Assembly: GCA_964373255.1 (NCBI GenBank)
Contig: CAYJTG010000005.1
Location: forward strand, 10,638 to 74,637
Direction: 5' to 3'
Source of the DNA: an uncultured archaeon
GTDB taxonomy: Archaea; Aenigmatarchaeota; Aenigmatarchaeia; GW2011-AR5
DNA: 64,000 bases
Shown: positions 1 to 64,000 of the stretch, piece by piece
Layout of the letters: every line of letters starts with the position of its first letter
Numbering within the stretch: position 1 is the first letter of the stretch
Program-made: the position numbers and the translations under genes
Notes under the pieces: model-generated
Database searches by the model: none
Seen by the model: only the letters and a program-made list of their open reading frames with translations
Told to the model about the DNA's origin: nothing

Positions 1-645
1 CTGGCCGTCAAACACTGCATGGACCACGGATGGGACACCACGCTTATAGCTGTGCAGCCGCGAAGCGCAGAGGCGTACATATGGCACTACCCTGCAGTGT
101 GGATGACAAAGCTCTCAGCCGAAGCGATGAATTTGCCCATAATCCAGGCGCAGACAGACGAGATAGGAAGCCAGGAAGAAGTCCTATGCCTTAATGATGT
201 TTTTTCTAAGAACAAGTTTGACGCCGTTGTCCTGGGCGGCGTTGGGCTTCAGGAGACGCAGATCAGAGAGGTCAAAAAAATAGCGGACAAATTCGGTATG
301 AAGACAATTGTGCCGTACACGAACCTGACGTCAGAGCAATTACTGAAAGAAGAAATTGATTCGGGCCTCGATATATTGCTTACAGAGGCGGCAGCGGGCG
401 GGCTCACAAAGGATTTAATCGGTATGCAGATCAACAATAATTTTCTTCTTATCAAGCAATTAAGCGAGAAACACGGCTTTGACGTACTCGGCGAAGGCGG
501 GTCGTACAATACATTCGTTACAGACGCTCCTTTCTTCAAAAAGCGAATAGATATTCTGGACTACGATACTCTTTGGGACGATGCTACAAGAAGCGGATAC
601 ATGGATGTACACTCTGCTAAGCTTGTAGAGAAGATTCAAAAATAA
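1..645 (+). CDS. Diphthine-ammonia ligase-like PP-loop ATPase (MJ0570/Dph6 family), 5'-truncated by window edge
   Basis: Frame 1 is open from base 1 (LAVKHCMDH...). C-terminal block GEGGSYNTFVTDAPFFKKRID resembles the GEGGEYE..D.P.F motif of the MJ0570/Dph6 family. dph5 lies 5.5 kb downstream. Confidence 0.5.
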   Translation: MAVKHCMDHGWDTTLIAVQPRSAEAYIWHYPAVWMTKLSAEAMNLPIIQAQTDEIGSQEEVLCLNDVFSKNKFDAVVLGGVGLQETQIREVKKIADKFGMKTIVPYTNLTSEQLLKEEIDSGLDILLTEAAAGGLTKDLIGMQINNNFLLIKQLSEKHGFDVLGEGGSYNTFVTDAPFFKKRIDILDYDTLWDDATRSGYMDVHSAKLVEKIQK

Positions 646-685
646 AATGAGAAAATAGCAATGGACCAGCAATCCACCTATTCGC

Positions 686-1243
686 CTATTTCGCCTTTAG
701 CGTCTTCAGTGTCGCCTCTAATTTTTTCACAGCCTTCTTCACGGCGTCCAGCGACTTGGCGCCTGCGCAGACCGCACGGCCGGAAGAGAAAAGCAAGAAG
801 GCGACCTTGGGCTCGTATATCCTGTAGACAAGGCCGGGAAACTGCTCTGGTTCATACTCACTGTTCTCCAGTTGAAATGCTAATTGGTCTAAATTGAGCT
901 CGTGGCCAAGATTTATGGCGACGACAATATTTTCTATCTTTACCTTGAGGTTGTTTTCGTTGAATCTTATTCCTATCTTCTTTATCTTTCCGACCGTTAT
1001 CTTCAACGCCAGTTTTGCAGCCGTCGTGCTGCGCGCGCCAACGCATATTATTTTTCCTGACCTGAAGATGAGTGTAGCAACCTTTGGCTCGTCCAATCGA
1101 AAAACAAGGCCTGGAAACTGCTCGGGCTCGTATTCGCTCGCTTCTAGAACTGTCAGCAGTTTGTCGAGCGATATTATTTTTTTGATGTCCGTAGAAGCAA
1201 CAACGTTCTCAACCTTTATTTTTTCGACCATCTTATCCACCAA
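686..1243 (-). CDS. tbp: TATA-box binding protein
   Basis: Two direct ~90-aa TBP repeats, each with ...SEYEPEQFPGLV(F/Y)R..PKVA.L.F.SG(K/R)..C.GA.S. 185 aa; TTG start in the ORF track. Confidence 0.9.
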   Translation of the reverse strand: MVDKMVEKIKVENVVASTDIKKIISLDKLLTVLEASEYEPEQFPGLVFRLDEPKVATLIFRSGKIICVGARSTTAAKLALKITVGKIKKIGIRFNENNLKVKIENIVVAINLGHELNLDQLAFQLENSEYEPEQFPGLVYRIYEPKVAFLLFSSGRAVCAGAKSLDAVKKAVKKLEATLKTLKAK

Positions 1244-1268
1244 AAATCTTTTTTATTTGCAGAAGATT

Positions 1269-1278
1269 ATTTATATAA
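1269..1278. promoter_or_regulatory. TATA-like box (atttatataa) in the divergent tbp / yjbQ intergenic region
   Basis: AT-rich TATA-like octamer about 20-25 bp upstream of the first ATG (1302) of the downstream gene. It is the only strong TATA-like motif in the 49-bp divergent spacer. Confidence 0.3.
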
Positions 1279-1301
1279 GGAAGGCTTAAATAGTGATTGA
1301 T

Positions 1302-1697
1302 ATGCTTTACAGAAATATTATCGAACTTGAGACAGAGCCTGAAAAATTATACGACATCACAAGCAGGGTGAAGTCTATTCTGACTGAGTCCAAGATAGCC
1401 AACGGCGTATGCTACGTCTTTCTCCAGGCGACCACCGCCGGTCTGATGGTCAACGAGAACAACAAGATGCTTTTCGAGGACTTCAGGCGCGTCTTCGATG
1501 ACGTTGCGCCGCACACAAGATTGTACCAGCACCCCGACAATGCGGCGTCGCACATAAAGGCTTCCATGCTCTCGCAACACCTGACACTGCCGGTCGCCAA
1601 CAGTCAACTGCTTCTGGGCAAATGGCAGAGCATTTTGTTATGGGAATTCGACGTGCGCGACCGCAAAAGAACTGTAATCGTCACGGTCGGCTACTGA
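1302..1697 (+). CDS. YjbQ/UPF0047 family protein (secondary thiamine-phosphate synthase-like)
   Basis: UPF0047 signature region: GVCYVFLQATTAGLMVNEN...HIKASMLSQHLTLPV...GKWQSILLWEFD. Track ORF 1293 uses GTG; first ATG is at 1302. Confidence 0.7.
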   Translation: MLYRNIIELETEPEKLYDITSRVKSILTESKIANGVCYVFLQATTAGLMVNENNKMLFEDFRRVFDDVAPHTRLYQHPDNAASHIKASMLSQHLTLPVANSQLLLGKWQSILLWEFDVRDRKRTVIVTVGY

Positions 1698-1740
1698 AGC
1701 AATGCGAAACGTTTTTAGAGTTTCATGACAACTAATTTCT

Positions 1741-2124
1741 ATGCTTTTCAACAATATAAATCACGTAGCAATAATTTGTTCTGATTTTGAAAAATCGAAG
1801 GATTTTTATGTAAATAAATTAGGGTTGAAAATTATCGATGAAATAATTCATCCTATCAGAAAAACAAAAGTGCTTTATCTGGACGCTAATAATGCCGTAA
1901 TAGAGCTGTTTCATTTTCACGATCCGCCAAAACGGTTGGAGTGGCCGGAAGCAGCCGGATTAAGGCATCTGGCATTCGAAGTCGATAATTTTGATGAAAC
2001 AATAAATAAACTCAGTAAACTCGGTATTACAACAGAAAACATACGGGTAGATTCAAGAACAGGCAAACGGCTGACGTTCTTTAAAGACCCGGACAACCTG
2101 CCTATAGAAATAGATGAAATATAA
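1741..2124 (+). CDS. VOC/glyoxalase-bleomycin resistance family protein
   Basis: Starts INHVAIICSDFEKSKDFYVNKLGL, typical of the VOC superfamily N-terminal beta-alpha-beta module. 127 aa. Confidence 0.6.
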   Translation: MLFNNINHVAIICSDFEKSKDFYVNKLGLKIIDEIIHPIRKTKVLYLDANNAVIELFHFHDPPKRLEWPEAAGLRHLAFEVDNFDETINKLSKLGITTENIRVDSRTGKRLTFFKDPDNLPIEIDEI

Positions 2125-2196
2125 ATAAAATGTTCCACACGAAGCGCAGGAAACGATGGAGTATATTATTAAAAGTCTTCTTCTTTATTAGGAATC

Positions 2197-4176
2197 ATGG
2201 ACGCGGTTGACAGGCTGGATGAATTCATACGCGAATATTATCATTCTGATTTAATCAAGGCACTAAAGGAAGACCGCGCCTTGACCGTAGACTTTTCTAT
2301 GATTGACAGGTTTGACCCAATTATAGCCGACCAGTTGCTGGAGGACCCGGATGCTATAATAAAAATATTTGACGAGGCAGCAGAGAGGATCTCTAATGAA
2401 AAGATCCATGTAAGAATAAGGAACCTGCCCCAGAGCAGGATGATAAGAATAAGGAACCTGCGGTCCAAGCATATCAGAAAATTTATGACGGTCGACGCGA
2501 TTATAAAAGCTGCTTCCGAGGTAAAGCCGCAGATATACGAGGTCGTGTTTGAGTGCCCGGAATGCAGTGCAAAGATTTCTGTTCCTCAGGAGACAAACAT
2601 CGTCCAGAAACCGCTCCAGTGCGACTGCGGCCGCCGCGGCGATTTCAAAACTCTCAAAAAAAGCATGTACGACATAAGGTGGCTTACCGCCGTTGAGCCG
2701 TTCGAAATAACAACAGGCGAGCAGCCGGGACAGATATCTATTTTGCTTAAGGAAGACCTCACGACACCAAGGATGCAGAAGAAAACCGATCCTGGCAGCA
2801 AGCTGAAGTTCACAGGCATTCTGAAGGAATTGCCGAAGCGTATAAAGGGAAAATTGTCCACAAAAATGGATATGTATATTGAGGCCAACCACGTGGAGTC
2901 GAGCGACATCGAATTCGAGGAACTGGATATAACGCCTGAGGATGAAAAACTCATAAAGGATCTTGCGAATGACCCAGCTGTCTACGATAGGCTGATCGCA
3001 TCGATAGCGCCCGGAATCTTCGGGTTTGAGGAAATAAAGGAGTCCATTATGCTCCAGCTCTTTGGCGGCGTTGCTCACGTCTTGCCAGACGGCTCTCGCA
3101 TCAGGGGCAACATACATATATTGCTGACAGGGGATCCTGGAATTGGAAAAAGCGTTCTGCTGAAATTGGTTTCTTCTCTCGTTCCTCGGGGCCGCTATGT
3201 TTCCGGGTCAGGTGTCTCGGGTGCAGGACTTACGGCCACAGTGGTAAAAAATGAGGCCATAGGCGGATGGGTCCTTGAAGCAGGAGCCCTGATACTGTGC
3301 AACAAAGGGCTTATTGCCATAGACGAGTTCGACAAGATGAGCAGGGACGACCAGATTGCAATGCACGAAGCGACAAGCATCGAGACGGTCAGCATTGCAA
3401 AAGCCTCTATCGTGGCCACGCTCCCGGCACAGACAGCCGTGCTCGCGGGCGCGAACCCGAAGTTCGGACGTTTTGATCCGTACGTCCCTATCGCACAGCA
3501 GATAGACATACCAGAAACTCTGTTGTCAAGGTTTGATCTGAAATTCGCCCTTCGTGACATTCCCGACAGGACAAAAGACGAAAAGCTGGCGTCGCATATA
3601 GTCGCGTCAAGGGCATCGCCTGAATTTGCCGAGCCGCCCATTGGCACGAATCTGCTGAGAAAATATATCGCCTACACAAAAAAGATAACGGACATCGAAC
3701 TCACGCCAGACGTCGCAAACATGATAAAAAATTTCTACGTTGACATGAGAAACCAGTATTCTGGCGAGGAGGTACAGACGGTGAGCATAACGCTGAGACA
3801 GTACGAAGCATTAATAAGATTAGCAGAGGCGTCGGCAAAGATAAGGCTTGACACAAAGGTACGCATCACAGACGCGGAGCGCGCTATAAAGCTTATGAAA
3901 GCAACGCTCTACCAGCTTGGCTACGACGTCGAATCAGGCCGCATAGACATAGACAGGGTCGAGGGCGGAGTGCCGGCAACAAAGAGGAGGAAGATATTCA
4001 TCGTGCTCGACATACTTGAAAGGCTGCAGAAGGAGGTCGGAAAAGAGGTCTCGATAGAAGACCTGAAGGCAGAGGCTGAGAGCGAGGGCATCGAAGACGC
4101 TCAGGATATTATTGACAACCTGACACGGGAAGGGACAATCTTCCAGCCGCGATCCGGCTTTGTGAGAAAGGTTTAA
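2197..4176 (+). CDS. mcm: MCM replicative helicase
   Basis: Zn finger CPECSAKI...CDCG, Walker A GDPGIGKS, Walker B IDEFDKM, arginine finger SRFDL, and C-terminal winged helix. 659 aa. Confidence 0.9.
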   Translation: MDAVDRLDEFIREYYHSDLIKALKEDRALTVDFSMIDRFDPIIADQLLEDPDAIIKIFDEAAERISNEKIHVRIRNLPQSRMIRIRNLRSKHIRKFMTVDAIIKAASEVKPQIYEVVFECPECSAKISVPQETNIVQKPLQCDCGRRGDFKTLKKSMYDIRWLTAVEPFEITTGEQPGQISILLKEDLTTPRMQKKTDPGSKLKFTGILKELPKRIKGKLSTKMDMYIEANHVESSDIEFEELDITPEDEKLIKDLANDPAVYDRLIASIAPGIFGFEEIKESIMLQLFGGVAHVLPDGSRIRGNIHILLTGDPGIGKSVLLKLVSSLVPRGRYVSGSGVSGAGLTATVVKNEAIGGWVLEAGALILCNKGLIAIDEFDKMSRDDQIAMHEATSIETVSIAKASIVATLPAQTAVLAGANPKFGRFDPYVPIAQQIDIPETLLSRFDLKFALRDIPDRTKDEKLASHIVASRASPEFAEPPIGTNLLRKYIAYTKKITDIELTPDVANMIKNFYVDMRNQYSGEEVQTVSITLRQYEALIRLAEASAKIRLDTKVRITDAERAIKLMKATLYQLGYDVESGRIDIDRVEGGVPATKRRKIFIVLDILERLQKEVGKEVSIEDLKAEAESEGIEDAQDIIDNLTREGTIFQPRSGFVRKV

Positions 4177-4201
4177 AATAATCTACAAACAAGAAATAAT
4201 A

Positions 4202-4963
4202 TTGAAAATAAAGGGATCGGTAATGGAGAAGAAAAGACTGACGGCAATAAAATCAGACGTAAAGTCGATAACGAAGGGAAAATACGTGCAGCAGGAAGGG
4301 TTCAACCCGAATTACACCCTTACAGACACAGGGATGAGGCTATCCAGGGTTCGGGTTCTTGCAACGGTTGTTGACAAGTTCTTGTCTGAAAGCGGAAAAT
4401 TTGCAGCCGTCACGCTGGACGACGGAACAGACACCATACGAGCAAAGGTCTTCAACGCCGTGTCCATGTTTGAAAATCTTAACGTCGGCGACACGACCGA
4501 CGTCATAGCAAGGGTGAAAGAATACAACAACGAAATTTATATCGTGCCTGAAATGATAACAAAAATCGAGGACCCTAATTTTGAGACGCTGAGAAAGCTG
4601 GAAATTATGCGCCAGGAAAAGATTATGCAGAAGAAGCGCGAAGTAGTGATTTCATATAAGAACCAGACAGCCGACGCATCGGAACTTTCTCGTTTATTAA
4701 AAGAGCGGGAAAATATCGATGAAGAGGACGTAGAGGCTATACTGCATTCGCATACCATCGAGAAAAAGCCCGCTGAAGAGTCCGATAACAAGGAAGCCGT
4801 GCTTGACATGATAGCAAAGCTCGACACGGGGCCTGGGTGTGATTACTCAGAGCTCCTCGAAGCGTCTAAGTTGCCCGAAGAGGTCATCGATTCTATAGTC
4901 AACGAGCTCCTGTCAGACGGCGTGTGCTTTGAACCCAAGCCCGGAAAGATAAAGAAGCTGTAA
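4202..4963 (+). CDS. OB-fold nucleic-acid-binding protein with C-terminal winged helix (RPA2/RPA32-like), immediately downstream of mcm
   Basis: Central region RVRVLATVVDKFLSESGKFAAVTLDDGTDTIRAKVF...YIVPEMI has an OB-fold pattern. Acidic linker, then C-terminal KLDTGPGCDYSELLEASKLPEEVIDSIVNELLSDGVCFEP, a winged-helix-like segment. Confidence 0.35.
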   Translation: MKIKGSVMEKKRLTAIKSDVKSITKGKYVQQEGFNPNYTLTDTGMRLSRVRVLATVVDKFLSESGKFAAVTLDDGTDTIRAKVFNAVSMFENLNVGDTTDVIARVKEYNNEIYIVPEMITKIEDPNFETLRKLEIMRQEKIMQKKREVVISYKNQTADASELSRLLKERENIDEEDVEAILHSHTIEKKPAEESDNKEAVLDMIAKLDTGPGCDYSELLEASKLPEEVIDSIVNELLSDGVCFEPKPGKIKKL

Positions 4964-4989
4964 GAAATGTCAAAGCGATAGTAATGATA

Positions 4990-5535
4990 TCAATCCTTTC
5001 TTTTCTTCCTGAATTTTATTTCTTTTATTGATTTCACGCCTGATTTCTGCGGCTCTTCTATCACTAAATATTCTTCTAGCAGCTTTTTTTCTTCCTTAGC
5101 GCGGTCTCTCGACAAAAGATCGTTCTTTATACGCGGTTTCTGTACAGACCCTTCTTTCTCTTTCTGTGCAGGCGTCTCCTTCTGCGCAGCATTCGGTTTT
5201 TCCGTTTTTGGCGCTGTTTTGAATTCTGGTATAACCTTTTTTGCGGCCTTTTTACCGTACTTCACTATCGTGTAGGCAGACTTTATGACGAGATAGCCAA
5301 AATACGCTATCAACCCCAGGACGATAAACGACGTTATGGCGTTTGCATCGGCTGGCACTGATAATCCAAGAACACGGCTGCCTATTATGGGAAACAACAC
5401 GGCGGCGACTATTATGTATATTGCATTCATCACAATTTTCATGACCTGCTTTATCGCCAGAACAAAGAGAATGAAAATTATAAGCAGAAGAATGCCCTGG
5501 TTGCTTAGCAGCGGGTACAAAGATTCGAGCGCCAT
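4990..5535 (-). CDS. Membrane protein (3 predicted TM helices) with Lys-rich C-terminal tail, unknown function
   Basis: Hydrophobic N-terminal half (LLLIIFILFVLAI..., IYIIVAAVLFPII..., FIVLGLIAYFGYLVI) followed by a KKxxK-rich hydrophilic tail. Confidence 0.3.
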   Translation of the reverse strand: MALESLYPLLSNQGILLLIIFILFVLAIKQVMKIVMNAIYIIVAAVLFPIIGSRVLGLSVPADANAITSFIVLGLIAYFGYLVIKSAYTIVKYGKKAAKKVIPEFKTAPKTEKPNAAQKETPAQKEKEGSVQKPRIKNDLLSRDRAKEEKKLLEEYLVIEEPQKSGVKSIKEIKFRKKRKD

Positions 5536-5685
5536 AGTAGATCAAGATAGATTTGTGTTCGCCCGCTTATATAGTGAAACCAGAATTAGGAGTCCAAGAA
5601 AATTATATGCTGATTGTTTTCTTGGGCGACTATAAATGCTTTTATATCCTTCTGTTACATTATTTTCTCTAAAGGTGTAAAATAA

Positions 5686-5865
5686 TGTCAAAAGTTCAAG
5701 TCCTCAGAGGTGTCCTGAAAACATTCTGGTGGATGACAATGGAAGACTGGCAGCAGTTAGACCGCAAATTCTACAGGATCGTTTTCGGCGCAGCCGGGTT
5801 TATTGTAGTGGCCTTATTCTGGTTCTATTTCCTCAGGAACGTTTTTCCGTATCCGTTCTAAGGAA
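5686..5865 (+). CDS. Small membrane protein (59 aa), below the ORF-track cutoff
   Basis: ATG at 5686 (MSKVQVLRGVLKTFWWMTMEDWQQLDRKFYRIVFGAAGFIVVALFWFYFLRNVFPYPF) with one TM segment. Coding status uncertain. Confidence 0.2.
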
Positions 5866-5883
5866 TAAATATTATTTTTGAAT

Positions 5884-6168
5884 TCATTCTTTCTCTGTCT
5901 CGATAATTCCCGCGTGCTCTAGCGTCTCGAGAATGCCCCATGCATAAACCACGGCTTCAAACGCCCTCACGAGGTCTTTTTTGTCGAGAAAGTGACTTGT
6001 GTCCGATATGTAGGCGTCAAGATTTTTTAGTATAGATTCTTTTTCCTTATCGGCTAAATTAATGCAGACTCTTTTTGCTTTGATATCTTTCAGCATCTTT
6101 TTCGTTTGTCTTAGCAATTCATCAGCAATTTGAAGCTGCTTCGCAGCTTCTGTTTTCTTTATTTCCAT
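5884..6168 (-). CDS. Small conserved alpha-helical archaeal protein (DUF357-like?), overlaps the dph5 start by 10 nt
   Basis: 94 aa; charged helical N-terminus; conserved-looking C-terminus ...AFEAVVYAWGILETLEHAGII. Same strand as dph5 and co-oriented with it. Confidence 0.3.
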   Translation of the reverse strand: MEIKKTEAAKQLQIADELLRQTKKMLKDIKAKRVCINLADKEKESILKNLDAYISDTSHFLDKKDLVRAFEAVVYAWGILETLEHAGIIETEKE

Positions 6169-6890
6169 AGTTCCAGCGCCTCCTCTTCCTTGAAATTAAG
6201 CTCGCCAGGTACAATTATGGCCGCCGGCACTTTGTCCAGTTCTTTTCTGTTTGCCAAATCTTTCATTTTCCCGTACCTTATTGCGCCCCTGTCGCTTCCG
6301 AGCCGGCAGCACGCAATTATTTTTTCGCTATCAGAGAAGCCGGACCTCACCATATTTTCTATGGCGTCTTTTATTTTCATGTATTTATTTTCAGATCTGT
6401 TGACGTCTAACAATACAAGGGTATGGAGCCCGCGGCTCTTGTTCTGCCTGATGACATCGTAGGGGCTCTTTGGGTCAAAATTCTTCTGTGGAAACACCAG
6501 CGTGGTTGAGCGGCCGAACTTGTACAGCTGAAGCCCTGTTTCTGCTATAGCCGTGTATACGCTGGCCGCGTGGATTATGCTTATCCTTATGCATTTTCGC
6601 CTCGCCTCCATGACAAGCTCGATATGCGTCGTCGCAGAGAGCGGGTCGCCCGGTATAAGCAAAGCCACCTTCTTGTTTTTTGCACTATTGAGCACGGAAT
6701 TGTTCTCAACAGATTCCCGTTCCATCAGTATTATTTTCTTTCCTATGATTTTCTCCAGTCTTTTCAGGTCGCCGTGCCACACGTTAGTGTACATCTCCGC
6801 GTAAACGCTGTGGCACTTTTTTAGCGTCTCTATAGAATTTAGCGACAAATCCTTTTCGTCGTTCAGGCCAAGGCCTATGAGGTAAAGCAT
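6159..6890 (-). CDS. dph5: Diphthine synthase (Dph5), tetrapyrrole-methylase fold
   Basis: N-terminal MLYLIGLGLNDEKDLSLNSIETLKKCHSVYAE and GDPLSATTH motifs are typical of archaeal Dph5. 243 aa. Confidence 0.85.
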   Translation of the reverse strand: MLYLIGLGLNDEKDLSLNSIETLKKCHSVYAEMYTNVWHGDLKRLEKIIGKKIILMERESVENNSVLNSAKNKKVALLIPGDPLSATTHIELVMEARRKCIRISIIHAASVYTAIAETGLQLYKFGRSTTLVFPQKNFDPKSPYDVIRQNKSRGLHTLVLLDVNRSENKYMKIKDAIENMVRSGFSDSEKIIACCRLGSDRGAIRYGKMKDLANRKELDKVPAAIIVPGELNFKEEEALELWK

Positions 6891-6942
6891 AGATCATGTA
6901 TGGAGAAAACGCATTTAAAAAGACTTTTGTTTTAGTTAGCTC

Positions 6943-7866
6943 ATGGAAATAGAAACATTACGTGAAACAAAAGAAAGATTGATCATTCCACCTGTTAGTT
7001 CTATTTATCCAGCACTAGGCGTGGCTTACGAGAATGGAGGCTATGAAATAAATCACGCAGGCCTACTTGTAAGGACAGGCAAACATTATTATTATTCTAA
7101 AGCCGAAATCCCTGCGGGATTTCGCATGACAACGGCTGGCGAAGAGCTTGCAATCCAGATTCCATACGAAATAGTTGCAAAGATTCTTGAAAGAACTGAC
7201 GTAAAGGACGTATTGGCAGCCAAGAGCTATACTGATATCAAACAGATTCTTGAATCTTACGCAAAAACCACATCAGAAAAGTCCGCCATTCAATATGTCT
7301 TTGATGCGGAGTCGGAATCAATCCAGCAAACAATTGACGAAAAAGATAAATTGATCATAGACCCGAGAAAAGCCAAGGTCTTTGACGACCTTTTCGCAAG
7401 AGGACCTGACGAAATATACATGTGGCAGTGGACAGAAACGGGACTTCGAGTGCCAAAAGGAAGGGAAGCAGGCAAATACGAAACAGATGCCCAAGGCAGA
7501 AAGTATTGGGCCAGAATAGTTCTTGACGGCGATAAGGAAATCGGAGAAATTTTTGTTCCAGAAGGCGACAGTAGATTAGTTGCTGAATGGGACGAAGTTT
7601 TCGGTGTCCCACGAGTTACAATAGAAAACATGGGCTTTCCACACAAGCCTTATACTACTCACTTTTGGTTTAATGCGACTCCCAACTTAGACAGCACATC
7701 AGGACATTATGACGTTGCCGTCGAGCGCTGGGGCTACTGGCATCGCGATGTCGACGGGGGGTGCCTCGGCGTCGGGGCGAGCTACTGGCGCCTGACTGCG
7801 GGTTCGGCCGACGGCTTCCGCCTCGTTCGGGGGTCGCTACCTGAAATCATTAAAAAAGCAGCTTAA
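6943..7866 (+). CDS. Hypothetical protein with a GC-rich, Gly/Arg/Trp-rich C-terminal segment
   Basis: 307-aa ORF with no recognised motifs. Last ~45 codons (7720-7850) are ~68% GC against ~42% for the window. Confidence 0.3.
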   Translation: MEIETLRETKERLIIPPVSSIYPALGVAYENGGYEINHAGLLVRTGKHYYYSKAEIPAGFRMTTAGEELAIQIPYEIVAKILERTDVKDVLAAKSYTDIKQILESYAKTTSEKSAIQYVFDAESESIQQTIDEKDKLIIDPRKAKVFDDLFARGPDEIYMWQWTETGLRVPKGREAGKYETDAQGRKYWARIVLDGDKEIGEIFVPEGDSRLVAEWDEVFGVPRVTIENMGFPHKPYTTHFWFNATPNLDSTSGHYDVAVERWGYWHRDVDGGCLGVGASYWRLTAGSADGFRLVRGSLPEIIKKAA

Positions 7867-7880
7867 CTTTATCTTCAATA

Positions 7881-8147
7881 TTACGGGCTCTTATATTTCT
7901 CCTGCGACCTCTTTGAAAGGTAGACCGGAATAAGGAGCAGAACAAGAAATGCGAGCCCTATGGATAGCACGCCGGAAAGTGTCGTCAGCGCAGGCGTGAT
8001 GTCCGTGCCTACAACAAGGCCCGCCTGCGGAACGTTGAGTATGTAGTTCTTCACTACGTATACCAGAAGGTTTATGCCAATAATTAAAATTATCAGGGTT
8101 ACGATAAGCCTCTTCACATCTTTTGCCGACATGATTAAACATTGCAT
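7881..8147 (-). CDS. Small membrane protein (2 TM), unknown
   Basis: 88 aa; two long hydrophobic stretches (LIVTLIILIIGINLLVYVV; LSIGLAFLVLLLIPVYL). Confidence 0.25.
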   Translation of the reverse strand: MQCLIMSAKDVKRLIVTLIILIIGINLLVYVVKNYILNVPQAGLVVGTDITPALTTLSGVLSIGLAFLVLLLIPVYLSKRSQEKYKSP

Positions 8148-8185
8148 TCTTGTGTTTTTATAATGTTTTATGATATAGTATTTTT

Positions 8186-9505
8186 ATGGAATACGAAAAA
8201 AGCGGCTATGAAAAGGAAGGCGACTTCTCGGTCGACGCGTCAAAAGTAGAAACGCCCTACAGGGCGTGGAGCATAAGCACGGGAGGAAGTATTTTATCGT
8301 CGCCTTCTATTGTTGACGGCATGATTGTCTTTGGCTCTAACGATACATACGTCTATGCGCTTGACCTCGAAGGAAATAAATTATGGAGCTATAAAACAAA
8401 CGATATTGTATTCTCCTCGCCGACAGCTTGTGGTGACACAATAGTCGTAGGGTCCTCCGACCAGCACCTCTACGCATTTTCCAGAAATGGCGATCTGAGG
8501 TGGAAATTCCTTACAGGCTCAAAGGTATGGTCGACGCCTCTTGTAGTTGATGGCGTTGTGTATATAGGATCCAACAACGGCATATTTCACGCGCTTTCAC
8601 TGGAAGACGGGAAAGAGCTGTGGAGATTTCATGCTTCTAATCAGGAATTTTTCATGTCGGCTTCCGCGGTCAACGATTCTATAATTTTTGGCAATATGAG
8701 CGGTCTTGTATACTGCGTTTCTTCTGATGGACGTCTCCTGTGGAAACTGCAGTGCGGTGAGCATACAACACAGACGCCTCTTGTGGTCAATAAAGATTGG
8801 GAAGAAATAGGCGGCTTCCATAAAAGGTCTTTTTATAGCATGCCACGCGATAACAAATCTCGGATCGTTATAGGTTCTGGGGACGGCTACATGAGATGCC
8901 TGGATGTAGAAGACGGAGCCTTGCTGTGGAAATTCTTTGCAAACAGCCTGAGCATTTCGTCGCCCGCTATTCAAGACAAAACAATATGCTTTGGCTCTCA
9001 CGATGGCAGATTATATTTGATTGATACAGACGGTCATATAAAATGGAAATTTCAGACAGGCAACAGAGTGGTCTCTTCGCCGCTTTTTCACGATGATACG
9101 GTCTATTTCGGCTCATCAGACAACAACGCTTATGCACTATCGCACGATGGCGAATTGTTGTGGCGCTTCCTTACCGACGGAGAAATCGTTTCATCACCCG
9201 TTGTTCACAAGGACGTTATTTATTTCGGCTCGTGGGACGGGCATCTCTATGCTTTATCCATCAAAGACTGCACGCTTCTCTGGAAATTCCGTACAGCGCT
9301 CGGCTTCCCGTCTTACATTAAAAAACCGACTATGACAGAAGAGAAGAAACAGGCAATGAATTTTATTGATACAGGAACAACGAAAGGCTACAATGTAAAA
9401 AGCTCAAATTATTCCCTGCTTACTGGAGAAATGACCAATGCGTTTTACACATCAAGCCCTATTTATAAGCGCAAGTCGCCTTACGATATTGGCGAGAAAT
9501 ATTAA
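8186..9505 (+). CDS. PQQ-like beta-propeller repeat protein
   Basis: At least 8 repeats of the pattern G.VY.GS.DG.L.A.....G...W.F.T (e.g. DTVYFGSSDNNAYALSHDGELLWRF). 439 aa; no obvious signal peptide. Confidence 0.7.
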   Translation: MEYEKSGYEKEGDFSVDASKVETPYRAWSISTGGSILSSPSIVDGMIVFGSNDTYVYALDLEGNKLWSYKTNDIVFSSPTACGDTIVVGSSDQHLYAFSRNGDLRWKFLTGSKVWSTPLVVDGVVYIGSNNGIFHALSLEDGKELWRFHASNQEFFMSASAVNDSIIFGNMSGLVYCVSSDGRLLWKLQCGEHTTQTPLVVNKDWEEIGGFHKRSFYSMPRDNKSRIVIGSGDGYMRCLDVEDGALLWKFFANSLSISSPAIQDKTICFGSHDGRLYLIDTDGHIKWKFQTGNRVVSSPLFHDDTVYFGSSDNNAYALSHDGELLWRFLTDGEIVSSPVVHKDVIYFGSWDGHLYALSIKDCTLLWKFRTALGFPSYIKKPTMTEEKKQAMNFIDTGTTKGYNVKSSNYSLLTGEMTNAFYTSSPIYKRKSPYDIGEKY

Positions 9506-10209
9506 TCTTCCAGTATAGATTTCTCATACTTCTTTGTAAGCATCTTCTTTATCTTCTTCGCAAGTATATCCCCTATTCCATCAACGCGCTGCAAATCTTC
9601 TTCTGTAGCTGTGAAAATCTTCTCCGGTGTTCCAAAATGCTTCAGCAGTTTCTTCGACTTCTCATTGCTTATTTTGGGCAGGCCAGCTATTAAATATTCC
9701 TGTAGTTCGTTCATCGACCTTGTTTTTTTCTTGCCCCTTATCGCTACAGATTTTTTGTTGTCCAGCTGCTCTCTCTTAGCAATAGAAAAAAGCATCTCTG
9801 CCGTTTCCAGCTGATTTCTTGTCCATAAAATAGGTATTGAAAAATCTACAGCTATTGCCGCCAGCGCACCCCTTATCGCGTTAGGATGTATTTTTCTGTC
9901 TTCGTAGAAAAGCGTGTCACCCTCAATTATTATTAATGGATTCTTGAAATTGCTCTTAAGTTCTTTTATTTGATTGAACAGCCTGCCGTCTATCAGGCTC
10001 TGAAGAAAATCATTCGTTGTCTTCCTCTCCGCGCATACACGCTTGCTGAGAAGGTAGTCGCCGACGGGCAGATTTATTTCCTCAAGCGCACATTTTTTGC
10101 GAAGTATATGAGGAATCCTGCTGCTTGCTTCTCTTATGTCGGTGTAGATTTTCACTTCACTTTCTTGCATGATAAAATTTATGGAAGAATGAATTAAAAG
10201 GCAGTGCAA
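9502..10209 (-). CDS. XPF/Hef-type ERCC4 nuclease with C-terminal (HhH)2 domain, as a stand-alone gene
   Basis: ERCC4 motif LSKRVCAERKTTNDFLQSL..GRLFNQ (ERK...D) and C-terminal LIAGLPKISNEKSKKLLKHFGTPEKIFTATEEDLQRVDGIGDILAKKI, a helix-hairpin-helix pair. Confidence 0.8.
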   Translation of the reverse strand: MHCLLIHSSINFIMQESEVKIYTDIREASSRIPHILRKKCALEEINLPVGDYLLSKRVCAERKTTNDFLQSLIDGRLFNQIKELKSNFKNPLIIIEGDTLFYEDRKIHPNAIRGALAAIAVDFSIPILWTRNQLETAEMLFSIAKREQLDNKKSVAIRGKKKTRSMNELQEYLIAGLPKISNEKSKKLLKHFGTPEKIFTATEEDLQRVDGIGDILAKKIKKMLTKKYEKSILED

Positions 10210-10287
10210 TTAGTGCGGGCTGAAAATAAGCAGTAAAGACCCGAATTTATACAAAGTTATAAATAGAAAGCAAAAGATAATATCTTT

Positions 10288-10563
10288 ATGAAATTGAAAG
10301 AATTTTTTAAACCATCTTTAAGAAAAATAATTTTAGCTGTTGTTTTGTTTTTAGTAATTGGTTTTTTTGCAGGTTTAGGAATAGCCGACGTTTCATTGTA
10401 CGGATTGCCCTTAGTATATTACGAAGGAGGTCATATGCCATGCCCCCCCGATGCAGTTAATTGCAGCAGAAATACAACTATCTTTTTTGAAAATTTAATT
10501 ATTGATATAATTTTTTGGTATTTGATAGCCTGCCTAATTGTTTATTTTCATAGAAAAAGGTGA
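10288..10563 (+). CDS. Small membrane protein between the Hef nuclease and helicase genes (doubtful)
   Basis: 91 aa; hydrophobic segments at both ends. It fills the 338-bp gap on the opposite strand and may be spurious. Confidence 0.2.
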   Translation: MKLKEFFKPSLRKIILAVVLFLVIGFFAGLGIADVSLYGLPLVYYEGGHMPCPPDAVNCSRNTTIFFENLIIDIIFWYLIACLIVYFHRKR

Positions 10564-12200
10564 ATAAATGAATTAGTTTCCGGGTACTTTTTCCCGAAAT
10601 CTTCAAGATTTTTCTGCGCATCAGTGTATGGTTCTGTTTTTCCTGTATTTTTGTTCTGCCCCCTCTTCATATCGTACAAAATCTTTTTCATCTTGTTTTC
10701 CTTGTGGTGCGCGACCCAGTGATAAGCCTCGTCGCGCGTGTTTTTCGCGATCAGGACGATGACGCGCCCGCTGCGGGTTCTTGCTGTGCGGCCGGCGCGC
10801 TGTATTTTTCTTATGGCCGAGGGCACGGGCTCGTAGAAAATTACCACGTCTGTTTCCACAACGTCTAATCCTTCCTCTGCGACCTGGCTTGCGCACAGGA
10901 TATTGTAGAACCCCAGCTTGAACTCATTCAGGATCTGCACCTGTTCCTTCTGGCTTAACCCAGAGCCCTTTTTCTTTGCCTGGCCGATGAATTCTATAGG
11001 CGCAGCGTGCCTGACGTTTTTCAGCATGTCATGGATCTTTCTTATCGTCGACCTGTACTGTGCAAATATTATTATGCGCGATTCTTTGTTCTTTTGCAGT
11101 TCCGCTTCTACTATCGACCGCAATTTTTCTATTTTGGGATGTTCTTTTCCTTCACCGACAAGCTCATCGGTAAGGCGGACGGCGTTCTGAAAATTTACGT
11201 CTTTTAGCAACCGCGCAACTGCCTTGCTTCCGTCGTTTTTCAAATCCTCAAGGTAACCGGCAAGAGAATAAAGGCACTGCGTTTCCAGCAGCAACAGTGC
11301 GTGGTCGACCTTTATGATTTCAGCTATTATCGACATGGCCATAAACCCGTAGCCGGTCTTCTTTCTTGCCAGTTCTTGCTGGAGTTTTATCAGCTGCGAT
11401 TTTGTTGTATAAGGAGAGTGTATAATTTTATAATCGAGCAGCCTTTTCACACCCTTGTTTTTACATTCCTCGAGATATTTTTTTATCGATTTTAGCTCTG
11501 TCGGCAGTTCTACTTCTACCCATTCTTGCGCAACGCTTTGCACGTATGGTCTGACGTCGCTGTCGTCACGCGTCTTTATCTCCACGTTGTCGATGAATAA
11601 TTTGTTCCTGATCTCATCGATCTTGTATCTGTGGCTCCCTGGCGATGCGGTCAGTGCGAGTATCAACGGATTTTTTGAGCTGCCGATATACCGCTTTGCA
11701 ATATAAATGTACGCATAATTTCCCACGCAGCGATGGGCTTCGTCAAATATGCACAGTGAAAAATCCGTCAAGTTAAGCACGCCGCGCTTCACGTCGTTGC
11801 CGATCGTCTGTGGCGTCGAAAAAATTATGTCAGCGCTTGTGTATAGCTTTATCCTGTCGTTTGGATCATCTTCACCCGTGACCACCTGTAGTTCAACGCC
11901 GAGCTTCAGGCATTTTTCGAACGTCGTCTTGTGCTGGTTTACCAACGGCCTGGTCGGCGCGAGGAAAAGTATTTTACCGTCCGGATATTTCTGCAGCCTG
12001 TCCACCGCAACGAGCGCGGCTATGCTCGTTTTTCCAAGTCCTGTAGGCAGAACGCACAATGTATTGCCGCGAACAGCTGTTTTCACTACACTGTCCTGAT
12101 AGTCTCTTTGCTCTATCGTATTCGGATTTATCCACGGATTATTGACGTAGGCAGGCATGTTATAGAAATTGCCCCCAAAGTTAAAAAGCGCATTGTTCAC
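10548..12200 (-). CDS. Hef-type DEAH-box helicase (SF2; FANCM/Hef family), helicase part only
   Basis: Walker A LPTGLGKT, DEAH box IFDEAHRCVGNYAY, motif III LTASPG, motif VI QRAGRTAR. 550 aa. Lies directly upstream of the separate ERCC4 nuclease gene. Confidence 0.8.
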   Translation of the reverse strand: MNNALFNFGGNFYNMPAYVNNPWINPNTIEQRDYQDSVVKTAVRGNTLCVLPTGLGKTSIAALVAVDRLQKYPDGKILFLAPTRPLVNQHKTTFEKCLKLGVELQVVTGEDDPNDRIKLYTSADIIFSTPQTIGNDVKRGVLNLTDFSLCIFDEAHRCVGNYAYIYIAKRYIGSSKNPLILALTASPGSHRYKIDEIRNKLFIDNVEIKTRDDSDVRPYVQSVAQEWVEVELPTELKSIKKYLEECKNKGVKRLLDYKIIHSPYTTKSQLIKLQQELARKKTGYGFMAMSIIAEIIKVDHALLLLETQCLYSLAGYLEDLKNDGSKAVARLLKDVNFQNAVRLTDELVGEGKEHPKIEKLRSIVEAELQKNKESRIIIFAQYRSTIRKIHDMLKNVRHAAPIEFIGQAKKKGSGLSQKEQVQILNEFKLGFYNILCASQVAEEGLDVVETDVVIFYEPVPSAIRKIQRAGRTARTRSGRVIVLIAKNTRDEAYHWVAHHKENKMKKILYDMKRGQNKNTGKTEPYTDAQKNLEDFGKKYPETNSFIHLFL

Positions 12201-12667
12201 TGATTTGCTGTGGTATCTATTGTATTTTTGCCGTCGCTATATTCTGGTTGATCAAGGTGCGTTTCCTCGACGGAAGTAGAAGATTTAAGATCTCTTTTTA
12301 GGATTAGGTCTTCTTCCGGAAATTGAAATATCGGTCTTATACCTGTTAGCGCCCCCTTGTATAAGGATTTATTTAGACTTTTCCAATCGCCACTACAGTA
12401 CCAAACACCTGAGTGATGTTGATGACCATTTTTTCTTGGCTGGTGAACAACATCCTTATGGTTGTTTGGTAGAAAGCCATAAACTACAGGTACCTTTGGT
12501 TCATATCTTATAATGAGAGGGTTGCTGCATCTAGGACACAAATATAGGTTTGTATAGATTTCCTTCCCTTCTTCTAAGACCCTTACAGATTTGCCCATTG
12601 GAGTTAACTCATTAGTAGATACTTTGTGACCTCCATATAGGCACTTTATAATTCCATGATTAGCCAT
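12197..12667 (-). CDS. Hypothetical Cys/His-rich protein (possible Zn-binding), AT-rich codon usage
   Basis: 156 aa with CPRCSNP, HQHHSGVWYCSGDW. Overlaps the helicase start by 4 nt. Composition is visibly more AT-rich than the neighbours. Confidence 0.3.
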   Translation of the reverse strand: MANHGIIKCLYGGHKVSTNELTPMGKSVRVLEEGKEIYTNLYLCPRCSNPLIIRYEPKVPVVYGFLPNNHKDVVHQPRKNGHQHHSGVWYCSGDWKSLNKSLYKGALTGIRPIFQFPEEDLILKRDLKSSTSVEETHLDQPEYSDGKNTIDTTANQ

Positions 12668-12734
12668 AACTTTAATTATAAAAGATGTTTTTATAAAGCA
12701 GCATTTTTTATACTATATCGTACAAATTTACATT

Positions 12735-14114
12735 ATGCAGGAAATACTCGACAGGGTCCTTAATAAAATCAAACCGCTGAAAAAGGAGGATGAGCGCGTC
12801 AGGAGGTTTGTGTCAGACACCATAAGGGTTTCAAAGACCGTTTCTGGGCTGGACTGCGTCGTTGTCGGATCTATAGGCAAATTCACATGGCTCAGCAACG
12901 ACCACGACGTGGACGTATTCATGATATTTCCAAAGGAGACAAAACGGGAAGAGCTCGAGGAAAAAGGGCTCGAATACGGGAAAAAGATTGTCGAGCACCT
13001 GAAGGGAAAATCAAAGATAAAATATGCAGAGCACCCGTACACGCATGCTGTGATCAAGGGCTTTGACGTCGACATCGTGCCCTGCTACCGCATACATAAA
13101 GGCGAGCACATACAGTCAGCCGTTGACCGGTCGCCACTCCACCTGAATTATATTCTTGAGCACCTTTCGCCACGAATGCAGGACGAGGTGCGATTGCTCA
13201 AGCAGTTCTGCAAGGCCCAGGGCATCTACGGCTCTGACGCCAAGCACCTTGGCTTCTCGGGCTACATCTGCGAGCTGCTTATAATATATTACCAGTCATT
13301 TGAAGCAGCAGTTAAGGCAGCCTCGTTATGGCAGGCGCCGCAGATCGTCGACGTGCTTGGATTTACGGACAAGTCAAAATTTCCTGACCAGCCGTTGATA
13401 GTCGTGGATCCAGTCGACAAGGACAGGAACGCGGCGGCTGTCGTCAATGCAGAAAATTTCGCGAAGTTCGTGTCTGCGTGCAAAGCGTTTGTCGAGAAGC
13501 CCAGCATAAATTTTTTCAATGCAATTCCGATAACACCGTTAACGGCAAAACAAATTAAGTACATGCCCAGCAGGGGAACAAGATTTATCGCCATAAAGAT
13601 GACCGCGCCCGACGTCATCGATGACGTCCTGTATCCGCAGCTCAGGAAAGCGCTGAAACGAATATCAAACCTGATGCACCACAACGAATTCTCTGCGTTG
13701 CGTGGCTATGAGTTTGTGAGCACCAAAAACAAGAATGTGTTCCTTATATTTGAGCTGGAGGTCTTCGAGCTCCCGCCCGTCGACAACATGGAAGGCCCAC
13801 CTATATTTTCAAAGACACACACGCAAGAATTTCTTTCCAAGTATCGCGGCAGGTCATTTCTCTACCTGTCCGGCAACAAGTGGGTCGCCGAGGTTAAGCG
13901 CGAGCATAAAACACCTTTGGAACTGTTGGAGAAGTTTTTGAGGCGCGAAAAGGAAAAATTGATCGCAGACGGCATTCCTACTTATATCGCAGAAGTCATT
14001 GCCAAGTGCACGATCCTCGAACAGGAGAAGTTTTTCGACTATGTAAAATCCGATAGGTATTTGTCTGATTTTCTCAGGGAGAAGTATTTTGTCGATCTGG
14101 GAAAAGGGATGTAA
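12735..14114 (+). CDS. cca: CCA-adding enzyme (archaeal class I tRNA nucleotidyltransferase)
   Basis: Pol-beta-like N-terminus GSIGKFTWLSNDHDVDVFMIF (the archaeal CCA GS...D.D motif); 459 aa, typical of archaeal CCA. Confidence 0.85.
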   Translation: MQEILDRVLNKIKPLKKEDERVRRFVSDTIRVSKTVSGLDCVVVGSIGKFTWLSNDHDVDVFMIFPKETKREELEEKGLEYGKKIVEHLKGKSKIKYAEHPYTHAVIKGFDVDIVPCYRIHKGEHIQSAVDRSPLHLNYILEHLSPRMQDEVRLLKQFCKAQGIYGSDAKHLGFSGYICELLIIYYQSFEAAVKAASLWQAPQIVDVLGFTDKSKFPDQPLIVVDPVDKDRNAAAVVNAENFAKFVSACKAFVEKPSINFFNAIPITPLTAKQIKYMPSRGTRFIAIKMTAPDVIDDVLYPQLRKALKRISNLMHHNEFSALRGYEFVSTKNKNVFLIFELEVFELPPVDNMEGPPIFSKTHTQEFLSKYRGRSFLYLSGNKWVAEVKREHKTPLELLEKFLRREKEKLIADGIPTYIAEVIAKCTILEQEKFFDYVKSDRYLSDFLREKYFVDLGKGM

Positions 14115-14183
14115 ATAGAATCAAGTTTGTGTTACAATATAAAATGCATAAGATTTCTGGAAAAGAAACTAAGAAAATAAATC

Positions 14184-14537
14184 TTACTCTGCCACGGCTT
14201 CCCTGTGGATTCGTGCTGCAGGCGGCGTTACAACAAGCCAGTCGTCGCTTATGCCTGCTATGTCGCCGTTTATCGCCATGCACGTTCTCTTTATTTTTTC
14301 AACGGCGCGCTTTAGTTCTTCTGCGTCCTTCTGCCTGAGCTGCTTCATGCTCACGAGCATTATTGACCCTTCTCTCAGCTTTCGCTGTATGCGCTCTGAG
14401 TCCGTGTACGTGTCCAGGCGTTCAACCTGTACAGAGAGCCGGCTTTCTTGTCGTGCTTCTTCCACAGGCTCGAGCTCCATGTACTCGTCAGAAGACCTGA
14501 ACTTGCTCATAATGTCTTTTATTGCCATAATATTCAC
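14184..14537 (-). CDS. SepF-like (DUF552) cell-division protein
   Basis: C-terminal SIMLVSMKQLRQKDAEELKRAVEKIKRTCMAINGDIAGISDDWLVVTPPAARI resembles the SepF core. 117 aa. Confidence 0.45.
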   Translation of the reverse strand: MNIMAIKDIMSKFRSSDEYMELEPVEEARQESRLSVQVERLDTYTDSERIQRKLREGSIMLVSMKQLRQKDAEELKRAVEKIKRTCMAINGDIAGISDDWLVVTPPAARIHREAVAE

Positions 14538-14675
14538 CTCATCTTACTTGGTTCACTATAAATGCCATCTTCTCTTGTTTACATAAGCGCCTGGAAGTAT
14601 ATAAAAACTTCTGTTTCACAGCCGATAGAATGAGGAATTTTTCGTAATTACGCAGATATTACAGGCGTAATTATA

Positions 14676-14960
14676 CTACTTCTTATTATGCATGACTTCT
14701 AGAAGAGAAACGATGTTCCAGATCTGCGTTCTCGTGTAGATAGGGATGTTAGTGTCGTTGGAAACCTCGTCGAGTATAGAAACAGCGCTGTTTATCCGCA
14801 CGGCCAGGTCTTCTTTCTGGTTGTTAAGGTGATTTTTTGCCTCCACGATCATGTTCCTTATGTTCCTCGGTACTGTCCTGTCGTCGTTGATCTCATCTAG
14901 GAGCTTGTTTATCTCTGACATATCCATATTAAACACCCCAGCATAAGTCCCGGTCTGCAT
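14676..14960 (-). CDS. UPF0147 family small archaeal protein
   Basis: 94 aa; ...LLDEINDDRTVPRNIRNMIVEAKNHL...AVRINSAVSILDEVSNDTNIPIYTRTQIWNIVSLLE matches the UPF0147 pattern (..VPRNIR......A.SILDE.S.DPN.P...RT.IW). Confidence 0.5.
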   Translation of the reverse strand: MQTGTYAGVFNMDMSEINKLLDEINDDRTVPRNIRNMIVEAKNHLNNQKEDLAVRINSAVSILDEVSNDTNIPIYTRTQIWNIVSLLEVMHNKK

Positions 14961-14992
14961 AAATATTACCGCCTGTTTATTGCTATGAATAT

Positions 14993-15361
14993 TTATCCAC
15001 CCTCGCCAATCTGCTGGTCTTCAGGCATGAGTTCCTTGAACTTGTCCTGTGCTTCCTTTATCCTTTCCTTGATCTTCTTTTCCTGCCTGTCCAGTGTCTG
15101 CAGCTTGAGGTCTATGTCCTCGGCGTTCTGTTTCAGTTCGGCTGTGAGCTGCGCCTTCTCAGTCTTGATCAGTATAGAACCGACAGCCTTGTAGACGTCA
15201 TCGTCTGCCTTCTCTAAATCCTCCAAAGCCTTCTCTATTTCTTTTTTTTGCACGAGCATCGTTTGCTTCTGGATGAGTATGGACTGCATCTGCTGGTTTT
15301 GCAGCTGCAACTGTCCGACAACCTGCTCAAGATCTTTTTTTTCTGCTGGCATAATTATCAC
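14993..15361 (-). CDS. pfdB: Prefoldin beta subunit
   Basis: 122 aa; coiled coil - short beta hairpin (DDDVYKAVGSILIK) - coiled coil. Q/E/K-rich heptads. Confidence 0.7.
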   Translation of the reverse strand: MIIMPAEKKDLEQVVGQLQLQNQQMQSILIQKQTMLVQKKEIEKALEDLEKADDDVYKAVGSILIKTEKAQLTAELKQNAEDIDLKLQTLDRQEKKIKERIKEAQDKFKELMPEDQQIGEGG

Positions 15362-15618
15362 ACAACTTCAGGCGAGGGCACCTCAGCCTGCGGTATGAAA
15401 CCGTCACCCCTCGCCACAAAAAAATACTGTCTGTTTTTTTGGTCAGTTGCATATTCTTTGACAAGTTCTATTTTGTCAGGACCAAAAGCGACAACACACC
15501 CATCCTGAACAATGACATAATTTGTACCGTATTTTTTTAAAGCACCACACTCAAGCAGGACATAATATTTATTTACCTCATCCACGAAACCCTGCGGAAG
15601 CATCAGATCGTGATGCAT
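15358..15618 (-). CDS. Hypothetical protein in the rpoP-pfdB gene string
   Basis: 86 aa, same strand, 4-nt overlap with pfdB. No recognised motif. Confidence 0.3.
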   Translation of the reverse strand: MHHDLMLPQGFVDEVNKYYVLLECGALKKYGTNYVIVQDGCVVAFGPDKIELVKEYATDQKNRQYFFVARGDGFIPQAEVPSPEVV

Positions 15619-15622
15619 AGGA

Positions 15623-15751
15623 TCATCTCGCCTTGACCGTCTTTTTGAATGGTATGCGCGCCTTTGCCAGTATCCTGAACCCGCAGAACGGGCACCTCAC
15701 GCGGTCTTCCATCTCGAACTCTTTCCGGCATTTGACGCAAACATAAGACAT
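15623..15751 (-). CDS. rpoP: DNA-directed RNA polymerase subunit P (Rpo12/RpoP), 42 aa, not in ORF track
   Basis: Hand translation: MSYVCVKCRKEFEMEDRVRCPFCGFRILAKARIPFKKTVKAR. CxxC...CxxC zinc ribbon of the right size and arrangement for Rpo12/Rpc10. Confidence 0.65.
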   Translation of the reverse strand: MSYVCVKCRKEFEMEDRVRCPFCGFRILAKARIPFKKTVKAR

Positions 15752-15761
15752 AACTATCCCT

Positions 15762-16046
15762 CTACATTAAGGAAACGAACAGATAGAAGTTGCAAAGCAA
15801 CTTCAGTTTGCTTTTCCTTATAATCTAGACTTATTATGAAGCAAGTAAATAACCTGAATATTATAACTTGCTTCATTTACATGGAGAATCGAAGATTCTC
15901 CTGTACAATTTCGAATTCCAGGAATTCGAATTGTAATTGAAAATCTGAAGGATTTTCAAATTACAGGTGAAGCGTAGCTTCACCATGTATAGCAAACAAG
16001 AAATATAATATCTGATTCTTTTCTTGTTTAGCTATAATCCCTTCCT
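15762..16046. mobile_element. Composite element in the L37ae-rpoP spacer: family-H element interrupted by a full-length (~203 bp) XY-type hairpin element
   Basis: H left part ctacattaaggaaa...tctagactta (15762-15833), XY insert ttatgaagcaag...gtttagctata (15834-16036), H right end atcccttcct (16037-16046). XY carries 5 hairpin modules. Confidence 0.6.
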
Positions 16047-16068
16047 AAAAGATTTCCAATATATAGAT

Positions 16069-16260
16069 TTATAACCCGAACTCGAATGCACCCGATGCAA
16101 ACTTCACGCTGCACTTTCTGCACCGCCAAACGCCGTTGGACAGTCTTTTCACGGATTTGCGGGAGCACGCAGGGCATTTGTAGAGCTTCGTGGACTTCTT
16201 TCTTGATTCCTCGACAGCCTTTCTTATCCTTTTGCCGTAGCCAACGACCATAATAATCAA
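16069..16260 (-). CDS. rpl37ae: Ribosomal protein L37ae
   Basis: C4 zinc ribbon YKCPACSRKSVKRLSNGVWRCRKCSVKFASGAF matches L37ae (..C..C......R...GIW.C..C......GA). Confidence 0.8.
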   Translation of the reverse strand: MIIMVVGYGKRIRKAVEESRKKSTKLYKCPACSRKSVKRLSNGVWRCRKCSVKFASGAFEFGL

Positions 16261-16307
16261 CCTATTATTTTTGATGATAAAGCTTAAAAGCGGAATGAAA
16301 AGAAAAT

Positions 16308-18173
16308 TTATCTCAGCCTTATCGTTTCCAGGTTCTTTGGAGCTATTGATTCGACCCTGAATTCAGAGTGGATTGCCCTTGCAAAGTCGACGCACCTCGA
16401 GTTCTCGCAGTGGTTGACGATGATCTTTTTTGGCTTGTTCGGGAGGCTGCGTATGTAGTTCATCAGCTGTCTCTGGTCGCTGTGGCCGCCCAGTCCCTTT
16501 GTAGTCTGGACGTCTAGTTTTAGATTTAGCATCTTGCCGTCGTCCATGTGGATCTCTTTCCACCCCTTTTGGATGCGGCGGCCGGGCGTCCCCTCGGCCT
16601 GGTAGCCGACGAACAGAAGCATATTCTTTGGGTCGTCTGAAAAATTCTTCAGGTACTCGATTGCAGGCCCGCCCATGAGCATGCCAGACGTCGAAAGAAC
16701 TATGCAGGGCCCTGTAGAGTTGAATACCTGTTCTCTTTCTTTCTGCGAGCCTATGCCCTTCAGCCGCGGGTCCGTGAAAGGGTTCCTGCTCTTGTGCAGG
16801 ATCTGGTTTTGTATCTGGGATGCTAGGAATTCGGGATAAGCCGTGTGGATAGCCGTTGCGTCCCAGAGCATGCCGTCCAGGTACATGGGCACATCGATAT
16901 CTGTGTCTGTAAGAATTGTTATAATATCCTGGCTTCTCCCGACAGCAAAGCACGGTATAAGGACGCGGCCGCCTCTTGCTATGGCTATCTTGACGAAGTC
17001 GACAAGCATTTTTGCCCCTTCTTTGTGGGGCGGAAGCACATTTTCTGCGCCCCCGTACGTGCCTTCAATTATTACGGCCTCGACGCGCGCGAAATCCGAT
17101 GAGGTCTTCTCGAAAAGCTTTGTGCTCTCGTACTTGATGTCGCCGGTATATAGAATATTGTATAAGCCGTCGCCGATGTGTATGTGCACAACAGAAGACC
17201 CGAGGATGTGGCCGGCGTTGTTGAGCGTAATCCTCATGTCAGGCGTTATGTCCGATACCTCGCCGTAGTCCAGGGCTATGCAGTGCTTTATGGCTTCTTC
17301 TATCCCTTTCGACGTGTAAGCCGCTTTTTTGTTCTCGCGCTGGCATATCTGCAGATAATCCAATTGAAGCAGCGCCGAAAGATCCCGCGTGGGGCGCGTG
17401 CAGTACAACGGTCCACGATAGCCATATTCGTACAGATAAGGAACTAAGCCTGAATGGTCCGTGTGTGCATGGGAAAGAATTATTGCGTCCAGGTCCTGTA
17501 TGCGGAACTCAGGCGCGTCCAGGTATGGAAACGGGTTGGACGCCGTTGCAGCAACAGACATTCCGCAGTCCAGCAGGATCTTGCTCTGCGGCGTCTGAAG
17601 AAAAATGCACGACCGGCCGACCTCGCGGAATGAGCCAAGGCTTGTAAGCCTGATCCAGTCGACGTCCTTGGAGGGCGAGTATATCTTTTCGCCGAGCTGG
17701 TTGAGGAATTTTTTTCTGTAGCCCGCCTCTTGGTGCCTCATTTTTCTGATGGCCCGTATGATTTCCGAGTCAATGACAGGCGCGCGCTTTATTTCCGGCG
17801 TCCATAATGTTTTTTCCTTTATAGTCAAAAGGGTTTCTCCGCTCTTCCCGATCACGAGGCCCGGCTTTTCAGCATGAATCACAACACGTGAAAACTCCGG
17901 TTCAAAATAGATGTCCTTGATGCCAGCCTCGGCAGGAACAACTTTTTTTATCAGCTCTTTTGCCTTCTCTTCGCTGATGATTATGGACGGGTCCGCACGC
18001 ACCTCTATCCTTTTCTTGATTTTATTGACGATGCTCTTTATGAGGTCCGTTGACGTGTCAAAAAATTCCTTGTTTTTTGTATAGAGGATGATCTCGCTGC
18101 CCTCGTAGCTTATGTCAGATACCTTTGCATCCTTCGGGATGTCTGCTTTTATTATCTCGCTTATAGAACTCAT
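16308..18173 (-). CDS. aCPSF1 (KH + metallo-beta-lactamase + beta-CASP ribonuclease)
   Basis: N-terminal KH domains; HxHxDH motif ILSHAHTDHSG; beta-CASP region. 621 aa, typical of archaeal CPSF1. Confidence 0.85.
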   Translation of the reverse strand: MSSISEIIKADIPKDAKVSDISYEGSEIILYTKNKEFFDTSTDLIKSIVNKIKKRIEVRADPSIIISEEKAKELIKKVVPAEAGIKDIYFEPEFSRVVIHAEKPGLVIGKSGETLLTIKEKTLWTPEIKRAPVIDSEIIRAIRKMRHQEAGYRKKFLNQLGEKIYSPSKDVDWIRLTSLGSFREVGRSCIFLQTPQSKILLDCGMSVAATASNPFPYLDAPEFRIQDLDAIILSHAHTDHSGLVPYLYEYGYRGPLYCTRPTRDLSALLQLDYLQICQRENKKAAYTSKGIEEAIKHCIALDYGEVSDITPDMRITLNNAGHILGSSVVHIHIGDGLYNILYTGDIKYESTKLFEKTSSDFARVEAVIIEGTYGGAENVLPPHKEGAKMLVDFVKIAIARGGRVLIPCFAVGRSQDIITILTDTDIDVPMYLDGMLWDATAIHTAYPEFLASQIQNQILHKSRNPFTDPRLKGIGSQKEREQVFNSTGPCIVLSTSGMLMGGPAIEYLKNFSDDPKNMLLFVGYQAEGTPGRRIQKGWKEIHMDDGKMLNLKLDVQTTKGLGGHSDQRQLMNYIRSLPNKPKKIIVNHCENSRCVDFARAIHSEFRVESIAPKNLETIRLR

Positions 18174-18248
18174 TTTAGCACCTTAAACCAAATTTTGAGA
18201 AGAAATCTCAGATAAGTATCAGAAAGTATAGGCATCAAAGAAATATTA

Positions 18249-18884
18249 TTATTTTGTCATTTCCTTTATTTTTTCCTGTGGGATAGATTCCATGCCCGCT
18301 TTGTCGATAGCAACAACAACTATATCGCGGCCACCGGAAAATACGTCCCTTTCCCTGGCAGATTTTATGGCGCGTGCAGCGAGCTTTATCGCGTCTTCCC
18401 TGGTAAGGTTGTCCCTGTAGCTGTCCTCAAGGACGCCGAACGCGATAGGCGATCCAGAGCCCGTAGCGGTAAATTTGTCCTCTTCCTCCATCCCTCCGAC
18501 CGCGTCTATGCTGTAGACGTGGCCTCCTGTCTTGTCAACGCCGCCGATAATGAGCATTGCCATATAAGGATAGTACCTGTTGCCTGACAGTATGTTCGCC
18601 AGCAGATGAGAAGCCGCCTTGACCGTAAACTCCGTGTTTCGCGTGAGCTTGTAAAGATTTATTTCTGCCTTCAGTATCCTTATCAGGGCCTGCGTGTCGC
18701 CTGCCCCGCCTGCTGTAGTAACAGCTATCTTGTCGTCAACTGAGTATATTTTCTGGCTTGTTTTTGACGCCACAAGCCACCCCATGGTCGACTTTGATTC
18801 GCTAGCCAGAATGACGCCGTCCTTGTACAACAAGCCTACTGTCGTTGTGCCGGTCAATAATTTTTCCTGCTGCTGCATGTACAA
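18249..18884 (-). CDS. psmB: Proteasome beta subunit (with propeptide)
   Basis: Short propeptide then GTTTVGL (catalytic Thr1 after processing); rest conserved Ntn-hydrolase. 211 aa. Confidence 0.9.
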   Translation of the reverse strand: MYMQQQEKLLTGTTTVGLLYKDGVILASESKSTMGWLVASKTSQKIYSVDDKIAVTTAGGAGDTQALIRILKAEINLYKLTRNTEFTVKAASHLLANILSGNRYYPYMAMLIIGGVDKTGGHVYSIDAVGGMEEEDKFTATGSGSPIAFGVLEDSYRDNLTREDAIKLAARAIKSARERDVFSGGRDIVVVAIDKAGMESIPQEKIKEMTK

Positions 18885-18998
18885 ACACCGTGTAATTTAT
18901 TGTCCTAGAATTTGCCTGATAAATATATTGCGATTAAGTATTTAAGCGTTCTTCGTGGCGAGTTTTACAATCTTGTTCGCATAAAATCTTTTGTTCCG

Positions 18999-19129
18999 GC
19001 TCTGTTGAAAACCTATGAAAAAGCATCGACGTAGACCCTTACGTCTTATCGACGTAAGGGTCAGCTAGAGCTATCATCGAGAGATGATAGCTCTCACGTC
19101 GATGCTTTTATTGAGCATTTCAACAGAGC
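18999..19129. mobile_element. Family-A MITE-like palindromic element, copy A1 (131 bp)
   Basis: Terminal inverted repeat gctctgttgaaa / tttcaacagagc, enclosing inverted repeat aaagcatcgacgt / acgtcgatgcttt, two perfect 12-bp hairpins (gacccttacgtc-ttatc-gacgtaagggtc; agagctatcatc-gaga-gatgatagctct). Confidence 0.75.
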
Positions 19130-19271
19130 CTTTGTTCCATAATTCTAGCACAAATTTCACATATACTGTTTCCACATTTGCCATTCATAGCTTTAGCCGC
19201 AATAAAAAGATTATTCGGATGTATATCTGCATTTCCAGCTATAGAAATAATTAAATTTTTTTTATTCATAA

Positions 19272-19760
19272 TTACCCGCAGTAACCGTAGCCGCCTTCGC
19301 TAAAGCACCCATAAGGGCATCTGCCTATAACGGTGTTTAACCTGCCGAGAGTATCGCAGTAATACTCAAGTACGTAGTCGGAATCGATGCACGAGTCCGG
19401 GGCTGTTATTTCCTTTCCGTTTTGCACGTACGACACATAGCCCTTTGAATAAGGATCGTTGCTTTCAAGATAGTTGTCACAGCCCACTGTATTTGTAATG
19501 TAGCTTCTGACGACCTCAAATTTCTTGGTCTCTGGCTCGTCAGCAACGGCGTACCCAGTCGCACTCAATTTAAAAGAAAACTGTGACGCTATGGCTATCA
19601 GCTCGAACACGATCACGGCTGAAACAGCCAGGATCGCAAGATGCGAGCGGTCTCTCGATGACGGCCAGCGATTGGAGTACGATCGTGTTCTGGATCTTCT
19701 TACTGTTCTGGCGGCTCTTCTCGCTCTTGTACTTGTCCTTTTCTTCACGAAAAACACCAT
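19272..19760 (-). CDS. Membrane-anchored Cys-rich protein (Arg-rich cytoplasmic N-terminus, 1 TM, extracytoplasmic Cys-rich domain)
   Basis: RTSTRARRAARTVRRSRTR... then LAILAVSAVIVFELIAIA, then 8 Cys ending CPYGCFSEGGYGYCG. Confidence 0.3.
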   Translation of the reverse strand: MVFFVKKRTSTRARRAARTVRRSRTRSYSNRWPSSRDRSHLAILAVSAVIVFELIAIASQFSFKLSATGYAVADEPETKKFEVVRSYITNTVGCDNYLESNDPYSKGYVSYVQNGKEITAPDSCIDSDYVLEYYCDTLGRLNTVIGRCPYGCFSEGGYGYCG

Positions 19761-19898
19761 AGGTAAACACCCTTCTATTGAAACTTGGTCAAGGCTATTT
19801 AAATAATTTTTCGGACGTTGGTTAATAGGTTATTTTCGAATCTTTTGAACGATTCGGAAAGAAATTCCCAAGGCGTGATTATAAAATGGGGATTTCAT

Positions 19899-21347
19899 TC
19901 AGTACGCCTTCGCGACATAAACGACGTGCTTTGCGGGCTTGTCGCAGTAGACACAATCAGAAAACGTTTTCTCGCCCTTTTTGTACAGCGTCCCCCTTAT
20001 CTCCCATCCTTGCGTGTCCGCTTTCAGATTCTTCTCACACTTGTCAGAGCCGCACCAGTTCGTTCGTATGATACCGCCTTTCCTTGTTGCATTCTTGAGT
20101 TCGTTGAGCGTTTTTGTATCTCTTATGTTTTCATTGAGGAATTTTCTTGATTTTTCATGCATCTCATTCTGAATTGTATTAAGTATGTCAATAACAGAAT
20201 TTAATTTTTCTATTTTTATCTTTATTTTTGTGCCGTCGTTTCGCTTCACGCATGTCAATTCTTTATTTTCAACGTCCTTCGGGCCGATCTCTATCCTCAG
20301 CGGCACGCCTTTCAGCTCCCACTCGTTGAACTTGAAGCCCGCTGAATAATTGCGGTCGTCTAAGTGAGTCCTGACGCCTGATTTTTCTAATTTATCAAGC
20401 GTATTCTTTGCGTTGTCGATCACCAATTTTTCCTTTCCCTTAAACAATATAGGAATGATCACGACCTGTACAGGCGCAAGCCTTGGTGGAAGGACCGCTC
20501 CTTTATCATCGCCGTGGTGCATTATCAGTATCCCTAACTGCCTTGTCGATATGCCCCACGACGTCTGCCACACGTGCTGCTTCTTGTCGTCTTTGTCAAG
20601 AAACTGAATGTTAAATGACTTTGCAAAATTCTGGCCTAACATGTGCGTTCCAGGACCCTGTGCGATTTTTCCGTCCTGCAAGAGCGTGTCGTAGACAACA
20701 GAAAAATCTGCGCCTGCAAACGTGTCGGACTGCGGCCTTACTAAGATCAGAGGCTCGATGGCAAGGTCCTTGTATATTTCTCCATACATCTGCACGGCGT
20801 GGTCGATCATCTTCTCGGCGTCCTCTTTTGTGGCGTGGGCCGTGTGACCCTCTTGCCATAGGAATTCACGGCTTCGCAGAAACGGCTTCGTGCCTTTTGT
20901 ATCAAAGCGGACGACGTTGCACCACTGGTTGATCTTGAATGGCAGGTCCTTGTAAGAGCGAATCCACAGCGAGAACATATAATACATTATCGTTTCTGAT
21001 GTAGGGCGAATCGCATATCTTTCTTCTAATTTCTCGCCGCCCGCCTCTGTCACAATCATCGTTTCCGCCTTAAAGCCTGCAAAGTGCTCCTCTTCTTTTT
21101 TCAGTAGCCTTTCTGGTATGAGCAGAGGAAAATAGCAGTTTTTAACGTCATGTTCTTTTATCAGAGCATCAAAATTTTTTTGTATTATTTCCCAGACGGC
21201 GTAGCCCCACGGAAGAATGACGTCAAAGCCCTTCACCGGACTTCTTTGATCTATGAAATTCCCTTTGCGCACTACTTCCAGATACCAGCGGCTGAAGTCA
21301 TCACCGCGCTTTGCGGTTAATCCAAGTTCTTCTGACATGATTATCAC
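19899..21347 (-). CDS. proS: Prolyl-tRNA synthetase (archaeal/eukaryotic-type class II)
   Basis: 482 aa; class II core with C-terminal Zn-binding extension (CVYCDKPAKHVVYVAKAY); N-terminal FSRWYLEVVRKGNFIDQRSPVKGFDVILPWGYAVWE typical of archaeal ProRS. Confidence 0.9.
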   Translation of the reverse strand: MIIMSEELGLTAKRGDDFSRWYLEVVRKGNFIDQRSPVKGFDVILPWGYAVWEIIQKNFDALIKEHDVKNCYFPLLIPERLLKKEEEHFAGFKAETMIVTEAGGEKLEERYAIRPTSETIMYYMFSLWIRSYKDLPFKINQWCNVVRFDTKGTKPFLRSREFLWQEGHTAHATKEDAEKMIDHAVQMYGEIYKDLAIEPLILVRPQSDTFAGADFSVVYDTLLQDGKIAQGPGTHMLGQNFAKSFNIQFLDKDDKKQHVWQTSWGISTRQLGILIMHHGDDKGAVLPPRLAPVQVVIIPILFKGKEKLVIDNAKNTLDKLEKSGVRTHLDDRNYSAGFKFNEWELKGVPLRIEIGPKDVENKELTCVKRNDGTKIKIKIEKLNSVIDILNTIQNEMHEKSRKFLNENIRDTKTLNELKNATRKGGIIRTNWCGSDKCEKNLKADTQGWEIRGTLYKKGEKTFSDCVYCDKPAKHVVYVAKAY

Positions 21348-21421
21348 TTAAAGTATAACATAACAGTTCTTACTTTATTTTTGATTGTATCGATAAATAA
21401 AGCTGATTTGTAGAAATAATC

Positions 21422-21712
21422 TTAATTTATCCCAAGCATTACCTTGATCTCTTGTGAGGGTTTCCATTGCGGTAAAAAAACAATTTGTATTGATACGTCT
21501 TTTACGCCTTCTATCCGTTTCAGTTTTTCCTTTATGGTCTCGATGAGCACAGGGCCATAAGGACAAGCAGGCGTGGTAAATGTCATTTTTATATTTACCT
21601 TGTCCGTATCGATGTCAATGCCGTAAATAAGCTCCAGCGTCCACACGTCTATATTAATCTCTGGGTCCATGCACTCTTTCAGGACATCTATTACCTGTTG
21701 CATCGTTGTCAT
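21422..21712 (-). CDS. DUF59/MIP18-family Fe-S assembly protein
   Basis: 96 aa; VIDVLKECMDPEINIDVWTLELIYGIDI...VNIKMTFTTPACPYGPVLIETIKEKL matches the DUF59 (PaaD-like) core. Confidence 0.6.
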   Translation of the reverse strand: MTTMQQVIDVLKECMDPEINIDVWTLELIYGIDIDTDKVNIKMTFTTPACPYGPVLIETIKEKLKRIEGVKDVSIQIVFLPQWKPSQEIKVMLGIN

Positions 21713-21752
21713 GATATAACACTAGATAGCAATTCTTATATGATTATTTGAA

Positions 21753-22061
21753 TGGGCTTGGCAGGATTTGAACCTGCGTCACAAGCTCCCAATGAGCATC
21801 AAATTATAGCTCTACAAGGAAAGAAACAAGATACAAGAAAGAACGAAGTTCTTTCTGTACAGCAAGAGCAAAGCTCTTGCTTGTATTACTTCCTTGTGAG
21901 CTATATGTGAAACCGGAAAAACATGTCCGGATTCTTTTCTGGTTTCACTATAAGCTCGGATCATAGTCGTATGAGATGCGAAGCATCTCTATGCTCTAAC
22001 CAAATTGTCCCACCTTCCGCTTTGATGCAGCTTTCTGGAAAGGTGCCTAGACTACAAGCCC
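21753..22061 (-). tRNA. tRNA-like gene with about 235 nt of structured intervening sequence (candidate multi-intron tRNA; anticodon not resolved, loop ATTGGGA suggests Pro/UGG)
   Basis: Minus strand: 5' GGGCTTG-TA-GTCTAGG... and 3' ...GTGAC-GCAGG-TTCAAAT-CCTGC-CAAGCCC-A. 7-bp acceptor helix, canonical T arm, discriminator A. Interior has several perfect hairpins. Confidence 0.5.
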
Positions 22062-22123
22062 TATAGGGATAATGGGTAAAAAGAATTATTAAAAGGCTCT
22101 CTCACAACTAGAACAGTGGTTTA

Positions 22124-22249
22124 ATGGTGAAAAAGAAAACAAAGAAATCCAACAAGAAGGCTGCTATGTGCGCCTGCGGCTGCAAAATGTCTATTAAGAA
22201 TTGCAAATGCTGCGGCATGGGTGGAAAGAAAACCTGTAAGTGCTGCTGA
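22124..22249 (+). CDS. Small Lys/Cys-rich peptide, 41 aa (9 Cys; metallothionein-like or RiPP-precursor-like), not in ORF track
   Basis: Hand translation: MVKKKTKKSNKKAAMCACGCKMSIKNCKCCGMGGKKTCKCC. Paralogue of the peptide at 24375-24527. Confidence 0.45.
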   Translation: MVKKKTKKSNKKAAMCACGCKMSIKNCKCCGMGGKKTCKCC

Positions 22250-22262
22250 GCCTATCATTCAA

Positions 22263-22514
22263 TTAGAGCCGCATCGATTTATTTATCAGGTTATATTTTT
22301 GACTCTTTGATAGTTTCTTGAACGCCACTTCTGCCCTAAGCGCTTCGCCCTTCGTTTCGTGCGCCCAGTATGCAATAATTTCGACCGGAAGCCTGCTTCT
22401 AGTATATTTTGAGGCTTTTCCTTCATTGTGTAGCTTCAGTCTTCTCTTCAAGTTATTGGTATAACCTGTGTAAAATGATCCGTCCTTGCACTTCAAGACG
22501 TATACGTAGAACAT
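22263..22514 (-). CDS. GIY-YIG nuclease family protein (UPF0213-like)
   Basis: MFYVYVLKCKDGSFYTGYTNNLKRRLKLHNEG matches the GIY..YIG..N...R...H motif. Track ORF (to 22553) extends into MITE copy A4, so the internal Met at 22514 is taken as start. Confidence 0.65.
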   Translation of the reverse strand: MFYVYVLKCKDGSFYTGYTNNLKRRLKLHNEGKASKYTRSRLPVEIIAYWAHETKGEALRAEVAFKKLSKSQKYNLINKSMRL

Positions 22515-22524
22515 AAAATTACCT

Positions 22525-22655
22525 GCTCTGTAGAAATGCTCGATAAAGAGCATCGACGTAGACCTATACGTCTCTTGACGTATAGGTCAGCTAGAGATAT
22601 CATCGATAGATGATATCTCTCACGTCGATGCTCTTGCATAGGTTTTCTACAGAGC
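22525..22655. mobile_element. Family-A MITE-like element, diverged copy A4
   Basis: Same architecture as A1. Both internal hairpins carry compensatory substitutions that keep perfect pairing. Confidence 0.65.
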
Positions 22656-22707
22656 AAAATTACCTAATTATATACTATATATTCGGAAAGGATTAAGTCT
22701 GATTTCT

Positions 22708-22815
22708 CAGGAAGGGATTAAGTCTAGACACACAGAAAGCAAAGCTTTCTGGTGCACCAAAGAACCTTTGGTTCTTTGCGTGTTATAAGGGAAACCCAGG
22801 TTTCCCTTAATGTAG
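22708..22815 (-). repeat. Family-H hairpin-string element, copy H3 (reverse orientation)
   Basis: Reverse complement of the 51654-51761 element: cattaagggaaacccaggtttccctta / aaagaaccaaaggttcttt / cagaaagctttgctttctg / tctagacttaatcccttcctg. Confidence 0.6.
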
Positions 22816-22817
22816 AG

Positions 22818-23029
22818 TGGGCTCGCCCGGAATTTCACCGAAGCAGCATAATACTGCGATAGCCACCTAAGGATGGTAATGCCTTAGGAAGGATATCCTT
22901 CCTCGGCTTTGAACCGGGGTCTCATGCTTTTCAGTTTCTTTACTTGATTTTTCTGACTTTCTTGATTAAACTTCTTTTCAAAAGAAGTTTACCCTAAGCA
23001 CGGATCCTAACCAAACTAGACTACGAGCC
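22818..23029 (-). tRNA. Second tRNA-like gene with ~140 nt structured interior; 3' T-arm non-canonical (uncertain)
   Basis: Minus strand 5' GGGCTCG-TA-GTCTAGTTTGGTTAGGATCC... and 3' ...CGAGCCC-A (7-bp acceptor complement 212 nt apart). 5' 15 nt nearly identical to the 21753-22061 gene. Internal CCCGG-TTCAAAG-CCGAG T-arm-like segment. Interior has perfect hairpins (aaacttctttt-gaaa-agaagttt; gaaggatatccttc). Confidence 0.3.
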
Positions 23030-23069
23030 CATAAATTCTACATAGTTTATTAGATTTTTAAGGGGGTGA

Positions 23070-23212
23070 GACACTGTCAACTTAAGGGGTACATAATGGA
23101 ATCGAAGATTCCACTTGTACAGGTGAAGCTTTGCTTCACCATGTATTAGCTATCGCTAATACCCCAGAAAAGGCTGTTGCCTATAGGCAACAGCCGTTAA
23201 GTTGACAGTGCC
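23070..23212. mobile_element. Family-Z TIR element, copy Z1 (internal module replaced)
   Basis: TIRs cactgtcaacttaag / cttaagttgacagtg; internal ggctgttgcc-tatag-gcaacagcc hairpin. Central segment carries the ggaatcgaagattcc and caggtgaagctttgcttcacc modules seen at 15880-16000. Confidence 0.6.
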
Positions 23213-23217
23213 ATGGA

Positions 23218-24123
23218 GTGAACGTTATTAAAGTTCCGGTACAATTTCTAGAGATGCCTATTCCAAAAGGTTTTGATGACCTCGTTAAATTAGCCGTGAA
23301 GGACAGGCCGGAGAAGCCAAAAACCATCGAGGAAGTATGGGATAAATTTCTTTTTGTTGTTTTCATGGGCGGAAAGCGGTCAGAGCCTGAAATACAGTTT
23401 ATTACAACCATGCTCAAGGCAAAGAAACTTGTCCAGTTTGACTATGTCCTGAAGACAGACGGCGACGACTGGCGCGAAGCCGTTGAAGCAGTGCTCAACG
23501 ACCGATTGAAGAGAATGCAGGACGAGGACCTTAAGGTAGCGCTAAAAGAATTCCAAAAAGAGATATTTAGGATAAGCGCTTCAATCAAGGGGGGTGCACG
23601 ATTTTTAAAAAACATGACACCTGACGGACTCGCCGAGGCGCTCAGCAACAAAGAAAAGACTTGGGAATTCATCGAAAACCTGGCCAACAACCAGGACGTT
23701 TCCAACATAAAGTATACAAAGATAATCATTTGGCTGCATTCCATAGGCTACGGCTATGATTTTTGCCCGCCGAGCTGGCAAACAAAAAAATTCATCAATA
23801 CCGAGGTCGGGCCGTATTACAACTTCTACGAGGACGATAAGTATTTCATGAAAAAAGCCGAGGAGTTTTCTGAAGACGTCAAGAAAAAGGTCAAAGGCGC
23901 AACAGCCCGAGACGTGTCTGCGGCAATTTATTATTATATGGTATTAAAAAATTCTCTCCCCACGCGTTCTCCAATAAAGAAAAGATGTACGGCGGCGGTC
24001 ATAGTCCGGTTCCTTAAGAAAAAGAAGCTTTCACTTAAAGACATTTCTGCCGCTCTTGTCGATTTTGACGGCAGAGAGAGGATTATGAAAACATTTTTTG
24101 AATTTTTGAATAAGACAAAATAA
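23218..24123 (+). CDS. Hypothetical protein, 301 aa
   Basis: Long ORF with reasonable codon usage; no motif recognised. Confidence 0.3.
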   Translation: MNVIKVPVQFLEMPIPKGFDDLVKLAVKDRPEKPKTIEEVWDKFLFVVFMGGKRSEPEIQFITTMLKAKKLVQFDYVLKTDGDDWREAVEAVLNDRLKRMQDEDLKVALKEFQKEIFRISASIKGGARFLKNMTPDGLAEALSNKEKTWEFIENLANNQDVSNIKYTKIIIWLHSIGYGYDFCPPSWQTKKFINTEVGPYYNFYEDDKYFMKKAEEFSEDVKKKVKGATARDVSAAIYYYMVLKNSLPTRSPIKKRCTAAVIVRFLKKKKLSLKDISAALVDFDGRERIMKTFFEFLNKTK

Positions 24124-24217
24124 GTATAATCAGTATTGGGCATTCGTCTTGCACAGAAGCAATTGCGTACAAATAGCTACGAGCCCAGCAATTTCTATAA
24201 TGATTTATTATGCATTT

Positions 24218-24372
24218 AAATCTAAGAATTCCACTGTTTTGAAATCTTGCATTCCACCTATCTATTGATGGGTGGTGGAATACGGGATGTAAGAACCACT
24301 GTAATACGTGGCATTGACCAATTTCAAGATGCCACTGGTCTTTGACCAGTGGTTCTTCACATTGGTGGTATT
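24218..24372. repeat. Left copy of the aaatctaagaattccactgtttt...ggatgtaaga.ccactgt direct repeat, with CCACTG boxes
   Basis: Shares about 60 bp in two blocks with 25371-25480, same orientation. Contains aaccactgt and the palindrome ccactggtc-tttg-accagtgg. Confidence 0.55.
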
Positions 24373-24374
24373 GA

Positions 24375-24527
24375 ATGGCAAAAAAGAAGATGGCGAAGAA
24401 AAAATCATCCAGAAAAATGAAAAAATCTAGCAAATCCGCTGCAATGTGTTCGTGCAATTGCGGCATGAGCACGAAAGACTGTGGTTGTTGTGGTAAGGGC
24501 GGCATGCGTACCTGCAGTTGTTGCTGA
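24375..24527 (+). CDS. Small Lys/Cys-rich peptide, 50 aa (paralogue of 22124-22249), not in ORF track
   Basis: Hand translation: MAKKKMAKKKSSRKMKKSSKSAAMCSCNCGMSTKDCGCCGKGGMRTCSCC. Core aligns residue-for-residue with the 41-aa peptide (AAMC.C.C.MS.K.C.CCG.GG..TC.CC). Confidence 0.45.
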   Translation: MAKKKMAKKKSSRKMKKSSKSAAMCSCNCGMSTKDCGCCGKGGMRTCSCC

Positions 24528-24636
24528 TTATTAAGGATGTGTAAATGGGGCGAATTTTTATTAGGCAGAAAAACGCATTTTTGGCCCGAACATATTTATT
24601 TATGTTTATAGTATCACAGTAGAAAGCAGTGGTCTC

Positions 24637-24870
24637 ATGATAGTAAAAATATACACGACAAATCACTGCCCGTACTGCAAGATGGCAAAAGAATTCTTCA
24701 AAATGCACAACGTGAAGTACGACGAAATAAACGTCGAGGAAGACGCAAAGGCGGCAGAGGAAATGATAGAAAAGTCCGGCCAGATGGGCGTTCCTGTAAT
24801 AGAAATAGACGGGAAACTGATCGTAGGTTTTGACAAGCGCGCGATAGAGAGTGCGCTAAAAATAAAGTGA
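24637..24870 (+). CDS. Glutaredoxin-like protein (NrdH/Grx family, CPYC active site)
   Basis: MIVKIYTTNHCPYCKMAKEFF...GQMGVPVIEIDGKLIVGFD is a thioredoxin-fold glutaredoxin. 77 aa. Lies 0.9 kb upstream of nrdR. Confidence 0.7.
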   Translation: MIVKIYTTNHCPYCKMAKEFFKMHNVKYDEINVEEDAKAAEEMIEKSGQMGVPVIEIDGKLIVGFDKRAIESALKIK

Positions 24871-24904
24871 AATCCTGATTTCTCATTTTTTTGTATATTA
24901 GTTA

Positions 24905-25345
24905 TTAATCGCCTACAGGATCTTTTTTATACAACCATGTGTTTCTTTTTTCTGGATGCTTGAAAAAGTGCTTATGCATATAATCCTTCATATAGTCATC
25001 TGTTTTGTATACAAGTTTTGCGTATTTGTTTATACCATCAACTTGTATTTTGCTTGTGCGCGTAAAACGCCCTGCCCTGAATTTCTTAATAGCATGCCGC
25101 ACATCTATATAATTAATACCGCTAGTGTTGTATTGTCTTATAACAGCATTGAGAATAGAAAATGGAGCATCATAAATATTGTTTTCCTGATATAATTCTC
25201 TAATTTCTTCTGCCAAATCTTTAACAAGCTGCGGTTGTTTAGTAGAATCGATAACATGATTCAGTGCGCCCTCGATTATTGTAATGTCTGTTTTGGAATC
25301 TTTTGAAGGGAATTGTGCTTCTATAAGAAATTCTTTGAATCTCAT
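24905..25345 (-). CDS. Hypothetical protein, 146 aa
   Basis: No recognised motifs. Lies between the two direct repeats. Confidence 0.3.
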   Translation of the reverse strand: MRFKEFLIEAQFPSKDSKTDITIIEGALNHVIDSTKQPQLVKDLAEEIRELYQENNIYDAPFSILNAVIRQYNTSGINYIDVRHAIKKFRAGRFTRTSKIQVDGINKYAKLVYKTDDYMKDYMHKHFFKHPEKRNTWLYKKDPVGD

Positions 25346-25370
25346 AGAAATAGCATAAATGAAATGTTTT

Positions 25371-25501
25371 TAAATCTAAGAATTCCACTGTTTTCAAACA
25401 ATGATAGGGTGGAATTCTGGATGTAAGAGCCACTGTCTTTATACAGTGCTTTACCACTGTTTTGTAATTTTTGCCACTGTTATCTCGCAAAAATCACACT
25501 G
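25371..25501. promoter_or_regulatory. Array of five CCACTGT / CACTGT boxes immediately upstream of nrdR (right copy of the direct repeat)
   Basis: CCACTGT at 25384, 25429, 25453, 25473 and cactgt at 25496, spaced ~45, 24, 20, 22 bp. The second forms the palindrome cactgt-ctttat-acagtg. nrdR ATG at 25639. Confidence 0.45.
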
Positions 25502-25638
25502 TCACGACAAAGTCATTTCACTTTTTCAGTTTAGATATTGCAAAGAAGAAAAGCATATTTAAGACAAAATCTCCTATATATTGTAGATTTTCAGGTTTAA
25601 CATACAATGGGTTGTGGGTGTGGATCGAGGTTTCTTCT

Positions 25639-26079
25639 ATGAATTGCGTATTCTGCGGACATGAGACTAAGGTCATGGACAAAAGAACTAATGATGAAAC
25701 TACTCGCCGCAGAAGAGAGTGCCTAAAATGCGAAAAAAGATTTACAACCTATGAGCGCGCGGATATAAGCCTGAGCGTAGTAAAAAAAGACACCCGCCGC
25801 GAGCCTTTTTCCCGCGAAAAAATCCTTGCAGGAATGTTGAGGGCGTGTGAAAAGCGACCTGTGAGCAAACAGCAGATCGAAGAGACCGTTGACAAAATAG
25901 AAAACGAGCTCCGAAAAATAAGTGACGAAGTGCCAAGCAAGAAGATAGGCGAGCTCGTGATGAAGCACCTCAGAAGATTGGACAAGGTTGCCTACATTCG
26001 TTTTGCTTCTGTCTACAGAAGCTTTGACGACATAAATTTGTTCGAGCAAGAGGTGAAGTTGCTGAAGAAGGTTGCGTAA
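25639..26079 (+). CDS. nrdR: NrdR transcriptional repressor (Zn ribbon + ATP cone)
   Basis: MNCVFCGHETKVMDKRTNDETTRRRRECLKCEKRFTTYER (C4 zinc ribbon at the extreme N-terminus) then an ATP-cone domain (VVKKDTRREPFSREKILAGM...). 147 aa; in-frame ATG inside the longer track ORF. Confidence 0.75.
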   Translation: MNCVFCGHETKVMDKRTNDETTRRRRECLKCEKRFTTYERADISLSVVKKDTRREPFSREKILAGMLRACEKRPVSKQQIEETVDKIENELRKISDEVPSKKIGELVMKHLRRLDKVAYIRFASVYRSFDDINLFEQEVKLLKKVA

Positions 26080-26121
26080 ATAATTAAATAAATTAAATAT
26101 TTGATTTTGGGAGGTAGTTGC

Positions 26122-29100
26122 ATGGCAAAAATAACAAAAGTTCGAAAAAGAGACGGAAGAATTGTAAATTTTGGCAAAGACAAGATAACAAACGCTATAT
26201 TCAAGGCCGTCCAGGCAGTAGGCGGGTCTGACAAAACTATAGCAGAAAGCCTTGCAAATCAGGTCATGGAAATTCTGGAAAAGAATATGCCACCGGGCGC
26301 TATTCCAAACATAGAGGATATACAGGATATTGTCGAGAGGGTTCTGATAGAATCCGGCCATGCAAAGACAGCAAAGGCCTACATACTTTACAGGAATGAG
26401 CACGCCAGAGTAAGGGAAGAGCAGAAAAGAATATTAGGCGGCAAAACAACAAAGCTCCCCTTCAGCATGAATGCCCTGCAGGTTCTTGCAAAGCGCTACC
26501 TTGTAAGAAACAGGGACGGTAATGTTATTGAATCGCCTGATGATATGTTCGAGAGGGTTGCTGATTCTTTGGCAAGCGTGGAGTACGAGTATGGAAAAAC
26601 AAACGAGGAAGTCGAAAAATTTTCCCAGCAGTTCAATGAAATCATGGCAAGTTTTGAGTTCATACCAGCTGGGCGCACAATGACAAACGCGGGCTCGCCG
26701 ACCCCTATAGTGCCTAATTGCATAGTCCTTCATATTGGCGACAACATGGATAACATATTTCAGACACTTAAAGAAGCCTCGCTTCTTCAGCAGGCAGGCT
26801 CTGGGTTGGGATTTCCGTTCCACCTGCTAAGGCCGGCCGGCACCGTTGCAAAGCGCTCCCGTGGGGTAGCCTCCGGTCCGGTCTCTTTCCTGCGCGTTTA
26901 CAATAATGCATTCGGCGTGATAAAACAGCAAAACAGGCACGGCGCGAACATGGGCGTTATGCGCGTCGACCATCCGGATATACTTGAATTCATACACGCA
27001 AAGGACGTCGAGGGCGAGATAAGGAACTTCAACATCTCCGTTGCAATTACAGATGAATTCATGCAGAAGGCACGCGACAACGATTCAACGCCTTGGATAT
27101 GCGAGTGGAACGGCGAAAAGATGAAGCCAAGGCGCGTTTACAGGGATTCAAACGGCATTGTTCTCGACATCAAGGAGGAGACAATGACGGCAAAAGAAAT
27201 CTTCATGGAAATTGTGTCGTCGGCATGGCAGACCGGCGAACCTGGAATAATCTTCATCGACAAAATAAATGATACAAATCCGTTGCCCGGTCTTGGTCGA
27301 ATAGAGGCGTGTAATCCTTGTGTGACCGGCGATACATTAGTAAGCACGGAACACGGAATGATGAAAATATCTGATTTGGCAGAGAAACATGGAAAAGGTG
27401 GCGTATCTGTAATTTGTGACAATAGGATGCCTATAACAATATATGAATCTGATGGAACCAAAGTCCTGATATACAAAGGCACAAAAGGCACACAAATCAA
27501 TAACGTGAGTGCTGCATGGAAATCTGGCTTCAAAGATGTATTGAAAATTGAAACAGAATCGGGGTACGAGCTTGAAGCCACAGCAGATCATAAGATAATG
27601 ACAACAAAAGGATGGATAGATGTCGAAAACCTTACAAAAGAACACGAAATTCTTATTCAATCAGGAGAAGGAAGATTCTCTGTAAACAACCAAATTCCAT
27701 TTGAAGTGCAGAATGAATTTATTGGAGAAAATGGCAGAACTTATAAATATAATTTTCCTCGTCAATGGAACAGGGAATTGGGGCAACTTCTTGGCTGGAT
27801 CGTAGGTGATGGCTGGATAAGAGACAAGGAAAAGGAGTGCGATAAAGAAATAATGACACATATAAAGTCGATAGGAAACATGATTTATGGCTCTGAAAAA
27901 CGAGAAATTGAAAGAATAAGAAATACACACCATCTCAATTATGGTTCACGACGCTTTGTAGAATACCTTATGAAGCTTGGGCTCAAGACAACAGGCGCAG
28001 AAAATAAAGAAGTACCAAAGAGCATTTTCACAGCACCAAAAGACGCTGTATCAGGCTTCCTTCAAGGTTTGTTTTCATCAGATGGCACAGTAATGCTAGA
28101 CGAAAAACATGGCAACTATTATATAAGATTGACAACGAAATCGATAAAACTTGCAAAACAGGTTCAGACACTTCTTCTGAACTTCGGAATTAAGTCAAGA
28201 ATATACGACAGGAGCAGGCCGCCAAAAAAGAACCTATTTACGTATGAAACAAAATCAGGAGAAAAAAGAACTTATGCATCTGACGGAATTCTGTTTGAAG
28301 TGCATGTACATGGCGATACAATAATAAAATTTAATGAACAAATAGGATTTCTATGCAGTAAAAATAAAGAGAAAATAGAAAAGATACTGAAAAAGAATCT
28401 AAGAGACGATAAATTTACAGACAAAGTAAAATATGTCGAGTACATTGGCAAGAAAGATGTCTACGATCTCACAGAACCAGCGACGCACTCTTTCATAGCA
28501 AATGGTATTGTGGTATCAAATTGTGGTGAGCAATTTCTCCACGACGGCGATGTCTGCAATCTTGGTTCGATAAATCTGGAAAAATTTGTAAAAGATGGCA
28601 AAATAGATTTTGATCGATTAAGGCATGTCACACGTTTAGCTGTGCGTATGCTTGACAACGTTGTCGATATCACAGCAGCGCCTGCCGACCGTGTCAATCA
28701 CATGTTCCGCGCAAACCGCAGGGTCGGTTTGGGCATAATGGGCTTTGCGGATATGCTCTATCAACTGAAGATAGGTTATAATGCAGAAGAGGGCGCAAAG
28801 ACAGCAGAAAAGGTCATGAACTGCATTCAAGAATCTGCCCACCAAATGTCGCAAGAGCTTGCTGAGGAGAAAGGCGTGTTTCCAAACTGGGAGAAGAGCG
28901 TATTTGCAAAGAAAGGTATAAAGATGCGAAACGCCGCGCTCACAAACATCGCCCCGACAGGAACTATATCCATGGTCTTCGACGTTTCCGGGGGCGTAGA
29001 ACCTTATTTTGCCTTGGCTTACCACTACCAGGGAATTCTGGGGGGCGCAACCCAGCTCTACTACGTCAACAAGCACCTGAGAAAGACACTGGAAGAGTAT

Positions 29101-29589
29101 GGTTTATACAACGATGTAATAATGAAGCGCATATTTGAGGAAGGAACGCTGCAGCGTATAGAAGAAATCCCTGATGATTTGAAGCGTGTGTTTGTCACGG
29201 CCATGGATATTTCATCCGACGACCACATACGGGTGCAGGCGGCTTTCCAGAAATACGTTGACAACAGCATATCAAAGACGTGCAACTTCCCTGAGGACGC
29301 TACAAAAGAGGACGTCTTTCAGGGATATCTGCTCGCCTGGCAGCTCGGCTGCAAGAGCTGCACCGTGTACAGAAACAACTCACGCAGGCTGCAAGTGCTG
29401 AATCTTAACAAGCAGAAACAGGAGGAAGTTCAGGAAGAGGAGTACGAGCCGCAGCAGCAGAAGATAGCGGTCGCAGCCACAAACGGTTCTACACATTACA
29501 CGACGTGTCCAGAGTGTGACACCGTGCTGGAGCAAAAAGAAGGGTGTTCTTCTTGCCCTCAGTGCGGCTGGGGATTGTGCAGCGTGTAA
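26122..29589 (+). CDS. nrdJ: Class II (B12-dependent) ribonucleotide reductase NrdJ, with N-terminal ATP cone, one intein, and C-terminal Zn ribbon
   Basis: ATP cone [21 protein letters not shown]. Catalytic motif NP|CGEQ split by the intein. C-terminal CPECD...CPQCG. GGAGGT 7 nt upstream of ATG 26122. Extein ~760 aa. Confidence 0.85.
27319..28521 (+). mobile_element. Intein (401 aa) with LAGLIDADG homing-endonuclease domain, inserted before the catalytic Cys of the RNR NPCGE motif
   Basis: N-extein ...EACNP | [11 protein letters not shown] (Cys1, block A) ... [11 protein letters not shown] and [12 protein letters not shown] (two LAGLIDADG-type motifs) ... IANGIVVSN | CGEQF (terminal Asn, +1 Cys). 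Confidence 0.8.
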
Positions 29590-29621
29590 GAATAAAGTGA
29601 AAATTTGCTCTTTGATTAATT

Positions 29622-30317
29622 ATGAACCTCCAAAACAAAACAGCTATCGTCACAGGCGGCTCGCGCGGAATAGGTCGTTCTACTGCCTTAGCTTTAGCAA
29701 ATCATGGCTGCAACGTGATTATCTGCAGCAAAAACGAAAATAATCTACTAAAGTCAGAAAAGGAATTAAAAACAATAAACGAAAAGAATTCAGCATATGT
29801 TTGTGATTTATCAAATATTAGCGACATCAAGAAATTTGCTGATACGATTAAAAAGAAATTTCATTCTATTGATATAATTGTCAACAACGCAGGCGTTGCC
29901 TACTATAAAGATTTGTCAAACAACAGCGAATCAGAGATAAATGAAACTATAGATGTAAATATACGCGGACTCATTCTAATGACAAAGTACATAATGCCAA
30001 TTATGAACAAGAATGGTATTATAATAAATATTTCTTCTGGCGCAGGCAAAAGCGGTTATGGTGGCCTTGCTGTCTATTGCGCATCTAAGTTTGCAGTCCT
30101 TGGATTTACAGAATCGTTAGCGCAAGAAGTAAAGCAAAAAGTTGTTGCTGTCTGCCCTGGCGGTGTGGATACTGATATGTATACGAGCATGTCAAGTCGG
30201 CGCCCGTCTTTGAAGCCTGAGCACATAGCTGCAAAGATTCTTGAGATTTGCACAGAGCCCCACAAATTCATATCAGGCTCTGCTGTTGAAGTCTACCATT
30301 TGACAGATGCGTTGTAG
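29622..30317 (+). CDS. Short-chain dehydrogenase/reductase (SDR)
   Basis: TGGSRGIGRSTALALA (TGxxxGxG), NNAG, catalytic S...Y...K (SSGAGKSGYGGLAVYCASK). Confidence 0.75.
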   Translation: MNLQNKTAIVTGGSRGIGRSTALALANHGCNVIICSKNENNLLKSEKELKTINEKNSAYVCDLSNISDIKKFADTIKKKFHSIDIIVNNAGVAYYKDLSNNSESEINETIDVNIRGLILMTKYIMPIMNKNGIIINISSGAGKSGYGGLAVYCASKFAVLGFTESLAQEVKQKVVAVCPGGVDTDMYTSMSSRRPSLKPEHIAAKILEICTEPHKFISGSAVEVYHLTDAL

Positions 30318-30356
30318 TGAATCAACAAAAGGAAGTTCAAATTTTTTAAGAACTAA

Positions 30357-30761
30357 TTATATTTTCCCTTTAAAATATTTATTAAAATTAGAAATAGTAT
30401 TGTGCAGCCATTTGACACTTTCCTCTGCCTTGTCTATTTCCATCCATTCATATTCTGTGTGTTCTTTGCTCAATTTTATTTGCTTTGATAACGGTCTGCA
30501 TAAAAATATTATCATCGTGATTCTTTGTCCGTCGTCCCTTGTAAAATGCTGGACTTCGATTGGTGCAACTACATCGATGTCTATGCCAACTTCCTCCTTT
30601 ATCTCTCTTTTAATGCCGTCAAAAGGATTTTCGCCTGCATCAAGTCGCCCGCCAGGTATGTCCCACTGGCTTGGTCGATGAACGTCGTCTGGCCTTCTTT
30701 TAATGATGAGAAGTTTTTCATCGTCGACAATGAATGATTTGACAGCTACAGCAAAATCCAT
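30357..30761 (-). CDS. Nudix hydrolase
   Basis: Nudix box GGRLDAGENPFDGIKREIKEEVGI (G.5E.7REUXEEXGU). Confidence 0.7.
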   Translation of the reverse strand: MDFAVAVKSFIVDDEKLLIIKRRPDDVHRPSQWDIPGGRLDAGENPFDGIKREIKEEVGIDIDVVAPIEVQHFTRDDGQRITMIIFLCRPLSKQIKLSKEHTEYEWMEIDKAEESVKWLHNTISNFNKYFKGKI

Positions 30762-30811
30762 TCTAATAAATTAAAAACAACGCATAAATACTTTCGATTC
30801 AATATTTAGTT

Positions 30812-31336
30812 ATGATCAAAAAAATCTGGACAGGCGACTCCGGAATAACAAAGCTGTGTTGCGAGGAGACCACAAAAGATTCGCTTCTTGTCGATGCATA
30901 CGGTGACGTAGACGAGCTTAATTCTTACTTGGGTCTTGTGCGCGCCCGTCTGGATGACAAAGAAATTGATGCTATTTTAAAAATGATTCAGAACGACCTT
31001 TTCATAATAGGCTCTGATCTTGCAAAGGCGCCCAAAAGCCAGAAGAGCCAGCTTACCGAAGAACACGTTAAAAAATTAGAAGAAACAGTGCACGAAATAC
31101 AAAAACAATTACCGCCATTAAATAAGTTTATCCTGCCGTCGGGTACGCCCGCTTCTGCCCTGCTCCATATCGCCCGTTCTGTCTGCCGCCGCGCAGAGAG
31201 GAAAGTATTTTTTGTGAAGCGGCATGAAATCGTCAATGAAGAGATCCCACGATACCTCAACCGCCTCTCAACGCTATTATTTGATCTTGCGCGTCTTACC
31301 AATAAAAGAGCAGGAATAAAGGAAGACGAATGGTAA
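30812..31336 (+). CDS. PduO-type ATP:cob(I)alamin adenosyltransferase
   Basis: DDKEIDAILKMIQNDLFIIGSDLA and C-terminal FILPSGTPASALLHIARSVCRRAER match PduO/MMAB family conserved blocks. 174 aa. Confidence 0.6.
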   Translation: MIKKIWTGDSGITKLCCEETTKDSLLVDAYGDVDELNSYLGLVRARLDDKEIDAILKMIQNDLFIIGSDLAKAPKSQKSQLTEEHVKKLEETVHEIQKQLPPLNKFILPSGTPASALLHIARSVCRRAERKVFFVKRHEIVNEEIPRYLNRLSTLLFDLARLTNKRAGIKEDEW

Positions 31337-31343
31337 GATAAAC

Positions 31344-31616
31344 ATGGAAATAAAGCACGCGGGCCACAGATTTTTTGTTGAAGTAGAAGGAAAGACAGCT
31401 TCTTTGGATTATGCGCTGGAGAACGGCAAAATGAATATAACACATACTTATACGCCGTCTGAGCTTCGCGGGCGAGGAATTGCTGAACAGATCACATTGG
31501 CAGCATTTGAATACGCAAAGAAAAATAATTTCAGGGTTGTGCCTTCTTGCTCTTACGTTCGCGACGCTTTTCTTTCACGACACCCAGAATTTCATGACAT
31601 TGTTGACGTATCGTAA
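31344..31616 (+). CDS. Small GNAT-fold acetyltransferase (YjdJ-type)
   Basis: 90 aa; ...GRGIAEQITLAAFEYAKKNNFRVVPSCSYV matches the short GNAT_acetyltran C-terminal motif. Confidence 0.45.
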   Translation: MEIKHAGHRFFVEVEGKTASLDYALENGKMNITHTYTPSELRGRGIAEQITLAAFEYAKKNNFRVVPSCSYVRDAFLSRHPEFHDIVDVS

Positions 31617-31679
31617 TTTGCCTGTGATTGATTTTTTGGTGCGTTCGGCTTTAAATTAATTATTTGCTTATCAAATACC

Positions 31680-33155
31680 ATGGTTTATCTTCATCCTTCT
31701 CTCAAGGGCAAGGAATTTGATTTTAATGGCATAATCATGGTGCCTCATAACCTGCCGGATTTTCCGCGCAGTGCTGTTGATCTCAGTTCTTACGTAACAA
31801 GAAACATAAAAGTGCATGTTCCGTTTCTTGGTGCGGCCATGGACTCTGTTACTGAATACAAACTGGCAATAATGCTGGAACTTAATGGCGGCATCGGTGT
31901 GATACACTATAATTTCCCTACAGTTGACGACCAGATAGAGCAGCTCAAAAGGGTAAAAAATTACAAGGCTGCCTATGTCAAGAATCCTGTATGTCTACGG
32001 CCTGATAATGCTGTAGCAGATGTTTACAAGATAAATGAAAAATATGGTTTTTACAGCGTGCCAATAACAGAAGACGGCACACCAAATAGTCGTCTTCTTG
32101 GATTTGTGAGTAGACGCGACGTGAGATACAAAGATGATAAATCATTAAAGCTCAACGATGTTATGACACCAAGAGAAAAATTGTATACAGCACATAGAAG
32201 AGATACAATGGACAAGAATGATATAAAGGCTGCAAACGCAGAAATTAAGAAACATAATTTAGATACGTTAATTGTCATAGATGACGAAGACAGGCCGTGC
32301 GCGCTTGTTACAGACCGTGATTTGAGATTGCACGAGCAGTATCCGCTTGCGAGTGTTGATGAGAACAAGCAGCTGTACGGAGTTATCGCCATACGTGGCA
32401 CATGGCACGATCCCAAAAAAAGAGAAATTGAAGCAGAGAGGATAGACAAAGCTGTCCAAGCAGGCGCAAATTGTCTGGTGGTAGATCAGGGCATTACTTT
32501 CAGATCACAGATCGATATGGCGAAGTACATAAAGGAACATTATTCCGATGTGGAGGTTGGTGTAGGCAATGTCGCATGCGGTGACATGATAAAGGAACTA
32601 CTTGAGAACGCAGGCAAATATATAGACATGACGAAAGGCGGTGTTGGCCCTGGAGGCGCATGCATAACGCAACAGGATTTGGGTGTGGGTAGGGATCAGC
32701 CTTCTACAACGTACGAGTGTGTGGAAACGCTAAAACAGCTTAGAAAGAAACATGGTAACATACCGTACATAGCAGACGGCGGAACAAAATCAGCAGCTGA
32801 CATAAACAAATTGTTTGCGCTTGGCGCTGACGGTGTCATGATGGGACAATTGTTTGCAGCGTACGATGAATCGGCTGCAGAGAAAAAGCTGATCAATGGT
32901 AGCTGGAAAAAGATATACAGAGGTATGGGTTCTATTGAGGCTATGGAAGCAGGGGGCGCAATACGGTATGATATTGGTGATGAGAAAATCAGGGTCCCGG
33001 AAGGCATTGTAAAACAGCTAGAGCCGCTCGGACCTGGCGAACCTTTTTTGCAAATGCTGATAGAATCTGTGAAGCAGAGTATGTGCAGGCAGGGCTTCAG
33101 AAATATAAAAGAACTGCAGAATGATGCCTGGATTTATCCTTATTCTGGTCGATAA
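31680..33155 (+). CDS. guaB: IMP dehydrogenase
   Basis: N-terminal TRNIKVHVPFLGAAMDSVTE, CBS-pair insert, catalytic loop region GVGPGGACITQQ, C-terminal barrel. 491 aa. Confidence 0.8.
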   Translation: MVYLHPSLKGKEFDFNGIIMVPHNLPDFPRSAVDLSSYVTRNIKVHVPFLGAAMDSVTEYKLAIMLELNGGIGVIHYNFPTVDDQIEQLKRVKNYKAAYVKNPVCLRPDNAVADVYKINEKYGFYSVPITEDGTPNSRLLGFVSRRDVRYKDDKSLKLNDVMTPREKLYTAHRRDTMDKNDIKAANAEIKKHNLDTLIVIDDEDRPCALVTDRDLRLHEQYPLASVDENKQLYGVIAIRGTWHDPKKREIEAERIDKAVQAGANCLVVDQGITFRSQIDMAKYIKEHYSDVEVGVGNVACGDMIKELLENAGKYIDMTKGGVGPGGACITQQDLGVGRDQPSTTYECVETLKQLRKKHGNIPYIADGGTKSAADINKLFALGADGVMMGQLFAAYDESAAEKKLINGSWKKIYRGMGSIEAMEAGGAIRYDIGDEKIRVPEGIVKQLEPLGPGEPFLQMLIESVKQSMCRQGFRNIKELQNDAWIYPYSGR

Positions 33156-33157
33156 AA

Positions 33158-34546
33158 ATGTCAGTGGACGTAGTTGTGGGAATGCAGTGGGGTGACGAGG
33201 GCAAGGGAAAGATAATTCACTACCTTGTGCCTAAGCATGGCATTGATATCATAGCACGGTACCAGGGCGGCCCAAATGCCGGACACACAATAGTTCCTGA
33301 CGGGAAAGCAATGGTGCTTCATTCCATACCCTCCGGAATCGTCTACGAAGATAAAATAAATATAATAGGGAACGGCTGTGTTGTGAATCTGCAAAAACTC
33401 AACGAAGAGATAGAGATGCTCCACAGCAGGCACTATAGTACGGATAATCTTTATGTCTCTCATGGCGCGCACATAATAATGCCGTATCATATTGCTATGG
33501 ACATCGCAAATGAAATAAAGTCCGGTGGTGAGATTGGCTCGACGCAAAACGGCATAACACCTGCGTACGTCGACAAATATGCAAGGCGCGGCATAGCTGT
33601 CCGCGACTTCAGAGACCCTGAGGTCGTAAGGAAAAAGATAACGAAGAACATGGAGCGCGATGAGGTTTTGGAAGCCCTCGAGCTCTCTGATATGCCAGCA
33701 AATCCAGAAGAATGCGTCGAACAGCAGGTCGCACTTTTTGAGAAGGCGCGCCAAAATTTAAAGACCGTGAACCTTCCTTACTTCTATCAAAAGCTGGCGC
33801 AGAAAAGCGGAAAAGAGATTAGAATGTTGGCCGAAGGCGCCCAGGGATTTCTGCTTAGCATCGACCATGGTACGTACCCATTCTTGACATCTTCAAACAC
33901 GGAAGCCTCAGGGGTATACGTAGGTTTGAGCCTTCCGCCAAACACCCCGGTCAAAGATATTATTGGTGTGATGAAGGCTTACAATACCCGTGTTGGAAAA
34001 GGCCCGTTCCCTACAGAATTGGGCACAGAGCAGGACGCCAATAATAAGTACGATATTGGCAGTGAAGCATTTAACAATCTTTGCTCAAGAATCAAGCGTG
34101 GCGTAGCTTCTGATGTTGATATAGGCCACTACCTCAGGACCGTAGGGCACGAAAGAGGCTCAACAACAGGCAGGCCAAGAAGGACAGGCTGGCACGATTT
34201 CTTCGCCGATGAATACGCAGTGCTTGTTAACGGGATAACAAAAATAGCAATGACGAAGCTTGATGTATTGGACGAACTGCCAGAAATAAAATTCTCTATA
34301 GGTTACAATCTGCATGGTCGCTTGGACGAATTTCCTTCTGCAGAAGAGCTTGCGCTCTGTGCGCCTGTTTATGACAGCAGGCCTGGTTGGATGTCCGCTA
34401 CGTCAGATAAAAGAAAGTACGATGATCTGCCCATAAATGCTAGAGACTATGTGCATACAGCTTCCGATATTCTGAAAAGGCCGGTGAGCATAATTTCCGT
34501 GGGCCCGCGCGAAGAGGAAACAATAATAAATAGCAGGAATATATAA
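33158..34546 (+). CDS. purA: Adenylosuccinate synthetase
   Basis: P-loop QWGDEGKGK, GGPNAGHT, and the remaining PurA blocks. 462 aa. Confidence 0.9.
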   Translation: MSVDVVVGMQWGDEGKGKIIHYLVPKHGIDIIARYQGGPNAGHTIVPDGKAMVLHSIPSGIVYEDKINIIGNGCVVNLQKLNEEIEMLHSRHYSTDNLYVSHGAHIIMPYHIAMDIANEIKSGGEIGSTQNGITPAYVDKYARRGIAVRDFRDPEVVRKKITKNMERDEVLEALELSDMPANPEECVEQQVALFEKARQNLKTVNLPYFYQKLAQKSGKEIRMLAEGAQGFLLSIDHGTYPFLTSSNTEASGVYVGLSLPPNTPVKDIIGVMKAYNTRVGKGPFPTELGTEQDANNKYDIGSEAFNNLCSRIKRGVASDVDIGHYLRTVGHERGSTTGRPRRTGWHDFFADEYAVLVNGITKIAMTKLDVLDELPEIKFSIGYNLHGRLDEFPSAEELALCAPVYDSRPGWMSATSDKRKYDDLPINARDYVHTASDILKRPVSIISVGPREEETIINSRNI

Positions 34547-34551
34547 TTATC

Positions 34552-34971
34552 ATGCAAACCATCGGAAATAAGCATATCCTGGCGTTCGAAATTATCGTAA
34601 TACTTTCTATAGCGGTCTTCGCTTTCAGTGAAATAAGGCAAGACAGCATAACAGGCCTTTACGCCGGCTCTTACACCGGGGACCTGAGCGTCAGTACAGA
34701 TAAGTTGCTGTATTCTCATGAAGGCTTTGTCGTGATCAAGGCGTCGCTAGCTATAGGCACGCTTCCTGTTTCTGACGCAGACATATCAGTAAATATAGTC
34801 AAGCCCGACGGGACGGTTTTTTCACAAAACCTGAAAACAGATTCCGGCGGGAATGCAAAATACGTTTATCTACTGGCTGCAGGGGAGAAACCCGGCGTAT
34901 ACGCGGTGATCGCTACTTCTTCTAGAACCGGAAAGACAGCAACTGCAAAAACTACATTCAGGTTAGCATAG
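34552..34971 (+). CDS. Secreted or membrane-anchored hypothetical protein (Ig-like beta-rich?)
   Basis: N-terminal hydrophobic segment ILAFEIIVILSIAVFAF; rest beta-rich with no motif. Confidence 0.3.
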   Translation: MQTIGNKHILAFEIIVILSIAVFAFSEIRQDSITGLYAGSYTGDLSVSTDKLLYSHEGFVVIKASLAIGTLPVSDADISVNIVKPDGTVFSQNLKTDSGGNAKYVYLLAAGEKPGVYAVIATSSRTGKTATAKTTFRLA

Positions 34972-34980
34972 TTACATAGT

Positions 34981-35167
34981 GCTCTGTAGAAAACCTATGC
35001 AAGAGCATCGACGTGAGAGCTATTATCTTCTAAGATAACAAAGTTATCTTGAAGATTCAGGTTGACTTTGTCAACCATGAATCTGTCGATAATAGCTCTA
35101 GCTGACCTATACGTCAAGAGACGTATAGGTCTACGTCGATGCTCTTTATCGTGCATTTCTACAGAGC
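34981..35167. mobile_element. Family-A MITE-like element, copy A5 with inverted core plus a 70-bp insert
   Basis: Same TIRs and cgtcgatgc inverted repeats as A1. Internal hairpin pair is in reverse-complement order relative to A1/A2/A3. Also carries an extra insert ttctaagataacaaagttatcttgaa... Confidence 0.65.
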
Positions 35168-35220
35168 TTTACATAGGAAATCTCATCAACTTTTTATAAA
35201 AGGCACTACAATAGATTTCT

Positions 35221-35847
35221 ATGATGATCACAAAGTTTATGATAATACCACTGGTACTGCTGGTCGCACTTGCCGCGCTTCTTGCTGGTAACCCTTCTGT
35301 TGCAGGGTTTTTTGAAACTTTGAAGGATAAGTTTTTCTCTATTTCAGAGGTTGGTTTACACAACAAAAACATTGAGTTTTCTGCTGTGTTTGATAGCTAT
35401 GAAAAAACAGATTTCGATGCTGTGGACCCGCTGAATATCACTGTTGTCGGTGTGACGAATGTCACGCTTACAAATGGCAATATTAACACCAAACAGACGC
35501 TCGTGATAAAAAATTACATGGGCACAGGTACCGTATCTGATAAATTTTTTCTCAACGGATCATTTGATCAGCTGATCGTTCAGGACGTATTCATCGGCAG
35601 GGATAAAATATTCATCGAGTCTGATTTCTCCGTTTTGGAAATAGAAAATTTGCACCTCAGACTAATAAATATGTCAAGTGCAGCAGGAACCCTGAATCTC
35701 ACTAACAGTTCCACGCAATTCGCGGGCTCCATAGAGATAAAGGAGCTGTCTGGAACGTTCGTTTTCAAGAAAGAGCCCAGGTCACTATCAATCACAGGCA
35801 CCGCCCAAAAGATATCTGTACCGGATGTGGGAATAGATATCGGATAA
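35221..35847 (+). CDS. Secreted hypothetical protein (N-terminal signal/TM)
   Basis: MMITKFMIIPLVLLVALAALLAGNPSVAG is signal-peptide-like; remainder Thr/Asn-rich beta-type sequence. Confidence 0.3.
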   Translation: MMITKFMIIPLVLLVALAALLAGNPSVAGFFETLKDKFFSISEVGLHNKNIEFSAVFDSYEKTDFDAVDPLNITVVGVTNVTLTNGNINTKQTLVIKNYMGTGTVSDKFFLNGSFDQLIVQDVFIGRDKIFIESDFSVLEIENLHLRLINMSSAAGTLNLTNSSTQFAGSIEIKELSGTFVFKKEPRSLSITGTAQKISVPDVGIDIG

Positions 35848-35857
35848 ATACGCAAAA

Positions 35858-36697
35858 TCACTCGAACGTATTTTTTACGGCACTGTAGATGACAGACGAT
35901 CCTATACCAAAATATGCGAGCGATTTCAGAAAGTAGTCGATATTTCCAGGGCTTTTCTTGACAAGGCCAAGCATGTTCCTGCTCAATACCCTTTTCGGCA
36001 GCGAATAGTGCTTGTTTATGTATTCCATCACGAAAGGATAGGACATCTGCAGCCTTGTTACCGACCATCTCATGAGAACATTCGCTGGTATATATTTTGT
36101 GCGGATTTCCACGTTTCCTTTTTTTATGGCCGAAAGTATTTCGTCCTCGGTGTCTGCGTCTATTTCATTTATGCCGTGCCCAAGCATCTCTATGCAGTGG
36201 GCGTCGCTGCCCGCAACCTGGGGCTTTTTGTGCAGCAGTGCGAATTTCTTCGCCCTTCTGTTTGTTAGCCTTTCCATGTTTATGGCGTTGAAAACTTCTA
36301 CGGCGTCTGTTAACCTGGCAAGTTCTCTTATGCCGTCATTTTTTATGTCAAAGGGGTGGTCACCTATGGCTATGCCTCCAAGGCCGTGGACTTTGTCTAT
36401 CGATTCTTCAACAGACATGCCTGGCTGGACGTGTTCATCGATACCTATTGCAAGCATGTGGCCACTGTAGGTTGTTACCTCTTCGCCCGGTATAACTACT
36501 ATACCATATTTTTTAGCGTATTTTTTCGCTTCCAGTGCACCCTTTATATTATCGTGGTCGGTTATTGCTATAGCACCCAGTCCTATCTTCTTCGCATGCC
36601 TGACCATCTCTTCCGGTGTGTGAAGCCCTTCTACAGGCACTTTCGTACCCTTAGAATAGTTTGTATGCGTATGAAGTTCAACAAGCATAGAAATCAA
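35858..36697 (-). CDS. PHP-domain phosphoesterase
   Basis: LHTHTNYS...GAIAITDHD...HPFD metal-binding motifs of the PHP family. 279 aa. Confidence 0.7.
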   Translation of the reverse strand: MISMLVELHTHTNYSKGTKVPVEGLHTPEEMVRHAKKIGLGAIAITDHDNIKGALEAKKYAKKYGIVVIPGEEVTTYSGHMLAIGIDEHVQPGMSVEESIDKVHGLGGIAIGDHPFDIKNDGIRELARLTDAVEVFNAINMERLTNRRAKKFALLHKKPQVAGSDAHCIEMLGHGINEIDADTEDEILSAIKKGNVEIRTKYIPANVLMRWSVTRLQMSYPFVMEYINKHYSLPKRVLSRNMLGLVKKSPGNIDYFLKSLAYFGIGSSVIYSAVKNTFE

Positions 36698-36747
36698 TGT
36701 TTCTTAGGTTTGATAAATATATATACAGCCTAATAGACAAAGAGCCG

Positions 36748-37548
36748 CTATTTTGTGTGTATCTCTACTATATCTCTGTCCATCAGCTTATAATCCAGCC
36801 CAGCCTGTATAATCCTGCCGCCTCTGAATATGCGCGCGAAGCGAAAATTTTTCACAAAATCCTTGTGTATGCGTTGCGCGAAGTCTTTTACCAGCGAATT
36901 AATCGGCAGCGCCATCGGGGTATTTATTCTCCCCTTTTTTGTGTAGACAATTATCAATCCAAGGTTGTGCCATATCTTCTCTCTTATCAGTTCTGCCGGT
37001 TCTTCAAACGGATTGGCGAACGTATATTTCGTGCGTATGAAACTATCCGAGAGGAATTTCTTTAAGTCGTCTTCCTCCTTTTCGTGCCTCGCAATTAAGA
37101 CAATCAGGTCCGACGTTCTTGCGACGCTCACGAACTGCGACTCAAACGTTGACGGAATTTCTATCAGTTGTATCTTGACGCCATTATAATCCATCATGCC
37201 AACTTCTGGTTTTGTTGTTGTATACGGGTGATAGGCGATATCAGGGTTCGCGTCTGTGAGCTTGCTGAGAATGTAGCTTTTTCCAGAATTTGTAAACCCT
37301 ATAAAGCAGACCTGCGCTTCCCCTTCCTTTTGCAGCGCAAAGGTTCGGCCGCCCTTTTTTCTACCCGCAGATTCTTTCTTCAGCTTAGACAATCGTGATT
37401 TCAGTTGCGCGAGCATGTTCTCGCTGCCGTGGTGCCTCGGCATCAGGCGAATCATCTCTTCCAATGCCACTATTTTATCTTCTTTTGTCTTTGCCGATCT
37501 GAACTTTTCCTCGGCCCTGAAGTACTCGGGCGGCGCGTTGACAGGCAT
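36748..37548 (-). CDS. DRG/Obg-family GTPase (short form) with C-terminal TGS-like segment
   Basis: N-terminal KNKATEHHLG-like helix (HHGSENMLAQLKSRLSKLKKE), G1 GFTNSGKS, C-terminal RDIVEI. 266 aa, shorter than typical DRG. Confidence 0.5.
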   Translation of the reverse strand: MPVNAPPEYFRAEEKFRSAKTKEDKIVALEEMIRLMPRHHGSENMLAQLKSRLSKLKKESAGRKKGGRTFALQKEGEAQVCFIGFTNSGKSYILSKLTDANPDIAYHPYTTTKPEVGMMDYNGVKIQLIEIPSTFESQFVSVARTSDLIVLIARHEKEEDDLKKFLSDSFIRTKYTFANPFEEPAELIREKIWHNLGLIIVYTKKGRINTPMALPINSLVKDFAQRIHKDFVKNFRFARIFRGGRIIQAGLDYKLMDRDIVEIHTK

Positions 37549-37767
37549 AATTAAAGATACACGAAAAAGAATTAAAGATGCTAGTTTTTCCAGTATCTTA
37601 TTACATTAAACTTATTGTATCTGTTTAGCTCCTAAGGTAACTCACTAGTGTATCAAAGACATTTAATCCTTGCAGACTCCACGTGGCAAAACAGCTCATT
37701 ACGACTTCGTGGACCTTGGCTCCTTCCAAGCTTCTCAGACCTCCCATGGTTTTCCTTTCTGCCTTAA

Positions 37768-38088
37768 TTATTGTTTCTGCCTTAATTGCAATTCTTTGAT
37801 AATTTTGCCTTGAATTTCTGGATCACGCAATTCGTCAAGTTCAATTTCGTAGACTGGTTGATACCTCCTGCCATCTGTACCAATAATCTTGAATTTTGGA
37901 CCCCAAATTCTCGTATGCCAATATTCTAAAATTGATTTTGGTGTATCTGAACTATCTAAATAAACCTCGTAAGGTTCAAATCCTAGTTTTCTAACTACCG
38001 TATCGATTCTATATAATGGTGTGTTAGCTTGTGTTTTGTATTTTGTCATATTGGGTTGTATTTCGTATTCCATAATTTTTCCCCCCAT
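37768..38088 (-). CDS. Hypothetical protein (AT-rich islet)
   Basis: 106 aa; ~33% GC coding sequence; no motif. Confidence 0.3.
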   Translation of the reverse strand: MGGKIMEYEIQPNMTKYKTQANTPLYRIDTVVRKLGFEPYEVYLDSSDTPKSILEYWHTRIWGPKFKIIGTDGRRYQPVYEIELDELRDPEIQGKIIKELQLRQKQ

Positions 38089-38117
38089 ACAGTTCCAATC
38101 TGGAAATTTTGCACTCT

Positions 38118-38555
38118 CTAACTGTATGATGCAATACCCCTCGAGCGTATATTATATAAAAGAGGAAATGTTCTCCTCTGGTAAATAAATGTGTAACCGT
38201 TAGCTTGTATTAAATCGAGATACCCATCTATCGCTGCACTTATTGCCCTCCTTATTGTATTGCCATTGTTTAATTTTGGTGTAAATGTCTTTATTTGTTC
38301 TTCAATCGAAATTGACTCAAACTCGCTTTTTCGGATGTATTCTTCACTTCTAGGATCTTCTAATCCAGGCCATAGATGTAACTTAGGAAGACCTTTAAAT
38401 TGAGGTGTTACATGTTTTTTCCATTCAAGGTATATTTTTCCAATACCCGGAACTCTTTTTTCCATTCCGTCAATGAACTTCTCATATTCCTTGCTGTTAA
38501 ATCCGGGGCTAAAAATATACCCGCACAGAGCGCCATAATTCCATCTTTCTATCAT
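38118..38555 (-). CDS. Hypothetical protein (AT-rich islet)
   Basis: 145 aa; 4-nt overlap with the upstream gene (operon-like); no motif. Confidence 0.3.
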   Translation of the reverse strand: MIERWNYGALCGYIFSPGFNSKEYEKFIDGMEKRVPGIGKIYLEWKKHVTPQFKGLPKLHLWPGLEDPRSEEYIRKSEFESISIEEQIKTFTPKLNNGNTIRRAISAAIDGYLDLIQANGYTFIYQRRTFPLLYNIRSRGIASYS

Positions 38556-39067
38556 TTTTGGTCGACTCCGTTTGATTTTTTTGTTTTTATGGTGGAGAAT
38601 TCAGCATCATATGTTTTGTCATCACAAACTATTCGAGCAACCGTATCATATGTTATTGTATTGCCTGTTATCCATCTATCTATAAAAATATAATTAATTC
38701 GGCCATCAATGAATTTTTTCCCTCGACTATTATCCACGTTAACCCAGATTGCGGATCTATTGTCTATTCCTCTGGCTTTTATCTCTGGACTAAGAACCTC
38801 GTATATTTGAGAATTCCACCCTTTAACTTGTAGTCTAGTCGTGGGGTCCAACCTATAATCTGATACAAGTTTACCCTCTAAAGTATCGCCATTTGAAGAT
38901 ATGAATCTTGTAATTGGAATATTCTGCTCTATTGTTTGCTGTTTGCTTTTTTCTTTATTTTCACTATCACCCGTATATTGTTTAATTAAGTATCCTCCCA
39001 CTAGTAATGCAAGTGAAAGTGCAGTCATATAAGGTAATTTTTTAATTCCTTTCATTTTAACACCCAT
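38552..39067 (-). CDS. Secreted hypothetical protein (signal peptide) (AT-rich islet)
   Basis: N-terminal KKLPYMTALSLALLVGGYLIKQ signal-like segment. 171 aa. Confidence 0.3.
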   Translation of the reverse strand: MGVKMKGIKKLPYMTALSLALLVGGYLIKQYTGDSENKEKSKQQTIEQNIPITRFISSNGDTLEGKLVSDYRLDPTTRLQVKGWNSQIYEVLSPEIKARGIDNRSAIWVNVDNSRGKKFIDGRINYIFIDRWITGNTITYDTVARIVCDDKTYDAEFSTIKTKKSNGVDQK

Positions 39068-39120
39068 ATTAAAGTTAACTACTAAACAGATACAAGTAAC
39101 CTAGTCTTTAAATATATTAT

Positions 39121-39912
39121 GTGGTTGCTATAGATACCACATATTTAAGGCTTACGAACCAGATAATTTTCATGAAGACAGAAAACGAGGAAATTTTGCA
39201 GATGCTGGATTTAACAGAGATCGAGAGTAAGACTTATCTGACATTGCTAGATATAGGAACGTCTAAAGCAGGTACTATAAGCAATCGCGCGCATATTCAT
39301 AGAAGAAATACTTATGACGCTCTGGAAAATTTATTACAGAAGGGGCTTGTCACGTCATTTGTTTCTAACAATCAAAAATTTTGGGCTGCTGTAAACCCAA
39401 AGAAATTATACCTCTTATTAAAAGAAAAAGAATACGCCATATCGAAAATAATGCCAGAGTTAATTTCTAACTTCAATTCCAATAAAGGCAAACAAATTGT
39501 AGAAGTATTTGAAGGTCTTGGGGGTATGAAAACATTTTTTGATGACATGGCTAACTCAAAGAAGGATGTGTACATGCTTTTTGCTACGGGGAGAGCTTAT
39601 TTGAGAATGAAATTGTACATGGAAAGCTGGGATAAAAGAATAAACAATTCAGGAATTAAAGTTAGAGTTCTTTTAAATTCGGATGCAATCAAAGAACCTT
39701 ATCAAAATTATAAATATGGTGAAATTAAAATTTTGCAGAATACATTTTCACCTACGCAGATATTCATTTATGGCAATAAAACAGCTATTGCCATATGGTC
39801 GGATGAACCGATAGCTGCCTTAATTACAAGCAATGAAATTACTAAAGGATTTAAAAAATATTTCGGTTTTCTTTGGAAATTTGGCAAAAGAGTTCATTAT
39901 AATAAAATCTAA
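39121..39912 (+). CDS. TrmB-family transcriptional regulator (wHTH + C-terminal TrmB domain)
   Basis: N-terminal LTEIESKTYLTLLDIGTSKAGTISNRAHIHRRNTYDALENLLQKGLV is TrmB-type wHTH. Paralogue of 57093-57911. Confidence 0.6.
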   Translation: MVAIDTTYLRLTNQIIFMKTENEEILQMLDLTEIESKTYLTLLDIGTSKAGTISNRAHIHRRNTYDALENLLQKGLVTSFVSNNQKFWAAVNPKKLYLLLKEKEYAISKIMPELISNFNSNKGKQIVEVFEGLGGMKTFFDDMANSKKDVYMLFATGRAYLRMKLYMESWDKRINNSGIKVRVLLNSDAIKEPYQNYKYGEIKILQNTFSPTQIFIYGNKTAIAIWSDEPIAALITSNEITKGFKKYFGFLWKFGKRVHYNKI

Positions 39913-40097
39913 GGAGATACAGGCATAGTCATGCAAGGAAATAATCAGTATATAATTATACCCTTGCTGACTATATGTGAAACCAGTCATAGCATGTCCA
40001 GATTATTTACTGGTTTCACTATAAACCGCATTACAAACATCTTTATACAACATAGTTCTAACTTCTAACAGAAAACGATAAAAAATTATGAAAATGA

Positions 40098-40721
40098 CTA
40101 TCCGGCTTTAATTACTATCAGTTCTTCCCAGGGTATCTTTTTTCTTTTTATCGCGTCTGCTTTCATACCAACTTCTGAAAATAAGTCGATAACTTCTTTC
40201 TCTCCTGTCAGTGAAGAAATAATTATCAGCACGTTTCCGTTTTTTTTGAGGTAATCCTTGGCCTGTGAAACAAACAGTTCAATTATTTCCCTACCGGATG
40301 ACCCACCGCTGTAAATTATGTCGTTTGGATCGTCCCCTATCGGCAGGTACGGCGGATTGAAAACGATGAGGTCAAACGTGCCCCTCACGTTTTCAAACAT
40401 ATCAGAAACAAATGCCTTTACCACAACATTGTTCTTTGCTGCATTTTGATTTGTCGCTTCCACAGCAGCTGGATTTATGTCCACGGCAGAAACCAGAGCG
40501 CCTGATTTTGCCATAATTATGGACAGCAAGCCGGAGCCGCATCCGACTTCAAGAGCGTTTCTGTTTTTTAGGGCTATATTTTCCAGTGCTTCTGCCAATA
40601 ATTCTGAATCTTCCCTTGGATAGTAGACGTTGTCTGGCACGTCTAATTCCATGTCTTTGTAGAAGAATTTCATGGAATAACTAACAAAGAGAAAGATTAA
40701 AAATGAAGAAACAATCATCAT
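40098..40721 (-). CDS. HemK/PrmC-family protein-(glutamine-N5) methyltransferase (Mtq2-like)
   Basis: SAM motif LEVGCGSGLLS; catalytic NPPY (VFNPPYLP). Probable true start at the internal Met (40673). Confidence 0.75.
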   Translation of the reverse strand: MMIVSSFLIFLFVSYSMKFFYKDMELDVPDNVYYPREDSELLAEALENIALKNRNALEVGCGSGLLSIIMAKSGALVSAVDINPAAVEATNQNAAKNNVVVKAFVSDMFENVRGTFDLIVFNPPYLPIGDDPNDIIYSGGSSGREIIELFVSQAKDYLKKNGNVLIIISSLTGEKEVIDLFSEVGMKADAIKRKKIPWEELIVIKAG

Positions 40722-40788
40722 AAAGAAATATTACAGAGAACAGCTTCAATAATAAAGGTATTTGAAGTTGTTTAACTATAATTAATCA

Positions 40789-42447
40789 ATGGTTGATTCT
40801 GTTGACAATATTGTGCGAAAATACACCCTCGTAAATGCCACCGAGCACGAGGGCAACGCGCAGCCGAAAAGCGTTCTTGGGAAGATCCTCGGAGAATACC
40901 CAGAGCTCAGGACGCAGATATTTGAGCTCAGGACAAAGATAGAGAATGCGGTCCATGAAATTAACAAGCTCGGTCTTGTGCGGCAAAAGAAGGAGCTGGA
41001 GGAATTAGGCGGCTACGCGCCTCAGGCAAGGATAGAAAAGAAGGGGCTTCCTGAATTGGAGCGCGGTCGTGAGAAGTTTGTTGTCAGGTTCGCACCAAAC
41101 CCAGACGGCGCATTGCATATAGGCAACGCACGGCCCGCTATTCTGTCCGATGAGTATGCAAAAAAATACCACGGAAAATTCATCCTGCGCTTTGACGATA
41201 CAGACCCAAAGGTAAAGACAGCTGAAAAAAAATTCTACAAATGGATACGGGAAGACCTCAAGTGGCTGAAGATTCGCGTTAACCAGGAGATAATTGCATC
41301 AAAGCGCCTGAAGTTATATTATAGCATAGCCCAAAAGCTTATTCAGGTCAAAGGCGCGTACGTCTGCACGTGCAATCCTGATAGCTGGAAAAAAATGAGA
41401 GACCACGAAAGGGCGTGCCAGTGCAGAAACCTCGACTTCAAAATTCAAATGAAGCGCTGGAAAGCAATGTTAAAGCATAAATACAAGGAAGGCCAGGCCG
41501 TGCTTCGCGTCAAGACGGACATGGATGCAAAGAACCCCGCCGTAAGAGACTGGCCCGCTTTCCGCATTGTCGACAAACCAGACCATCCGCTGCAGAAAAA
41601 AGCAAAGCTCTGGCCGCTCTATAATTTTGCATCAGCCGTTGACGACCACCTGACAGGCGTTACGCATATATTTCGCGGGCAAGAACATTCAACAAATGAA
41701 GTGAAACAGCGGTACTTCTACCAGCATATGAAGTGGAATTATCCCGTTGTCGTGACACTGGGAAGATTCTCGCTGTCGGGCATGGTATTGAGCAAGAGCC
41801 AAATAAAAGAGGGCATCGAAAAACACAGATTCAGGGACTGGGATGACGTAAGGGTTGGAACTCTGCGAGCTTTGCGCCGCCGTGGGTTTCAGTCAGAATC
41901 TATCAGGCAGATTATTGTTGATATAGGGCCGAAGCCGTCGGACATCACGATTTCTTTTGAAAATCTTTCAGCCTATAATCGCAAAATCATTGATAGAAGT
42001 GCCAATCGCTATTTCTTTGTGGCAAACCCGAAGAAGATAGAGATAAAGGGCATGAAGATCAAGAAAGCACGAATACCGCTGCACCCCGATGATAAAAGGC
42101 GCGGATACAGGAGTTTCTACCTTACATCAACATTTTTTATAGATGAAAAGGATTTTGTCGCATACAAGGGCGTTGAAATAAGGTTGAAGGAGCTCTGCAA
42201 CGTTAAGCTTGATGACCGGAGCGAATTCACCGGTGCACAACTCAAGGCAACGCCAAAAATACAGTGGGTGCCCGCAAAGCACTGCATTGTACGTGTAGTA
42301 ATGCCAAACAAGGAGATCAAGGGCTACGGGGAAATAAACCTGCTCAAAACAAGGACCGGTGATATTGTCCAGTTCGAGCGCTTTGGATTCGTGCGCATCG
42401 AGAAGATCCAGGGCAAGAATGTCGTCGCAGTTTTCGGGCACGAGTGA
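40789..42447 (+). CDS. gltX: Glutamyl-tRNA synthetase (archaeal non-discriminating type)
   Basis: HIGH motif ALHIGNARP and KMSKS-like VLSKSQ; archaeal-type C-terminal anticodon-binding domain. 552 aa. Confidence 0.9.
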   Translation: MVDSVDNIVRKYTLVNATEHEGNAQPKSVLGKILGEYPELRTQIFELRTKIENAVHEINKLGLVRQKKELEELGGYAPQARIEKKGLPELERGREKFVVRFAPNPDGALHIGNARPAILSDEYAKKYHGKFILRFDDTDPKVKTAEKKFYKWIREDLKWLKIRVNQEIIASKRLKLYYSIAQKLIQVKGAYVCTCNPDSWKKMRDHERACQCRNLDFKIQMKRWKAMLKHKYKEGQAVLRVKTDMDAKNPAVRDWPAFRIVDKPDHPLQKKAKLWPLYNFASAVDDHLTGVTHIFRGQEHSTNEVKQRYFYQHMKWNYPVVVTLGRFSLSGMVLSKSQIKEGIEKHRFRDWDDVRVGTLRALRRRGFQSESIRQIIVDIGPKPSDITISFENLSAYNRKIIDRSANRYFFVANPKKIEIKGMKIKKARIPLHPDDKRRGYRSFYLTSTFFIDEKDFVAYKGVEIRLKELCNVKLDDRSEFTGAQLKATPKIQWVPAKHCIVRVVMPNKEIKGYGEINLLKTRTGDIVQFERFGFVRIEKIQGKNVVAVFGHE

Positions 42448-42448
42448 A

Positions 42449-42616
42449 ACTACATTAAGGGAAAAGAACAGATAGAAGTTGCTTCGCAACTTCAGTTTGT
42501 CTTTCCCTTAAAATGCTCAAAGAACCGAAGGTTCTTTGACATCTGCAAAGAAGCATAGCTTCTTTGAGATTCCGAAAAGCTTTGCTTTCTGAGCATCTAG
42601 ACTTAATCCTTTCCTG
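42449..42616 (+). repeat. Family-H hairpin-string element, copy H1, abutting the gltX stop codon
   Basis: ctacattaagggaaa[...gaagttgc-ttcg-gcaacttc...]tttccctta / aaagaaccgaaggttcttt / ...tctagacttaatcctttcctg. Confidence 0.6.
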
Positions 42617-42794
42617 AATATTTTCTCATAAACTTCCCTATAATCAGCAGATCTTCACCTTTTGCAAAATGGCTTTTCAGTTTTCCTTCTTTGAAATCTC
42701 CATATTCCTTGAAAAACGGAAAATATTGTAGAAATAGAATAGTAATTACAAATAGTACAAAATATTCTTATACTACCTAAAACCAGTATTAATC

Positions 42795-43667
42795 ATGTCG
42801 GTCGAACTAGGCATTCTCTTCGCATTAGCAGCCCTGATTTTCTGGGGTTTCGGCGATTTTCTTATTCAGAGATCAACAAGAAAATTCGGAGACTGGGAAA
42901 CATTATTTATTATTACAACATTTGGTGCAGTCATCCTAACGCCGTTTGTTTACAACGACCCGCAATTTGCACTTTTGTTCGACGACAAAACATTTCTTAT
43001 GTTCATAGGTATATCTGTAGTTCTCCTGATCGCAGCCATTCTGGATTTCGAAGCACTCAAAAAAGGCAAGATCGCGGTTGTCGAACCTATTTATGCCCTT
43101 GAGGTCCCGATATCCGCTATTTTAGCACTTATGATAATTAACGAGTCGATAGAATTTCTGCAGATAATTGTCCTATCGATACTTGTAATAGGCTTGATCA
43201 TGATTTCGCTGAAGTCCCATCATTTTTCAAGGAGGGCATGGGTCGAGAAAGGTGTTGTTCTTGCGGTCATCGCCACAATTTTTATGGGTTCTGTTAATTT
43301 CCTTATAGGGTTTGCGTCAAGGATCACAAATCCGCTTTTGGCCAACTGGTTTGTTGACGTGTTTCTGGCGGTAATCAGCCTGTTTTACATCATGTCGAAT
43401 AAAAGATTCTCTAAACTGTTGAGCGATTTCAAAGGCAACAAACAACTCATCCTGGCTGTAAGTACTTTTGACAATCTCGCCTGGATTGCCTTCGCAATTG
43501 CGACGACCTTTATACCGATTGTAATTGCACTCGGATTTTCAGAAAGTTATATAGCGCTTGCTGCCCTTCTCGGCTTCTTAATAAACAAGGAGAGGCTTAT
43601 GAAGCATCAAAAAATCGGCCTTGTTATCGTACTATTAAGTGCTTCTGCCCTCGCACTTATAATATGA
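42795..43667 (+). CDS. EamA/DMT-superfamily transporter (10 TM)
   Basis: Two EamA-like halves of 5 hydrophobic helices each. 290 aa. Confidence 0.6.
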   Translation: MSVELGILFALAALIFWGFGDFLIQRSTRKFGDWETLFIITTFGAVILTPFVYNDPQFALLFDDKTFLMFIGISVVLLIAAILDFEALKKGKIAVVEPIYALEVPISAILALMIINESIEFLQIIVLSILVIGLIMISLKSHHFSRRAWVEKGVVLAVIATIFMGSVNFLIGFASRITNPLLANWFVDVFLAVISLFYIMSNKRFSKLLSDFKGNKQLILAVSTFDNLAWIAFAIATTFIPIVIALGFSESYIALAALLGFLINKERLMKHQKIGLVIVLLSASALALII

Positions 43668-43727
43668 TCCAAATAAATAATCAGGATACTAAATTTGGAT
43701 CACAGTAGTTCATTAATAATGACAATC

Positions 43728-44108
43728 ATGAAAAAAATCGTCCTCACAGGCGGAAAGTTCAACAGGATCCATCCCGGCCATACCTGGCTGCTGAAAAAAG
43801 CGAAGAAACTTGGATACCTTGTAGTCGTTATTGCAAATGATACCCATAATAAAAGGCGTTATGCCGTTTCTGCTGCAGTAAGGAAGAGAAATTTGCAGAA
43901 GTTAAAAATCGCGGACAAGGTTGTTATAGGTGATCCTAAAAGATTCTCAAAAGTTGTCAATCAATTTCATCCTGATGTTATTGTCCTCGGATACGACCAG
44001 AAGCTGCCTGACAAGGAAACGAAAGAGACCGTGAGGAAGATGAAGATAAAAATTATTAAGTTCAGGAAATACGGGAATTATAAAACGAGAAAACTAGCAT
44101 TAAGCTAA
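43728..44108 (+). CDS. FAD synthase RibL-like cytidylyltransferase-fold nucleotidyltransferase
   Basis: VLTGGKFNRIHPGH ((T/H)xGH motif) and IVLGYDQ block resemble archaeal RibL. Start moved to the internal ATG at 43728. Confidence 0.55.
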   Translation: MKKIVLTGGKFNRIHPGHTWLLKKAKKLGYLVVVIANDTHNKRRYAVSAAVRKRNLQKLKIADKVVIGDPKRFSKVVNQFHPDVIVLGYDQKLPDKETKETVRKMKIKIIKFRKYGNYKTRKLALS

Positions 44109-44121
44109 TTTTAATTCATTT

Positions 44122-44718
44122 TCATAATTCATTTATCTTCTTCTCAGAAATAGGGCCTTTCCTCAGGATTTTTTTATCTAAGACGTCGTAAACAGTCGAT
44201 GGCTTTCGTTTTGCTAAATTGCCCCCGTCTATTATCAGATCGATTTTGTGGCTGAATATCCTTATAACATCCTTTATTTTATACAAATCGCCTTCGCCTG
44301 ATATGTTTGCAGACGTCGTTGTTATCGGCTTGCCGAATTTTCTTATTAATGACAGAACAAATTTATGATCCGGGATCCTGAAGCCTATTTTCTTAGTAGG
44401 TTTGGCCTTGCTTTCTACTATCAGCGTAAGCGGTCCTGGCAAGAACGCTTTTGCAAGTTTTTCAGCGTCTTTTGTTATTACAAGATATTTCTTTGCCATT
44501 TTCAAGTCAGAAAAGGCGACCGATATCTTTTTTGACTTGCTTCTCTTCTTTATTGCTATGATTTTTTTTACCGCCCTGTCATTTGTGGCATCTGCGCCTA
44601 GGCCGTAGCTGGTTTCTGTCGGATAAACAATAATACTGCCACTAGTAAGAGCAGATATTGCGCGTTCGATGGCTTTTTTGTTTGTCACTTTTATTATTTC
44701 TGTCATCTTTAACACCAT
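44122..44718 (-). CDS. Sua5/YrdC/TsaC L-threonylcarbamoyladenylate synthase (YrdC domain only)
   Basis: IIVYPTETSYGLGADATN...RIFSHKIDLIIDGG; full YrdC-domain conservation. 198 aa. Confidence 0.8.
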   Translation of the reverse strand: MVLKMTEIIKVTNKKAIERAISALTSGSIIVYPTETSYGLGADATNDRAVKKIIAIKKRSKSKKISVAFSDLKMAKKYLVITKDAEKLAKAFLPGPLTLIVESKAKPTKKIGFRIPDHKFVLSLIRKFGKPITTTSANISGEGDLYKIKDVIRIFSHKIDLIIDGGNLAKRKPSTVYDVLDKKILRKGPISEKKINEL

Positions 44719-44782
44719 AGTATGATCATTTATGATAATTAGTTATGTGTTGAAGAGAAATGCATGCGATTACAAGCGCATT

Positions 44783-45823
44783 TCATTTTTTCACCTTTTC
44801 CAGATTAGTCAAGCGCAAACCGACAAGACGTATTTTCTTCTTTGAGTTCTGAAAGTGTGATAACAAATCATCAGCAGCATTTTTAACGTCGTCTATCGTT
44901 ATGTCACTGTTTTTTAACGATTTCTGTTTTGTGTGCGTTTCAAAATCCCCGAACCTTATCTTCAGCACAACTGTTTTGAATGTGTAGCCAGCGTTTGTTG
45001 CTGTTTCATATATTTCTTTTGCTGTATCATCTAAGACGACCTTTATTAAATTAAAATCGCCTGTATCCTTTTCAAAAGTAACCTCTCTGCCGATTGACTT
45101 GCTCTCCACGTGCTCAACAATATCGCTGTTGTCAATGCCATGAGCGTAGTGGTACATTACCAGTCCGGATTTGCCAAATATTTCCTTCAGCCTGTTCTGG
45201 TCGTAATTAGCAATATCGCCTATTGTTTTTATTCCTATGCTATTCAAAACAGCTTCTGTTTTTGGGCCGACCCCGTATAGCTTTCTTGCAGATAGCGGAT
45301 GAAGAAAATCTTCTACGTCTTCTGGTCTTACGACAGTAAGACCGTCTGGCTTTTTGAAGTCGCTTGCAATTTTCGCAATCAATTTATTGGGGCCTACGCC
45401 TATGGAACACGTAAGCCGCTCTTTTTGTAGGATTTCTTTTTTTATTTTCTTCGCCAGCAGCTCTGCGTCTTCATAGGTTCTTACTTTTTTTGGTATCAGA
45501 AACGCCTCGTCTATTCCTGCCAATTGAAATTTTTCTGCATATTTTTTGGCAATATTCATGACACCTTCAGAGACCCTCCAGTAGAGCTCGAAATTTACGG
45601 GAAGAAATACCGCTTGAGGGCACAGTCTGTATGCCTTTGAAATCGGCATACCTGAACGCACACCAAATTCTCTGGCCCTGTAATTGCACGTCGAAACAAC
45701 CCCGCGGCCTTTTCCTTGCTTCGGGTCTGCTCCCACGACAACAGGCTTGCTCTTTATTTCCGGTCTTTCTCGCTCTTCAACAGCCGAGAAGAAGGCGTCC
45801 ATGTCAATGTGAAAGACTATCAT
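44783..45823 (-). CDS. dinB: Y-family DNA polymerase IV (DinB/Dpo4)
   Basis: MIVFHIDMDAFFSAVEER...SIDEAFLD-like motifs (GIDEAFL), little-finger domain. 346 aa. Confidence 0.85.
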   Translation of the reverse strand: MIVFHIDMDAFFSAVEERERPEIKSKPVVVGADPKQGKGRGVVSTCNYRAREFGVRSGMPISKAYRLCPQAVFLPVNFELYWRVSEGVMNIAKKYAEKFQLAGIDEAFLIPKKVRTYEDAELLAKKIKKEILQKERLTCSIGVGPNKLIAKIASDFKKPDGLTVVRPEDVEDFLHPLSARKLYGVGPKTEAVLNSIGIKTIGDIANYDQNRLKEIFGKSGLVMYHYAHGIDNSDIVEHVESKSIGREVTFEKDTGDFNLIKVVLDDTAKEIYETATNAGYTFKTVVLKIRFGDFETHTKQKSLKNSDITIDDVKNAADDLLSHFQNSKKKIRLVGLRLTNLEKVKK

Positions 45824-45861
45824 AAAGTTAAGATAAGAAGGAAATTATTAAAAATCAGCTA

Positions 45862-46161
45862 TTAGGACACTTTTGTAATCACTATGTCATTAGAGTGCTT
45901 TAGTCTTATTTTTTCCTCATCAACATCTGACATAGATCTGTTTAAAGTTATGCGTATTTTTTTACTAGAATTGTTATGGCTTGTAATAGGATAAACCAAA
46001 TGAACGTGATACCCTTGTTCTTTAATCGTACTTAATAAAAAATCAGGGTCGTACCCATTATTTAATTGGAATATATATACTGGTTTACCTTTGTATACGC
46101 GCTCGTCAAGTGTTGTACGCATTGCAAAAAGGGTCCATAGCAGTTCAGAAGTATAGCCCAT
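45862..46161 (-). CDS. Hypothetical protein, 99 aa
   Basis: No motif recognised. Confidence 0.25.
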   Translation of the reverse strand: MGYTSELLWTLFAMRTTLDERVYKGKPVYIFQLNNGYDPDFLLSTIKEQGYHVHLVYPITSHNNSSKKIRITLNRSMSDVDEEKIRLKHSNDIVITKVS

Positions 46162-46192
46162 TAAATTCTGATGATTTCTATCTTTTTAAGCC

Positions 46193-46606
46193 TTACCTAT
46201 ATTTGCAGGGATCAGCAAAGTAGTTTATCTCTGCGCACTTGTTGCCGCTGCACGCGTATCTTTTGTACGATGACCCGTCTGGGCATTTGCCTGTTTGACA
46301 ATGAGAATCGTCATAACATTCGACCGTCGAGCCGGAAAGCCCGTCTTGCTGTTCTGCGCCACAGACCCAGCCGCACCTTTTCTGCTCGCACACCCAGTTG
46401 CCTGTACAGAGTATGTGGACAAGGTCTTGATTTTCACAGTCTTGGGGAACGTTGCAAAAGCCTATATTTGTATCATTTTTTGTATTATTTGACGTATAGT
46501 TCTTTTTTGCTGAAAGGTCTTTGTAGATATTGACAGAAGCAAAAGCAACGATCAAAAGCACTATTATAACTATATACAAAATCATCTTGCCATCAAATAG
46601 GCTCAT
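46193..46606 (-). CDS. Membrane-anchored Cys-rich protein (1 TM + 14-Cys ectodomain)
   Basis: ILYIVIIVLLIVAFASV TM helix then CNVPQDCENQD...CTGNWVCEQKRCGWVCG...CQTGKCPDG. Same architecture as 19272-19760. Confidence 0.3.
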   Translation of the reverse strand: MSLFDGKMILYIVIIVLLIVAFASVNIYKDLSAKKNYTSNNTKNDTNIGFCNVPQDCENQDLVHILCTGNWVCEQKRCGWVCGAEQQDGLSGSTVECYDDSHCQTGKCPDGSSYKRYACSGNKCAEINYFADPCKYR

Positions 46607-46650
46607 GATTGTGATGTGTAAACCAAATCTTAAATACGTAAAAAACTAGA

Positions 46651-46846
46651 GCACTGTCAACTTATTATGAAGCAAGTAAATAATCTGGATATTATAGCAA
46701 ACAAGAAATATAATACCTGATTCTTTTCTTGTTTAGCTATAAGGGTGGTTAGCCATTGCTAACCACCCAGAAAAGGCTGTTGCCAAAGCAGATAGACGCA
46801 CTTTAGTGCGTCAGTTTGTTTCAACAGCCGCTAAGTTGACAGTGCC
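46651..46846. mobile_element. Family-Z TIR element, copy Z2, with two nested insertions
   Basis: TIRs gcactgtcaactta / taagttgacagtgcc. A 79-bp XY-type element (ttatgaagcaagtaaataatctg...gtttagctata) inserted after caactta. A second hairpin module (agatagacgcactttagtgcgtcagtttgtttc) lies inside the ggctgttgcc...aacagcc loop. Confidence 0.6.
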
Positions 46847-46850
46847 AAAA

Positions 46851-47852
46851 TTAGAGCCACACTACTTCCACGTCATCAACACGCCATTTCGGGTTGAAGT
46901 CTATCTTCTTTGTTATTTTTTGCCCTGCGTTATGGGCAAGCCATCCGGCTATTGCTATCATACTTCCGTTGTCACCCGAATATTCCAAGGGGCATGCAAA
47001 AAGCTTCGCACTTCTTTCTTCGCACATTATGTTGAGCATTTCTGTCAGACGTTTGGATGCAGCAACGCCGCCTGTTGTCAGCACCTCTGTTTTTCCTGTA
47101 TGTGCAAGCGCTCGTTCTGTTACTTCTGTCAGCATCGCGTAGCAAGTCTCCTGAAATGAGAAGCATAGGTCAGCAAGCAACCCTGAGCGCTGTTTTTCTG
47201 TTTTTACATTACTATTTTCCCACTTCTGCACAGCAGCCGTGAGTATGCCTGAAAATGAGAGGTCCATGCCCTTTACAACGTAAGGCAGCTCGATATAATT
47301 CCCGCCTTGTGACAGTTGTTCCATCAGCGGTCCGCCGAAGCCCGGATTTCCTGTAACCTCGCGCATAAATGTGTCAATGGCATTGCCGATCGCTATGTCT
47401 TCTGTTTCCCCAAAAACGCGGTAGCGTTTTTGGGCGTAGCCAATTATTTGCGTGTTGCCTCCTGATACATAAATGACGATAGGGTCTTTGCATTTCGTAA
47501 GAAAGCGGCCTATTTCTATGTGCGCCACAGGATGATTTACGGCAACGACGGGCTTGTTTGTTTCCTTTGAAATTTGTGAAGCAAATTCTGCGCCGATTTT
47601 CAGACACGGCGGCATACCAGGCCCTGCTGAGTAAGAAATCAAGTCGATGTCACTAAGCGCAAGGCTTGTTTGCCCTAGCGCTTTGCTCAATACATCATCC
47701 TTTACTTTTTCATGGTGGTTCTTTGCCTCTATCGGGTGTATGCCGCCTTTCTCAGGCTTGTATACGTCGCGCACGTCTGCCAGAATTTTTTCCCCGTCGA
47801 ATATGCCTATGCCAAACGTATGGGCGGTGCATTCTATTCCGAGCGATATCAT
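46851..47852 (-). CDS. kae1: Kae1 (tRNA t6A37 threonylcarbamoyltransferase), stand-alone without Bud32 fusion
   Basis: MISLGIECTAHTFGIGI... with conserved HxxxH-type metal site (HPIEAKNHH) and the Kae1/TsaD ASKH fold. 333 aa. Confidence 0.9.
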   Translation of the reverse strand: MISLGIECTAHTFGIGIFDGEKILADVRDVYKPEKGGIHPIEAKNHHEKVKDDVLSKALGQTSLALSDIDLISYSAGPGMPPCLKIGAEFASQISKETNKPVVAVNHPVAHIEIGRFLTKCKDPIVIYVSGGNTQIIGYAQKRYRVFGETEDIAIGNAIDTFMREVTGNPGFGGPLMEQLSQGGNYIELPYVVKGMDLSFSGILTAAVQKWENSNVKTEKQRSGLLADLCFSFQETCYAMLTEVTERALAHTGKTEVLTTGGVAASKRLTEMLNIMCEERSAKLFACPLEYSGDNGSMIAIAGWLAHNAGQKITKKIDFNPKWRVDDVEVVWL

Positions 47853-47876
47853 ACGTAAGTAGTTGTAGAAAAAGTA

Positions 47877-48614
47877 TTAATTGATGAACTCTAAAATCTT
47901 ATTCATATCCTTTTCATTTACAAGGAATAGACGTCCTCTATTTTTCATATTTTTGAGAGTTTTGTCAGTAAAGACTTCTGCATTTGTTATTTCATTGGGG
48001 CAAAATAGAATGCCCGTTCCAACGCGTTTCAATATAGGCAGGTCTGTCAGTCCGTCGCCAATATATGTTATATCTTTTGCTGTCACGTTGTACAATTTCT
48101 CTATTTTCTTCAGCACGCCGACTTTCTCTGTTCTTACAGAATCGCCGTTTATCTCTCCCGTCAGAAAGCCGTCTTTTACGCCGAACCGAGACGCATAGAT
48201 ATGATCGATATAGCCTTCAATTTTGTTTTTTCTGAGAAATTTCTTTATTAAGCTTTTATCATTTATGCTGACGATGACAATCTTGTACCCCATCTTCTTC
48301 AGCTTTATTATCGCATTTTTTGTGTTTTTGTTCAATCCCATAAACATGCCCATTTTCTCAACGTATTCGTAGGGCACGCCTTTCGACAACTTCATTAGTT
48401 TTTTTACGTCCCTGAAAAATTTTTTCGGGTGCCTGTTGTCCTCAAGAATTTGAATCCCGTACTTGAGCTCTTTGAATTTGTTTCCAAAGACATTAGAAAA
48501 TTTTCTGAGCGTGCTCCTGTTTGTCAGGACGTCGTCAAAATCAAAGCATACAACTTTCATAGGATAAGTATTGGTAGTACGATTATAAATTGGTTGGGTC
48601 GATCTAATGTGCAC
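47877..48614 (-). CDS. HAD-superfamily phosphatase (phosphoserine-phosphatase-like)
   Basis: Motif I VVCFDFDDVLT, motif II S, motif III K...GDGLTD. 245 aa. Confidence 0.6.
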   Translation of the reverse strand: MHIRSTQPIYNRTTNTYPMKVVCFDFDDVLTNRSTLRKFSNVFGNKFKELKYGIQILEDNRHPKKFFRDVKKLMKLSKGVPYEYVEKMGMFMGLNKNTKNAIIKLKKMGYKIVIVSINDKSLIKKFLRKNKIEGYIDHIYASRFGVKDGFLTGEINGDSVRTEKVGVLKKIEKLYNVTAKDITYIGDGLTDLPILKRVGTGILFCPNEITNAEVFTDKTLKNMKNRGRLFLVNEKDMNKILEFIN

Positions 48615-48634
48615 AAGGAATGTATCTTCTATTA

Positions 48635-48889
48635 TTATTTTTGTATCTGCGCGTAGCCGCAGCGGCCACAGTATTTTCTGTTCTTGTACTGCGCGATGAA
48701 CGTGCCTGCACCACAGCGCGGGCAGTTTTCATTCTTTCTTACGGCTTTGCCGCCTTCTATCTTGTACAATTTCCAGACCTGTACCTTGGCGTGTTTTTTC
48801 TTTGACTTTGGCCTCTCTTTCTGTGATTTTTTCTCCTTCTTTTTCTCCTCTTTCACGGGCTCTGGTGGTTGCTCTTGCGGTCTTGGCAT
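48635..48889 (-). CDS. rps27ae: Ribosomal protein S27ae (S31e)
   Basis: C4 zinc ribbon CPRCGAGTFIAQYKNRKYCGRCGY after a Lys-rich N-terminus. 84 aa. Confidence 0.8.
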   Translation of the reverse strand: MPRPQEQPPEPVKEEKKKEKKSQKERPKSKKKHAKVQVWKLYKIEGGKAVRKNENCPRCGAGTFIAQYKNRKYCGRCGYAQIQK

Positions 48890-48910
48890 GATTATAAACC
48901 TCTTACTTTG

Positions 48911-49041
48911 GCTCTGTTGAAAACCTATGAAAAAGCATCGACGTAGACCCTTACGTCTTATCGACGTAAGGGTCAGCTAGAGCTATTGTCAAAAGACAAT
49001 AGCTCTCACGTCGATGCTTTTATTGAGCATTTCAACAGAGC
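48911..49041. mobile_element. Family-A MITE-like element, copy A2, filling the S24e-S27ae spacer
   Basis: Identical TIRs and outer stems to A1. Second hairpin carries compensatory change (ctattgtc-aaaa-gacaatag versus ctatcatc-gaga-gatgatag). Confidence 0.75.
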
Positions 49042-49043
49042 TC

Positions 49044-49358
49044 CTACTTTCCTTCTTTTCCTTTGCTATCTTTGGTCTGCTCTTCTGCCGGAACTTCTGG
49101 TTTTTCTTCTTTCTTAGACAGGTCTTTTGCCTTCTTTTCATCCCATATAAAAACGTGTGCGGTTGCTTTGGGCATGCCATTTTCTGGCATTATGTCGTAG
49201 ACTTCTATGTGCTCGACTTCTTTGCCTATCTCTTTGGCTAATAATTGCTGCAGCGCAGCTTTTTGTGGCGTAGGTTCTTCTGGATTTTCTATGCCTACGA
49301 CTAGCTCTTTTCTTTTCATGAACGGGTTATATTTTTCCTTTGCGATTTCTGTTTTCAT
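49044..49358 (-). CDS. rps24e: Ribosomal protein S24e
   Basis: NPFMKRKELVVGIENPEEPTP...EHIEVYDIMPENGMPKATAHVFIWDEKKA matches the S24e family; acidic/Lys-rich tail. Confidence 0.8.
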   Translation of the reverse strand: MKTEIAKEKYNPFMKRKELVVGIENPEEPTPQKAALQQLLAKEIGKEVEHIEVYDIMPENGMPKATAHVFIWDEKKAKDLSKKEEKPEVPAEEQTKDSKGKEGK

Positions 49359-49452
49359 AATTGATTCATTAATAATAATGACAAAGCTTTAAAAACGAAT
49401 TGAAGAAATCGGTAATAATCATATATATATCCCGGTAAACAAATTTTACAAC

Positions 49453-50781
49453 ATGGCAAAGGTCCGCATTACGCATGTAATTCTTTCGTTTCTTGTCGCT
49501 GCTATCGCATACCTGATCCCTTTTGGCTTGGAAGAGGGCGCGCACAGTATGCTATTCGTTATGGTATTCGTTGCAGCGCTATGGATCAGCGAGTCTGCAC
49601 CGCTTTACGCAACAGCCATTTTTGCCGCGTTTCTGATTATAACGATTGTCGGGCTTAAGCCTAATGACGTTTTTCCGCAGTATTTTGACCCGCTTATAGT
49701 TCTGCTCCTCGGCGGGTTTGTCATTGCTGTTGCCATCAACAAATACGGATTGGATGAGTACATTGCATACAAGATTATTGCCAAGACCGGGACAGGTTCA
49801 CGGATGATTGTTCTCGGCCTTATGATAACAGCCACGTTCTTATCAATGTGGATCAGCAACTCTGCGACAGCAGCGATAATCATGCCTATCGCACTTGTAG
49901 TACTTGCAAAGAACAGGGTAAAAGCCGGAAAGTCAAATTTTGGCAAGGCGTGCGTCCTCGCTGTCGGCTATGGTGCGACTATCGGCGGGATCGGAACAAT
50001 AATCGGCAGCACGCCAAACATAATAGCAGCAAAATTCCTTCATGACCGAGGCGTAGAATTCGGATTTTATGAGTGGCTCTACAGGGGATTTCCATTCATG
50101 ATTATTCTTATGCTTGTTGGCTGGTTAGTTCTTATCACATTGTACAAGCCTGAAAAAAAAGAAATAATAACAATAAGAAAAACCCAGAATATGACCCGCG
50201 ATCAAAAGAAGGTCCTTGCAATATTTGTTTTGACAGTATTTTTATGGATTACAGAAAATTTCCATGGTCTAAGCAACAGCACCGTTTCGCTTGTGCCGAT
50301 AATTCTTTACTACTTTTCCGGATTGTTGGTCACGGAAGATTTTCTGAAGATCGACTGGCCAACGCTCATTCTTGTTGGCGGCGGCCTTGCTCTTGGATTT
50401 GGGATACATGCAACCGCCCTGGACAGCAACATGGCCGCAGTTTTGTCAAATGCTGTTTTTGGTCAGGGCGTACTTGCACTGTTTATCATTCTTGGTATTT
50501 CAGGCGTGTTGATGACGATATTTATCAGCAATACGACAGCTGCAGCCGTATACCTGCCGATAGTTGTCGCGCTTGCTTCGTCGTTCGGAACAGGGATTAC
50601 AAACGTTGTTGTAGTGGCTGCAATTGGTGTGTCGCTTGATTTCATATTTCCGTTCGGGACGCCGCCTACCGCCATAGCATACGACACAAAATTTGTCAAT
50701 ACAAAAGATATAGCAAAAGCAGGAATAATTATATCAGCGATAGGTGTGGTTCTGCTCGCATTGATAGGAATGGTATGGTAG
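49453..50781 (+). CDS. Anion permease of the ArsB/NhaD/CitMHS (IT) superfamily
   Basis: 442 aa; ~12 TM; internal two-fold repeat. Motifs such as SNSATAAIMPI / SNTTAAAVYLPI are typical of DASS/ArsB-like transporters. Confidence 0.65.
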   Translation: MAKVRITHVILSFLVAAIAYLIPFGLEEGAHSMLFVMVFVAALWISESAPLYATAIFAAFLIITIVGLKPNDVFPQYFDPLIVLLLGGFVIAVAINKYGLDEYIAYKIIAKTGTGSRMIVLGLMITATFLSMWISNSATAAIIMPIALVVLAKNRVKAGKSNFGKACVLAVGYGATIGGIGTIIGSTPNIIAAKFLHDRGVEFGFYEWLYRGFPFMIILMLVGWLVLITLYKPEKKEIITIRKTQNMTRDQKKVLAIFVLTVFLWITENFHGLSNSTVSLVPIILYYFSGLLVTEDFLKIDWPTLILVGGGLALGFGIHATALDSNMAAVLSNAVFGQGVLALFIILGISGVLMTIFISNTTAAAVYLPIVVALASSFGTGITNVVVVAAIGVSLDFIFPFGTPPTAIAYDTKFVNTKDIAKAGIIISAIGVVLLALIGMVW

Positions 50782-50796
50782 TTTCGTTGTAATATG

Positions 50797-50976
50797 TCAC
50801 ACCTTTATCGCGTACTTTCCAGGCGCAGTTATTCCAAGCTTTTTCGCGACTTCTGATTCTGTATCAAATATTACAACTACGCCCTGAAAGCTGCTCGTTG
50901 TGTTTGTGGATTTGCACACGGGGCATACGTTTCCCTTTGTTATTATCGCCTTGCAGTCCTTGCACGCTTTTTTCAT
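50797..50976 (-). CDS. spt4: Spt4 / RNA polymerase subunit E'' (59 aa), not in ORF track
   Basis: Hand translation: MKKACKDCKAIITKGNVCPVCKSTNTTSSFQGVVVIFDTESEVAKKLGITAPGKYAIKV. C4 Zn ribbon plus GKYAI(K/R)V C-terminus are Spt4 hallmarks. Confidence 0.75.
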   Translation of the reverse strand: MKKACKDCKAIITKGNVCPVCKSTNTTSSFQGVVVIFDTESEVAKKLGITAPGKYAIKV

Positions 50977-51087
50977 AATACATCCCTTTTCTTAAGACTG
51001 ATAGACGCATCGAAGATGCGTCAGTTTGTTTAAGGTCTGTATCAATCCCAAAAGAACATGGGATCTTTCAGACCTTCAATTTCAATA

Positions 51088-51642
51088 TTACCTTTCCCTC
51101 TTCTTCTTTTTTTTATCCTTCTCTATCCAGTCCAGCGACCCAAGCAGCGGCTGCCTCATTGTAAGCGATATCTTGCTCCGGCCCTTTCCCAGAGAGACGC
51201 CAACAATGCGCGCCCTCACGAGGTCGCCCTCTTTCAGTCTGTATCCTGATTTCTTTCCTGTGAATATGGAATTTTTTGCATCGTAAGCAATCTTGTCGTC
51301 CATTATCTGGCTTACATGGATCAGCGCGTCCAGCGGCCCGACTCTTGTGAATGCGCCAAATTCCGTGATATCGACTACCTCGCCAAGTACAATCTCGTTG
51401 AGTTCAGGTCTGTAGGCGAGTATCTTGAATTCGACAGGATAATAAATTGCGCCATCCTCGGGAATTATTTTTCCCTCACCGACCTTAAGAACTTCGGTCA
51501 CCGCCAGAAAAACTCCTACGTCAGGATTCAGTTTTCCCTCGATCTGCTCCTGAAGAGATTCTTTGACAGACTGCCCCAATTCAAGGTCAAACTTCGTCGG
51601 CGGCACGCGCACTTCGTCCTTAACCGTCAGTATTTTGAACAT
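51088..51642 (-). CDS. rpoE: RNA polymerase subunit E' (Rpo7/RpoE), S1 domain
   Basis: MFKILTVKDEVRVPP...N-terminal domain then S1 fold (GEVVDITEFGAFTRVGPLDALIHVSQI). 184 aa with Lys-rich tail. Confidence 0.8.
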   Translation of the reverse strand: MFKILTVKDEVRVPPTKFDLELGQSVKESLQEQIEGKLNPDVGVFLAVTEVLKVGEGKIIPEDGAIYYPVEFKILAYRPELNEIVLGEVVDITEFGAFTRVGPLDALIHVSQIMDDKIAYDAKNSIFTGKKSGYRLKEGDLVRARIVGVSLGKGRSKISLTMRQPLLGSLDWIEKDKKKKKRER

Positions 51643-51653
51643 TCTAAATCACT

Positions 51654-51761
51654 CTACATTAAGGGAAACCCAGGTTTCCCTTATAACACGCAAAGAACCA
51701 AAGGTTCTTTGGTGCACCAGAAAGCTTTGCTTTCTGTGTGTCTAGACTTAATCCCTTCCTG
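51654..51761 (+). repeat. Family-H hairpin-string element, copy H2, immediately upstream of rpoE
   Basis: cattaagggaaacccaggtttccctta / aaagaaccaaaggttcttt / cagaaagctttgctttctg / tctagacttaatcccttcctg. Confidence 0.6.
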
Positions 51762-52016
51762 AAATTTTTGCTTAAGCTTTTTTAAAAAAGCTTACTAGAC
51801 TTGCCTTCCCTCACTTGCCTGTTTGTTCTCATGAGTAGTTAGAAATTTTAAAATCATGAAGAACATATCTTTCTTGAGAGTAAGAGGTTTTAAAGCTTTC
51901 TTTCATCGGTATTGAAAAATTAACATTCCACCATTTTTCTACAGTATCTCCGAAAGTTGGATTACTGCCTCTTTGCAGTAATCCTCTACCGAGGTATATG
52001 CCACAAGGCGTATACC

Positions 52017-52307
52017 TCACTTTCGGAGATACTCTTCTATGTAGAACAGTACTTTGTTGGGATCGACAGGCCCATAGGACATTTTGTGCTTGTGATTTTC
52101 AAAGACCGATAACATGTAATCCCCCGGTTTGATACTTTGCACTATATCTGTTCTTTCTTTAGGGACAAATATGCCATTGAATTCATCGTGGCAAACAATT
52201 TCATAACAACCAGGAAAATCAGAAGGTTCTTCTATGTGTGATACTTTCCTGACTCTAGTATGAAGACCATTTTCAATAAGCTTGTCTGTAGTTTGAACCT
52301 GTAGCAT
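52017..52307 (-). CDS. Hypothetical protein, 96 aa
   Basis: No motif. Confidence 0.25.
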   Translation of the reverse strand: MLQVQTTDKLIENGLHTRVRKVSHIEEPSDFPGCYEIVCHDEFNGIFVPKERTDIVQSIKPGDYMLSVFENHKHKMSYGPVDPNKVLFYIEEYLRK

Positions 52308-52546
52308 CGAATAAACCCGATTCCAACTATCATAGAAAACTTTTTAAAGACGTTTCTGTTTTTTGTTCTGTATGTTAAGTTAATGTGATCCAAATAAATA
52401 ATCGTGATACTAAATTTGGATCACAGTACATAGCGAAACAAAGTTTCGCTTGTACAGGTAAAGCTTTGCTTTACCATGTACTGTGCACAAGGAATGTAAT
52501 ATACCGATTCATTCCTTGTAGCACATTAAAAGAAAACAGAGCCCGT

Positions 52547-54595
52547 CTAGATAAACAGCGGTGCCAGAACTAATGTGATAGTCGCCAAAAGTTTTATCAA
52601 TACGTGGAGAGATGGGCCGGCCGTGTCCTTTAAAGGGTCGCCGACCGTGTCGCCGACAACAGCCGCCTTGTGCGCTTCGCTTCCCTTGCCGCCAAGGGCG
52701 CCTGCCTCTATGAATTTCTTGGCATTGTCCCAGGCTCCGCCGCCATTGTTCATCACGATTGCAAGCAGTACGCCCGCTATCGTGCCCACCATCAGCAACG
52801 CCGCGACAGCTTCCGCTTTCAGCACGACACCAACGACTATAGGGAATACAATCACAAGAACGCCGGGAAGAATCATGTTTTTTAGCGCGCCCTTTGCCGT
52901 TATGTCAACGCATATAGCATAGTTGGGCTTTTTCTTGCCCGACATTATGGCCTTGTCCTTGAACTGCCTTCTCACCTCTTCTATAATATAAGATGCAGTT
53001 TTTCCTACAGCCCTTATTGCTAATGAACTAAACAAAAACACCAGCATAGCGCCGAGCATTGCGCCTATGAAGACAGGCACCTTTGCTATGTCGACAACCG
53101 CAAACGTCTTGCCCGTCAGTACTGCTATCTCGTCCATGTAAGCCGCGAAAAGCAGGAACGCCGCCAGTGCCGCCGAGCCTATCGCATAGCCTTTTGTAAG
53201 CGCCTTTGTTGTGTTGCCTACGGCATCCAGTCTGTCTGTATTTTTTCTTATCGACGCAGGCGCGTTTGACATCTCAACAATGCCGCCGGCGTTGTCTGTT
53301 ATAGGGCCAAACGTGTCCATGGAAAGTATGTAGGCAGCGGTTGCGAGCATACCCATGGTTGCTATCGCCGTTCCATAAAGTCCGCCGTTAGGCACGCCGG
53401 ACATTATTCCAAAATTGTAAGACAAAAATAATGCGCCTGAAATAACTAAGACGGGCAACGCCGTATTTTCCAGCGCCACAGAGAACCCTGTTATTATATT
53501 TGTAGCAGGACCCGTCTTCGACGCGTCTACGATGCTCTTTACAGGCCTGTACCTGTATTCTGTATAGTACTGTGTGATGAAAACAAATAGCACGCTCATT
53601 ACCAGACCTACAAGGCCTGCGTAGAAGAACCATATATTGTTAAGCATGCTCATCGTTGCGTAGTAGAACATTATCGCCGCCAGTATAGTTGTTATGTAAT
53701 ACCCGCGGTTAAGCGCCTTCATAGGGTCCTCGTCGCCACGCGCCTTTGCAAAAATTATTCCGACTATTGATGCAATCAGACCAAAAGATCTAGCAACTAA
53801 TGGAAATAGTATACCATTAACGCCGAAGACAGGATAGAGCGCAACGCCGAGTATCATCGCACCTATATTTTCGGCGGCTGTGCTCTCAAACAGGTCCGCA
53901 CCACGGCCCGCACAGTCGCCAACGTTGTCGCCCACAAGGTCGGCAATAACAGCAGGATTTCTTGGGTCGTCTTCTGGTATCCCCTTTTCCACCTTCCCGA
54001 CGAGATCTGCACCAACGTCAGCGGCCTTTGTGTAAATACCGCCGCCCAGCTGTGCAAACAGCGCTACAAACGACGCCCCGAACGCGTAGCCGACAATCAT
54101 GAATGGCGTTTTTTGCGGATCAGCTCCAAATGCATAGTAAACGCCCGCGACGCCAATAAGAGAAAGCGCAACGACAAATATGCCCGAAACAGCCCCGCCA
54201 AGCATGGCAATTCTCATCGCCCTCGCCGTCGAATGCTGGGCAGCCGCCGCGGTCCTGATGTTTGAGCGCACAGAGATAGACATCCCTATTATCCCTGCGA
54301 TGGCTGAGCAAAGTGCGCCAAGAAGAAAGGCTACGGATGTATGTGTAGCGTAGTCCCATTTGCCTACATAAGAATAGACACCAAAAATTATTGCAGCTGT
54401 TATGACAGACAGTATTCCTATTGTTTTGTATTGTCGCTTGATGAAGGCCTCCGCGCCCTCGCGTATGTGATCTGATATTTCCTGCATCTTTGCGCTGCCC
54501 TTGTCCTGCTTCAGAACGTACCACGCAAAGCAGACAGCAACAATTATAGAAATTAAGCTTATCCCAAAGACGATTTCAAGCAACACGACCACCAT
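52547..54595 (-). CDS. hppA: Membrane-bound proton/sodium-translocating pyrophosphatase
   Basis: GGGIYTKAADVGADLVGKVE, DNVGDNVGD, ~16 TM. 682 aa, canonical H+-PPase. Confidence 0.9.
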   Translation of the reverse strand: MVVVLLEIVFGISLISIIVAVCFAWYVLKQDKGSAKMQEISDHIREGAEAFIKRQYKTIGILSVITAAIIFGVYSYVGKWDYATHTSVAFLLGALCSAIAGIIGMSISVRSNIRTAAAAQHSTARAMRIAMLGGAVSGIFVVALSLIGVAGVYYAFGADPQKTPFMIVGYAFGASFVALFAQLGGGIYTKAADVGADLVGKVEKGIPEDDPRNPAVIADLVGDNVGDCAGRGADLFESTAAENIGAMILGVALYPVFGVNGILFPLVARSFGLIASIVGIIFAKARGDEDPMKALNRGYYITTILAAIMFYYATMSMLNNIWFFYAGLVGLVMSVLFVFITQYYTEYRYRPVKSIVDASKTGPATNIITGFSVALENTALPVLVISGALFLSYNFGIMSGVPNGGLYGTAIATMGMLATAAYILSMDTFGPITDNAGGIVEMSNAPASIRKNTDRLDAVGNTTKALTKGYAIGSAALAAFLLFAAYMDEIAVLTGKTFAVVDIAKVPVFIGAMLGAMLVFLFSSLAIRAVGKTASYIIEEVRRQFKDKAIMSGKKKPNYAICVDITAKGALKNMILPGVLVIVFPIVVGVVLKAEAVAALLMVGTIAGVLLAIVMNNGGGAWDNAKKFIEAGALGGKGSEAHKAAVVGDTVGDPLKDTAGPSLHVLIKLLATITLVLAPLFI

Positions 54596-54601
54596 TCAAT
54601 T

Positions 54602-54961
54602 CTATTCTTCCGTAAGATACCTTTTTTGTTTTAATCTTATAATTCTGATGCCGTTCTTTTTTAAAGCTTTAATAAGCGCCTTGTCGTTAGTTCCGACGAT
54701 GCACTTTTCTTTCATGGCATAATTTAAAATTGCCTTGTCGGCTCTTTCTTCGGAGTTTATTATTTCAATCTTATTTTGTTCTATCAGTCTTAGCGCTATT
54801 TTTGCAGATACCGAATCCTTGCCTTTCTGCCTGCCTATTTTCTTCAGCTCATCAACGCACGAAGACAAGGTGCAGACCTCATGGTATTTCAGGTACTCAA
54901 AAATATCGATGCCAAACTGGTTCGGCAGCATGAGAAAATTCGTGTCAAGAAGGGCTTTCAT
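54602..54961 (-). CDS. PIN-domain protein (small VapC/Fcf1-like nuclease)
   Basis: MKALLDTNFLM (D near the N-terminus)...CIVGTNDKAL (T.D) pattern of PIN domains. 119 aa. Confidence 0.5.
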   Translation of the reverse strand: MKALLDTNFLMLPNQFGIDIFEYLKYHEVCTLSSCVDELKKIGRQKGKDSVSAKIALRLIEQNKIEIINSEERADKAILNYAMKEKCIVGTNDKALIKALKKNGIRIIRLKQKRYLTEE

Positions 54962-55078
54962 AGTAAGAAATTGTAAGCAGCGAATTTAAATTCGACAATC
55001 TTTTTGGTAAATCTGCCATTTCTTCTAGGAGTGTTTGCATGTTTCAGGTTTTAAATATCTAATTTTCATAGGATTGCC

Positions 55079-55510
55079 ATGAATTACTGGACAAATGCAT
55101 TGTTCTCGGGATTAATTCTGCTGAACGGCTGCAGCCTTTTCAGGTATTTCACGGATGAGAGCATAGACCTGAAACCTAAAGAAATATTATACGTCGACGT
55201 CGACGGCGATTACAAGTCCGACCTACGCGTGGTAGGCTTTGATAGCAACCACGATGAAAAAACAGAATCAGTCTGCTACTTCCCTATAATGAAAGAAGAC
55301 GGGGTCGAAGGGGAAATATCCCTTAATTTGCCTATATTCATCAAAGACCTTGACAAAGACGGCTACGTGACGCGAGTACGCATGCTTGACACCGATTCCA
55401 AATCAATCAGATACGTAGAAATAGGGGAAATTACGCTGGACATAATGAGAAACTGGTACCCGGAAGTACTCAGTACAAATCAATGCGAAATAAAAGATGA
55501 AATAAAGTAA
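55079..55510 (+). CDS. Putative lipoprotein, unknown function
   Basis: N-terminal ALFSGLILLNGCSLF has a lipobox-like LNGC. 143 aa. Confidence 0.3.
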   Translation: MNYWTNALFSGLILLNGCSLFRYFTDESIDLKPKEILYVDVDGDYKSDLRVVGFDSNHDEKTESVCYFPIMKEDGVEGEISLNLPIFIKDLDKDGYVTRVRMLDTDSKSIRYVEIGEITLDIMRNWYPEVLSTNQCEIKDEIK

Positions 55511-55554
55511 AAAAATAAGAAATCACAAATTCTGTTGAATAATTTTTCTGCGTT

Positions 55555-55977
55555 TTAATCTTCGTCGCTTTCTTTTTCTGATCCTTCTGAAGAATCTTCT
55601 TCCTGAGTCTCTTCTGATTCAGAGCTCGATTCTTTCTGCTCTGCCTCTTCTGTCTGTTCTGATGCGCCAACCTTGTCGGCTATAGCGAACTTGTTTGCAA
55701 CTTCTCTTATCCTTATTCTGCACTGTTCGCCCTTCTTTCCGCCGTTGACGAAGACGACAAAATTTTCAACCTTCGTTATTCCGTCGCCTTTCGAACCGAT
55801 GTCTGTTATGGTTACGTCGTACTCTTCTCCTATTTTTATGGGCTTTGGCCTGTCAAATCTGTCATGCCCGAATCCGCCGCCTCCACCGCCGTAGCCACCG
55901 CCTCCACCGCCGTAGCCACCGCCGCCTCCACCGCCGCGACGATCTCTTCCGAATCCGCCTCTTCCTCTTCTTTCCAT
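55555..55977 (-). CDS. TRAM-domain protein with N-terminal RGG/GGY low-complexity region and acidic C-terminal tail
   Basis: MERRGRGGFGRDRRGGGGGGGYGGGGGGYGGGGGGFG. TRAM-like beta barrel (KIGEEYDVTITDIGSKGDGITKVENFVVFVNGGKKGEQCRIRIREVANKFAIA). E/S/D-rich tail. Confidence 0.6.
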   Translation of the reverse strand: MERRGRGGFGRDRRGGGGGGGYGGGGGGYGGGGGGFGHDRFDRPKPIKIGEEYDVTITDIGSKGDGITKVENFVVFVNGGKKGEQCRIRIREVANKFAIADKVGASEQTEEAEQKESSSESEETQEEDSSEGSEKESDED

Positions 55978-56263
55978 TCTTCAACACCTTCTATTTTTTA
56001 TTAGGGCGATACATAAGTCGGTCTAGTTGTTTGTTGATTGAGCAAAGACCGTCTTTCGTATTCAATACCCCTTTATATTTTCGTTAGAAACAGGACCTCA
56101 ATGAAGCTCTAGTAAAAGCGAAAAATCGCCCCGACTTCTTAACTAAAGCCAAAAACCCTGAATTCCGGGTTCCTTCTGCCTTACTTCCCTTCACTTACTT
56201 CCTTTCCCTAACAGTACTAATTATTGATAAAAGATAAGTATTTAAAAAGGATAAATCGGAGGG

Positions 56264-56351
56264 GCACTGTCAACTTAAGGGTGGTTAGCTGTTGCTAACC
56301 ACCCAGAAAAGGCTGTTGCCGATAGGCAACAGCCGTTAAGTTGACAGTGCC
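56264..56351. mobile_element. Family-Z TIR element, compact canonical copy Z3 (88 bp)
   Basis: ggcactgtcaacttaag / gggtggttagc-tgtt-gctaaccaccc / agaaaa / ggctgttgcc-gatag-gcaacagcc / gttaagttgacagtgcc. Two perfect hairpins inside perfect 16-bp TIRs. Confidence 0.7.
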
Positions 56352-56422
56352 ATCGGAGGCAAACTTGTTTTTACTTGTCTTTTCTTGAGAATTTCTTACT
56401 TGATTTTCTTTCTTAAAGAAAA

Positions 56423-57058
56423 TCACTTGAAAATCTCGCCCGTTTCCTCGCTCCACCAGACAAGATCTAAGTGAGCAAATGGTATCCCAATGGAATTTGC
56501 AAATTCCTTCATCTTCTGCTCGATTTCTAAATATTTCTTTTCTGTCAACGATTTTGGGATTTCTAAAATAACGCCATATTTTACCAGGTTTTTCAATATG
56601 TGGCGGTCTAAAATGGCAATGTCATCGCCAAATCCCACATTCCTCAGAAAATGGCTCGCCTCTTTCATGCCAATACCTTTGACATTCTTAATCAGCCATT
56701 CTCGTAGGGCAAATACGTTAGGCAGGGCGTTCATTTTGTCTTTTACTTTCAATTCGTCATTATTCGTGAACAATTGCCTTGCCCGTTCCAGATATTTAGA
56801 CTTGTTTTCATTGAACCTCACAGACGCCATCCATTTCTTCATTTCATTTGATGAGCCGTTATACAATAATCCAGTTTCCTTCAATTTCTCGATCGTGCGC
56901 CAGCACGACTTTGCCTTGCTCTGCGGCGTCAGCAGGCAAAAACAGAGCTCGCCAAATACGTGCCTGTCGTCCTGCTGAAAATTATCGCGGAAATCTTCGA
57001 GGCGGGCTTCTATCGCCTGTTTTTTTTGTTCATATTTCTGTTTTAATTCGGATATCAT
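56423..57058 (-). CDS. 8-oxoguanine DNA glycosylase/AP lyase, archaeal Ogg2-like (HhH-GPD)
   Basis: HhH-GPD motif VKGIGMKEASHFLRNVGFGDDIAILDRHI (helix-hairpin-helix, Gly-rich loop, catalytic Asp). 211 aa. Confidence 0.6.
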   Translation of the reverse strand: MISELKQKYEQKKQAIEARLEDFRDNFQQDDRHVFGELCFCLLTPQSKAKSCWRTIEKLKETGLLYNGSSNEMKKWMASVRFNENKSKYLERARQLFTNNDELKVKDKMNALPNVFALREWLIKNVKGIGMKEASHFLRNVGFGDDIAILDRHILKNLVKYGVILEIPKSLTEKKYLEIEQKMKEFANSIGIPFAHLDLVWWSEETGEIFK

Positions 57059-57092
57059 GTTATTGAATTAGAATGAAAATATTAAAGATAAT

Positions 57093-57911
57093 TCAATCGT
57101 TCTTTGTAGAAGCAATCTTCCATAGATGTTCAAAATGATTTCTGTACGTATCGGCAATTTTCTTGTTCTGTATCATTATCGCAGTTGGAGGAGTATCCCA
57201 TGAAACAACGACAATTTTATCGCCATATACGAATGTATTTGTTGGATTGAATTCATCACCATCAAGAAATCTGTATGTAGTTGTTGATGCAGTTTTTTTA
57301 TCAAACAAGAATATACGTTTCTTTTTGATTGTTATTACACGTTCTCGGATATTATTATGCTTCAAATTTCTGAAGTGCTGTTTCATAAATAATTGAAGAT
57401 TTTCATTGTATTTTTCGTCGTCTATCCCTGTTATAAGGACTTCTTTTTTTGTTTTTACTATATCTTTCAGAAAATACTTTATACCCTCGATGCTTTTGAA
57501 AACTTCGACCCTTGTATCTTCTCTGGGTAGCTTTGTCATAGCTTCCAATTCAGGCAATATTTTTTCAATTTCATTCTCTTGAAATTCCAATTCTTTCTTT
57601 TTCTCTTCTAGATAATGTTTTATTTTAACTGGCGGAGTCGCTTGAAAATATTTTTTGGCATCTTTGTATATGTGTGTAACAAGGCCTTTTTTCATTAACT
57701 GTTCCAATTTATCATAAACATGTACACGGTATATACCTGTTTTCTGGCCTATTTCGTACGCTGTAATAGGACCGGATTTCAACAAAATTATGTATACGTT
57801 GACCTCATTTTCTGTGAGTCCTATTTTTTTCAATATTGATGTTTCCATAGTTATTACTCTATCACTATTGCTTAAATATCTATATATTTTCGTACTATAA
57901 TAGTACGACAT
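57093..57911 (-). CDS. TrmB-family transcriptional regulator (paralogue of 39121-39912)
   Basis: LTENEVNVYIILLKSGPITAYEIGQKTGIYRVHVYDKLEQLMKKGLV wHTH; C-terminal block aligns with the 39121 protein. Confidence 0.6.
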   Translation of the reverse strand: MSYYYSTKIYRYLSNSDRVITMETSILKKIGLTENEVNVYIILLKSGPITAYEIGQKTGIYRVHVYDKLEQLMKKGLVTHIYKDAKKYFQATPPVKIKHYLEEKKKELEFQENEIEKILPELEAMTKLPREDTRVEVFKSIEGIKYFLKDIVKTKKEVLITGIDDEKYNENLQLFMKQHFRNLKHNNIRERVITIKKKRIFLFDKKTASTTTYRFLDGDEFNPTNTFVYGDKIVVVSWDTPPTAIMIQNKKIADTYRNHFEHLWKIASTKND

Positions 57912-57950
57912 AATTCTAAATATTAATTATTACTATATAGTTATAATTAA

Positions 57951-58757
57951 ATGGAGTGTGTTAAAATGAGCTCATACGGAGAAATGATAGAGTCTCTTAA
58001 GAAAAGTATGGTGGATGATCATATAGCTGTCAATAGGTCGAGAAATCCTGTATATGGTAAACTTGGGAATATAGGCAAAGGCAGACTTTCGTATGTGATT
58101 ACACAGTACACAATATTTCCAAGGAATATTGTTTCTTATCTAGAAAATGTGCGGGAAGAGATGAAAGAATTTGATGATGTGTACGATGAGTTAGAAAGGA
58201 ATATAAAAGAGGAGAAAGGAAGCGCGACAAAAGACATCAAGCACTACGATATACTGACACAAGGAATTAAAGACGAGTTTGGGTTAGATATAACCATTAT
58301 TTGTCCAACGCCTACTACTGCTACATTCGATATGGGAATGTACGAGGCAACTTTCATGTCTGATGATAAATATGCTATAATGGGAGCAACATATGCCATG
58401 GAAGCGACAGCTGTACCAGAGTTGGAAATAGTAAAAGAATTGACAAATGAGCTTTCACGACTTTTCTATAAAAGAGGGATTTTCAGCGAAACACTGAAAG
58501 GGTTTTTTGATATACATATAAACGATCTCGAAATTGGTCATGAGAACGGCTTGAGGGATGCTTGTGAAAAATATGTAAATGATGAGAAAACGCAGGAAAG
58601 CTTCGTGAATGGATTCAATCTTGTTATGAACACAATGGATAAGTGGTGGGCTGGGTTGAATAGAGAATCTGAGATGTTTGGAAAAAATTTCAAGAACATC
58701 TATAAAAAAATGCGACAAAAAAGATCAAAAAACGCGATTTTCTGTGAATTTTCATGA
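57951..58757 (+). CDS. TenA/PqqC-like (haem-oxygenase-fold) protein
   Basis: All-helical 268-aa protein with E...H / Y...E spacing reminiscent of TenA/PqqC. Weak call. Confidence 0.3.
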   Translation: MECVKMSSYGEMIESLKKSMVDDHIAVNRSRNPVYGKLGNIGKGRLSYVITQYTIFPRNIVSYLENVREEMKEFDDVYDELERNIKEEKGSATKDIKHYDILTQGIKDEFGLDITIICPTPTTATFDMGMYEATFMSDDKYAIMGATYAMEATAVPELEIVKELTNELSRLFYKRGIFSETLKGFFDIHINDLEIGHENGLRDACEKYVNDEKTQESFVNGFNLVMNTMDKWWAGLNRESEMFGKNFKNIYKKMRQKRSKNAIFCEFS

Positions 58758-59056
58758 AATTGCTGCGAAAGCTCGTCACAATAGTTCAAAAAGAAGAGAG
58801 TTATATAGATGATATTAAGAATTTTGTGCCACAAGATGAAGTTTATAGATTAGAAGACGAACAAAAAATAAGAATACATCAACATTTCTATAAAATAGAC
58901 CCAGAAATTTATTGTACAGGGCCAGTTTTAGGAAGAACAATAGGACAAATAATTGATGATAATGAACTCTGGCCAGAAAATTCTCCTGACGAAGACGTGT
59001 GCGGAATTTACAAACTGATAATAATTAATAATGAAAACGACAATAGTTCATCATGA
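58754..59056 (+). CDS. Hypothetical protein, 100 aa (overlaps both neighbours by 4 nt)
   Basis: Translationally coupled between the TenA-like and Nnr2 genes; no motif. Confidence 0.25.
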   Translation: MKLLRKLVTIVQKEESYIDDIKNFVPQDEVYRLEDEQKIRIHQHFYKIDPEIYCTGPVLGRTIGQIIDDNELWPENSPDEDVCGIYKLIIINNENDNSSS

Positions 59057-59880
59057 TATCAAAATCCATCCTGAAGAAGATATACAGACCCCGGCCAGCC
59101 TGGTCACGCAAGGGCGATTTCGGCAGATTATTGGTCGTCGGCGGCTCTGCGCTCTACAGTGGCTCGCCAATATTTAACGCATTGGCTGCTTACCGAAGCG
59201 GATGCGATCTTGTAAAGATAATCGCTCCGGAGAAGACAGCTTACAGCATTAGATCTTATTCTCCTGACCTCATTGCTTATCCTTTGAAAGGAGAATACCT
59301 AAATAAGAAACATATTAATCAAATCCTCTCTGAACAAAAGAATTCGGATGCAATGGTCATAGGCGGCGGACTATCGAGAGAAAAGGCGACGCTTGGTGCG
59401 GTTCGTGCGATAATCAAGAAAACAAGGATTCCAGCTGTTGTCGATGCAGATGCATTGCACGCAGTAAATTTCCGCTTGCGGAGCAATTTTGTTCTAACGC
59501 CGCATTCTTATGAATTCTACAGGTTAAGCGGGAAAAGAGTATACGCAGATCTGAGAGAGCGGTCTCGTGCAGCAGGAGAATTGGCAAAAAAACTTGGCTG
59601 CACAATACTTCTAAAAGGCCATATAGATATTATAACTGACGGCAGTAAAACAGCAATAAATAAGACGGGCAGCCCATTCATGACAAAGGGCGGTTTCGGT
59701 GACACGCTGGCAGGCGTATGCGGCGCATTGCTAGCGCGCGGCGTGAATACATTCGACGCAGCGTGCGCAGCCGCATATATTAATGGCCGCGCCGGCGATT
59801 TGGCTGCACAGAAATATGGCGAGGGCGTGCTTGCTTCTGACTTGATAAATGAAATACATAATGTGATAAAGGAAAAATAG
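59053..59880 (+). CDS. ADP-dependent NAD(P)H-hydrate dehydratase (YjeF C-terminal domain, Nnr2)
   Basis: KGDFGRLLVVGGSALYSGSPIFNALAAYRSGCDLV...MVIGGGLS...LLKGH.DIITDG...FMTKGGFGDTLAG matches YjeF_C. Confidence 0.7.
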   Translation: MISKSILKKIYRPRPAWSRKGDFGRLLVVGGSALYSGSPIFNALAAYRSGCDLVKIIAPEKTAYSIRSYSPDLIAYPLKGEYLNKKHINQILSEQKNSDAMVIGGGLSREKATLGAVRAIIKKTRIPAVVDADALHAVNFRLRSNFVLTPHSYEFYRLSGKRVYADLRERSRAAGELAKKLGCTILLKGHIDIITDGSKTAINKTGSPFMTKGGFGDTLAGVCGALLARGVNTFDAACAAAYINGRAGDLAAQKYGEGVLASDLINEIHNVIKEK

Positions 59881-60014
59881 GCAAAAACTTCATATTTAAA
59901 CTTTTCCATGGCAATTGTAAAGTGTATTAAGGATGGCAGGTTTGAAAGTAAGGCAAGAAAAATCTAACTTGATTCCTTTGTGATTTTATATTAGTAATTT
60001 TTGAGGATATTTTC

Positions 60015-61193
60015 ATGACGTTTTTGAATCAGATCGGGGACGGCGGCGGAATTCTAGGCACGCTTATATGGTTCGTTCTATTCTTTGTGCTCATATTTCT
60101 CTATCCGCGCCTTATGCTATCGCAGCTTATCTACAAGATAGAGCAGTCGGCCGTAAAGATGGAAAACATGTCGAAGGCATCGATAAAAATGGTCGCAAAG
60201 AAGGTCGACAAGAGCGCAGGAAAGGATCTGAAGACAAAGATCGAGGATTTCACTGATTTCTTTGTCGTTGAGCCATCTGCCATCGACCCGTACGGCCTGG
60301 TCAAGAAAGTCGACCAGACGATAAGAGGCATGGAGACAAGGTTCTCGGAATTCACAGACGAGATTTCAGGCAGCAAGAGCTATCAGGAGAAACAGCAAAT
60401 AAACTACAGTCTCCGCGCAGCTATCGGGCTCAGGATGATATCCAAGATCGTCCGCCATTATGTGGAGATCGCAAAGAAATTCAAGAACCTCCAGATCGCG
60501 ATGATACTTCAGATGCAGCTGCCTATTATAGAGAAGCTAGCCGAAGGCGAGCTGAAAGGCGCAGAAGCCTTCCTAAGTAATCTTCCAATCGGCGACTCAA
60601 TAGGACCATTAGTCGCCGCCTCGCTCGTCGATGACAGCAAAGAAATAGCTGAGGATATCATGATGGGCACTACGGAAATCGAAGGTCGGAAGTGCTTTGT
60701 TCTGAAAGCGAAGGGTCAGGGCCCGCACCTCGGGCGCGTTGACGAAGCCATAGTAAAAATAATGAAAAAGAACAGGATCGCCCGTGTTATCACCATAGAC
60801 GCAGCGCAGAAGCTCGAGGGTGAAAAGTCTGGGTCTGTAGCCGAGGGCGTCGGCTTTGCAATGGGCGGCATAGGACAGAGGGAGCTAATAGAAAACATGC
60901 TTATTCCAAGGCAAATACCGCTGGACAGCATTGTCGTGAAGGTCGGTATGACCGAAGCAATCGCCCCAATGAGAAAGGATATCTTTAACGGATTGCCAAA
61001 GGCGCAGGATTGCATCAAAAAAGCAGTGAAGCGCGCGAAGAAGGGGCAGAAAGTTATGATTATAGGCATCGGAAATTCCTCGGGCACAGGCGACAACAAG
61101 AAGTGCGTCGAGCCATTGGAAAAAATCGTCGAAAACATCGAGAAGAAGGCCAAGGAAGAAGAACTAAAGCAGAAAAAGAAGGGCTGGTTCTAG
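60015..61193 (+). CDS. Conserved archaeal membrane-anchored protein (DUF1512-like)
   Basis: N-terminal TM (ILGTLIWFVLFFVLIFLY), long soluble domain, Lys-rich tail. Assignment from memory of family architecture only. Confidence 0.3.
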   Translation: MTFLNQIGDGGGILGTLIWFVLFFVLIFLYPRLMLSQLIYKIEQSAVKMENMSKASIKMVAKKVDKSAGKDLKTKIEDFTDFFVVEPSAIDPYGLVKKVDQTIRGMETRFSEFTDEISGSKSYQEKQQINYSLRAAIGLRMISKIVRHYVEIAKKFKNLQIAMILQMQLPIIEKLAEGELKGAEAFLSNLPIGDSIGPLVAASLVDDSKEIAEDIMMGTTEIEGRKCFVLKAKGQGPHLGRVDEAIVKIMKKNRIARVITIDAAQKLEGEKSGSVAEGVGFAMGGIGQRELIENMLIPRQIPLDSIVVKVGMTEAIAPMRKDIFNGLPKAQDCIKKAVKRAKKGQKVMIIGIGNSSGTGDNKKCVEPLEKIVENIEKKAKEEELKQKKKGWF

Positions 61194-61379
61194 ACTTCTA
61201 TGTTAAATCGTTCTTTTAGAACATTTAGCAGCAAGTCAGGATTGGTCCAGAAACCTTTTGTATCATCTTCAATATCGTACTTCAAAAAGAAATAATCACA
61301 AGTCCCTTTCCAATAATCTCTAACATCAGCGTCTGATGACAAACCAATAACGACACTCTAAAGCAGCAGTTTCATTTAT

Positions 61380-61544
61380 CGCCTTATCATATCTTTCCAA
61401 GCCTACTTTTTTGCAAACTTTCTCTAGAAATTCCATGTGATCGTAATCATCTTCAACAAGAAGGACACTTAATTCAGAAGCTTTCATGGTCAAAAATATT
61501 AAGACAATCTATAAAAAGTAAATACAACAGACATTTATGCACCC
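61380..61544 (-). pseudogene. Possible remnant of a CheY-like receiver domain (54 codons), below ORF-track cutoff
   Basis: Hand translation: MKASELSVLLVEDDYDHMEFLEKVCKKVGLERYDKAINETAALECRYWFVIRR*. LLVEDD is the signature N-terminal acidic pocket of receiver domains; no C-terminal partner follows. Confidence 0.2.
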
Positions 61545-61722
61545 CAATCGTAATTTTCCCGTGGTTTTAGCAAACGCTTTAATAGTTTTGTAGGTTATTT
61601 TTTTGTTACTGGTCAAAAGATACAAAGAGATACATTTATAAAGTTTATGTACAATGAAAATGTAGACAAATTTCAAAAAAATCACGAAAAATAGGAAGGG
61701 ATTAAGTCTAGATTATAAGGGT

Positions 61723-62553
61723 GTGGATATGGTTGCAAGCAATAAGACACTGGATATGCTGAAAACAATCGGCTTGAATAAGTACGAACGCAATTTGTGG
61801 ACAGCGCTTCTTTCTAGAGGTGCGTCTACAGCCGGAGAATTAAGTGATATTTCCAACGTTCCTCGTTCTAGATGCTACGACGTGTTAGAGTCATTGGCAA
61901 CAAAAGGCTTCATTGTAATACAGCCTGGAAAGCCGATAAAATACGTTGCCATGAACCCTAAGGAGGCTTTGGAGCGCGTCAAAAAGAAGATTCGTGAAGA
62001 CGCGGTTGAGACAACGGAAAAGATCGAGCGATTCCTTAAGAGCGACTCGATAAGGGAGCTTGAAAGGCTGCACAAGGAAAATATGAAGGTCATGAACCCT
62101 GAGGACCTTACGGGCGCACTGAAGGGCAGGTACGCCATGCACCAGCAGGTTGAGACGATGCTGAAAAATGCAAAGAAATCCGTGAAGCTTCTTACCACAG
62201 ACCGCGGCCTGAAAGAATTGCTCGATACCCACGGTCCTTTGCTAAAGAGGGTTTCCAATTCTGGCGTGAAAATCCAGATCGCTGCGCCCGTCAGAAAGGA
62301 TGCATTAGATACTGTAAAAGAGCTGGCACAGTACGCGCAGGTAAGAAATATCAGTGATGTTGAGATGGTTGAAAAATTTGCAGGGCGACTTTTCGTTGTT
62401 GACGGCCAGGAATTCGTGCTTGGCCTGACAGACGACACAAAAATACACCCGACACAGGATGTGGCTTTGTGGACGCAGAGCTCGCACGCATCTTCTTCGG
62501 TTTTCGAGCCCATGTTTGAGCTCGTCTGGCATCATGCTAAGCCCGTTAAGTGA
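61723..62553 (+). CDS. TrmB-family transcriptional regulator (third copy)
   Basis: LNKYERNLWTALLSRGASTAGELSDISNVPRSRCYDVLESLATKGFI wHTH plus TrmB C-terminal domain. 276 aa. Confidence 0.6.
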   Translation: MDMVASNKTLDMLKTIGLNKYERNLWTALLSRGASTAGELSDISNVPRSRCYDVLESLATKGFIVIQPGKPIKYVAMNPKEALERVKKKIREDAVETTEKIERFLKSDSIRELERLHKENMKVMNPEDLTGALKGRYAMHQQVETMLKNAKKSVKLLTTDRGLKELLDTHGPLLKRVSNSGVKIQIAAPVRKDALDTVKELAQYAQVRNISDVEMVEKFAGRLFVVDGQEFVLGLTDDTKIHPTQDVALWTQSSHASSSVFEPMFELVWHHAKPVK

Positions 62554-62876
62554 TAAGTATGGATGGCGACGAAGTATATCTTTCTTCTCCTGAATCTAGT
62601 GTAGACCCAAGACTAATAAAATTAGATTTTCATAGAAGAATGAAAGCGTATCATGAAAGCAAACAATTTCCATTCGGTGAACTTAATAATGGTAATATAT
62701 TTTATGACGCTTTTCTTAATGATATGTTCCATTCCGTAGCTGCAGACTATCATGGCACCTTGCTTGGTTTTTATGCGTATCGTATGTTAAGGCGAAAATA
62801 TTCTATTGGAAAAATAATTAGAGAAGTACGAAATATGCAGCAGCAAGCCAAAAAAGAAAAAGCTGCAGCGTACTAA
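62550..62876 (+). CDS. Hypothetical protein, 108 aa
   Basis: 4-nt overlap with the preceding TrmB gene; no motif. Confidence 0.25.
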   Translation: MISMDGDEVYLSSPESSVDPRLIKLDFHRRMKAYHESKQFPFGELNNGNIFYDAFLNDMFHSVAADYHGTLLGFYAYRMLRRKYSIGKIIREVRNMQQQAKKEKAAAY

Positions 62877-62890
62877 AGTCCGCAGAGAAT

Positions 62891-63337
62891 TCATTTCTTC
62901 TTCATGGATTTTTCCCTTCGTAGTTTTTCTTCTGTCTCTGTTTCTACAATTTTCAGGGGGCCTAGAATTATAAGAATAATAAGCGTGGCGACTATGGCTG
63001 CATAATACAGGCCAACGCCTACAGCAACACCTACAGCCGCTATGACCCAGATCTCGGCCGCGGTTGTCAGGCCATGGATAGTGGTTTCTGATTTGAAGAT
63101 TATTCCTGCCGCAAGAAATCCTATTCCTGTAACAACGCCCCCCGCCAGCCGCAGCGGGTCAAAATCGCCAAACGCTATTGGTATCATGGTAAACAACGCC
63201 GCGCCCATGCACACAAGCGACTGTGTTCTTGTGCCGGCTGGATGGCCATGAAATTCCCTCTGAAATCCGACTACGCCGCCAAGGAATGCGGCTACTATGA
63301 GCTTTGTGATTATTTCTGTCTCTATCGGCGTGACCAT
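62891..63337 (-). CDS. MgtC/SapB-family membrane protein
   Basis: LIVAAFLGGVVGFQRE...TQSLVCMGAALF...GLTTAAEIW matches the MgtC N-terminal domain. 148 aa. Confidence 0.7.
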   Translation of the reverse strand: MVTPIETEIITKLIVAAFLGGVVGFQREFHGHPAGTRTQSLVCMGAALFTMIPIAFGDFDPLRLAGGVVTGIGFLAAGIIFKSETTIHGLTTAAEIWVIAAVGVAVGVGLYYAAIVATLIILIILGPLKIVETETEEKLRREKSMKKK

Positions 63338-63377
63338 AATTTTATATGGCGGATTGTGTTTATATTGGTTTTTATTA

Positions 63378-63509
63378 GCTCTGTTGAAAACCTATGAAAA
63401 AGCATCGACGTAGACCCTTACGTCTTATCTACGTAAGGGTCAGCTAGAGCTATCATCAACAGACGATAGCTCTCACGTCGATGCTTTTTGTTGAGCATTT
63501 CTACAGAGC
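63378..63509. mobile_element. Family-A MITE-like element, copy A3
   Basis: Near-identical to A1 over the first 75 bp; right hairpin variant (ctatcatc-aaca-gacgatag); right TIR tttctacagagc. Confidence 0.75.
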
Positions 63510-63540
63510 CTTTTTATTCTTTCTTCTGAATACGGATTCT

Positions 63541-64000
63541 ATGTCCTACGCAATTCTTGAGAAAAACTCGGCGGCGAAGCTTGCATCCGATGAAATAATC
63601 GCCGGCGTATTGAATGGAAGCATAAATAAAAATAATTTTGAATACGAAAAAATCCGCGTATCGAAGAAGTACGGCACCGGAAAAATAATAAAAAACGCCG
63701 AGGTCTTCCAGTTCGTCGAAGGATCTGATCCCAATCATGAATTTCTGAAGATTTTTCTCAAGACAAAGCCGGTAAGAACATCTTCCGGTGTGGCAAATAT
63801 TGCTGTCATGTGGCTTGACCATGCGCACAGGAGCCCTCACGATCCTGATAAATTTTACTCGTGCCCTGCTGCCTGCGTCTACTGCCCACAGGGAGGAGCG
63901 AAAGACGTCAACGGCGTTATTGTGCAGGTTCCAAAGAGCTACACCGGCTGCGAGCCCACAACCATGCGCGCTATCAGAAACAACTACGACCCGTTCCTTC
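63541..64000 (+). CDS. Elp3-like radical-SAM tRNA (c)m5U34-modification enzyme, 3'-truncated by window edge
   Basis: KPVRTSSGVANIAVMW...HRSPHDPDKFYSCPAACVYCPQG matches the Elp3 N-terminal block including CxxxCxxC radical-SAM motif. ORF open to the window end. Confidence 0.55.
   Translation, partial: MSYAILEKNSAAKLASDEIIAGVLNGSINKNNFEYEKIRVSKKYGTGKIIKNAEVFQFVEGSDPNHEFLKIFLKTKPVRTSSGVANIAVMWLDHAHRSPHDPDKFYSCPAACVYCPQGGAKDVNGVIVQVPKSYTGCEPTTMRAIRNNYDPFL

Follow-up and report, generated by a model that had tools for sequence, protein, structure and literature searches.

Nested double-hairpin elements in the spacer between the L37ae and rpoP genes of an Aenigmatarchaeota archaeon

Correia elements insert at TA, and we know of no transposase for them. 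These repeats of Neisseria, also termed NEMIS or CREE, are about 100-155 bp long, non-autonomous, palindromic and intergenic, with TATAG...CTATA ends, and in all of these properties they resemble a family of hairpin elements identified in a 64,000-nucleotide stretch of DNA from an uncultured archaeon, called the window in the following. The Correia inverted repeat begins with 5'-tatagtgg... (PMC5039591), and a second source places the elements between co-transcribed genes, where they can lie, and ascribes promoter-like ends to them (PMC2649163). However, only TATAG(T) is common to both families, while the rest of the inverted repeat is unrelated (TATAGTGAAMCCAG versus TATAGTGGATTAAC), and the 26-bp Correia inverted repeat TATAGTGGATTAA(C/A)... 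was not found in the archaeal consensus (Correia sequences from PMC5039591). In addition, the Correia host is a bacterium, and Correia elements are neither built of independent double hairpins nor known to nest four deep.

To our knowledge, REPINs have been described in bacteria only. They consist of two inverted palindromic units, which form one long hairpin or a two-hairpin 'clover', and they depend on one enzyme acting in trans, the RAYT protein (PMC3116915). Two inverted palindromes of this kind were found in the backbone (B), core (C), inner (I) and T units described below. Like the archaeal elements, REPINs enter existing copies or their immediate surroundings and build up clusters, and the hairpin rather than the sequence is apparently kept. 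A TA gain, in contrast, is not known for REPINs, and a search of the partial genomes with an approximate query, a weak test, gave no RAYT or Y1 enzyme.

TA-targeting MITEs of the Tc1/mariner-IS630 type include the nested MITEs of plants and the pithovirus M1/M2 repeats, and no transposase was found for the latter (PMC10664404). An AT/TA target duplication, a strong fold-back structure and nested or multimeric insertions are common to these MITEs and to the family described here, and a further likeness to IS630/Tc1 is that the core and inner elements begin with 5'-CA beside TA. The archaeal units are, however, far smaller (52-96 nt) and reside in an archaeal host, and each of their 'terminal repeats' is a covarying hairpin, whose upkeep is not obviously expected of a DDE transposase that reads sequence. 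The small dispersed repeats (SDRs) of cyanobacteria, which are cited in PMC3116915, and the double-hairpin elements and GC clusters of mitochondria are also tiny hairpin repeats that insert in one another and in other repeats, and no mechanism mobilising them is known. They reside in other hosts and have no sequence relationship to the archaeal family.

DPANN archaea have very small, gene-dense genomes. High MITE densities were reported for some of these genomes in a census (PMC11602168). About 87% of the window is coding and typical spacers are 20-70 bp long, and nearly every long spacer is filled with hairpin elements. In total, 43 perfect short hairpins were identified compared to 4.1 expected, 38 of them in the intergenic 13%. 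We consider it probable, with a likelihood of about three in four, that nested non-autonomous MITE/REPIN-like double-hairpin elements, inserted one after the other, expanded the spacer between the genes for L37ae and RpoP. Here a four-level nest splits a gene junction that ranks among the most conserved in archaea. The elements bear on the tolerance of operons to insertions and possibly on how long tRNA introns arose in this group. With its discrete modules, precise junctions, many diverged copies and strong covariation confined to Watson-Crick pairs, the family is a clean case for the spread and stem upkeep of palindromic repeats that lack a transposase. The literature searched gave no account of the family, nor of comparable nesting in archaea.

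The L37ae-rpoP junction and its modules

The two genes flanking the spacer are both located on the minus strand:

15623-15751, minus strand: rpoP (RNA polymerase subunit P/Rpo12), downstream of the spacer; PF03604, 31.2 bits, cutoff 24
16069-16251, minus strand: rpl37ae, upstream of the spacer; PF01780, 59.2 bits

For rpl37ae, the ATG at 16251 is a likelier start than the TTG at 16260; the gene has 60 codons for amino acids as called in L001 (handles of this form denote the loci that were compared with the window). Orthologues of rpoP were found in the loci of relatives, and the gene order ProRS, proteasome, CPSF, L37ae, RpoP and prefoldin is common to them. The preliminary description of this DNA had stated that the L37ae and rpoP genes are normally neighbours, and this was confirmed by six syntenic loci, in which the gap is 2-49 bp (L002, 25 bp; L003, 10 bp; L004, 3 bp; L009, 2 bp; L011, 34 bp; L012, 49 bp). 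The spacer of 317 bp in the window is thus a derived state. A composite stack of hairpins occupies 287 bp of it (15760-16046) and contains eight perfect hairpins, and the statement that the spacer consists of repeat modules was borne out almost entirely.

The nearest relatives of the CPSF-like neighbour gene, with 53-79% identity, were found in MAGs of Aenigmatarchaeota (DPANN), and an assignment to Methanosarcina, suggested by GC content and gene order, was rejected in view of these relatives. An exact match to the CPSF protein was identified only in one 3-kb Logan contig (L001), which ends inside the hairpin element. This sole other assembly of the locus illustrates the fragmentation of MAG assemblies at such elements, and its break at 16009 could be taken to mean that the long spacer is an assembly artefact, namely a repeat-induced chimera. 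However, before it breaks within the repeat, the same contig is an exact copy of the 60 nt at 16009-16068, which include the right junction; every junction of the composite has a precise counterpart elsewhere, and variants with six hairpins were assembled independently in L141, L147, L152 and L161. A chimera is scarcely credible in view of these matches.

In other loci the same junction is widened by small ORFs (L007:4015-4325, L008:12455-12719, L013:11874-12067) or filled by unrelated hairpins (L010:2738-2896, L020:5514-5615), and it seems to be repeatedly permissive to insertions across the Aenigmatarchaeota. On the other side of rpoP, an 86-aa ORF without a Pfam match (15358-15618, minus strand) lies between rpoP and the gene for prefoldin beta. 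Room for this ORF exists in L003 and L008, with gaps of about 260 and 233 bp between rpoP and prefoldin, and it is absent from L002, L004, L011 and L012, where rpoP overlaps the prefoldin gene.

The composite consists of the following parts:

15760-15833, minus strand: H cassette, gene-proximal part; matches the H copies at 22707-22819, 51650-51762, 42450-42635 and L003:7637
15768-75/15813-20: H stem, a perfect hairpin
15776-15812: S, an inserted single hairpin (CAGATAG-stem-AGTTTG) within the H palindrome loop
within 15786-15804: S stem gaagttgc/gcaacttc, a perfect hairpin
15832-15833: TA of the TTAA target, left copy (right copy at 16035-16036)
15834-15879: backbone B, left half, with HP1 (15836-15876) and, at its end, the TA at 15878-79; match to covariance model R1
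15880-15905: core C, left half, CATGG-ggagaatc gaa gattctcc-TGTA, a perfect hairpin
15906-15963: inner double hairpin I with duplicated TA (hairpins 15910-15930 and 15937-15959), in the central TGTACA of the core
15964-15989: core C, right half, CAGG-tgaagc gta gcttca-CCATGTA; pattern CAGGTNAAGCNNNGCTTNACCATGTA
15990-16036: backbone B, right half (HP4, 15991-16033) with the TA at 16035-36; from the R1 alignment
16037-16046, minus strand: H cassette, gene-distal end, atcccttcct (AGGAAGGGAT in gene sense), joined to tctagactta in uninterrupted H

The nesting is at least four levels deep, with the H cassette enclosing the backbone, the backbone the core and the core the inner double hairpin, and each unit was also found alone or uninterrupted at other sites. 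Together, the material inserted in H sums to 203 nt (93 + 52 + 58). A hairpin element of 203 bp had been proposed to split H exactly between ...gactta and atccc..., and the comparison to uninterrupted H copies agrees with this. The nesting of this XY element in H was correctly described, but too shallow, since XY is not one unit; it is itself composed of backbone, core and inner element. Likewise, all five of the hairpins listed for it are present and perfect, while a sixth hairpin in XY and two in H had been missed. The six hairpins of XY are located at 15836-46/15866-76 (11 bp), 15883-90/15894-901 (8 bp), 15910-19/15921-30 (10 bp), 15937-45/15951-59 (9 bp), 15966-73/15977-84 (8 bp) and 15994-16003/16020-29 (10 bp). 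HP4 carries a bulged A at 16030, which is conserved across the family. The S hairpin is missing from the minimal H copies (L003, 51650) and present in the H copy at 42450.

The three copies that had been suggested for comparison were all found to be related. The copy at 46663-46742 shares the outer arms with the composite at 95-98% identity (left half of the backbone 95% identical to 46660-46696, right half 98% identical to 46693-46742), the copy at 23087-23155 has the core in common with it, and the copy at 52381-52528 is a complete canonical element, scoring 123 bits. The first of these was considered as an empty site for the core, but its HP1 has no 3' arm. It is an internally deleted derivative, with the deletion lying between two tata repeats, and was rejected as an empty site.

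Copies of the elements and their insertion sites

A scan of metagenomes with the core pattern CAGGTNAAGCNNNGCTTNACCATGTA returned 93 stretches, and the core family comprises 99 pattern matches. In 26 of 33 unique metagenome copies a discrete form of 147-149 nt was identified, which corresponds to backbone plus core (about 148 nt) and has the plan TATAG-HP1-aTACATGG-HP2-CCTGTA/CAGG-HP3-CCATGTAt-HP4-CTATA. More than 50 distinct copies of this element are known from groundwater and sediment metagenomes and from Aenigmatarchaeota MAGs. The MAGs with elements are JBAZQV01, JACPAG01, JAZDMZ01, JAGVVY01, JAPLUZ01 and JAGVVX01. A backbone-only form of about 96 nt, TATAG-HP1-cacATATAG-HP4-CTATA, is also common (39924-40023 in the window and 13 others). 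The 52-nt core, TACATGG-hairpin-CCTGTACAGG-hairpin-CCATGTA, was found alone as well. Some of these solitary cores occupy the tip or the centre of a host hairpin unrelated to them, one lies in a T-element stem at 23088, and another was found within a tRNA intron. The inner insertion is absent from the canonical 148-nt copies; the variant with six hairpins, in which the inner element lies in the core, has compensated stems and also occurs in L141, L147, L152 and L161. All modules are alike in build, with stems of 8-11 bp and loops of 3-5 nt, and the plan x-hp-x'x-hp-x' (hp, hairpin) is common to the B, C, I and T units.

With the covariance model R1, six copies or derivatives were identified in the 64-kb window, among them the complete element at 52381-52528. 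In the set of orthologous loci, R1 matched only L003, L005, L008, L016, L020 and L040, all of them from Aenigmatarchaeota with a CPSF identity of at least 65%, and no match was obtained in the loci from Woese- and Nanoarchaeota in this set. The positions of the elements differ between L003, L005, L008, L016 and L020. In 0.5 Mb of metagenome loci R1 gave 241 matches, with both strands counted, and up to five copies were present per 13 kb. The viral contigs scanned with the core pattern gave 0 matches.

The family has several of the properties by which MITEs are recognised. Elements are short (52-148 nt), non-coding, multi-copy and mostly intergenic, 38 of 52 overlapping an ORF of at least 80 aa by no more than 34 nt. 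TATAG...CTATA ends, as terminal inverted repeats, were found in 49 of 89 unique elements, and the whole element is a pseudo-palindrome. A target-site duplication is indicated by five independent comparisons of empty and filled sites, in each of which one TA was gained, so that filled and empty sites differ by the insert and a single additional TA. Uninterrupted H reads tctagacttaatcccttcct at 22707-22819, 51650-51762, 61692-61720 and L003:7637, compared to tctagactta[203 nt]atcccttcct in the spacer; the empty site gacTTAAtccc of these four copies is thus represented by gact-TA-[203 nt]-TA-atccc. A T element holds the same backbone subfamily at caacTTAAggg. For the core, the empty site cacaTAtag is present in 14 backbone-only copies and the filled site reads caca-TA-CATGG..CCATG-TA-tag, and for the inner element cctgTAcagg is replaced by cctg-TA-[56 nt]-TA-cagg. 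An insertion in a loop at 21805-21952 has the empty counterpart gtaaTAtcttg. Finally, a tRNA-Pro intron has no insert in the window (agtTTAAtcaa, 22940-23000), and its homologue in L109:1-300 (minus strand; identical to L128) is filled by the core, where it reads agttTA[CATGG..CCATG]TAatcaa, and this represents a filled and empty pair between species.

Of 49 canonical copies, 40 have a T directly outside TATAG and 34 an A directly outside CTATA, a preference that fits a TTAA target with TA duplication, and both backbone sites in the window read ACTTA/A. A TA owned by the element is indistinguishable from a target duplication, and the sites would also fit insertion 3' of a TA by an element that ends in TA. 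Such a mode would recall IS200/IS605-derived (PATE-like) elements, which enter 3' of a fixed tetra- or pentanucleotide and make no duplication. One exception was identified, a double hairpin between ttataa and tctaga in the H copies at 22707 and 51650, which shows no TA gain. Alleles with and without an element were sought among all loci compared, and only identical duplicates, with no polymorphism at the strain level, were obtained; the case for mobile elements is therefore built on empty sites in paralogous copies and in other species.

On the basis of these sites, the spacer would have grown from about 10-30 bp to 317 bp, with each insert landing inside the previous one. In a first step, an H cassette would have arrived with its TTATAA box, its palindrome and an SD-like GAGGGAT just 5' of the rpoP ATG. 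In a second step, the two-hairpin backbone of about 96 nt would have entered TTAA in the gene-distal end of H. The 52-nt core would then have been inserted at the TA in the centre of the backbone, unless both arrived together as the 148-nt composite, and in the fourth step the 58-nt inner double hairpin would have entered the TA of the central TGTACA of the core. The elements probably move as DNA and would be mobilised in trans by an enzyme which they do not encode, and a preference for palindrome centres and hairpin tips would make the nesting self-reinforcing.

A local origin without transposition was also considered, by which palindrome amplification, template switching or slippage at an initial hairpin generated the composite and gene conversion made the copies similar. 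Tandem arrays of short hairpins with TGTACA between them do exist (L166), one architecture is shared by all modules, and no transposase was found, all of which would agree with such an origin. However, the discrete units recur with unchanged ends at numerous unlinked sites and in more than one species, the boundaries of the inserts are exact, exactly one TA is gained, and the flanks show a TTAA-like preference. These features make a purely local origin very unlikely.

Constraint on DNA or on RNA

Sense RNA of the 317-nt spacer is predicted to fold with -106.7 kcal/mol (z = -9.3), and the same spacer as DNA with -65.1 kcal/mol (z = -11.8); in neither case was a shuffled sequence as good. Covariation was analysed on a set of 20 oriented copies (A2), aligned with MAFFT without reference to structure. 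In this set 97.7% of the cells are paired and 21 of 41 pairs were changed on both sides; none of 500 shuffles reached these values, and slid registers gave about 42%. A larger set (A3), with sequences of both strands fitted to the model, gave 94.3% paired cells and 39 of 41 pairs.

Such values could also be explained if the 148-nt unit and its relatives were structured ncRNA genes or RNA modules acting in cis, for example as mRNA stabilisers, processing sites or intercistronic regulators uncoupling L37ae and rpoP, with the apparent nesting reflecting insertions tolerated at loop tips. Very strong covariation in all four helices, the conserved bulged A in HP4, the tightly kept length of the element and the folding of the spacer RNA speak for RNA modules of this kind, as does the location of elements between co-oriented genes and in tRNA introns, from which it follows that they are probably transcribed. 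Perfect stems in diverged copies would fit a selected structural function as well, and purifying selection acting on a folded RNA would likewise spare only those insertions that lie in loops and centres.

Other properties of the copies argue against an RNA function. In the stem cells of 52 unique copies, 1979 Watson-Crick pairs, 33 G.T, 21 A.C and 42 other combinations were counted, so that G.U is no commoner than the other mismatches. Both strands of the element score with the covariance model, and the orientation relative to co-directional neighbour genes is random (13 same, 10 opposite); spacers with elements are of all kinds, tandem, convergent and divergent. Covariation is present, though the wobble tolerance and strand specificity of a functional RNA were not found. 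Scans against Rfam, with the whole window at the gathering score and by two local E-value scans, gave nothing relevant, the best hit below the threshold being unrelated (E = 0.52). Furthermore, the copies are dense, many of them are deleted, truncated or re-inserted derivatives, and the modules occur in many unrelated contexts.

Strong covariation without an excess of G·U, the lack of a strand bias relative to the genes and the lack of an Rfam match point to a constraint that acts on the DNA of a mobile element rather than on an RNA gene. The preliminary description had likewise preferred a mobile element over a dedicated ncRNA gene, and this preference is favoured by the same absence of an Rfam match and of an orientation or wobble bias, together with the occurrence of the units alone. 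Structured RNA modules are accordingly considered improbable, and the reading as successively inserted mobile hairpins is retained in the following.

The H cassette, candidate enzymes and related hairpins

In gene sense, the gene-proximal part of H in the spacer reads TAAGTCTAGA-TTATAAGG-palindrome-TTAATGTAGAGGGAT and ends 8 nt before the rpoP ATG. The consensus of H in gene sense is AGGAAGGGATTAAGTCTAGA-TTATAAGGG-palindrome-CCCTTAATGTAGAG(T/G)GAT, with the ATG following 4-6 nt later. H cassettes are located directly 5' of rpoP and rpoE' in the window, of the ProRS gene in L003 and of ORFs in L165 and L084/L141, and a partial H without the palindrome lies 5' of a TrmB-family gene at 61723. From TT(A/G/T)TAA to the ATG the distance is 36-38 nt in uninterrupted H (ProRS in L003, L165, L084/L141 and rpoE' in the window), and from TTATAA to the ATG it is 66 nt in the H copy of the spacer.

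Most genes in the window have a box of the TTTAAA/TTATAA type 27-35 nt before the ATG and no SD sequence, which suggests that transcripts of the window are mainly leaderless. SD-like GGTG/GAGG motifs are mostly found 5' of internal operon genes and after H cassettes. Since most window genes look leaderless, H could be a portable promoter with an SD leader, and it has the look of a cassette for gene boundaries more than that of an ordinary repeat. Two H copies, however, lie antisense against the 3' ends of genes, a tRNA and the GluRS gene (22804, 42461), which speaks against the promoter reading. No run of five or more T was found on either strand of the spacer, and a terminator composed of a hairpin and oligo-T was rejected for this reason. 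As the nest is located upstream of the TTATAA of H and such T runs are absent, rpoP expression is probably preserved, by read-through, by the promoter and SD sequence carried by H, or by both.

A transposase or another mobilising gene was identified neither in the window nor in 1.86 Mb of loci, which represent partial genomes, and no recurrent transposase-like ORF family was present across 0.58 Mb of element-bearing sequence. Of 18 ORFs of the window searched against Pfam, four had no match, and the others were identified as housekeeping genes apart from one GIY-YIG nuclease. A tblastn search with an approximate IS608-type TnpA sequence as query, a weak test, gave no match. With no mobilising gene and no strain-level polymorphism found, the mechanism of movement is inferred rather than shown. 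The covariation in each 'terminal repeat', which involves Watson-Crick pairs only, suggests recognition or repair of a hairpin or cruciform, and the enzyme or process involved may read such structures in DNA, in a manner similar to HUH/Y1 enzymes and REPINs. A TA-specific DDE transposase of the IS630/Tc1 type would be the rival mobiliser.

The GIY-YIG protein is a stand-alone protein of 96 aa (22263-22553, minus strand; PF01541, 71 bits), which is encoded in the most repeat-rich stretch and has conserved counterparts in L003, L008 and L012. Speculatively, it may be a structure-specific nuclease with the hairpins as its substrate. A 301-aa ORF without a Pfam match (23218-24123, plus strand) starts at the end of a T element and is the most recurrent ORF among the element-bearing loci (5 loci, about 61% identity); it is probably a lineage-specific housekeeping gene.

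A wider proposal is tentative and, in our view, doubtful. By this proposal, a clade of Aenigmatarchaeota would host self-nesting, non-coding, double-hairpin mobile elements whose targets are DNA palindromes, at their centres and tips, with other elements of the set and tRNA introns among them. The elements would be kept paired by a process reading DNA hairpins and moved by an unrecognised enzyme. This enzyme might be HUH/RAYT-like, might be a nuclease specific for structure (the GIY-YIG protein at 22263-22553 is an example), or might come from the cell that hosts the archaeon as a symbiont. H would be a mobile promoter/SD module able to give an internal operon gene, here rpoP, expression signals of its own.

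Related hairpins were also identified in and next to tRNA genes of the window. A tRNA-Pro-like gene (22818-23031, minus strand; GGGCTCG...CGAGCCCA) has an intron of about 140 nt, and an H cassette adjoins its 3' end. ARAGORN with default settings reported no tRNA genes in the window, and the gene at 22818-23031 was missed by Rfam as well; with introns allowed, ARAGORN predicted a false tRNA from the 5' half of this gene and the 3' half of another tRNA, at a distance of 1.2 kb, and this prediction was rejected. This other gene is tRNA-Pro(TGG)-like (21752-22062, minus strand; GGGCTTG...CAAGCCCA, T-arm GCAGGTTCAAATCCTGC) and 311 nt long, with several insertions, including the backbone at 21805-21952, which lies just past the 5' strand of the anticodon stem. 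Mobile hairpins appear to reside in, or to make up, long non-canonical tRNA introns.

The T element is present at 56263-56347, 23070-23215 and 46650-46848 and has the plan x-hairpin-hairpin-x', in which a closing stem of 14 bp, CACTGTCAACTTAA...TTAAGTTGACAGTG, encloses two hairpins; nested inserts were found in two of the three copies (the core in one, a deleted backbone in the other). The S module (15776-15812, 42470-42500 and about 46790-46825 inside a T element; also in L120 and L166) has constant flanks, CAGATAG...CAGTTTG, and stems that differ and are fully compensated, for example aagttgc/gcaactt versus acgcac/gtgcgt. Separate palindromic repeats of about 130 nt, 77-95% identical to each other, are located at 18996-19133, 22522-22658, 34981-35170, 48904-49041 and 63375-63513, and each of them has paired short hairpins, such as cttacgtc ttatc gacgtaag.

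Follow-up and report, generated by a model that had tools for sequence, protein, structure and literature searches.

A small mobile palindrome family in an aenigmatarchaeal genome and the origin of the paired changes in its hairpins

The window analysed here, a stretch of 64,000 nucleotides from an uncultured archaeon of the Aenigmatarchaeota, contains five copies (A1 to A5) of a short palindromic repeat, Family A, whose internal hairpins differ between copies by paired changes. How does such a repeat spread, and what keeps its stems paired while their sequence changes? An earlier note on the same DNA, made from the letters alone, had called the repeat MITE-like, had taken the paired changes to imply selection on a hairpin, with templated repair within palindromes as an alternative, and had placed it between a non-autonomous element and a structured ncRNA family. 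The window belongs to an archaeal chromosome: it encodes MCM, the FttA/aCPSF1 termination factor, a proteasome subunit and ribosomal protein S24e, as well as an intein-containing ribonucleotide reductase and an H+-pyrophosphatase.

Architecture, copies and insertion sites

The five copies were found where the earlier note had placed them, with the inverted repeats and the two 12-bp hairpins that it described (Table 1), and its architecture holds in A1, which has a 12-bp terminal inverted repeat, a 13-bp second inverted repeat (IR2) and two 12-bp perfect stems. The unit, given as 131 bp, is really 133 bp, as a variable tip base (mostly G...C) flanks GCTCTG at either end, and beyond the tip bases lies an 8-bp target-site duplication that the note had missed. 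The motifs GCTCTGTWGAAA and GCATCGACGT have 10 exact matches each, confined to the five elements, with one per arm. Shuffled sequence gave 0.8 and 2.5 matches at up to one mismatch, and the observed count was reached in 0 of 100 shuffles.

Table 1. Coordinates of Family A, its target duplications and other elements of the same design in the window
Feature	Position	Strand	Sequence	Remarks
A1 left terminal inverted repeat	18999..19010	+	GCTCTGTTGAAA	with tip G, GGCTCTGTTGAAA
A1 IR2, left arm	19020..19032	+	AAAGCATCGACGT	13 bp
A1 hairpin 1	19034..19062	.	GACCCTTACGTC-TTATC-GACGTAAGGGTC	12-bp stem, 5-nt pyrimidine-rich loop
A1 hairpin 2	19067..19094	.	AGAGCTATCATC-GAGA-GATGATAGCTCT	12-bp stem, 4-nt purine-rich loop
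A1 IR2, right arm	19096..19108	+	ACGTCGATGCTTT	
A1 right terminal inverted repeat	19118..19129	+	TTTCAACAGAGC	
Copy A1	18998..19130	.		133 bp including tip bases G...C; 'flop' form (ACCTA-type arm adjoins hairpin 1)
A1 target duplication	18990-18997 + 19131-19138		TTTGTTCC	8/8
Copy A2	22524..22656	.	variant stems GACCTATACGTC and AGAGATATCATC	'flip' form (TGCTC-type arm adjoins hairpin 1)
A2 target duplication	22516-22523 + 22657-22664		AAATTACC	8/8
Copy A3	34980..35168	.		189 bp; 'flip' form, reverse orientation
A3 target duplication	34972-34979 + 35169-35176		TTACATAG	8/8
Copy A4	48910..49042	.		'flop' form
A4 target duplication	48902-48909 + 49043-49050		CTTACTTT/CCTACTTT	7/8
Copy A5	63377..63510	.		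'flop' form; one mismatch per hairpin (C/T, A/C)
A5 target duplication	63369-63376 + 63511-63518		TTTTTATT	8/8
Second-family element	56263-56351		ends GGCACTGTCAACTTAA	16-bp ends; hairpin loops TGTT and GATA; perfect GG...CC tips
Target duplication of the second-family element			ATCGGAGG	8 bp, perfect
Relatives	23070-23212 and 46650-46846			longer, with extra nested hairpins
Further two-hairpin element	51947-52029			14-bp outer stem

In A1, one unpaired A precedes hairpin 1, AGCT separates the two hairpins and one unpaired C follows hairpin 2, after which come the mirror arms. Between terminal repeat and IR2 lies an asymmetric spacer of 8-9 nt, unmentioned in the note, whose two versions read ACCTATGA and TGCTCAAT. 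A single strand of A1 folds into a Y-shaped three-way junction with a free energy of -51 kcal/mol as DNA and -79 as RNA, and against shuffled sequences the fold has z = -14.7 as DNA and -14.6 as RNA.

The description was extended to 14 complete copies, the five of the window and nine from one Aenigmatarchaeota MAG and metagenomes; outside the window there are eight truncated copies besides these nine, and element sizes range from 129 to 243 bp. The terminal inverted repeats measure 12-13 bp and are perfect or near-perfect in all copies, and all 14 complete copies keep both 12-bp hairpins with loops of 3-5 nt. The loops of hairpin 1 are pyrimidine-rich without exception and those of hairpin 2 purine-rich, the latter often GNRA-like (GAGA, GGAA), and inverted loops were never seen. 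In copy L008 the two loops are exact reverse complements (TATC and GATA). The stems of hairpins 1 and 2 look alike by eye. From this resemblance, the loop pattern and the reverse-complementary loops of L008, the core probably descended from one long palindrome centred on AGCT.

Family A is dispersed in differing contexts in the window, in one Aenigmatarchaeota MAG and in 11 metagenome contigs. When one genome per species was scanned, the element turned up in four contigs from the MAG Candidatus Aenigmatarchaeota archaeon NC_groundwater_479, and a match in an Acidobacteriota MAG from the same scan was dismissed as a chance half-match. The shared element would likewise assign the window to Aenigmatarchaeota. 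The scan of JGI metagenomes gave 13 stretches. One of them, L014, matched by chance, and the majority of the remainder stop at a contig end within the element, as expected of a repeat. The Logan contigs that carry the gene next to A3 likewise end in the element, where short-read contigs break. When all loci were compared by blastn with the window and with each other, no orthologous empty site was present among them, the relatives being too divergent or cut at the element. Only one syntenic gene was found by blastn (L010 against window positions 37144-37551, 68%), and its neighbouring genes differ. In a MAG and metagenome pair, L001 and L015, the insertions lie at different places.

As the note had said, all five copies of the window are intergenic, and they are placed very tightly against genes. 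The right duplicate of A4 holds the stop codon of rpS24e, the right duplicate of A5 holds the stop codon of the ORF at 63514-63840, A3 starts directly after a stop codon, and a GIY-YIG ORF has its ATG 1 nt downstream of A2. The target sites of Family A are AT-rich and very near gene ends.

All 14 complete copies are flanked by the 8-bp duplication, with 108 of 112 positions matching, against only 30-45 of 112 at the neighbouring offsets. Eleven of the 14 duplications are perfect, and the single mismatch of A4 is TAG against TAA. A 9-bp duplication was considered and rejected, the ninth base matching in only about one third of the copies, as expected of 8 bp plus a tip base. Family A thus inserts by an 8-bp staggered cut that leaves 8-bp target duplications. 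With its terminal inverted repeats, exact 8-bp duplications, multiple dispersed copies and no coding capacity, it is non-autonomous and MITE-like as the note proposed, and there is very little doubt that it is a real MITE. That the repeats arose by chance or as an artefact of assembly, or are solo pieces of IS termini, is so improbable as to be negligible: the exact motifs far exceed the expectation from shuffles, the same family occurs in independent assemblies (MAG, JGI metagenomes and Logan contigs), and both ends are always there with their target duplications. The note had also thought of a fragment of a known IS terminus; the ends do resemble those of IS6/IS26, but they belong to a complete two-ended MITE and not to a fragment. 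REP/REPIN or IS200/IS605-type single-strand (HUH) transposition is contradicted by the clear terminal inverted repeats and the 8-bp duplications.

Terminal motifs and transposon family

The ends of Family A read (G)GCTCTGT[T/A]GAAA, or GGCTCTGT(T/A)GAAA with the tip base. When compared with the end of IS6100, GGCTCTGTTGCAAA, the form GGCTCTGTTGAAAA is identical at 13 of 14 positions; the reference was the IS6100 of plasmid pTET3, where GGCTCTGTTGCAAA and its reverse complement flank an annotated IS6100-family transposase. The published terminal consensus of IS6/IS26 is GGTTCTGTTGCAAA, with G1, G2 and G7 nearly universal, G10 highly conserved and positions 3 and 4 most variable (PMC6807381, PMC7986276), and the family makes 8-bp target repeats (PMC7986276). 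Family A fits this consensus except for an A in place of C at position 11 and an imperfect outermost G. G7 and G10 hardly vary, each being found in 10 of 11 copies, and 27 of 28 ends have the second tip G, which is missing only in L003 (...CAGAGT). At the outermost position 16 of 28 ends have G/C, with a left G in eight copies and a right C in eight copies.

The note had suggested a partner transposase with matching terminal repeats, which was not found in the window, in 17 related loci or in viral contigs. A tblastn search with the IS6100 transposase against the window and the 17 loci returned nothing below E = 1, and searches of viral contigs with the full arm, and with the arm types one by one, yielded either 0 matches or chance ones alone. 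An autonomous partner would be marked by the end motifs GGCTCTGTWGAAA or GGCACTGTCAACTT. Since no transposase with matching ends was found, the family assignment rests on the ends and on the length of the duplication, and from these the ends of Family A are likely of IS6/IS26 type.

A covariance model built from the core of Family A was used to find elements of the same design, and it found several in the window that are unrelated in sequence (Table 1). The element of the second family at 56263-56351 starts with GGCACTGT, and the first 8 nt of its ends GGCACTGTCAACTTAA are those of the IS26 end, as verified in plasmid R46. In all, no fewer than three MITE families of this genome, unrelated in sequence, have the Y-shaped design. 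Other hairpin-rich repeats of the window also show compensated differences between copies, and perfect hairpins of at least 10 bp number 20 in the window, against 0-1 in Markov controls. The hairpins and their compensated differences are therefore not special to Family A; they could come from the replication and repair of this genome, from a requirement of the moving transposase, or from both.

Some other DDE family with 8-bp duplications and GG-started ends may have to be considered in place of IS6/IS26. The elements of the ISL3 family, for example, have GG-started ends and 8-bp duplications. The variable tip base of Family A and the failure to find an IS6-type transposase in the window and the 17 loci would agree with such an origin, as would the presence of G10, which archaeal IS6-like elements reportedly lack, their terminal repeats being longer (PMC6807381). 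We consider it improbable in view of the near-identity to the IS6100 end, the joint presence of G1, G2, G7, G10 and the cTGTt motif, the IS26-like start of the second family and a duplication of exactly 8 bp.

Paired changes in the hairpins

The covariation was followed in eleven two-hairpin copies oriented by their cores; the related sequences are few (11-14) and not independent. Over the whole element (49 pairs, 537 cells), 98.1% of the cells are paired; sliding the partner lowers this to 18-50%. A double-sided change is seen at 16 of the 49 pairs, in 54 cells. Neither the observed covariation score nor the paired fraction was reached in any of 500 shuffles. The paired changes that the note had pointed out in the internal hairpins are thus genuine and far above chance, and we are almost certain that the covariation is real. 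The note had allowed that a genome-wide alignment could find the changes not significantly covarying, and in this set the covariation is strong. Its labels for A2 and A4 were swapped: GACCTATACGTC/GACGTATAGGTC occurs in A2 and A3, and CTATTGTC/GACAATAG in A4. Its description of the hairpins as perfect does not hold for A5, which has one mismatch in each.

Fourteen of the 16 double-changed pairs lie in the hairpins (8 of 12 pairs in hairpin 1 and 6 of 12 in hairpin 2). Another, which is A-T in six copies and T-A in four, falls at position 8 of the terminal repeat, and the sixteenth lies just outside IR2. Mean pairwise identity among the 11 copies is 0.91-0.92 in the terminal repeat and 0.96-0.98 in GCATCGACGT, against 0.58-0.77 in the hairpin stems; IR2 is the most conserved part of the element, and the stems drift nearly as fast as the loops. 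The stems of the window and of the MAG are almost wholly different (GACCCTTACGTC against GCGGTATACGCA), with stem length, loop length and the AGCT linker kept. The difference in identity between arms and stems indicates that the arms are under sequence constraint and that the stems are constrained only to pair.

The form of the changes bears on whether they arose in RNA or in DNA. Among 264 hairpin-stem cells we counted one G-U, three A-C and one C-T, with no strand bias among the mismatches. Wobble pairs are thus tolerated no better than mismatches of other kinds. Seven of the 14 double-changed hairpin pairs involve transversions (GC<->CG, AU<->UA, AU<->CG), which cannot go through a G-U intermediate. 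A1 and A4 are identical over 125 positions, and their six differences are confined to a 12-nt stretch of the hairpin 2 apex (P = 8e-6). A5 is intermediate between these two copies and has an A-C intermediate at one of the apex pairs concerned.

The core occurs in two orientations. Hairpin 1 adjoins the TGCTC arm in 17 copies and the ACCTA arm in A1, A4, A5 and the MAG copy L005. The core of L005 is 84-90% identical to the opposite-orientation copies of its own MAG, against 65-71% to the same-orientation copies of the window. The window copies behave in the same way. From these patterns the core has been inverted at least twice, independently in the window lineage and in the MAG lineage. Extra perfect hairpins are nested in hairpin 1 or 2 of A3, L004, L010 and L017; in A3 the loop of hairpin 2 is replaced by about 60 nt with two such hairpins, which makes this copy longer. 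We rejected the idea that the nested insertions form a small transposon of their own: no duplications flank them, the window has no independent copy of them, and the one 17-nt match, in L001, falls within ordinary sequence.

Both strands form the structure equally well, the covariance model scores the opposite strand well too, and the copies and their cores lie in either orientation relative to the neighbouring genes. The asymmetric spacer of 8-9 nt was never homogenised in any copy. Template switching is known to homogenise the arms of inverted repeats, to invert spacers, to produce multinucleotide changes and to create perfect hairpins (PMC8794818, PMC8604942). The covariation probably comes mainly from templated correction at the DNA level rather than from selection at the RNA level. 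Selection on a hairpin, which the note had seen as implied by the changes, is not supported as it was put, and the templated repair within palindromes that it named as an alternative fits better. A wholly mutational account is opposed by three observations: both hairpins keep their size in all complete copies, the asymmetric spacer stays unhomogenised and the loops are never inverted. Frequent template switching might be expected to randomise the polarity of the loops, and its constancy may reflect some selection, acting on the loops or on a form specific to one strand.

It is unlikely, in our view, that the element is or carries a structured ncRNA (a 3'-UTR stabiliser, a terminator or a small RNA) for which mobility was only a means of dispersal, as has been suggested for bcr1 of the Bacillus cereus group. 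The very strong covariation and the very stable fold are what such an RNA would show, and the GNRA-like loops of hairpin 2 and the conserved loop polarity would suit it, as would the position of three of the five window copies, which abut stop codons and are probably co-transcribed in 3' UTRs; bcr1, which is transcribed and has compensatory changes, is a precedent (PMC3184786). The covariation is that expected of an RNA family, yet the same pattern is expected from DNA palindromes, and the variable stems are almost without G-U, have no strand bias in their mismatches and owe half of their double changes to transversions. Conservation peaks in the arms and not in loops or junctions, and the equal fold of both strands and the free orientation of copies and cores also speak against an RNA. 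No Rfam family reached its gathering score on the whole window, nor did any match the element even at E = 10 (E<=10, best 17 bits against a threshold of 93), and neither tRNA nor tmRNA was detected in the window. The structured ncRNA family proposed in the note therefore found no positive support: it has no Rfam match, it stands in both orientations to genes and both of its strands fold equally. A C/D-box small RNA was among the candidates rejected, the Rfam C/D-box matches being insignificant; a C-box-like GATGATAG picked out by eye in the hairpin 2 stem of A1 and A2, and present as GACGATAG in A5, is part of the variable stem. The same caution extends to covariation-based discovery of RNAs in metagenomes, where a palindromic transposon can give near-perfect covariation without being an RNA.

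The hairpins could also be functionless, that is, passenger palindromes of a MITE, kept by template-switch repair, and the Y-shape shared among families would then come from common descent or an exchange of modules. Perfect stems can be made and kept up by template switching alone (PMC8794818), stem drift nearly equals loop drift, and different repeat families of the window share hairpin modules. We find this doubtful, as every one of the 14 complete copies, from several lineages, keeps both 12-bp hairpins although palindromes are normally deletion-prone, three sequence-unrelated families have the same outer stem with two hairpins (structure model E ~1e-9 to 1e-10), and loop polarity is never inverted. 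A further reading, which we regard as a rather slim prospect, is that a DPANN lineage of IS6-like transposons needs the Y-shaped core with its two hairpins as a DNA structure acting in cis, in the form of a cruciform or three-way junction. Such a core could juxtapose the ends of very short elements or help to resolve cointegrates, and, if it were required, a fold-back intermediate would actually form in vivo.

The best explanation as a whole, which we hold with moderate confidence, is that of an IS6/IS26-type-mobilised MITE with a drifting core and restoration of its palindromes at the DNA level. Judging from the terminal motifs and the duplication length, Family A would be moved in trans by an IS6/IS26-type DDE transposase, and its conserved arms (the terminal repeat and the sub-terminal GCATCGACGT) would be sequence-specific sites kept by selection for transposition. 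The sequence of the core would be nearly free to drift, its self-complementarity being continually restored in the DNA as the nascent strand, during replication, folds back or switches template inside the palindrome, so that a change in one arm is erased, or copied to the other arm, in one step. The same process would make neighbouring bases change together and invert the core between the GCATCGACGT repeats ('flip/flop'), and it would produce new perfect hairpins inside old ones, with G-T intermediates rare and no strand preference. Copies that fold back well might transpose better, for instance if a cruciform or fold-back draws the two ends of the 133-bp element close to each other; we conjecture that selection at the level of the element would then filter the products of template switching.

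Family A among known mobile palindromes

Among known palindromic systems, the AAV ITR also has an outer palindrome round two small internal palindromes, folds as a T or Y and shows flip/flop by inversion of the inner part. In this parvovirus the two forms come from replication, primed by a hairpin, of a genome that is linear and single-stranded. The likeness to Family A, a chromosomal transposon, is a structural analogy only and not a homology. The pneumococcal BOX elements are short intergenic stem-loop repeats, modular and with variable numbers of internal modules, and the Correia elements of Neisseria are short intergenic stem-loop MITEs with a TA duplication, whose centre is thought to bend DNA. 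Both differ from Family A in termini and duplications, and to our knowledge neither has a two-hairpin three-way-junction core with flip/flop.

Compensated hairpins in small mobile repeats are already known from bcr1 and REPINs (PMC3184786, PMC3116915). Like Family A, the bcr1 element of the Bacillus cereus group is a short mobile repeat (about 155 bp) with short duplications and a cruciform-like fold with compensatory changes (PMC3184786). It is bacterial, makes 5-bp duplications and is transcribed, and the argument for it was made at the RNA level, whereas the mismatch spectrum of Family A points to DNA. REPINs and REP sequences, mobilised by RAYT, are likewise small palindromic mobile units with compensated hairpins and a drifting spacer (PMC3116915), but they use a single-strand, HUH-type (RAYT) route and have no such terminal inverted repeats or duplications, unlike Family A with its 8-bp duplications and DDE-type ends.

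MITEs are dense in some DPANN genomes (PMC11602168). In open-access text we found no description of Family A or of MITEs in Aenigmatarchaeota, the reports on DPANN giving bulk MITE counts only, and no element that combines IS6-like ends, a Y core in two orientations and perfect hairpins added step by step came up in the open-access papers searched. Family A offers a compact natural test case for whether 'compensatory' changes in stems reflect structural selection or one-step template switching: its conserved arms serve as an internal control, its stems turn over fast, intermediates such as A5 are visible, and spacer inversion and the birth of hairpins occur within the same element.

The closest likeness in ends and duplication is to the IS6/IS26 elements (IS6100 and IS26, with the MITEs MITEBth2 and MITEHarch3), which share with Family A the short terminal repeats, whose GG tips Family A has in part, the cTGT(t) motif, the A-rich end and the 8-bp duplication, and whose MITE form likewise keeps both ends and has no ORF. 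MITEs with such ends are rare in catalogues: ISfinder has only two of them, MITEBth2 and MITEHarch3, of 227 and 336 bp (PMC7986276), and Family A, at 133 bp, is shorter than both. Family A differs from the IS6/IS26 elements in that no cognate transposase was found for it in the window and the 17 loci and in its variable tip base and DPANN-type host, and it adds to their plan a conserved sub-terminal inverted repeat and a Y-shaped two-hairpin core.

Y-shaped elements and hairpin-rich repeats

The design of Family A, a non-autonomous MITE with a core of two 12-bp hairpins, recurs in other elements of the window; the table below lists these together with further hairpin-rich repeats. A second MITE family shares this layout of two hairpins within an outer stem, and the 8-bp duplication ATCGGAGG that flanks its copy at 56263-56351 matches at 8/8 positions. 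In the 46650 copy the duplicates AAAACTAG and AAAATTAG match at 7/8. This copy and the one at 23070-23212 are longer and contain additional nested hairpins, some of which are common to other repeat families. The third element is also built as a Y, and one of its hairpins carries a GAGGTATACGCC-like stem that resembles the variants of Family A hairpin 1 found in the Aenigmatarchaeota MAG NC_groundwater_479.

Hairpin-rich elements in the window
Feature	Positions	Basis
Second MITE family	56263-56351; also 23070-23212 and 46650-46846	IS26-like ends GGCACTGTCAACTTAA, 8-bp duplications
Third Y-shaped element	51947-52029	two hairpins enclosed by a 14-bp outer stem, GTATCTCCGAAAGT
"Family B" hairpin-rich intergenic repeats	15762-16050; 42455-42620; 22680-22815; 51690-51770; 21820-21955; 39955-40024	

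The "family B" repeats consist of multiple short perfect hairpins, and their copies are distinguished by compensated changes such as CAAAGAAGC/GCTTCTTTG versus CAAAGAACC/GGTTCTTTG. When perfect hairpins (stem of at least 10 bp, loop of 3-7 nt) were counted over the whole window, 20 were found as compared with 0-1 in 20 Markov-chain controls, and nearly all of the 20 lie in intergenic repeats.

The loops show a constant polarity. On the core-forward strand, the hairpin 1 loop is pyrimidine-rich (TTATC, TCTT, TGTT, TATC and others) and the hairpin 2 loop purine-rich (GAGA, GATA, GGAA, AAAA and others) in all Family A copies, both in the window and in the related loci L001-L018 outside it. In one of these loci, L008, each loop is the exact reverse complement of the other. 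The pyrimidine/purine polarity was also observed in the 56263 and 51947 families.

Insertion sites and neighboring genes

Family A copy A2 is inserted upstream of a GIY-YIG ORF, 1 nt from its ATG (minus-strand locus 22263-22553), and the insertion must have separated this gene from its former promoter. An in-frame upstream ATG, which would add 13 residues (MLFIEHFYRAGNF), comes from the A2 arm. Copies A4 and A5 are each inserted at the extreme 3' end of a gene: the stop codon of rpS24e falls inside the A4 target duplication (48902-48909/49043-49050), the sole mismatch between the duplicates being TAA versus TAG, and the A5 duplication (63511-63518) takes in the stop codon of ORF 63514-63840.

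Separately, Pfam identifies an intein inside the ribonucleotide reductase large subunit (26101-29589); this intein carries a LAGLIDADG homing-endonuclease domain.

Near-identical arms on a contig with a diverged gene

Metagenome contig L010 and the window have a GTPase gene in common (1402-1809 and 37144-37551, respectively) with a DNA identity of only 68%, while the Family A arms (terminal repeat and second inverted repeat) of L010 are nearly identical to those of the window. This difference suggests either that the arms are strongly constrained or that Family A has spread horizontally.

What the first reader, a model, noticed from the sequence alone, without database searches (positions are those of the whole stretch)
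21753..22061. tRNA-like gene whose ~235-nt interior is built from the same mobile hairpin modules found elsewhere in the window
On the minus strand the locus has a perfect 7-bp acceptor helix (GGGCTTG...CAAGCCC), discriminator A, canonical T arm (GCAGG-TTCAAAT-CCTGC) and a 5' GTAG-TCTAG D-region. Between them lie ~235 nt containing at least four perfect hairpins (gagatgc-ttcg-gcatctc; gtgaaacc...ggtttcac; gcaagagc-ttt-gctcttgc; agaaagaac-ttcg-gttctttct). The gtgaaacc...ggtttcac module (plus 21901-21953) recurs nearly verbatim at 39971-40023 in an unrelated intergenic region. An ATTGGGA loop next to GCTTG suggests a UGG (Pro) anticodon, but I could not place a contiguous anticodon stem. If this is a tRNA, it must carry more than one intron at non-canonical positions. 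This resembles intron-rich tRNAs of some archaea, with the intervening sequences being transposable hairpin elements. It could also be a novel tRNA-like-ended ncRNA.
Basis: partly seen in the sequence, partly recalled or inferred. Interest (0 to 1): 0.8.

Follow-up and report, generated by a model that had tools for sequence, protein, structure and literature searches.

The report
Three-intron archaeal proline tRNA gene
This is a proline tRNA gene of a tiny (DPANN) archaeon, cut into four pieces by three protein-spliced introns; the largest intron has been swollen by a small jumping DNA element that itself carries another, which explains why standard tRNA finders miss the gene.

Summary
Window 22061-21753 (minus strand) has a perfect 7-bp acceptor helix, discriminator A and a canonical T arm around 235 nt of hairpins.

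Removing three segments gives a 74-nt tRNA-Pro(UGG). ARAGORN accepts it, and it matches intron-free orthologues in related Aenigmatarchaeota MAGs.
- I1: 42 nt, position 15/16.
- I2: 33 nt, position 22/23.
- I3: 160 nt, position 33/34.

Each junction obeys the archaeal bulge-helix-bulge rule: a 4-bp helix, then a cut after two unpaired bases on both strands. I1 and I2 lie at the same positions in relatives' tRNA-Pro genes, and their helices covary. The gene also carries a private compensatory pair (U6-A68) across 300 nt, so it is under selection.

I3 is found only in this gene. 144 of its 160 nt are a copy of a dispersed two-hairpin repeat. That repeat has about 47 copies in other metagenome contigs and 5-7 in the window, sits between TA dinucleotides in TTAA-like sites, and has empty sites. 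The I3 copy itself contains a 50-nt double-hairpin insert. What remains is a plausible 14-nt ancestral intron.

"Built from mobile modules" holds for I3 only. This is a new member of a known kind, with a nested-repeat twist. No RNA data were available.

The parts
22086..22094 (-). TATA-box-like TTTTAATAA centred about 29 nt upstream of tRNA position 1; a putative archaeal promoter
   Evidence: Read directly from the sequence. The spacing fits archaeal promoters (own knowledge). Not tested.
22047..22061 (-). Exon 1, GGGCTTGTAGTCTAG: tRNA positions 1-15 (acceptor 5' strand, U8 A9, D-stem 5' strand, A14 G15)
   Evidence: Identical or near-identical to the 5' ends of intron-free tRNA-Pro in L002 and L005 and of the paralogue at 23030.
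22005..22046 (-). Intron 1, 42 nt, position 15/16; HBh' motif: GUCU AG|G ... GGAC AA|U with inner helix CACCUU(U)CC/GGAAGGUG
   Evidence: appears in the unconstrained MFE once I3 is removed. Introns at the same position and with the same 3' end GGGACAA occur in L021 1677 and L021 3773.
21996..22004 (-). Exon 2, TTTGGTTAG: a 9-nt micro-exon (D loop with G18 G19, A21, G22)
   Evidence: The joined exons E1+E2+E3 reproduce exactly the uninterrupted D arm GTCTAGTTTGGTTAGGATCC of the neighbouring paralogue.
21963..21995 (-). Intron 2, 33 nt, position 22/23; central helix GGUU/GACU, bulges AG|A and AU|G, inner hairpin GAGAUGC-UUC-GCAUCUC
   Evidence: Four homologous introns in L021 and L023 have the 3' tetramer GGCU, AACU, GGCC or GACU, and all of these pair with GGUU.
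21952..21962 (-). Exon 3, GATCCGAGCTT: positions 23-33 (D-stem 3' strand, C26, anticodon-stem 5' strand CGAGC, U32 U33)
   Evidence: Matches GGATCCGAGGTTTGGGA of L002 and L005.
21792..21951 (-). Intron 3, 160 nt, position 33/34; relaxed hBH/BHL motif: outer helix UCC/GGA(G), central helix GAGC/GCUC, cuts UU|A and AU|U
   Evidence: No homologous intron was found in relatives. L021 3773 has a 37/38 intron instead.
21807..21950 (-). Copy of the dispersed two-hairpin ('2HP') element, TAG...CTA, flanked by TA (21952-21951) and TA (21806-21805)
   Evidence: Removing it leaves AATTTGATGCTCAT, a 14-nt intron.
21834..21883 (-). 50-nt double-hairpin insert (CAAG-hairpin-CTGTACAG-hairpin-CTTG) in the loop of the element's second hairpin, flanked by TA..TA
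   Evidence: Empty loop in L066 (GGAAATAATATCTTGTTTCTTTCC). L026 has the same unit at the same site, with the two hairpins in the reverse order.
21753..21791 (-). Exon 4, TGGGAGCTTGTGACGCAGGTTCAAATCCTGCCAAGCCCA: positions 34-73 (anticodon UGG, G37, anticodon-stem 3' strand, variable loop, T arm, acceptor 3' strand, A73); no CCA encoded
   Evidence: A CCA-adding enzyme is encoded at 12735-14114.
22818..23030 (-). Companion hidden gene: tRNA-Pro(AGG) with introns at 37/38 (63 nt) and 59/60 (76 nt), separated from the finding by a GIY-YIG gene
   Evidence: ARAGORN accepts the spliced product.
39923..40024 (-).
   Evidence: (94 bits, E = 1e-16).

Best explanation
The locus is a functional gene for tRNA-Pro(UGG) of an Aenigmatarchaeota-like DPANN archaeon. 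It is split into four exons of 15, 9, 11 and 39 nt by three introns of the archaeal protein-spliced (bulge-helix-bulge) type, at positions 15/16, 22/23 and 33/34.

Inferred pathway:
1. The gene is transcribed from its own TATA-like promoter as a precursor of about 310 nt.
2. The tRNA splicing endonuclease cuts two bases 3' of each 4-bp central helix, on both strands of each motif.
3. A ligase joins the exons, presumably one intron at a time, because exon 2 is only 9 nt.
4. The CCA-adding enzyme encoded in the same window adds CCA.

Introns 1 and 2 are old and shared with relatives. Intron 3 was most likely a 14-nt loop-type intron (AATTTGATGCTCAT). It then received, at a TTAA-like site, a 144-nt copy of a dispersed two-hairpin miniature element that duplicates TA. 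That copy already carried, or later received, a 50-nt double-hairpin insert. The intron tolerates this cargo because the splice motif is made by the tRNA-specific flanks, not by the element.
For: Shown:
- The spliced product is called tRNA-Pro(tgg) by ARAGORN; the unspliced locus is not.
- Junctions set by homology to intron-free tRNA-Pro of L002 and L005 and to the paralogue's D arm each fall exactly 2 nt after a 4-bp helix on both strands: GUCU/GGAC, GGUU/GACU, GAGC/GCUC. The chance of 4 standard pairs at a fixed place is about (6/16)^4 = 0.02 per intron.
- With I3 removed, unconstrained folding gives the acceptor helix, T arm, anticodon stem and both D-arm splice motifs.
- Relatives have introns at 15/16 and 22/23 in tRNA-Pro genes. 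The intron-side tetramer varies (GACU, GGCU, AACU, GGCC) but always pairs with GGUU.
- Twelve spliced or intron-free tRNA-Pro sequences fit one cloverleaf: 99.6% of cells paired, 13 of 21 pairs with compensatory change, 0/500 shuffles as good. This gene alone has U6-A68 where the others have C-G, with the two bases 300 nt apart in the DNA.
- Context is archaeal: ProRS lies 400 nt downstream, and TBP, MCM and a CCA-adding enzyme are in the window.
- The I3 cargo belongs to a family found in 51 metagenome stretches, of which about 47 copies carry the family's flanks and second hairpin. Its hairpins covary strongly: 95.4% paired, 11 pairs with double changes.
- Element flanks are T|TA in 40/47 copies and TA|A in 28/36.
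- The motif CTAGACTTAATCCYTTCC is empty at four window sites. It is filled, with TA on both sides of the insert, at 15825. L026 has the element in the opposite orientation at the same TA.
- Other copies have no splice-motif flanks beyond chance: 16/35 against 14.0 +/- 2.4.

From the literature:
- Archaeal tRNA genes hold up to three introns (PMC8450103; PMC4033280).
- DPANN lineages show increased tRNA gene disruption and probably unrecognised disrupted genes (PMC5829648).
Against: - No RNA data, so splicing, its order and the mature ends are inferred.
- I3 lacks an inner helix next to its 5' cut (loop-type motif). It therefore needs a broad-specificity endonuclease. None of 70 window ORFs is an endonuclease or ligase, so this could not be checked.
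- The global MFE of the precursor uses other pairings: -117.2 kcal/mol against -111.0 with the three central helices enforced.
- I3 contains a T5 run (GTTTTTCC) that might terminate archaeal transcription.
- I3 has no counterpart in relatives.
- The 9-nt exon requires ordered cut-and-join.
- The flanking TA is palindromic, so duplication and element-borne termini cannot be told apart at a single site.
- No transposase was found in the window. The element's ends are only weakly inverted repeats.
Confidence: 0.85

Rival explanations
1. The gene is a dying tRNA gene. Introns 1 and 2 are genuine, but the 144-nt element landed in the anticodon-loop intron and now blocks splicing or transcription. 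The locus would be a recent pseudogene, with proline decoding carried by another copy.
For: I3 is unique to this genome. It lacks an inner helix at the 5' cut, holds a T5 run, and offers a competing GCUC (CACAUAUAGCUCAC) and strong alternative folds. The rest of the genome was not available to look for another UGG gene.
Against: All exons are intact. The central helix GAGC/GCUC and the outer helix are perfect. The gene carries a private compensatory pair, U6-A68. The element's hairpins fold on themselves and leave the splice helix free in the constrained fold, which costs only 6 kcal/mol.
Confidence: 0.08
2. The repeat in I3 is not a DNA transposon but a mobile intron. It would spread at the RNA level, or by intron transposition as proposed for Thermoproteales, and would carry its own splice motif.
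For: Similar introns at different tRNA positions are known in Thermoproteales (PMC4033280). In this lineage one intron core sits at three D-loop positions in three genes. The I3 5' cut coincides with the element's 5' end.
Against: The other copies are intergenic; none of those examined lies inside a tRNA gene. Their flanks form a 4-bp helix no more often than permuted flanks: 16/35 against 14.0 +/- 2.4. The 3' half of the I3 splice helix lies in a 13-nt tail outside the element. Stems are almost purely Watson-Crick, with 7 G-T against 14 A-C, so there is no strand bias. Insertions occur in both orientations at one TA.
Confidence: 0.07
3. The locus encodes a stable non-coding RNA of about 300 nt with tRNA-like ends, such as a tmRNA-like or viral tRNA-like molecule, rather than a spliced tRNA.
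For: The acceptor helix and T arm enclose a highly structured interior, as in tmRNA.
Against: ARAGORN finds no tmRNA, and Rfam finds nothing even at E <= 10 except a sub-threshold partial tRNA match. Pair 3:70 is G-C, not G-U. The interior contains every missing tRNA segment in the right order, bounded by splice motifs. Relatives have the same exons without the interior.
Confidence: 0.02
4. The interior is a self-splicing group I intron in a tRNA gene, as in cyanobacteria or Patescibacteria.
For: A size of about 235 nt is in the range of small group I introns in tRNAs.
Against: There is no match to Rfam group I models at E <= 10. The exons are interrupted at three places, not one. The organism is archaeal. 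The splice sites fit the protein-endonuclease motif.
Confidence: 0.01

Closest known systems
Multi-intron tRNA genes of Thermoproteales (e.g. Pyrobaculum calidifontis), found with SPLITS / tRNAscan-SE 2.0
   Same: Up to three short protein-spliced introns per gene, at non-canonical positions including the D arm, with relaxed BHB motifs (HBh', hBH/BHL). Ordinary tRNA finders miss them. Related introns occur at different positions (PMC8450103, PMC4033280).
   Different: The lineage is different (DPANN, Aenigmatarchaeota-like). One intron is 160 nt, against the usual <100 nt. There is a 9-nt micro-exon. Most of the long intron is a copy of an intergenic dispersed repeat rather than of another tRNA intron.
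Disrupted tRNA genes of other DPANN archaea (ARMAN-2/Micrarchaeota with epsilon2 endonuclease; lineages with alpha4 endonuclease bearing the L3 loop)
   Same: DPANN genomes have many non-canonical and multiple introns, and incomplete tRNA sets that suggest undetected disrupted genes (PMC5829648, PMC3239211).
   Different: I found no description of this gene family, of its conserved 15/16 + 22/23 intron pair, or of Aenigmatarchaeota specifically. The endonuclease type of this organism could not be examined.
TA-duplicating miniature inverted-repeat elements (IS630 / Tc1-mariner derived MITEs; Correia-type elements)
   Same: Short (about 100 nt), non-coding, many dispersed copies, flanked by TA, either orientation, mostly intergenic, with nested insertions.
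   Different: Terminal inverted repeats are weak. The conserved feature is two internally covarying hairpins with conserved loops. No partner transposase was seen. Family assignment was not tested.
Double-hairpin elements of fungal mitochondrial DNA (Allomyces and others)
   Same: Units of about 50 nt made of two adjacent hairpins, scattered in intergenic regions and introns, and thought to be mobile (cited in PMC4478555, PMC7218506).
   Different: The compartment is different (organelle versus archaeal chromosome). There is no sequence relationship, and here the hairpins flank a 6-nt palindrome. This is a resemblance only.

Membership tests
tRNA (proline isoacceptor, archaeal) | Cloverleaf with 7-bp acceptor, 4-bp D, 5-bp anticodon and 5-bp T stems, and a 7-nt anticodon loop | tested here: met
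   ARAGORN calls the 74-nt spliced sequence tRNA-Pro(tgg). All 21 pairs are standard.
tRNA (proline isoacceptor, archaeal) | Conserved tertiary nucleotides: U8, A14, G18 G19, U33, T-loop UUCAAAU | tested here: met
   All are present in the spliced sequence and invariant in the 12-sequence alignment.
tRNA (proline isoacceptor, archaeal) | Proline identity: G35 G36 (anticodon NGG), G37, A73, G-C-rich first acceptor pairs | tested here: met
   UGG, G37, A73 and G1-C72, G2-C71, G3-C70 are read from the spliced sequence. That these are the identity elements is from my own knowledge.
tRNA (proline isoacceptor, archaeal) | Evolutionary constraint on the pairings (covariation with orthologues) | tested here: met
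   13 of 21 pairs show compensatory change. U6-A68 is private to this gene.
tRNA (proline isoacceptor, archaeal) | Expressed, spliced and aminoacylated | not testable with these tools
   No RNA data. ProRS and a CCA-adding enzyme are encoded nearby.
Archaeal BHB (endonuclease-spliced) intron | 4-bp central helix with a cut two nucleotides 3' of it on both strands | tested here: met
   I1 GUCU AG| / GGAC AA|; I2 GGUU AG| / GACU AU|; I3 GAGC UU| / GCUC AU|. The rule was first checked on the L004 intron, TTGG TT| / CCAA AT|.
Archaeal BHB (endonuclease-spliced) intron | Two 3-nt bulges each closed by a flanking helix (strict hBHBh') | tested here: not met
   All three are relaxed forms. I1 and I2 have the inner helix but almost no outer helix (HBh'). 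I3 has the outer helix but a multi-helix loop on the inner side (hBH/BHL). Relaxed forms are accepted members, but only with broad-specificity enzymes (PMC5829648).
Archaeal BHB (endonuclease-spliced) intron | Intron position and motif conserved in related genes | tested here: met
   Met for I1 and I2. Not met for I3, which has no homologue in the loci fetched.
Archaeal BHB (endonuclease-spliced) intron | Cognate splicing endonuclease of broad specificity, and an RtcB-type ligase, in the genome | not testable with these tools
   Neither is among 70 window ORFs scanned against Pfam. The rest of the genome was not available.
Miniature inverted-repeat transposable element (TA-duplicating) | Many dispersed, similar, non-coding copies | tested here: met
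   About 47 copies in 51 metagenome stretches, against an expected handful of chance hits (my rough estimate). There are 5-7 copies in the window.
Miniature inverted-repeat transposable element (TA-duplicating) | Target-site duplication shown by filled versus empty sites | tested here: met
   CTAGACT-TA-ATCC is empty at four sites and filled at 15825 with TA on both sides. L026 has an insertion in the opposite orientation at the same TA. Flank consensus is T|TA...TA|A. Caveat: TA is palindromic.
Miniature inverted-repeat transposable element (TA-duplicating) | Terminal inverted repeats matching an autonomous element with a transposase | tested here: inconclusive
   The ends TAGTGAAAC and TAGTTCTAC (reverse complement of the 3' end) share 6 of 9 bases. 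There is no transposase in the window. The loci were not searched for one.
tmRNA | G3-U70 alanine identity pair, tag reading frame, pseudoknots | tested here: not met
   Pair 3:70 is G-C. ARAGORN and Rfam give no tmRNA match.
Group I intron | Conserved P3-P7 catalytic core | tested here: not met
   No Rfam group I match at E <= 10 over 21650-22150.

The most novel reading that the evidence does not exclude
Aenigmatarchaeota-like DPANN archaea carry a previously undescribed, actively spreading family of TA-targeting palindromic mini-elements: a two-hairpin unit of about 100 nt and a double-hairpin unit of about 50 nt that nests inside it. These elements can lodge inside endonuclease-spliced tRNA introns. 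That would give a concrete DNA-level route by which archaeal tRNA introns grow, and perhaps arise, and by which tRNA genes vanish from automated annotation. The same lineage also seems to use a tRNA-Pro with A34, an anticodon class reported absent from Archaea.
Probability: 0.45. Interest if true: 0.6.

Novelty: new member of a known kind. Interest (0 to 1): 0.45.

Why it matters
1. Annotation. Two adjacent proline tRNA genes, with five introns in all, are invisible to ARAGORN and Rfam. Relatives show the same pattern. DPANN 'missing tRNA' counts, which are often read as genome reduction or host dependence, are therefore partly artefacts.

2. Intron evolution. The locus shows three layers side by side in one gene family:
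- old introns conserved in position;
- one intron core found at three different positions within the D loop;
- an intron enlarged about tenfold by a nested repeat.
This is useful material for the long-running question of how archaeal tRNA introns are gained and moved.

3. Enzyme specificity. A 9-nt micro-exon and a 160-nt loop-type intron are demanding substrates. They predict a broad-specificity endonuclease and ordered splicing in this lineage.

Tried and rejected
- Direct detection failed. ARAGORN with and without intron mode gave nothing, or a false 1.2-kb 'intron' joining the two genes. Rfam gave nothing at gathering threshold, on the region or on the whole window.
- Rfam's sub-threshold tRNA alignment (16.7 bits, 21757-21818) uses a second CTTGTAG and a D arm GAGC...GCTC. 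I rejected it: there is no G18 G19 and no anticodon arm, the 'D arm' is the 3' end of the repeat element, and 7-nt repeats are common here.
- My first guess for the anticodon-stem 5' strand was CAAGC at 21880. It was wrong. The true strand is CGAGC in exon 3 (with a G-U pair), found by comparison with L002.
- C/D-box or H/ACA guide RNA in I3: no boxes seen by eye. Hammerhead or other ribozymes: no Rfam match.
- Exact-protein look-ups of the source contig failed.
- There are no copies of the element in viral contigs.
- A search for further hidden tRNAs found nothing beyond the two Pro genes. I used a T-arm/acceptor scan and BLAST of 18 relatives' tRNAs. This search is weak for genes with T-loop introns.
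- Strand bias of wobble pairs in the element gave no sign of an RNA-level structure on either strand (7 G-T against 14 A-C among 755 cells).

Full report
**1. What is in the sequence.**

Read on the minus strand, 22061-21753 starts with GGGCTTGTAGTCTAG and ends with GACGCAGGTTCAAATCCTGCCAAGCCCA.
- The 7-bp acceptor pairing is perfect.
- The T arm is canonical. It is the only T arm in 64 kb that also has a matching acceptor partner upstream.
- The 309 nt fold far better than shuffles (z = -6.95).
- ARAGORN finds no tRNA or tmRNA in the whole window.
- Rfam finds nothing at gathering threshold.
- A permissive Rfam scan of the region gives only a sub-threshold partial tRNA match and chance hairpin hits. 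There is no group I intron and no tmRNA.

**2. Whose genome.**

The neighbouring 482-aa protein is an archaeal-type prolyl-tRNA synthetase. It is 69-75% identical to those of Aenigmatarchaeota MAGs. The window also encodes:
- TBP, MCM and a class-I CCA-adding enzyme;
- FttA/aCPSF1 and a proteasome beta subunit;
- GluRS, Kae1 and Sua5;
- an intein-bearing ribonucleotide reductase.

It is core chromosome of a DPANN archaeon. It holds no splicing endonuclease, RtcB or transposase among 70 ORFs.

**3. Finding the exons.**

Relatives carry ordinary tRNA-Pro genes near ProRS or the same small GIY-YIG gene. L002 has GGGCTCATAGTCTAGCTTGGTTAGGATCCGAGGTTTGGGACCTTGTGGCCCCGGTTCAAATCCGGGTGAGCCCA.

L004 3527-3676 has a tRNA-Pro(UGG) with one D-loop intron, next to an intron-free paralogue. 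That pair let me check the cut rule: exon TTGG TT| and intron CCAA AT|, that is, a 4-bp helix and then a cut after two unpaired bases on each strand.

Laying the L002 sequence on the window gives four exons:
- E1 GGGCTTGTAGTCTAG (22061-22047);
- E2 TTTGGTTAG (22004-21996);
- E3 GATCCGAGCTT (21962-21952);
- E4 TGGGAGC...CAAGCCCA (21791-21753).

The introns are 42, 33 and 160 nt, at positions 15/16, 22/23 and 33/34. ARAGORN calls the joined 74-mer tRNA-Pro(tgg).

An independent check lies 750 nt upstream. A second gene missed by the tRNA finders, at 23030-22818, has the uninterrupted D arm GTCTAGTTTGGTTAGGATCC. This is exactly what E1+E2+E3 produce.

**4. The splice motifs.**

At junctions fixed by homology, each intron shows the rule.
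- I1: GUCU AG|G ... GGAC AA|U, with an 8-bp inner helix.
- I2: GGUU AG|A ... GACU AU|G, with an inner hairpin.
- I3: GAGC UU|A ... GCUC AU|U, with a 3-bp outer helix (UCC/GGA).

Four standard pairs at a fixed place have a chance of about 0.02, so three in a row are not accidental.

With I3 removed, unconstrained RNAfold returns the acceptor helix, T arm, anticodon stem and both D-arm motifs. For the full precursor, the fold with all three central helices enforced is 6 kcal/mol above the MFE.

All three are relaxed motifs (HBh' for I1 and I2, hBH/BHL for I3). In characterised archaea such motifs need endonucleases with a specificity loop (PMC5829648).

**5. Comparative support.**

GIY-YIG homologues led to loci L021 and L023.
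- Both tRNA-Pro genes of L021 have introns at 15/16 and 22/23, plus one at 37/38.
- Two genes of L023 have 22/23 plus 59/60 introns.

In the five 22/23 introns, the intron tetramer is GACU, GGCU, AACU, GGCC or GACU, and each pairs with the exon GGUU. The inner hairpins differ in sequence but stay paired.

Twelve spliced or intron-free tRNA-Pro sequences fit one cloverleaf: 99.6% of cells paired, and 13 of 21 pairs with compensatory changes (0/500 shuffles as good; slid controls 18-50% paired). The window gene alone has U6-A68 instead of C-G. The two bases lie in exons 1 and 4, about 300 nt apart in the DNA. This argues that the interrupted gene is still under selection as a tRNA.

**6. What intron 3 is made of.**

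A metagenome scan with the hairpin's arms returned 51 stretches. I reckon a handful would be expected by chance.

(T)TA-TAG-TGAAACCNN...NNGGTTTCAC-ATATAG-NNN-(A/C)CAAGG...CCTTG(T/G)-A-N'N'N'-CTA-TA(A).

Its properties:
- Both hairpins covary (95.4% paired, 11 pairs with double changes).
- They are almost purely Watson-Crick, with no wobble bias to either strand.
- Their loops are conserved.
- A covariance model finds the full copy at 39923-40024 and partial or variant copies at 15831-16037, 46692-46773, 52452-52529 and 5569-5635.

I3 equals A + the element + ATTTGATGCTCAT. Counting the flanking TA once leaves AATTTGATGCTCAT, a 14-nt loop closed by GAGC/GCUC. That is an ordinary size for a small archaeal intron.

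**7. Is the element mobile, and at what level?**

- Flanks are T|TA in 40 of 47 copies and TA|A in 28 of 36, which makes a TTAA-like site.
- The 18-nt motif CTAGACTTAATCCYTTCC is intact at four window sites. At 15825 it reads CTAGACT-TA-[element]-TA-ATCCCTTCC.
- In L026 the element sits at the same TA of the same motif in the opposite orientation.
- Copies of the element themselves hold 50-nt double-hairpin inserts flanked by TA, at two different places. One place is between the hairpins (L026, L047, L072, and L051 at the next TA). The other is in the second loop (window I3 and L026, with the two hairpins in opposite order). Uninterrupted copies show the empty sites.
- The other copies have no splice-motif flanks beyond chance: 16/35 against 14.0 +/- 2.4 for permuted flanks.

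I therefore read it as a DNA-level, TA-duplicating miniature element nested in a pre-existing intron, not as a mobile intron. The weak points are that TA is palindromic, the terminal inverted repeats are poor, and no transposase was found.

**8. Comparison with what is known.**

- Archaeal tRNA genes with two or three non-canonical introns are well known in Thermoproteales. Three is the stated maximum (PMC8450103; PMC4033280).
- tRNA introns are described there as mostly under 100 nt.
- DPANN lineages are reported to have increased tRNA gene disruption and probably unrecognised disrupted genes (PMC5829648).

The locus is thus a new member of a known kind. It reaches the known maximum of three introns, has an unusually long intron and a 9-nt micro-exon, and shows that intron length can jump through nested repeat insertion. 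I found no description of that last point, though absence from the searchable library is weak evidence.

**9. Limits.**

There are no expression data. The organism's endonuclease, ligase and full tRNA set were out of reach. The pseudogene alternative for I3 therefore stays open at roughly one in twelve.

Noticed in passing
window 22818-23030 (-); also L004 3830-3903, L021 1670-1895, L023 1739 and 2297: A second tRNA gene missed by the tRNA finders: tRNA-Pro with anticodon AGG (A34), interrupted at 37/38 (63 nt) and in the T loop at 59/60 (76 nt). A34 proline genes recur in at least three related genomes, one of them intron-free, so the A is not a splicing artefact. Archaea are reported to lack all ANN anticodons and any A34 deaminase (PMC8007984).
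   Followed up: partly
window 22727(-), 42597(+), 51742(+), 61711(-), interrupted at 15825(+); L023, L024, L026: A conserved unit made of a hairpin (TAAGGGAAACC..GGTTTCCCTTA), TAAT and CTAGACTTAATCCYTTCC recurs upstream of genes (GIY-YIG here, rpoB in L026). It looks promoter- or leader-like and is a repeated landing site of the two-hairpin element.
   Followed up: partly
window-wide; e.g. 15786-15984, 19034-19094, 22561-22620, 22733-22809, 23122-23195, 35104-35131, 42475-42566, 48946-49006, 51660-51794, 52432-52475, 56279-56425: The hairpin scan returned 68 perfect hairpins (stem >= 8, loop 3-6; one stem can be listed twice with different loop lengths), against 2-10 in Markov simulations. They are nearly all in intergenic clusters and are often paired around a 6-nt palindrome (TGTACA, GTGCAC, GCATGC). 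Stems differ between copies yet stay perfect. What maintains them is unexplained.
   Followed up: partly
L021 1685-1752, L023 1756-1799, L004 3550-3625: One intron core (AGCCCTTTT...GCGCTTGCGGAAAAAG) sits at 15/16, 17/17a and 20a/21 of three tRNA-Pro genes. Each copy has a different 3' tetramer (GGAC, CTAG, CCAA) that pairs with a different exon tetramer (GTCT, CTAG, TTGG). This looks like intron sliding or transposition within the D loop.
   Followed up: partly
L021 2274-2288 and 3773-3787; L022 592 and 2091: The first 15 nt of tRNA-Pro(UGG) (GGGCTCGTCGTTTAG), plus the start of an intron, are duplicated on the far side of an oppositely oriented AAA_14/DUF4143 ATPase gene. This recalls the tRNA-fragment scars of integrated elements described for Caldiarchaeum (PMC3293823).
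   Followed up: no
window 19899-23030; L004, L005: The ProRS gene and two tRNA-Pro genes are kept together, with a small GIY-YIG nuclease gene and a DUF59/FeS-assembly gene between them. tRNA-Pro genes lie near ProRS in L004 and L005, and the tRNA-Pro / GIY-YIG / tRNA-Pro order recurs in L005.
   Followed up: no
L066 (about 100 nt beyond the 3' end of its two-hairpin copy), L055, L047: Other copies of the two-hairpin element lie within 5-100 nt of tRNA genes. The L066 tRNA has another 59/60 T-loop intron, so T-loop introns seem common in this lineage.
   Followed up: no
window 26101-29589 (+): The class II-like ribonucleotide reductase carries an intein with a LAGLIDADG homing-endonuclease domain. 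An NrdR-like regulator precedes it.
   Followed up: no
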